Source of the DNA: Candidatus Thorarchaeota archaeon
Lineage (GTDB): Archaea > Asgardarchaeota > Thorarchaeia > Thorarchaeales > Thorarchaeaceae
Assembly: GCA_048882325.1 (NCBI GenBank)
Contig: JBHLRS010000053.1
Span: 1-18,404, forward strand
Direction of reading: 5' to 3'
Length of the DNA: 18,404 nucleotides
Made by a program: the position numbers and the translations under genes. The notes beneath the pieces were generated by a model that saw nothing but the letters and a program-made list of their open reading frames with translations, did not search any database and was not told the origin of the DNA. Below are positions 1 to 18,404 of the stretch, piece by piece; within the stretch, counting starts at the first letter, position 1, and each line of letters begins with the position of its first letter.

Positions 1-554
1 GAAATAGAACCCCCATATTCATCATTCCGTTGGTTAGTATATGGTGATAGGAACCGGCTTAATAGACTCCCATGGGCTGCATGGAGCTGAACTCCATCAA
101 AACCTGAGTACATCATGTCCGCTATTGCTTCCACGTATTGATGTACGATGTCACTTATTTGATCATCTGACAGAGGTATGAACTTTCTACCTGAAAACGG
201 GGAAATGTAATCAGAGGGCTTCGCATTCAAGTTGCCATCTTCGATTTGAGCAACTATTGGGCATTCGGCTGATGAATGCACTGCTTTTGCAATACCCTCT
301 ATTCCCGTAACTCGTAGCTCCTTGTATCCACGAATTGTGCCTCCGGGAATTTCGTCAAAGGCTGGGAAACCACCAGTGATGATTAAGCCAACTCCTCCCA
401 GGGCTAGTTCCTCATACCTTTTGAGCACTTCTCTCGACATCTGTCTAGTCTTCAGGATTGATGGTTCCCAAGTGGCTGATCTCACTAGACGATTGTCCAA
501 AGAGAGACCTGCGATAGTTCCTTCTGAAAAGACCTTGTAGTCATCCCTTTTCAT
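1..554 (-). CDS. NADH:flavin oxidoreductase / Old Yellow Enzyme family (5' part; runs off the window start)
   Basis: Absent from the ORF track. Manual translation from ATG at 554 gives MKRDDYKVFSEGTIAGLSLDNRLVRSATWE...ALGGVGLIITG...GFDGVQLHAAHGSLLSRFLSPYTNQRNDEYGGS, which carries the OYE signatures NRLV, GFDGVQLHxAHG and FLSPxxNxRxDEYGGS. Confidence 0.95.
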   Translation of the reverse strand, partial: MKRDDYKVFSEGTIAGLSLDNRLVRSATWEPSILKTRQMSREVLKRYEELALGGVGLIITGGFPAFDEIPGGTIRGYKELRVTGIEGIAKAVHSSAECPIVAQIEDGNLNAKPSDYISPFSGRKFIPLSDDQISDIVHQYVEAIADMMYSGFDGVQLHAAHGSLLSRFLSPYTNQRNDEYGGSI

Positions 555-797
555 TGTTGGAACTCCGTTGAGTTGCGTTGTTCAAATCTAGAGTGTGGTG
601 AATACTCAAAAGAATCACAATTAAATCCGATGAACAGAGTACAATATCCACGAGTGAGGCCTATTGACTATCTATTTACTTCGTTCTAGGAATGGTTCAC
701 ATCAATGATATTCCAACACTTTATCAGCGCAACAAACAGATAATTCATGAATAATATAGAACGTCGCGATGGATGTTCGTTCCGCGAAGGGGAGAAA

Positions 798-1580
798 TTG
801 AAAACTGAGTTGACGAAATATGTAGCCTTGCTGCTTGGTCTAGTACTCATATCTACATCATTTCAGCAAGCAACAGCGGACATTGTGTGGGAAGATGATT
901 TCGACGATGGGAATTACAATGGATGGATAGTGATTGAAGGTAACTGGAATGCTACCGAGGGGTACTTGGAAGCAACTCCTGATTATAGTGAAGACCAAAG
1001 AATCTGGCACCCTAGTTCGCAGGTTGTGGGTAACTGGAGTTTTGACGTGTATCTACCTTCGTATCCGCCTTGGAATCCAGATTCCACGACAACGTCGCCG
1101 ACGACAATAACAGAGTATCATCCTGATCTCCATGTCATGTTCATGGGATATGGTAGCATGGATTTGTATTATGGATATGGAGTCAAATTTAGGAGGTCTT
1201 ACATCTTTCTCGTGACGCAAGCTGGCGAGGCGGAATCTAGGCAAATTTTGGCGCAATTCTATGCTGGCTTTGATTCTGACGCAAACACATGGACCCACAT
1301 CGATATTACTAGAAATTCGAATGGTATAATGAATGTCTTCATCAATAAAACAGGTCGGGATGCTGAGCCTGTTGTCAGTACTATACATACAGGATTTAAC
1401 CACTCAGAGAGATTCTTGGTGGATGCTTGGAAGGGCAGTTATCGAATTGACAATGTTACAGTTTCTGATGGACCAGGTACTGGAACCAGACCTCCCACAG
1501 ACACAATTCTACTTATTGCCAGTGCAGGGGCTGCAGGAGTGGTTATAGTCGCTTTGGTGTTCTTCACTAAAAGACGTTGA
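798..1580 (+). CDS. Secreted, C-terminally membrane-anchored protein with a concanavalin A/LamG-like beta-sandwich
   Basis: ORF 747..1580; the likelier start is TTG at 798 after GGGGAG. Signal peptide ends ATA-D, followed by WEDDFDDGNYNGW, WTHIDITR..G...VFIN and IDNVTV (lectin/glucanase-like pattern). It has an internal P/T-rich insert and a C-terminal TM helix plus KRR. Confidence 0.75.
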   Translation: MKTELTKYVALLLGLVLISTSFQQATADIVWEDDFDDGNYNGWIVIEGNWNATEGYLEATPDYSEDQRIWHPSSQVVGNWSFDVYLPSYPPWNPDSTTTSPTTITEYHPDLHVMFMGYGSMDLYYGYGVKFRRSYIFLVTQAGEAESRQILAQFYAGFDSDANTWTHIDITRNSNGIMNVFINKTGRDAEPVVSTIHTGFNHSERFLVDAWKGSYRIDNVTVSDGPGTGTRPPTDTILLIASAGAAGVVIVALVFFTKRR

Positions 1581-1684
1581 TGAATACGCAAGACTAGGAT
1601 GAGACTGCCTTCCCTCATTAGTGAGTGACTGCTTGATAATCGGTATCTCAAATAACTGGGGCACAGGTCAATCAACTGAAAGGA

Positions 1685-2152
1685 TTATGGACTAAGCCCT
1701 GAATTTTGGAGGGGAATACTTGATTCATGATTCCTACTGTCTATTCGATATTGGAAAATAGCCAGTCCAAGTAATAGATAACCACAAACAACGCCCAGGA
1801 CGTTGTGCCATTCGATTATGACATAAGGTGAGGGAGGATGTTGCATGAACATAACAACTGCAATGAAACCTCCGATAAAGAAAGAGATTACCGATCCTGC
1901 AGCGTACAAACAGCTTCTGGTTGATCCTTTCAGAGGGATGGCGAGTGCTATCAGGACCAGCACCGATAAAATCTGTCCGATGAAATCAGCATACCCTAAC
2001 ACAAGATAGATTGAATTCTGCAAACAATACCACGACCAGTCATACATGACCTCTTCTGACAAAAACATATGCTTCTCCATATTATCGTGCATTGCGATGC
2101 CATAGATAATAGTACTTAACATCAGGATGCTGCATTGATTATTAATGAACAT
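1685..2152 (-). CDS. Hypothetical membrane protein (about 3 TM helices); start uncertain, may be a fragment
   Basis: 155 aa ORF with three hydrophobic segments in the C-terminal two-thirds. The N-terminus overlaps the ada start and upstream region, so the real start is probably further downstream. Confidence 0.45.
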   Translation of the reverse strand: MFINNQCSILMLSTIIYGIAMHDNMEKHMFLSEEVMYDWSWYCLQNSIYLVLGYADFIGQILSVLVLIALAIPLKGSTRSCLYAAGSVISFFIGGFIAVVMFMQHPPSPYVIIEWHNVLGVVCGYLLLGLAIFQYRIDSRNHESSIPLQNSGLSP

Positions 2153-3170
2153 CAGTCAAGCAATCAAACTACTTCCGAAGGCTGAGTTGCACATCCATAT
2201 TCTTGGAGCAATACGCCCCAAAAGACTACTCTCATTAATTCAGGATGATGACCGAGGTTCAAACTATAGAACATTGGAAGATATCAGTCGACTATTTCAG
2301 TTTCGAACATTTAGGCATTTCATTCTGACCTATGCTGAGGTGGTTGACTATGTTACTCAGGAGAACCAGCTTGAGCAGATCACGTTTGATATGCTTGAGG
2401 ATTGCGCCAACTGCAACACCCGATATGTTGAGGCAAGCTTCTCAGCCATTGACCACATCCAGAGGGGACTAGGCTATGAGGAGATGCTTGATGCCATCAA
2501 TAGGGGTATACGCAAAGCGACCCGTAGGTTTGGGATAGAATGTAACATCAGAATAGACCTTGTCCGTAATGAAGGACCAGGCGGTTCCATGAGAGTCCTC
2601 GACCTGATAGAAGCGAAATCTGACAACATCATCTCAGTTGACATAGGAGGAAGCGAAGACCTTTATCCGCCAAAGCCATTTGCGAAGGCTTTTCATCGTG
2701 CCAGGAAACTCGGCCTCCACACAGTAGCGCATGCAGGAGAGGCCGCGGGACCACAATCCGTTTGGGACGCTATCAGATATTTGAGGGTTGAACGTGTTGG
2801 ACATGCGGTTTCAGCAATTAGGGATATGAAACTCCTTGGACTGATGAAGAAAGATGGTATTGGAATCGAGTCATGCCCTGTGAGTAACGTGAGGACTGGA
2901 GCTGTACAAGCGCTGAAGGACCATCCGATAAAGGAGTTCTATAATCAAGGGCTCTTAGTATCAGCCAATAGTGATGACCCAACATTCTTCCAGACGGACC
3001 TGAACAACGAGTACATGCAGCTCAATCAAGAGACGGGATTCTCATTGTCAGACCTGTTTCAGCTGTCTATGAATGCAATTGATATGTCGTTCCTGTCAGA
3101 GGAGAAAAAGGCGAGGATGCACGATTCGTTTGCAAAGGAATCTGCCAAGATCCTCGATTCACTTGACTGA
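2145..3170 (+). CDS. add: Adenosine/adenine deaminase (amidohydrolase superfamily)
   Basis: LPKAELHIHILG (HxH), HAGE, ERVGH, CPVSN and NSDDP motifs; 341 aa. Confidence 0.93.
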   Translation: MNISQAIKLLPKAELHIHILGAIRPKRLLSLIQDDDRGSNYRTLEDISRLFQFRTFRHFILTYAEVVDYVTQENQLEQITFDMLEDCANCNTRYVEASFSAIDHIQRGLGYEEMLDAINRGIRKATRRFGIECNIRIDLVRNEGPGGSMRVLDLIEAKSDNIISVDIGGSEDLYPPKPFAKAFHRARKLGLHTVAHAGEAAGPQSVWDAIRYLRVERVGHAVSAIRDMKLLGLMKKDGIGIESCPVSNVRTGAVQALKDHPIKEFYNQGLLVSANSDDPTFFQTDLNNEYMQLNQETGFSLSDLFQLSMNAIDMSFLSEEKKARMHDSFAKESAKILDSLD

Positions 3171-3344
3171 TATCAACGCTTTCGGAGATGAGGATACAGA
3201 AAATCTGCAACGCTCATGGATATCTATTACGTGTGCAAACCAGTTCTACTACGAATTCAATATGTCAGAGGATGCATTGATAACCTCTCAAACCAATATC
3301 CATTTCAAGGGATTCTGCAAGACAAACAAAAGGTGTGTTGAATA

Positions 3345-3563
3345 ATGGGAAAGAAAGGAGTTGCAGCTGGTATTCTGACGTTCCTAGTGGGTCTGCTACT
3401 TGTCATTGATGATCTTCACGACTTTGTGACGGTTCCAGATTTTCTTCACTTTTTACCTGACTTTGATCCCTATTTCGTGTTCGGATTCCAGGTGCACCAT
3501 CTCTACATTGGTATCATAATCCTACTCATTGGGTTGTATATTGCAATGAGGTATGATGAGTAG
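3345..3563 (+). CDS. Small two-TM membrane protein with DDxHD and HHLYIG motifs
   Basis: 72 aa, GGTG-type RBS upstream, two hydrophobic helices, converges neatly on the VOC gene. Confidence 0.75.
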   Translation: MGKKGVAAGILTFLVGLLLVIDDLHDFVTVPDFLHFLPDFDPYFVFGFQVHHLYIGIIILLIGLYIAMRYDE

Positions 3564-3575
3564 TAGGTCCAGACC

Positions 3576-3992
3576 CTACTTCTCATTCTTCACGCGAGGT
3601 TCGGCAACGACCTGAATTGGATTACCCTCAGTGTCCTTCATGTTGAAGTAGGAAACCATGTCAGGAATGTCTGTGATGTCAGATGTGTCGATATTCTTAC
3701 TGGCTAGGTACTTCTTGCATGCATCGAGGTCCTCAACGTCTATAGTGAGTGTCCCTGAACCCTGACGAACCTCACCCTCTTGTAACAGATTAATACCCAG
3801 TCGGGCCCCTTCAGCAGGGAGTGCAAACTCAGCCCATCCGACCTCAGCTCCACCGTCCCACTTGATCTCGAAGCCCATGACCTCTGAGTAGAACTTCTTA
3901 GCACGGTCAAAGTCCTTTACTTGGTACTGAAAATACACAGACCCTTTTCTATAGGGCATTGGCCATTTCTTATCTCCCATAGTTAACACCAC
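3576..3992 (-). CDS. VOC / glyoxalase-bleomycin resistance family protein
   Basis: VKDFDRAKKFYSEVMGF, TIDVEDLDAC and FNMKDTEGNPIQV are typical VOC beta-alpha-beta-beta-beta motifs. The start may be GTG 3992 or ATG 3980. Confidence 0.92.
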   Translation of the reverse strand: MVLTMGDKKWPMPYRKGSVYFQYQVKDFDRAKKFYSEVMGFEIKWDGGAEVGWAEFALPAEGARLGINLLQEGEVRQGSGTLTIDVEDLDACKKYLASKNIDTSDITDIPDMVSYFNMKDTEGNPIQVVAEPRVKNEK

Positions 3993-4089
3993 GCGAATAC
4001 CAAATCAATTGTATTTAACAATTGTGAATAAGTAATATGGAAACCTGAGTAGCTTTATGAGGGTTCTTGCACATATCAGATAGTGTACG

Positions 4090-6777
4090 ATGGGAGTGCT
4101 CATTGAGGTGCTAAATAGAAGAAGATTAGCGATAGGTCTTGTTCTAGTGCTCACCATAACAATAATCGTGACAGCGGATAGGGAAGATAGCTCAACCTCA
4201 CCAATAGTGTCAAGGGTGGTTGAAGATAATATTGAGCAGTATTCTCCTCTGATTATGGCTGACGATGCTTCACTCCTCAATTTCTCATCGTATATTGGAG
4301 GAAATAGTGACGACGACTACATATCGGTCGACTGTGATGGTGAGGGAAATATCTACATCGCACTCGGAACATATTCGAGGGACCTGCCACTTGTCAATCC
4401 GTTTGATGGAAACTTCGATGGTCATGGTTCTGAGGGGTATGTAGCAAAAATAGACACTAATGGCACCATCATCTATGCCACCTATCTTGGAGGGTTCAGT
4501 TCAGACGAAATCTATGACATCTTTGTTGATGATGCAGGGTTTGCATATGTCACAGGTATGACAAGTTCAGATGATTTCCCAACTGTGAATGCTGCAGATG
4601 ATACCCTTGATGGTTCCAACTGTTTTGTGAGCAAGATAAACAAGGCAGGTGATGCTCTTGTTTATTCAACCTTCATTGGTGGTTCTGGAAGCGAGTTTCC
4701 GAGTGCTATCTGGGTTAACGATCAAGGAGAAGCATATGTTGCAGGACAGACATGGTCATATGATTTTCCAACGAGAAGCCCCTATGATGGCACACTAGAC
4801 GGGGACAATGATTGTTTTGTGTCAAAGTTAAGTTCGGGAGGAAATACACTACTATACTCCACGCTGATTGGAGGAGAATTCTGGGAAGAGGCTTTAGGCA
4901 TTGCGGTTGATGTAGAAGGAGCAATCTACATCACAGGCTACACAGAATCACCTGACTTCCCAACTGTGAACGCTCGTGACAATATGAAAGGTGGTCCCGA
5001 GGATGCTTTTGTTGTCAAGATTAATCCAGATGGCGCTTCCTTGAATTACTCGACGTTTCTAGGAGGTAGTGATTATGACAGAGGTGAAGCCATTGGTGTT
5101 GATTCACTTGGACGAGCCTATATCGTGGGATCGACCTTTTCATCTAATTTCCCCACTGTTAGACCCCTGGATAGTACGTATGCAGGCTCTTTGGATTGTT
5201 TTGTGAGTGTATGCAATCCAGATGGACAGTCATTGAATTTCTCCACCTACTTAGGAACATCAGATGGGGAGGAGGCACTGGACATTGTTGTCACCGATAT
5301 TGGGAGCATATACGTATGTGGAAGGTCTATCGCCTTTTCAAGAGTTATCAAGGACTCCTATGACTCTGGTTTCAATGGAGGGGCAGATGCTTTCGTCTTC
5401 AGAATGGACACTGACCGGAGAGTATTCCTCTTGGGTACATACATAGGAGGTTCGGCACTCGATACCGGAGAGAAACTGGCTGTTGGAAATGATGGTCGCA
5501 TGTATGTGTGTGGTCGAACCTTCTCGACTAACCTCCCCTTGATGAACCCCATTGATTCCACATATGACGACGGCGGTCAGAGCGGAGTGGATGCCTTTGT
5601 ATCGGTGATTTCTGACAGTTCAGATTGGGACTTGGATAATATCCGCGATGCTGTGGAATATGAACTTGGTACAGACCCGAGGAATCCTGATTCTGACTTT
5701 GATCTCTTGAACGATTATCTTGAGGTCTATCAGTTGGGTACAAACCCCCTTACTAACTGCACGTACGCAAATGGGACACTGGATGGAGACCTCGACCATG
5801 ACGGTGATGACTTGACTAACGTGGAGGAGCTCTACGAGTATGGCACCGATCTACTTGACCCGGACTCGGATTCAGATCTTCTGGAAGATGGATTTGAAGT
5901 CCATGTAGTAGGTTCGCTGCCAACAGAGTACGACAGCGATTTTGACTCTCTGTCAGACTGGACTGAGTACATGGTCTACCACACCGACTGTATGTCTGAG
6001 GACACAGATGAAGATTATATGACGGATGACTATGAGGTGCTTTGCGGTCTCGATCCACTTGTGAATGACGGAAGTGGTGACCTGGACGGAGACTCCCTAA
6101 CCAACTTTGAGGAGTTTGTTATCGGGACTCTTGCCAACAGTACAGATTCGGACTCAGACCTTATGCCAGATGCATGGGAAGTCGCTTGCCCACACCTCGA
6201 CCCACTGGTCAATGATGCCAATGGTGACATTGACAATGATGATCTCAGTAATCTGGGAGAGTATTTCATGGGATGCAATCCGATGGACAGAGACACTGAT
6301 CGGGACACCCTTGAGGACGGCTTTGAGGTGCATGTGTTAGGGACTGACCCCACAGATCCTGATACCGACATGGATACCATGCCAGATAACTGGGAGTACG
6401 AATTTGGATTGAACCCCCTCCTGGATGACTCTCAGGACGATTTAGATGGTGATGAGTTGTCGAACTTGAGAGAGTATGAACTAGGTACGAGACCCGACAT
6501 GGTAGATTCAGATTCGGACTCGTATTCGGACAGCTGGGAAGTCAAGAATGGCTTTGACCCAACTGACTCGTATATACCTCTCGCACAGGCGGTCTTCTCA
6601 AAGTTACCTGCAATACTGGTCCTTATCGCAATACCATTGACGCTTCCGGGGTTCTATTCCATTGGTCAGCGAATGCGAAAGAAAGAGGAGCTGGAGAAAA
6701 AGAAAGAAACTTCTAAGGAGATAGATAACCTCTTGGCTTCAATGACCGAAACCCAAGAGTCTAAAGATGAGTCTTAA
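4090..6777 (+). CDS. Cell-surface protein: SBBP beta-propeller repeats, Asp-rich Ca-binding (TSP3-like) repeats and a C-terminal TM anchor
   Basis: N-terminal signal/TM; about 7 repeats of YSTxxGGSxxD...I.VD..G..YVxGxTxSxDFPT...D..L.G..D.FV.K; then many DxDxDxLxDxxE..xGTDP repeats; TM helix near aa 840-860 and a charged tail. Confidence 0.9.
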   Translation: MGVLIEVLNRRRLAIGLVLVLTITIIVTADREDSSTSPIVSRVVEDNIEQYSPLIMADDASLLNFSSYIGGNSDDDYISVDCDGEGNIYIALGTYSRDLPLVNPFDGNFDGHGSEGYVAKIDTNGTIIYATYLGGFSSDEIYDIFVDDAGFAYVTGMTSSDDFPTVNAADDTLDGSNCFVSKINKAGDALVYSTFIGGSGSEFPSAIWVNDQGEAYVAGQTWSYDFPTRSPYDGTLDGDNDCFVSKLSSGGNTLLYSTLIGGEFWEEALGIAVDVEGAIYITGYTESPDFPTVNARDNMKGGPEDAFVVKINPDGASLNYSTFLGGSDYDRGEAIGVDSLGRAYIVGSTFSSNFPTVRPLDSTYAGSLDCFVSVCNPDGQSLNFSTYLGTSDGEEALDIVVTDIGSIYVCGRSIAFSRVIKDSYDSGFNGGADAFVFRMDTDRRVFLLGTYIGGSALDTGEKLAVGNDGRMYVCGRTFSTNLPLMNPIDSTYDDGGQSGVDAFVSVISDSSDWDLDNIRDAVEYELGTDPRNPDSDFDLLNDYLEVYQLGTNPLTNCTYANGTLDGDLDHDGDDLTNVEELYEYGTDLLDPDSDSDLLEDGFEVHVVGSLPTEYDSDFDSLSDWTEYMVYHTDCMSEDTDEDYMTDDYEVLCGLDPLVNDGSGDLDGDSLTNFEEFVIGTLANSTDSDSDLMPDAWEVACPHLDPLVNDANGDIDNDDLSNLGEYFMGCNPMDRDTDRDTLEDGFEVHVLGTDPTDPDTDMDTMPDNWEYEFGLNPLLDDSQDDLDGDELSNLREYELGTRPDMVDSDSDSYSDSWEVKNGFDPTDSYIPLAQAVFSKLPAILVLIAIPLTLPGFYSIGQRMRKKEELEKKKETSKEIDNLLASMTETQESKDES

Positions 6778-7706
6778 CCCTGAAGAGATGCTAATGCAAT
6801 CAGTGGGAATAGAATTGTGGCATCACCGATGACGGTTTCAAAGTTGGCTTCTTTCTGCATCTTTTGCCAGGATACTCCTTCCACGAGAGGAGCACCACCC
6901 AGACTACCACCCTCAGGTCTGTCAAGTGTTATTTGAACAGCCATATCGAGACCGCCTCTTAGAATTGTGGACCCCATGGTGAAGTGTTTCGTGAGCCCTC
7001 CGCCAAGCATGATTGCTCCTGTTTTTCTCTGGTCTGTGACTATCTTACCGAGGATTCTAAGGTCTTTCACAAAATCAAGCGCAAGCTTCTTTGTCGTACT
7101 GTAGGTGTAGAGATGAAAACCTAGCATCGAGTCCATCAGACCAGGTGAGAATATTGGAACATTGTGGATAGCCGCTTGTTTGACAATGGAGTCATCATCT
7201 TCCAGTGTCCTACCAAGCTCATTGAGAAACTCGCTTGGAGCTAGGGTTGTCAATTTCTCCTCGGAGAGGTCATCTAAGAACCTGTAGACACCTTTCTCAA
7301 GGAGCTCGAAGTCTTTTTCATGCACGAAAATGTCAGCTATTCTTCCCATGCCAGCCTCACGCAGTTCAGCATCATCCTTTGCTAGCGGGACTCTGAAGTG
7401 ATTGCCGCCATATGCCTCCACAAGGTCATGAACGATGTTCGCCCCGCTGGTCACAATCGCTTGAATATGACCGTTCTCCACCAGATGACGGACAACGTTT
7501 CTAAGACCACCAGGGATCATAGGCCCAGACATCGAGAGGAAGGTAAAGCAGTCCCTATCGCCAAACATCCGTTTGACAATTGTGGTAGCTCTACCGAGTC
7601 GTCCTGCTCCAAGGACACCCACCTTCTCCATAGCCTCGATAAACTCTGAGATATTTTTCACCTTGGCTGGATTCACATGATTGACCTTGTCCAATATAGT
7701 CACCAC
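6774..7706 (-). CDS. dys: Deoxyhypusine synthase (aIF5A hypusination)
   Basis: SGPMIPGGLR, VTSGANIVHD, RIADIFV, DSMLG, LGGGLTKH, GGSLGGAPLVEGVSWQK (catalytic Lys motif) and GDATI. Confidence 0.96.
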   Translation of the reverse strand: MVTILDKVNHVNPAKVKNISEFIEAMEKVGVLGAGRLGRATTIVKRMFGDRDCFTFLSMSGPMIPGGLRNVVRHLVENGHIQAIVTSGANIVHDLVEAYGGNHFRVPLAKDDAELREAGMGRIADIFVHEKDFELLEKGVYRFLDDLSEEKLTTLAPSEFLNELGRTLEDDDSIVKQAAIHNVPIFSPGLMDSMLGFHLYTYSTTKKLALDFVKDLRILGKIVTDQRKTGAIMLGGGLTKHFTMGSTILRGGLDMAVQITLDRPEGGSLGGAPLVEGVSWQKMQKEANFETVIGDATILFPLIALASLQG

Positions 7707-7728
7707 CAGCGAACGCCTTGCTAATTGT

Positions 7729-7734
7729 GATAAG
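7729..7734 (-). promoter_or_regulatory. Putative TATA-like box for dys
   Basis: CTTATC on the minus strand about 23 nt upstream of the GTG start. It resembles CTTATATC before rpl35Ae and TTTTATC before the C/D sRNA. Confidence 0.4.
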
Positions 7735-7745
7735 TCATTCTGTAA

Positions 7746-7910
7746 GGAAAAAGAGAAAGAAACGAGTCCAGATCCTTTTCCGGGAGGGCATGACCTGGAC
7801 CCGTAAACCCAGAACGAATTCTATGTCTTCCATGATAGAAAAAGGGTTCAGCCTTTCCACACTCTGATGTGCAGTCTGATGTATGATTGTATAGTGGGGA
7901 GAGGACCGAA
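7746..7910 (-). ncRNA. Candidate three-hairpin structured RNA (unknown family; strand not certain)
   Basis: Three back-to-back hairpins (7763-7803, 7805-7849, 7852-7904). On the minus strand TTTAAA (7934-7939) lies upstream and a U-rich tract (7746-7762) follows the last hairpin. Confidence 0.5.
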
Positions 7911-7933
7911 AGTAATCAGCGTTCTTCAATATG

Positions 7934-7939
7934 TTTAAA
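7934..7939. promoter_or_regulatory. Palindromic TATA box (TTTAAA), possibly bidirectional
   Basis: About 24 nt before ATG 7963 on plus (leaderless spacing) and about 25-30 nt before the first minus-strand hairpin. Confidence 0.55.
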
Positions 7940-7962
7940 CGGTCAGACCCAACGCTTGCCTT

Positions 7963-8595
7963 ATGCAGATAGTTCCTCTCAGCGTTCTAACCCTACTAAT
8001 ATTCGCGCAAGCGATGTTCATGCAAGCAGCATGGTTCATCGTGAGTAGACGGGCGAGGGATATCTACCTTGGAGACCTCATGAATTTCCGGACTCCAAAA
8101 TCAATTTTCTCAAGATACTACCATTGGAGAGTAACGAGGTTTCGAAATGGACTGATAGAAACTGTTGTGTATGAGATCATCTTACTCGCTTCACTACTCG
8201 CGATATCTTTAGCGTTATTCGACTTCACTGCATTCTTAGAGGCCAGTCTAATTGTTGCGTTCGTAGTGTTCCTATCTCTCGTGAGTTCGGTCCAGATGGC
8301 GCTAAGAGGCAGGGAAATCAATCAACGTGAGCGCCAACTGCTATCCATGATAGGCACAGAGATCGACAAGGTTGGTTTAGTAAGACAGATGGTCGATGAC
8401 CTCATTGCGCAAGGGCAGATGGGAGATGGAAGGGTGTGGTTTGCTCTGTATAGGCTCGCACAGAGGCCAAACCAGGTTGGATGGGCTATCAGGGATGTGC
8501 TGATAGAGAAAGCTAGAGAGATGGATGAAAAGTTCCGGTACTCCAGTATTGAGCGAGAGCCAACCTCGTCTGAAAAGGAACCAGGAATTGAATGA
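7963..8595 (+). CDS. Hypothetical membrane protein (3 TM helices plus a soluble helical C-terminal domain)
   Basis: 210 aa clean ORF with hydrophobic segments near aa 5-27, 65-90 and 93-113, and a TATA box upstream. Family not recognised. Confidence 0.8.
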   Translation: MQIVPLSVLTLLIFAQAMFMQAAWFIVSRRARDIYLGDLMNFRTPKSIFSRYYHWRVTRFRNGLIETVVYEIILLASLLAISLALFDFTAFLEASLIVAFVVFLSLVSSVQMALRGREINQRERQLLSMIGTEIDKVGLVRQMVDDLIAQGQMGDGRVWFALYRLAQRPNQVGWAIRDVLIEKAREMDEKFRYSSIEREPTSSEKEPGIE

Positions 8596-8668
8596 CAGAG
8601 TCTATTCAGTAAGTCTTATATCCGATTCCAAGGGGCGTTGACGAGAATTCCACAGGGAGGAACTCTGT

Positions 8669-8953
8669 ATGTCAAAGAGTGACGTTCTGAAAGGCCGCAG
8701 AGGCGTTGTCACAAGTTATCGTAGGGGTAAGCACCTACAGCATCCAAATCAAGTGATTTTACTGTTTGACGAGATCAAGACAAGATCAGAAGCAGCGGCA
8801 CTTGTTGGTAGAAAGGTGAAATGGAGCTCACCTCAGGAGAAGGAGTTCCTTGGGAAGGTGCTTGGTCCACATGGAAACAGTGGTGCAGTGAGAGCAAAGT
8901 TCCGAACAAACCTTCCTGGTCAAGCTATTGGCACACCGGTTGTTCTACTATAG
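8669..8953 (+). CDS. rpl35ae: 50S ribosomal protein L35Ae (eL33)
   Basis: GVVTSYRRG...Q.PNQVIL, EAAALVGRKV.W and GKVLGPHGNSGAVRAKF..NLPGQAIG; GGAGG RBS; CTTATATC TATA box near 8616. Confidence 0.97.
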   Translation: MSKSDVLKGRRGVVTSYRRGKHLQHPNQVILLFDEIKTRSEAAALVGRKVKWSSPQEKEFLGKVLGPHGNSGAVRAKFRTNLPGQAIGTPVVLL

Positions 8954-8965
8954 ACAATCACGAAG

Positions 8966-8972
8966 TTTTATC
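8966..8972 (+). promoter_or_regulatory. Putative TATA box for the C/D sRNA
   Basis: TTTTATC preceded by CGAAG (BRE-like), about 24 nt before the sRNA terminal stem at 8996. Confidence 0.5.
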
Positions 8973-8995
8973 TTGTAATCATTGGATGCCTAATC

Positions 8996-9067
8996 GGCTC
9001 CGATGATGCAATTGGCTATCCGAGGGCAGAAATGCCCAGCGACGAGTCATAGTTAGACTGAGGAGCC
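8996..9067 (+). ncRNA. Box C/D 2'-O-methylation guide sRNA (double guide, LSU rRNA H69-H71)
   Basis: Terminal stem GGCTCC(8996-9001)/GGAGCC(9062-9067); box C ATGATGC 9003-9009; D' guide AATTGGCTAT; D' CCGA 9020-9023; GGGCA-GAAA-TGCCC hairpin; C' GCGACGA 9039-9045; D guide GTCATAGTTAGA; D CTGA 9058-9061. The guides are complementary to the conserved LSU sequences UAACUAUGAC and GUAGCCAA. Confidence 0.9.
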
Positions 9068-9090
9068 ACTATGTCTGGTGGAGAGGCAAG

Positions 9091-9645
9091 ATGCTTCAGT
9101 GGGTGGTGTATTTCTCAGCATACTTTCTTGCTGGACTCACACTTAAGCTGGGAGACGACCTTCTGGATGAACTCAACAGACCTCAGGCAGCCTGGTTGCC
9201 GTTGACGATTGCGGGAATTCTCTTTGGTCTACTCATGACCGTTTCAGAGTGGGACTTGGTCTTATTGACCAGTATCGTCATTGGGGTTCTGGTTTCAGGG
9301 AAAGTAGACAAAGCTCAGTTCATAGTGGGTTTTACGCTCATAATCACCACACTACTAGTCTTGGGAATTCCAACCATTACAAGTTGGTTGGACTGGTGCA
9401 CTGTGCTCATCATTTTGTTCTTGGCTGCTGTTCTTGATGAGAAGGGGAATGATTGGGCAGATAGGGAAAGGTCTCCAGTAGCATACAGATTGTTCGAGTA
9501 TAGATTTGTGCTGAAGATATCTGCACTTGGCCTAGTGATTCCTTGGCCAATGTTTCTCTCAGCAGCAATAGGACTTTGGATTTTTGATTTGGGATATGAG
9601 TCAGCTGGTTGGATAGTCAAACAATATCAGGCAAGTGTCTTGTAA
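9091..9645 (+). CDS. Hypothetical integral membrane protein with Asp-rich motifs
   Basis: 184 aa, about 6 TM segments, KLGDDLLDE and VLDEKGND motifs at helix ends, GGAGAGG RBS. Confidence 0.8.
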   Translation: MLQWVVYFSAYFLAGLTLKLGDDLLDELNRPQAAWLPLTIAGILFGLLMTVSEWDLVLLTSIVIGVLVSGKVDKAQFIVGFTLIITTLLVLGIPTITSWLDWCTVLIILFLAAVLDEKGNDWADRERSPVAYRLFEYRFVLKISALGLVIPWPMFLSAAIGLWIFDLGYESAGWIVKQYQASVL

Positions 9646-10634
9646 GCAAGACTGCAACACACATCCAGAAACTCAGGTTCTAATCCTTCCTCCTTTGCAA
9701 GATCTACACCCTCTTGGCTGATTAAAGCTATTCCGTTTACACCACTGAGAATAGCGTATTTGTCGGTCTCTATCTTGTGTTCACCCATTGGTCGAGCGCA
9801 TCCCAGAAGAAGTGGGACCTCTTTCATTCCTAGTCTTGCAACAGTCATGACTCGGCCAATGTCCTCAGGACTGGGAGGATTCACACCGCCCATAGCTGTC
9901 TTTCTTATGGGACTTAGAGCAATGATCACAACTGCCGCAGGATTGCCTTGGGCAATCAGGTCTAGTGCTTCAACCTCTCCTGTGAGTTTGCCATAGTCAA
10001 GTCCCACAAGGACATGGGGGACAGTTGGTACACCAAGCTCTTCAAGAATGTCAAGTGACCGACGCATCTTTCTTGGCCCATCCTCAATGTGATATATCTC
10101 CTTGGAAACACGGTTGTCACCGATGATATCAAGCATGGCCGCGTCAATCTGTGCTTCAGCAAGTCCCCGTGCTGTCTTCGCACTGACCAAACCAGTGTGA
10201 ACAACCACCTCAAGTCCAAGTTCAGATTTCACTCTTTGAATCGAGTCAGTGAATCTCTCCAAGGGAACATACCCTCTTGAGTCAGACCCGCCACTGATGA
10301 GCACACCCTCTCCACCCATTGATTTGATCTCGCTGCATCTGTCAAAGAGGCTTTCTGGTGTTATTGTGGACTCCATACCCTTCAGAAGGCGACCTTCGCA
10401 GTGTTCACACATGAGTGAACACGAAGTGCCTGTTACGCTAAGTGAAACAAAGTTATGAGGACCTACTTGTGTGTGATCTTTGATGTCATAGGGGTATGCA
10501 GTTGGACTATAGCACAACAAAGTCGTACCATAAATTGTCAGTCGCTGGTCCAGTCCTTCTCTCATCATCACTTGAAGGTCTTCAGATGGTGCTTGTAGGA
10601 TGGCTGTGCCTTCGCTGAGAATGTCAAAGCTCAC
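9627..10634 (-). CDS. lipS1: Radical SAM protein, biotin-synthase-related; LipS1-type archaeal lipoyl synthase subunit
   Basis: SVTGTSCSLMCEHC (CxxxCxxC), GVLISGG, VHTG, LGCARP (the GC(M/A)R motif) and C-terminal VCCS (the CC motif), as described for Thermococcus LipS1. Confidence 0.8.
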   Translation of the reverse strand: MSFDILSEGTAILQAPSEDLQVMMREGLDQRLTIYGTTLLCYSPTAYPYDIKDHTQVGPHNFVSLSVTGTSCSLMCEHCEGRLLKGMESTITPESLFDRCSEIKSMGGEGVLISGGSDSRGYVPLERFTDSIQRVKSELGLEVVVHTGLVSAKTARGLAEAQIDAAMLDIIGDNRVSKEIYHIEDGPRKMRRSLDILEELGVPTVPHVLVGLDYGKLTGEVEALDLIAQGNPAAVVIIALSPIRKTAMGGVNPPSPEDIGRVMTVARLGMKEVPLLLGCARPMGEHKIETDKYAILSGVNGIALISQEGVDLAKEEGLEPEFLDVCCSLAYKTLA

Positions 10635-10861
10635 GGGAGTGCCTCCTGTCTTCTCTGGAAATTTCTGCTTTTAGGATTGTCATGTAGGCTAGACGACAAC
10701 AAACAAGTACATCTGCGATAGGAAAGGGAGTAATATTGGCTGCAAAGGCTCTATCTCAATATGGTAAGGTAGAGTATGGTGTCAAGTTCAACAGAACTGT
10801 GGTGCCTGACAAATGATAAAAAGGATGTAAATCAGCAAAAAGAAAGAGGTCGGATTCATCG

Positions 10862-11602
10862 ATGAAAGAAGCCCAAAAAATCTTCAGGACTGCCCGGGAC
10901 GAGGGGAGAACCTTTGTTCTTGAGCATGAAGCAAAGGACATTATGAAGACATACGGAATCCCTATACCAGCGTATGAGACCGCCAGTACACCAGATGAGG
11001 CAGTTGAGAAGTCAAAGAGTATTGGTTTCCCTGTGGTGTTGAAGATATTATCCAAGGATATTCTGCACAAGTCAGATGCAGGAGGTGTCAAGCTCAACCT
11101 CAAAAATGAGGATGAAGTCCGTAGAGCGTTCGATGATATTATGGAGAATGCAAAGAAGTATGGACAGGAGAAGGGAATCGATGTAGACCTGAGCCGAGGC
11201 GTATTCATATCCGACTTTGCTGACATGGGAACGGAAATCATCGTGGGAGTTACAAAAGACCCACAATTTGGTCATGCGTTGATGGCTGGTCTAGGTGGTA
11301 TCTTTGTTGAAGTCCTCAGAGATGTGTCTTTCAGACTGATTCCATTCTCTGAGGTTGATGCGAGAGAGATGCTCACCGAGCTCAAGGCTTACAAGATTCT
11401 TGAAGGTGTTAGAGGAGAGGGCCCCCGAGACATTGATGCATTAGTCAAGGTCATGCTGGCTGTTTCAAAAATGATCGAAGAAAATCCAGAGATAATAGAA
11501 CTTGACTGTAATCCCACATTTGTTTATGAAAAAGGGAAAGGGGCTATTGTAGTAGATGCAAGAATTCTGATTGAAGGATCGGAAGAAGAGTCTAGTCATT
11601 GA
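10862..11602 (+). CDS. acdB: Acetate/acyl-CoA ligase (ADP-forming) beta subunit, ATP-grasp
   Basis: LEHEAKDIMKTYGIP, GFPVVLKILS.DI.HKSDAGGV (phospho-His), DPQFG, GLGGIFVEVLRDVSFR and ELDCNP...VDARI. Confidence 0.93.
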   Translation: MKEAQKIFRTARDEGRTFVLEHEAKDIMKTYGIPIPAYETASTPDEAVEKSKSIGFPVVLKILSKDILHKSDAGGVKLNLKNEDEVRRAFDDIMENAKKYGQEKGIDVDLSRGVFISDFADMGTEIIVGVTKDPQFGHALMAGLGGIFVEVLRDVSFRLIPFSEVDAREMLTELKAYKILEGVRGEGPRDIDALVKVMLAVSKMIEENPEIIELDCNPTFVYEKGKGAIVVDARILIEGSEEESSH

Positions 11603-12788
11603 TTAGGTCATGAAGAAGAATCAGACCCCTCTTGAGATCAATGTCCTCTAGTGGAGTTTTTGAAGAACTCTTTGTGGCTGTAGCCAGAAGTAGCAACAAC
11701 GCAATCAGACGAGGAACGAGACGGGCATACTGAAGTAGAAAATCTTTGTTTCCCGTCGAATCTACAACAAGACCTTCGAGACGTCTTGTTAGGAGCTGAA
11801 TCCTCTCTTCAGCATCTGTACCAAGTCTGAAACCTTGAAACACTTCCACCGCTGCTGTTTCTTCCTGGAGGAAACTGGATGATACACCAATCTGTTCAAA
11901 CATTTGGAGAGAAGAAACAATTGTCTGATCATAATGGTCTTCCTCAAGTCGCTCTATATTGTGTTTCACAGCCTGTAATTGACCAAGAAATCGTAGGGCG
12001 TTTGTCAGGATAGTCCGCGAGGCGCCAGAAGTTGCTGAAGCCATACCAGCGAGTAGTTCTCCATGAACTTTTTCAAGACTTGCTGCAACTGATGCATTTA
12101 GTCTTCTTTCAAAACCAGGGGAGAATCCGACACTCGCTGCTTTGGGCAGAACCGAGTGCGATCCTAGACTTCTAATCACCGTAAGAGCCCTGAAGTCCTC
12201 GCGGGGCACATGAAAAAAGAGAATTCGGATTATATCATAAGCGGTCTCAAAGTCAGTTTCCATTATGACGTTGCGACCTTGTCCTTTGCAGGCGAACGCA
12301 CTGAGAATGGTCCATGATGAAACAAAGGAGTCGTGAATGTCTTCTCTCTGAGGGGTATCTGCAATCCCGTGTTCTTCCAAAAACCGAATGAGTTTCTCTC
12401 CAGCGCCTGACACTCTCTGCAGTGTGTTGGCTCCAAATTGAAGGTCTGCGATTGACTTGATGAAGGTTCGAGGTTCTCGTGACGGTGGTCTCAGTACAAG
12501 GCCTGGTTCTTTTCGCGTCATTGACCACCATTTTGAAGTTGAAGTGAAATAGTCAAGAACGTCTATTGCTTCAGTGACATCGGAAAGAGTGGCCAAATCT
12601 CTGGAGTCGAGATATGCTACAAGCTTTGTGATAAGGGTCAGGAATCGTGTCAGATGGGTTGAGGTCTTAGATCCCAAGAACTGAACATCAGTGAACCTTA
12701 CTGCCACTGTATCAATCTGGGCGGGTATATTCCCCTCGAGGTTTGTTTTTAGCAAACCCCTATAGACATCAACTGGAATCCTCGCCAA
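11592..12788 (-). CDS. Hypothetical all-helical protein with four tandem AAA+-lid/histone-fold-like repeats
   Basis: 398 aa ORF with a TTG start and its own TATA box (CTTTTATATT, about 12831-12840). The CDS itself is well supported; the repeat call comes from a recurring A..x.R..h...D...A pattern about every 100-110 aa. Confidence 0.75.
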   Translation of the reverse strand: MARIPVDVYRGLLKTNLEGNIPAQIDTVAVRFTDVQFLGSKTSTHLTRFLTLITKLVAYLDSRDLATLSDVTEAIDVLDYFTSTSKWWSMTRKEPGLVLRPPSREPRTFIKSIADLQFGANTLQRVSGAGEKLIRFLEEHGIADTPQREDIHDSFVSSWTILSAFACKGQGRNVIMETDFETAYDIIRILFFHVPREDFRALTVIRSLGSHSVLPKAASVGFSPGFERRLNASVAASLEKVHGELLAGMASATSGASRTILTNALRFLGQLQAVKHNIERLEEDHYDQTIVSSLQMFEQIGVSSSFLQEETAAVEVFQGFRLGTDAEERIQLLTRRLEGLVVDSTGNKDFLLQYARLVPRLIALLLLLATATKSSSKTPLEDIDLKRGLILLHDLIND

Positions 12789-12850
12789 AGCCCTTTGGTC
12801 TCCTGTTGTGTCAAATCAATAGAAGATGTAATATAAAAGCTGACAAGACG

Positions 12851-13627
12851 CTATGAACCATATCGTCTAGACCGGTCTCCATAGGATCGCAAAGCGCGCC
12901 ATATGTCAATCCGGCGAACCGCAGGCCAGTATATCTGTGCAAAGTAGAGCTCCGAGTATGCTGACTGCCACAAGAGAAAACCAGAGAGCCGTTCTTCACC
13001 AGAGGTTCGGATAATCAGGTCAGGATCAGGTATTCCGTTTGTGTACAAGTGACCCTCTATGATGTCCTCATCAATCTGAGTGGGTTCTAATTCGCCGGAC
13101 TCTATCTTCTCCCCAATAGCTTTCACAGCATCGACTAGTTCAGCCCGACCAGAGTAACCGATGGCAACATTGAGGATGTGATCATTGTAGTCTTTTGTCT
13201 CTTCTTCAGCCTCATGAATGGCTTTCTGAACTTTGTCGGGTAGTAGGTCCACCCTTCCAATAGCTTGGATACGCACACGATGACGATGAACATCCGGGTT
13301 TCCAACCACCTCACCAAACTTCTCTTCAGCGAGGGCCATAATCTCCTTGACTTCTTTCTTACTTCTCTGGAAGTTCTCAATCGAAAATGCATACAGAGTG
13401 CAGACTTTCACATTGGCCTCCCACAGAATCTTGAGGACCTCCATGACTTTGGCAGCCCCTCTATGGTGTCCGAACCAGGGAACCTCAAGGCCGTGTTTTC
13501 GAGCGTATCTACGGTTTCCATCAAGAATGATACCTACATGTCTTGGAGCCCTATCCTTGTCTAGTTGTCTATAGAGAAAGTATTCGTACAGCCTATACAT
13601 AGGACCGGATAGGTTCAATTCCAACAC
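12851..13627 (-). CDS. uppS: cis-prenyltransferase (undecaprenyl/dolichol-type polyprenyl diphosphate synthase)
   Basis: PRHVGIILDGNRRYA, GHHRG, TLYAFSIENFQRS, NVAIGYSGRAE and DPDLIIRTSGEERLSGFLLWQSAYSELYF. Confidence 0.97.
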   Translation of the reverse strand: MLELNLSGPMYRLYEYFLYRQLDKDRAPRHVGIILDGNRRYARKHGLEVPWFGHHRGAAKVMEVLKILWEANVKVCTLYAFSIENFQRSKKEVKEIMALAEEKFGEVVGNPDVHRHRVRIQAIGRVDLLPDKVQKAIHEAEEETKDYNDHILNVAIGYSGRAELVDAVKAIGEKIESGELEPTQIDEDIIEGHLYTNGIPDPDLIIRTSGEERLSGFLLWQSAYSELYFAQIYWPAVRRIDIWRALRSYGDRSRRYGS

Positions 13628-13692
13628 ACTCTGATTTAGCTACGAATGGAAAAACTGAGCTTAATAGAGTTGATGTTATGCTTCTAATTGTA

Positions 13693-14064
13693 CTATATCA
13701 TTCCTGCCACTTTTTCAGCCGCACGTTTCATGTCCAGGAAAATAAGACCAAGCTTGGCATTTGCTGTGGTGGATACTGTAAGACAGGCATTCATCCCAGC
13801 TTGTACAACTAATAGCCAACCATCGACACCCTTGATGTTGACCTGTTCAAGATTCCCTTTGCCTAGTTCAATAGCCGCCTTCTCACCAAGTGTTAACATA
13901 GCAGCAGTCATAGCTGCAACCTTTGCCTCATCAACGTCTGTAGGGAGGGCTGATACTATTGGCAACCCTTCAACACTAACAATGGCACAAGCCTCAATCT
14001 CAGGAATACTACCCTGCAGTTCGTTCAGAACGCCTTCGAGTGTATTTTCGCGGGATTCTCCCAT
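13693..14064 (-). CDS. Roadblock/LC7 (MglB/LAMTOR2-like) domain protein
   Basis: IEACAIVSVEGLPIVS, VAAMTAAML.LGEK...ELGKG.LEQV.IKG..G and AKLGLIFLDMKR; 13 nt downstream of the GTPase, with a GGTGA RBS overlapping the GTPase stop. Confidence 0.95.
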   Translation of the reverse strand: MGESRENTLEGVLNELQGSIPEIEACAIVSVEGLPIVSALPTDVDEAKVAAMTAAMLTLGEKAAIELGKGNLEQVNIKGVDGWLLVVQAGMNACLTVSTTANAKLGLIFLDMKRAAEKVAGMI

Positions 14065-14077
14065 ATGGTCTCACCTG

Positions 14078-14650
14078 TCATTTGTACATTCTTTTCAGGA
14101 TTACTTCTCTTGCTATTGCTTGAAATGCCCTCTTAACTCCTACGCCCTGCACAGCAATGGTTTCATAAATGGGTACATTTCCACCAAGGCCAAGGAGATC
14201 GAGCATCTCGTCTCGTGACATCCTGTTTGGTAGGTCTCGCTTGTTTAGCATGACCACAATTGGAACTTCGCGTCCCAATGAATCACCAAGGAACAACTTC
14301 AGTTCCTCAAAGCTCTCCGTATTCTCATCACGTTGATCTGGTGATGAGTCTGCAACAAAGAGTATTCCATCGGTACCCTGTAGGACTACTTTCCTCTGAT
14401 GTCGATGTCGCTTCTGTCCAGCCACTGTGAATACGTCGAACAGAACACGTCCTCCCGCGGACATTGGAACATAGTCAAAGAATAGGGTTCGATTGGTTTC
14501 ATCCTCAATAGCAGTGAACTCTCCTTTCTGTAGCCCTTCTACTTTTCCGTAGAGCCAACGGAGTGCGGTTGTCTTACCGCCCAGGGACGGGCCATAGAAT
14601 ACCAATTTGAGATGAATTCGTCCCTTGTCGTCTTTTCGAATTGTAAACAC
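14078..14650 (-). CDS. mglA: MglA-family small GTPase
   Basis: KLVFYGPSLGGKTT (G1), RTLFFDY (G2 with the intrinsic Arg finger), TVAGQ (MglA-type G3, TVPGQ), DGILFVADS, NKRDLP (G4) and TIAVQGVGV (G5). Confidence 0.93.
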   Translation of the reverse strand: MFTIRKDDKGRIHLKLVFYGPSLGGKTTALRWLYGKVEGLQKGEFTAIEDETNRTLFFDYVPMSAGGRVLFDVFTVAGQKRHRHQRKVVLQGTDGILFVADSSPDQRDENTESFEELKLFLGDSLGREVPIVVMLNKRDLPNRMSRDEMLDLLGLGGNVPIYETIAVQGVGVKRAFQAIAREVILKRMYK

Positions 14651-14828
14651 CTCATCGTGTCACTGCAGAGGTCCCGTTCATGGGATGTTGGTTGAAAATG
14701 AAGTCAAGTCTAATAAAAGCCTTTGTGGCATAATACGGGCTCCAAGAAGGCATTTGTGTTAGATGAACTCATTCACACCAGTACTCATTGAGTGATAAAA
14801 ATACCAGATGTAGATACAATTGTGTGTG

Positions 14829-16013
14829 TTATGCTTGGGTCCCCTTATTGAACTCCCTTATTGTTTCATTCATCCTCTCTAGGGTAGCTATTGCCATACT
14901 CCTCCCATTGTCCCAGTCCCATGGGCCAAGTCCACACTCAGGTCCAGCGAACGGAATACGCTCTGCACCATATAGGTCGATGTTAGCGTGGAGGTACTTC
15001 CTCATTTCTTTAGCTGGTTGCAAGTATTTCATATGATTCCCTGAGAAGATTTCCTGCCAGGCAGCTTTGATATCAGCATCCTGTGTTATAGTGGGTCCAT
15101 CCGTTCTGACAATTGCTGCTCTGACGAATTTGTCGTAATCCTCTAACCATTTACGATTAACAAACACACCAACATGCGCCTCTAGAAGATTCCAATCTGA
15201 CTCAAAGATTCGCTCAAACGGCGATGCGTGCAAATGAATACCTCGATAGACATTGGCTGGAAAGGTGTTGTAAATCTTGTTCCAGCATGTGATCAGATGG
15301 GATAGTTTTGTGTCTGATGATGTGTCTGTGAAAAAGTCACCAAATCCCTCAAGACCAAAGGCGGGCTCGTCAAGCGTTATTGTTTCTAGAAAGAGCTTGT
15401 CAGATTGAACAACTGAGTTAGTCACAAAAGCCCTCACGACTTCAGTGAAATACTCAACGAGTCGTTCATCATATCCTCTGGGAAATCCTGCCAGTCTCTG
15501 CAGATTCAAGGACAACTCCAGGGGTCCCGTGATACACGACTTGTAAGAAATCCTGTCAACTCCAAGGTCTTCACAGAGCCTTTCAGCGCCATTTTGTAGG
15601 GCGCTAATCTCAGCCACGTCAACATCTGCACTTGATGGAGGTCTACTCCCAACAGCAATTGCTGCAGCCACTGTCTGTGCCTCCACACTAGTTATCCCAC
15701 CAAAACTTGCACTGGTTTCTGTCTGCGGACCTTCAGATTGCACCACGTGATGGAAAACTGGTAGGAGGAACTGATCTATCATTCCTCTGCACTGTGCGTA
15801 GGATGTTACTGCGCTCTCAGGACCCATTGCTTTCGCCTTAAGTCTGAATGTTGAGTTATGATGAGTGACGAAATACTCAGCTTCTTCTGTCATCACTCTT
15901 CCAGAGTCGCGTTCGACATGATTCGCTCCGGTCAGATAACGTTCTAAATCTGCATGTAGTGGAAAGCTACCGACATCTATTGGTCTGATTGATTGTTGTG
16001 AATCCATGGTCAC
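14829..16013 (-). CDS. Single-barrel (core) methionine synthase MetE/UROD-like superfamily protein, divergent
   Basis: N-terminal DVGSFP, then ITGPLEL, LDEPAFG, IHLHA, LLEAH and GPECGL match the MetE C-terminal TIM barrel. Function is not certain. Confidence 0.8.
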   Translation of the reverse strand: MTMDSQQSIRPIDVGSFPLHADLERYLTGANHVERDSGRVMTEEAEYFVTHHNSTFRLKAKAMGPESAVTSYAQCRGMIDQFLLPVFHHVVQSEGPQTETSASFGGITSVEAQTVAAAIAVGSRPPSSADVDVAEISALQNGAERLCEDLGVDRISYKSCITGPLELSLNLQRLAGFPRGYDERLVEYFTEVVRAFVTNSVVQSDKLFLETITLDEPAFGLEGFGDFFTDTSSDTKLSHLITCWNKIYNTFPANVYRGIHLHASPFERIFESDWNLLEAHVGVFVNRKWLEDYDKFVRAAIVRTDGPTITQDADIKAAWQEIFSGNHMKYLQPAKEMRKYLHANIDLYGAERIPFAGPECGLGPWDWDNGRSMAIATLERMNETIREFNKGTQA

Positions 16014-16273
16014 AGCTATCTCCTAGTATCTATCGTGTGCTACAACTTGTTATATGGACATCCCTATCCGGGCAGATAATTCAGTGAAGAGTGATTACAC
16101 TATATTTTGAACTAATTCCGCCCAATACTCAACAGCTATGAGATTGTCGTAAATGGATACAACTGTGTGGGATACATCTAATCTCACGCAAGTTTGAGTT
16201 CCACCATGAAATCGCGATATATTTCTGTATACCGGATAGCAATCGAACAACTCATAATGTTGAGAGGTTTACG

Positions 16274-17089
16274 CTACTGGTTCAATGCGCTCATTATTAA
16301 CCAATATCGTTTTGCGTGGTGGCACTTGACATCAACAAATCCAGCTTGCTCAAGGTAAGCAGTAAGTGAGTCCACAGTAAAGTACTCAAGCCCGCCTGTT
16401 CTGGTTTCTCTAGCGGCTAACTTTTTGCCAATCCTTCCTGTAGGTGCAAGTGCCGCAGCAACTGTGAAACGTCCATTAGTCTTGAGCATTCGACGAATAT
16501 TATTGAGAAGGTCTGGCAGAAAATCCCTGAAGAGGTGAAGTGCTCCGCAACAATTTATGTTGTTGAACTCATCATCCAGAAAAGGGATGTTGTCAACATT
16601 AGCATGAATGAATTGGACATTCTTCTGCCCTTTTCTCCTTGCTTGTTTGCTTGCACTCTTCAACATAGGCAGAGAAAGATCAACTCCAATAACGAATCCA
16701 TAATCCAGCTTCTCCGCAAGTGGAATTGAGTAAGTACCAGGACCGCAAGCTAAATCCAGAATCATTTCATCCCCACTTAGGTCCATTGCATCTGTGATTA
16801 TCTTGAATTCCTCGCCAAAAGTAATACCGAACATTGTGCCTAGCAGACGACCCTTCCGCCAGAGTCTGCTGTTATAGATTCTCGCGACCCAACCCCATTT
16901 CATTGGATTTGAACCAGAGATCATCCCTGGAGACTCTTCTCCAGGCATAAGATCAAGAAATCCTTGATTTACGGGAAAAACCGAACCACAATTACTACAC
17001 TGAACATCCTCATCAAAGGTGCCCAGCGTTATAATATTCGACTTGCATGTAGGGCAAGTCATTTTCATGTCATATAAGACAGTAGTCAT
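16274..17089 (-). CDS. Class I SAM-dependent methyltransferase with an N-terminal Zn ribbon (UbiE/Methyltransf_11-like)
   Basis: Start reassigned to ATG 17089 (GGTGA RBS). CPTC...CSNC..FPV..GFLDL, ILDLACGPG, GVDLSLPML, IPFLDDEF and CCGALHLF. Confidence 0.9.
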   Translation of the reverse strand: MTTVLYDMKMTCPTCKSNIITLGTFDEDVQCSNCGSVFPVNQGFLDLMPGEESPGMISGSNPMKWGWVARIYNSRLWRKGRLLGTMFGITFGEEFKIITDAMDLSGDEMILDLACGPGTYSIPLAEKLDYGFVIGVDLSLPMLKSASKQARRKGQKNVQFIHANVDNIPFLDDEFNNINCCGALHLFRDFLPDLLNNIRRMLKTNGRFTVAAALAPTGRIGKKLAARETRTGGLEYFTVDSLTAYLEQAGFVDVKCHHAKRYWLIMSALNQ

Positions 17090-17110
17090 CTTGTTCACCG
17101 CTTGTATAAC

Positions 17111-17159
17111 TAAAAGTGAGTCATGCTCACTTTTAAATATTGAGTTCGGCTCACTTTTT
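17111..17159. promoter_or_regulatory. Tandem palindromic operator (probably bound by the TetR) flanking a TTTTAAAT TATA box
   Basis: TAAAAGTGAG-N5-CTCACTTTTA (17111-17135, perfect) and AAATATTGAG-N5-CTCACTTTTT (17135-17159, 8/10 arm match), between the divergent genes. Confidence 0.85.
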
Positions 17160-17216
17160 AGGGGGCGCGCACAGATGCTCTGTGAAGATACAAAGCATCT
17201 CGAGGAAACATGCATT

Positions 17217-17855
17217 ATGCCCGCTCTTAGGAAACGTACCTACAACAAGCAGCAGAAAGTGAAAGCAATTCAGGATACTACAATCGACCTGTTAACAAAG
17301 CGAGGTTATCCAAACCTCACTACAAAGGAGATTGCAGAGAAAGCAGGGATTGCCATAGGTCTTCTCTATAAGTACTTCCCAGCAGGTAAGGTTGAGATAA
17401 TTAAGAGCATTGCTGAAGGAGTGGCTGAAGAGGCTATAGACACTGGGATGCTAAAGAGGGGTCACTTTGACATACCAGAGGATATTGACATCCGTGATTT
17501 TATGCAAGATTCGATACTAAGGGCTGTTAAGTATCATAGACGAGATAAGGCCATGATCATTGCCATAGAAATGGCATATCTATCAGAACCAAAGGTGTTT
17601 GGTTATCATGCACTGGATAAATATGCAAACTACAACAATCTTGCATCACGCATGTTTATCACATTCGCAGCTGAACGGCTAGGTAAGAAGATTGACGAGA
17701 ATTACTCAAAATTAGTGATTGACATTGTTGACGCCGCGATCCATCGTCATGTGCTTCTTATTCCAAGTGCCCCCACCGATGAAGAATTCGCCAACGCTTT
17801 AGCCGACTTGATTCTCAATCTCTTGTCCGTCTACAAAGGAGCAAATCAGAAATAG
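17217..17855 (+). CDS. TetR/AcrR family transcriptional regulator
   Basis: Start reassigned to ATG 17217 (GAGGA RBS). HTH: RGYPNLTTKEIAEKAGIAIGLLYKYFPAGKVEI. Confidence 0.93.
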   Translation: MPALRKRTYNKQQKVKAIQDTTIDLLTKRGYPNLTTKEIAEKAGIAIGLLYKYFPAGKVEIIKSIAEGVAEEAIDTGMLKRGHFDIPEDIDIRDFMQDSILRAVKYHRRDKAMIIAIEMAYLSEPKVFGYHALDKYANYNNLASRMFITFAAERLGKKIDENYSKLVIDIVDAAIHRHVLLIPSAPTDEEFANALADLILNLLSVYKGANQK

Positions 17856-17945
17856 AATAGATTGGCGGAGGTTGGAGATCCTACCCACTACTCACTGAAT
17901 ACTGGAACTGCCAGATAGTGATGTAATTGTGTGTTTTGCTAGAGT

Positions 17946-18404
17946 TCACACACGCTCAAGCTCAGCCAATGCTGACTTCAGGTCCTCTTCGTCAAGCTCG
18001 CTTTCCTTCGGAGATAGTGGCTCAACAGCCAAGAACTTGTCAAGCTCATCAGCTAACTGTACACCTTGCTTCTTCATAACAAGTCGAATCAGGCCAATGT
18101 TTACCTCTGCCTCAGAAACAACACAGAGTACTCCCTTACCGCAGGCTGAGGCGAAGATTTTGCCTTCCGAGAACTCAGAAGTGACTATCTCAAGCTCCCC
18201 AATCTGCAGGTTTTTGCCCTGCTCCTCACTCGCACAGAAGACCGCACTGGCAATTGCCCCAATACTGTCCACGTCCACAGGATAGTAGCTCAGCTTACTA
18301 ACATTAGCTATGGTCAAGCCAGTCTTGTCAACGAGTATCACTTTTTTGATACCCTTATCCTGCCTAATGATTTCGGTGAGGATTTTATCGAAGGCTTTTG
18401 GATC
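17946..18404 (-). CDS. Roadblock/LC7 MglB-like protein with an acidic C-terminal helix (5' end beyond the window)
   Basis: The frame stays open from 18341 to the window edge (DPKAFDKILTEIIRQDKGIKKVILVDKTGLTIA). It contains SIGAIASAVF.ASE.QG, VNIGLIRLVMKK and the tail ELDEEDLKSALAELERV. Confidence 0.92.
   Translation of the reverse strand, partial: DPKAFDKILTEIIRQDKGIKKVILVDKTGLTIANVSKLSYYPVDVDSIGAIASAVFCASEEQGKNLQIGELEIVTSEFSEGKIFASACGKGVLCVVSEAEVNIGLIRLVMKKQGVQLADELDKFLAVEPLSPKESELDEEDLKSALAELERV

Follow-up and report, generated by a model that had tools for sequence, protein, structure and literature searches.

Gene organization at the rpl35Ae locus

The window, i.e., the whole 18,404-nt stretch of Thorarchaeota DNA under study, carries on its forward strand the gene of ribosomal protein L35Ae (rpl35Ae), a short structured element and a membrane-like open reading frame (ORF) (Table 1). 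The element has a complete C-D'-C'-D architecture enclosed by a 6-bp terminal stem, with every part in the place described by the earlier note, which had proposed a double-guide box C/D sRNA directly 3' of rpl35Ae. This proposal is supported by the anatomy of the element, by its conservation and by its own predicted promoter.

Table 1. Features of the rpl35Ae-sRNA locus (window coordinates)
Feature	Coordinates	Strand	Remarks
rpl35Ae (ribosomal protein L35Ae)	8669..8953	+	Pfam PF01247, E 3.2e-20; ends 42 nt 5' of the sRNA
Probable promoter: purine-rich BRE-like ACGAAG, then TATA box TTTTATC (8966-8972)	8960..8972	+	TATA box at -30 to -24 relative to 8996
5' arm of terminal stem, GGCUCC	8996..9001	+	Pairs with 9062-9067; followed by a single G
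Box C, AUGAUGC	9003..9009	+	Consensus RUGAUGA; seventh position variable in relatives
D' guide, AAUUGGCUAU	9010..9019	+	Position +5 is G9015
Box D', CCGA	9020..9023	+	CUGA in most relatives
Internal hairpin, GGGCA-GAAA-UGCCC	9024..9037	+	5-bp stem, GAAA tetraloop; followed by A
Box C', GCGACGA	9039..9045	+	AUGAUGA, AUGACGA or ACGACGA in other lineages
D guide, GUCAUAGUUAGA	9046..9057	+	Position +5 is U9053, opposite 23S A1913
Box D, CUGA	9058..9061	+	Assigned from the anatomy and the alignment of relatives
3' arm of terminal stem, GGAGCC	9062..9067	+	Pairs with GGCUCC
Membrane-like ORF, 184 aa, multi-helix	9091..9645	+	No Pfam match; separated from the sRNA by 23 nt

Within box C, UGA is invariant and UG nearly invariant in 29 sequences. 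Boxes D' and C' of the window are off consensus at U positions and both retain their GA dinucleotides. The spacer preceding box D is 12 nt long and the one preceding box D' is 10 nt long, or 11 nt when the variable seventh nucleotide of box C is counted. A K-turn geometry arises from the combination of the terminal stem, a bulge of 3 nt (GAU) and the GA dinucleotides in boxes C and D. Since both internal boxes retain GA and are closed by the 5-bp GAAA hairpin, the C'/D' motif reads as a full K-turn, not as a K-loop. Both stems are recovered when the single sequence is folded (-25.7 kcal/mol, z = -2.8). The sequence features that define archaeal box C/D sRNAs are found together here: boxes C and D, a terminal stem, a second K-motif, spacers of about 10-12 nt, a Watson-Crick pair at guide position +5 and the genes of the protein partners. 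The latter comprise adjacent nop5 and fibrillarin genes on contig C46 (228 bits for the Nop domain, 289 bits for fibrillarin) and two ORFs of the L7Ae family.

The complete C-D'-C'-D architecture with terminal stem, searched for as a strict regular expression on both strands of the 3.6-Mb genome, was matched at 8996-9067 only. A relaxed screen for further sRNAs in the genome, with 23 matches against 10 in the reversed-genome control, was too noisy to be used.

The TATA-like box that had been noticed upstream is indeed present and its position is conserved, as, in most genera of the family, (A/C)(G/C)TTTTATC occurs at a constant distance of some 23 nt from where the sRNA begins. Its location, which conforms to archaeal promoter geometry, supports an independent start at position 8996, where the terminal stem begins, and this TATA promoter probably drives the sRNA. 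Among public runs, the stretch is found in DNA metagenomes only, with no RNA run listed.

In all the thorarchaeal loci checked, except two that hold none, rpl35Ae lies directly 5' of the sRNA. The membrane-like ORF keeps its position 3' of the sRNA in nearly all thorarchaeal loci, so that the order rpl35Ae, sRNA, membrane ORF is found in all but two of those checked. In the window, this ORF is preceded by a Shine-Dalgarno-like GGAGAGG and has no TATA box of its own, and the sRNA could possibly be co-transcribed as its leader. The syntenic copies after rpl35Ae that the earlier note had suggested looking for in other Asgard genomes exist not only in Thorarchaeia: the sRNA also follows an L35Ae gene in one locus of Atabeyarchaeum and in one of another Asgard family (f18). 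No linkage to rpl35Ae was found in Heimdallarchaeaceae; in H. aukensis, the sRNA is flanked by an FMN-dehydrogenase-like gene and by a zf-AN1/M50 gene.

Conservation and distribution of the sRNA

A DNA search retrieved the element from nearly all genomes of the genus and also from other genera of the family. With a covariance model built from 29 copies, a single copy was detected in 81 of the 87 genomes of the order, so that the boxes and guides, whose absence from relatives would have counted against the sRNA, are in fact widely kept. In an alignment of 24 distinct sequences, pairing stands at 98% in the two stems and falls to 24-49% when the 3' partner is shifted. Changes on both sides are seen at four pairs, three of them among the five of the internal hairpin, where the changes are among G-C, A-U and G-U or between C-G and U-A. 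In the terminal stem, 98.6% of the cells are paired and one pair varies from U-A to U-G or C-G. A fortuitous occurrence of the motifs was considered and is ruled out by this conservation and covariation.

The 9-nt stretch UCAUAGUUA of the D guide is invariant in the 29 sequences; the family shows almost no change in the D' core GGCUA(U), D' guide positions 1-6 being fixed across about 17 genera. Free variation is seen in the 5' part of the D' guide and in the hairpin loop. At the equivalent place, the versions of Heimdallarchaeaceae, Atabeyarchaeum and two other families (f28 and f32) have a hairpin of unrelated sequence.

The public matches to the thorarchaeal form are from Candidatus Thorarchaeota and those to more distant versions from further Asgard lineages, namely Heimdallarchaeota (Heimdallarchaeum endolithica, H. 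aukensis), Promethearchaeota and Atabeyarchaeum deiterrae, in agreement with the Asgard assignment of this DNA. Within 400 Asgard species, a D-guide pattern was enriched in three groups, being found in 55 of the 85 genomes of the thorarchaeal family (79 of 85 with the covariance model), in 27 of 31 Heimdallarchaeaceae and in all five genomes of family f17, and it occurred as single matches in several further Asgard families; in the largest Asgard family (f9), it occurs in 6 of 135 genomes, which is the rate of the reversed-pattern control. Over 185,579 species, the pattern TGAYGANTYATAGTTANNCTGA gives 36 Asgard matches and nine scattered bacterial ones, the latter being about as many as expected by chance. 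A restriction of the sRNA to Asgard archaea was nevertheless rejected as a reading of this search, because the pattern misses the helix 69 (H69) variants CUCUG and CUGUG, non-canonical C' boxes and sR91 of Ignicoccus (see below).

Some members of the genus depart from this picture. The covariance model finds no copy in two of them (G012 and G014, 91-92% completeness), and a third one (G001, 97% completeness) has a divergent copy (L092:1501-1572, 44 bits) in the same rpl35Ae context. In three others (G002, G017 and G006), box D' reads CGUA and box C' AUUACGA, both G residues of the sheared pairs being replaced by U. This replacement could turn the internal K-turn into two Watson-Crick U-A pairs and suggests that the C'/D' half has been lost or remodelled in this sub-lineage; the C'/D' half can thus decay.

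A separate observation concerns congener G024 (L025 1501-1568; G024:C203:21906-21977), in which some 1.6 kb of unrelated DNA separates the promoter with the first ~32 nt of the sRNA from a complete sRNA copy further on. The insert contains an ORF of 482 aa on the opposite strand, without a Pfam match. This locus has the appearance of an sRNA gene that received an insertion, one flank being duplicated.

The D guide and helix 69

Neither the 23S nor the 16S gene was found in this 93%-complete metagenome-assembled genome (MAG), and target assignment therefore rests on the 23S of congeners, the sequence expected of the host 23S at the D target being CUAACUAUGA. All five same-genus 23S genes read GGGAC-UAACUAUGA-GUCUC-UUAAGGUAGCCAAAUGCC in this region, H69 in the thorarchaeal lineage being CUAACUAUGAG. 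Positions 2-11 of the D guide (5'-UCAUAGUUAG-3') pair perfectly with C1910-A1919 (E. coli numbering) of the same-genus 23S, with 10 Watson-Crick pairs out of 10, and position +5 is a Watson-Crick pair between U9053 and A1913. The complementarity around position +5, without which the D guide assignment would fall, is thus present on congener 23S. When congener 23S and 16S and the tRNAs of this genome were scanned without bias, H69 was the sole 10/10 match of the D guide; the next-best match had one mismatch and two G·U pairs. As to the tRNA genes themselves, ARAGORN with default tRNA settings reported only 14 in this genome, a low count that is probably due to introns or settings and not to biology.

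The earlier note had placed A1913 at +5, which holds for the five same-genus genes, but within the sequence UAACUAUGAC, which does not: the duplex covers C1910-A1919, and UAACUAUGAC is the eukaryotic and general archaeal sequence of H69. In Thorarchaeia and Heimdallarchaeaceae, the closing pair of H69 is flipped to C1910·G1920, whereas it is G·C in Atabeyarchaeum, f18, f9 and eukaryotes; moreover, the 23S of Heimdallarchaeaceae reads GUAGGCAAA instead of GUAGCCAAA. The guide follows the rRNA at two positions. In Thorarchaeia and Heimdallarchaeaceae, where rRNA position 1910 is C and 1918 is G, guide position 2 is G, pairing with C1910, and position 10 is C; in Atabeyarchaeum and f18, where 1910 is G and 1918 is A, guide positions 2 and 10 are C and U, respectively. 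Guide position 12 is unpaired and variable. This guide-rRNA co-variation is the strongest in silico support for the predicted D pairing, and A1913 can be considered secure as a predicted target. We take this nucleotide to be the residue located at intersubunit bridge B2a and at the decoding site.

The D' guide: C1934 or helix 88

The rRNA strand downstream of H69 reads GGUAGCCAAAUG around C1934. Its segment GUAGCCAA pairs with the D' guide over 8 bp and places C1934 at +5; at GUAGCCAAAUG, one G·U pair and then seven Watson-Crick pairs come first, position 9 is an A·A mismatch, and the two pairs beyond it fall within box C or at its edge. The claim that the D' guide addresses C1934 stands as regards the G-C pair at +5 and the nearly invariant core, and is weakened by the shortness of the duplex (seven Watson-Crick pairs and one G·U) and by a competing site in helix 88 (H88).

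Several observations in relatives bear on C1934. The GGCUA(U) core faces the universally conserved GUAGCC, and D' alleles with an extra U pair over 10 bp (G071 and G033). One genus (g36) carries the rRNA change A1937U together with a matching U to A change at guide position 8; another (g9) has U1937 in the rRNA with no compensating change in the guide. The C1934 duplex is reduced to 6-7 bp in several relatives.

As a competing possibility, a cytidine of the H88 apical loop (near E. coli 2405, as estimated by offset) might be the D' target in this genus, either replacing C1934 or in addition to it. The stretch CAAUUGGCUAU of the D' guide can form 11 uninterrupted Watson-Crick pairs with AUAGCCAAUUG in H88 of congener G017, a complementarity that is the top match of the unbiased scan, the probability of a perfect 11-mer occurring by chance in 4.6 kb being about 0.001, and 9-11 bp can be formed at the H88 loop in three genomes of two other genera (G093, G029 and G030; genera g3 and g4). 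However, the H88 loop is variable among close relatives (AUAGCC, AUUGCC, UUUGCC, AACGCC, CUAACC, CUGGCC) and guide positions 1-6 are fixed, mismatches adjoin +5 in G009 and G088, the D' guide of G017 itself forms only 7 bp at its H88, and no H88 match is found outside genera g1, g3 and g4. Furthermore, GCCAA.UG is common to both rRNA sites, so that a guide fitted to one of them half-fits the other, and the pair at +5 is G-C at either. We consider targeting of H88 as rather unlikely, though it is the most probable of the alternatives. C1934 is preferred as the candidate D' target for the family as a whole, at a weaker level of confidence than A1913.

The H88 loops of G012, G014 and G001 are also unlike that of G017. 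Another observation on the rRNA is that two Asgard 23S genes, those of G038 (L032 ~3540-3570) and G048 (L036 ~3600-3650), contain insertions of about 30 and 48 nt, respectively. The insertions, which may be an intron or an expansion, separate H69 (…CUCUUAA) from GGUAGCCAAAUGCC and fall precisely between the two predicted targets of the sRNA family.

A probable double guide for two neighbouring sites

Taken together, the anatomy, the conservation and the pairing make it very probable that 8996-9067 is a 72-nt box C/D sRNA gene of Thorarchaeota and that it encodes a double guide, with a predicted methylation of A1913 and with C1934 as the most likely D' target. Boxes C and D would form a K-turn with the terminal stem, and boxes C' and D' a second, full K-turn with the internal GAAA hairpin. 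L7Ae would bind both K-turns, upon which Nop5 and fibrillarin would assemble. The D guide would pair with the H69 loop (C1910-A1919) and fibrillarin would 2'-O-methylate A1913; the D' guide would most likely pair about 20 nt downstream (G1930-A1937), leading to the methylation of C1934. The sRNA might also clamp the two neighbouring rRNA segments during folding. Transcription, RNP assembly and methylation are all things that we infer from sequence. The literature supports the elements to which this scheme appeals, namely the +5 rule, the occurrence of two targets close to each other and H69 as a hotspot (PMC7994747, PMC4644070, PMC6009581).

Alternatively, the RNA might serve chiefly as a chaperone of rRNA folding, or be a single guide in which only the D half methylates, the D' half being inactive or tethering. 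Chaperone roles have been proposed for double guides with nearby targets (PMC4644070, PMC6009581), and the D' side is indeed the less robust one, with a duplex of 6-8 bp in many relatives, D'/C' boxes that are off consensus and both sheared-pair G residues replaced by U in G002, G017 and G006. A D' half without guide function is nonetheless difficult to reconcile with a GGCUA(U) core that is nearly invariant across about 17 genera, with one compensatory change that tracks the rRNA, with the GA dinucleotides kept in the window and with the covariation of the hairpin of the second K-turn, so that this alternative appears improbable. Finally, a primarily cis-acting L7Ae-binding K-turn leader that would regulate the downstream membrane-protein gene (or the rpl35Ae 3' end), and not act as a guide in trans, is suggested by the location of the sRNA 23 nt 5' of a syntenic ORF with a Shine-Dalgarno-like GGAGAGG and by the lack of a separate TATA box between them, but it hardly deserves credence, since a regulatory K-turn needs neither an invariant 9-nt complement of H69 nor guide changes tracking the rRNA, and since Heimdallarchaeum has the same sRNA between unrelated genes.

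Comparison with other archaeal guides

The A1913 site had been presented as a eukaryote-type site. This description does not hold, as helices 68-71 are published archaeal methylation hotspots (PMC4644070, PMC6009581, PMC7994747), with a high density of predicted archaeal sites in helix 69 around A1912 (PMC4644070), and as an sRNA of Ignicoccus hospitalis, sR91, was predicted for the same adenosine. Like the Asgard RNA, sR91 is a double-guide C-D'-C'-D RNA (Dennis et al. 2015, PMC4644070). It is listed for 23S A2179 and G2211, A2178 corresponding in the alignment to E. coli A1912 (PMC4644070, supplement 1). Its D guide, AUCAGAGUUACG-CUGA, is in the same register on its own H69 loop and has the same adenosine at +5, and its D' guide addresses the strand just downstream, at G2211 (= G1945) (PMC4644070), whereas that of Thorarchaeia is predicted to be directed to C1934.

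The D' guides of Asgard families f17, f18 and f32 are predicted to target G1945, as in sR91, and that of Heimdallarchaeaceae G1940. The D half is thus stable across lineages, and the predicted D' target varies along one rRNA strand (G1945, G1940, C1934). The Asgard RNAs differ from the typical archaeal sRNA, which is about 50 nt long and has a K-loop (PMC6009581), by their length (69-73 nt) and by their D'-C' K-turn hairpin.

sR43 of Methanopyrus kandleri, predicted for C2200 (= C1934) and for G2173 (= G1907) in the H69 stem (PMC4644070, supplement 1), pairs with the same two rRNA neighbourhoods as the thorarchaeal sRNA. It addresses, however, a different nucleotide of H69, and no sequence relationship between the two RNAs was seen.

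Comparison with eukaryotic snR63 and SNORD46

In yeast 25S rRNA, methylation of Am2256 is guided by snR63 (PMC2794176, PMC5199042). This nucleotide of the H69 loop is located two nt 5' of Ψ2258, which is E. coli 1915, and is conserved in human (PMC2794176); Am2256 is therefore A1913. Human 28S Am3739 is the same nucleotide, judging from its position relative to the H69 pseudouridines (PMC2794176). The correspondence of A1913 with the snR63 site of yeast and the SNORD46 site of human, which the earlier note gave, proved to be correct (PMC2794176, PMC5199042; Rfam consensus core).

SNORD46 (U46, Rfam RF00218) has the same guide core, GUCAUAGUUA, at the same 2-nt offset from box D (CUGA); in the Rfam consensus, the guide reads GUCAUAGUUACA-CUGA, with the same core and register. 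At guide position 2, C is found in SNORD46 and G in the window, following the flipped H69 closing pair of Thorarchaeia and Heimdallarchaeaceae. The Rfam models, whose use had been proposed as a check, gave no family reaching its gathering cut-off in the window: SNORD46 scored 13.5 bits (E 3.4 in a 251-nt search) against a cut-off of 40, and SNORD83, sR22 and SNORD46 were the only families reported at E up to 10, all well below cut-off. Of the 104 positions of the SNORD46 model, 29 after box C are gapped in the alignment with the window, which covers the boxes and the D guide only. As the guide sequence is dictated by the common target, its identity with that of SNORD46 is no sign of descent. 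On present sequence comparisons, homology with SNORD46/snR63, including the idea that the sRNA might be a precursor of the snoRNA, is unproven.

Origin and significance of the sRNA family

Our literature search for Asgard C/D sRNAs returned nothing on point, and the Asgard family is, as far as this search shows, both genuine and previously undescribed. The RNA class, its mechanism and the archaeal prediction of the A1913 site were known; the novelty lies in an Asgard family with an internal K-turn hairpin and in its deep linkage to rpl35Ae. The family is almost universal in Thorarchaeia and also occurs in Heimdallarchaeaceae, Atabeyarchaeia and other lineages.

In yeast, the equivalents of both A1913 and G1945 are methylated (Am2256 and Gm2288), G1945 being what we take to be the Gm2288 site of snR75. 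The distribution of the guide, in Asgard archaea, at least one crenarchaeon and eukaryotes, is compatible with an ancient guide lineage as well as with repeated invention at a hotspot. It is tempting to speculate that the Asgard sRNA, sR91 and snR63/SNORD46 form one orthologous lineage, derived from an ancestral A1913 + G1945 double guide, which would predate the split between Asgard archaea and TACK (Ignicoccus) and would have been inherited by eukaryotes, but we regard this as doubtful. If it were true, the rpl35Ae linkage and the internal K-turn hairpin would foreshadow the organization of eukaryotic snoRNAs.

Irrespective of ancestry, the 2'-O-methylated adenosine of the H69 loop of yeast and human is predicted to be present in the closest archaeal relatives of eukaryotes as well. 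Together with sR91, this would make A1913 one of the few precise sites of 2'-O-methylation common to archaea and eukaryotes, a common ancestry of the guides being unproven. Which eukaryotic rRNA methylations predate eukaryotes becomes a question that can be directly tested in Asgard archaea. The two guide positions that track rRNA changes also provide a testable case of guide-target co-evolution, and the covariance model can be used to annotate the sRNA gene in Asgard genomes.
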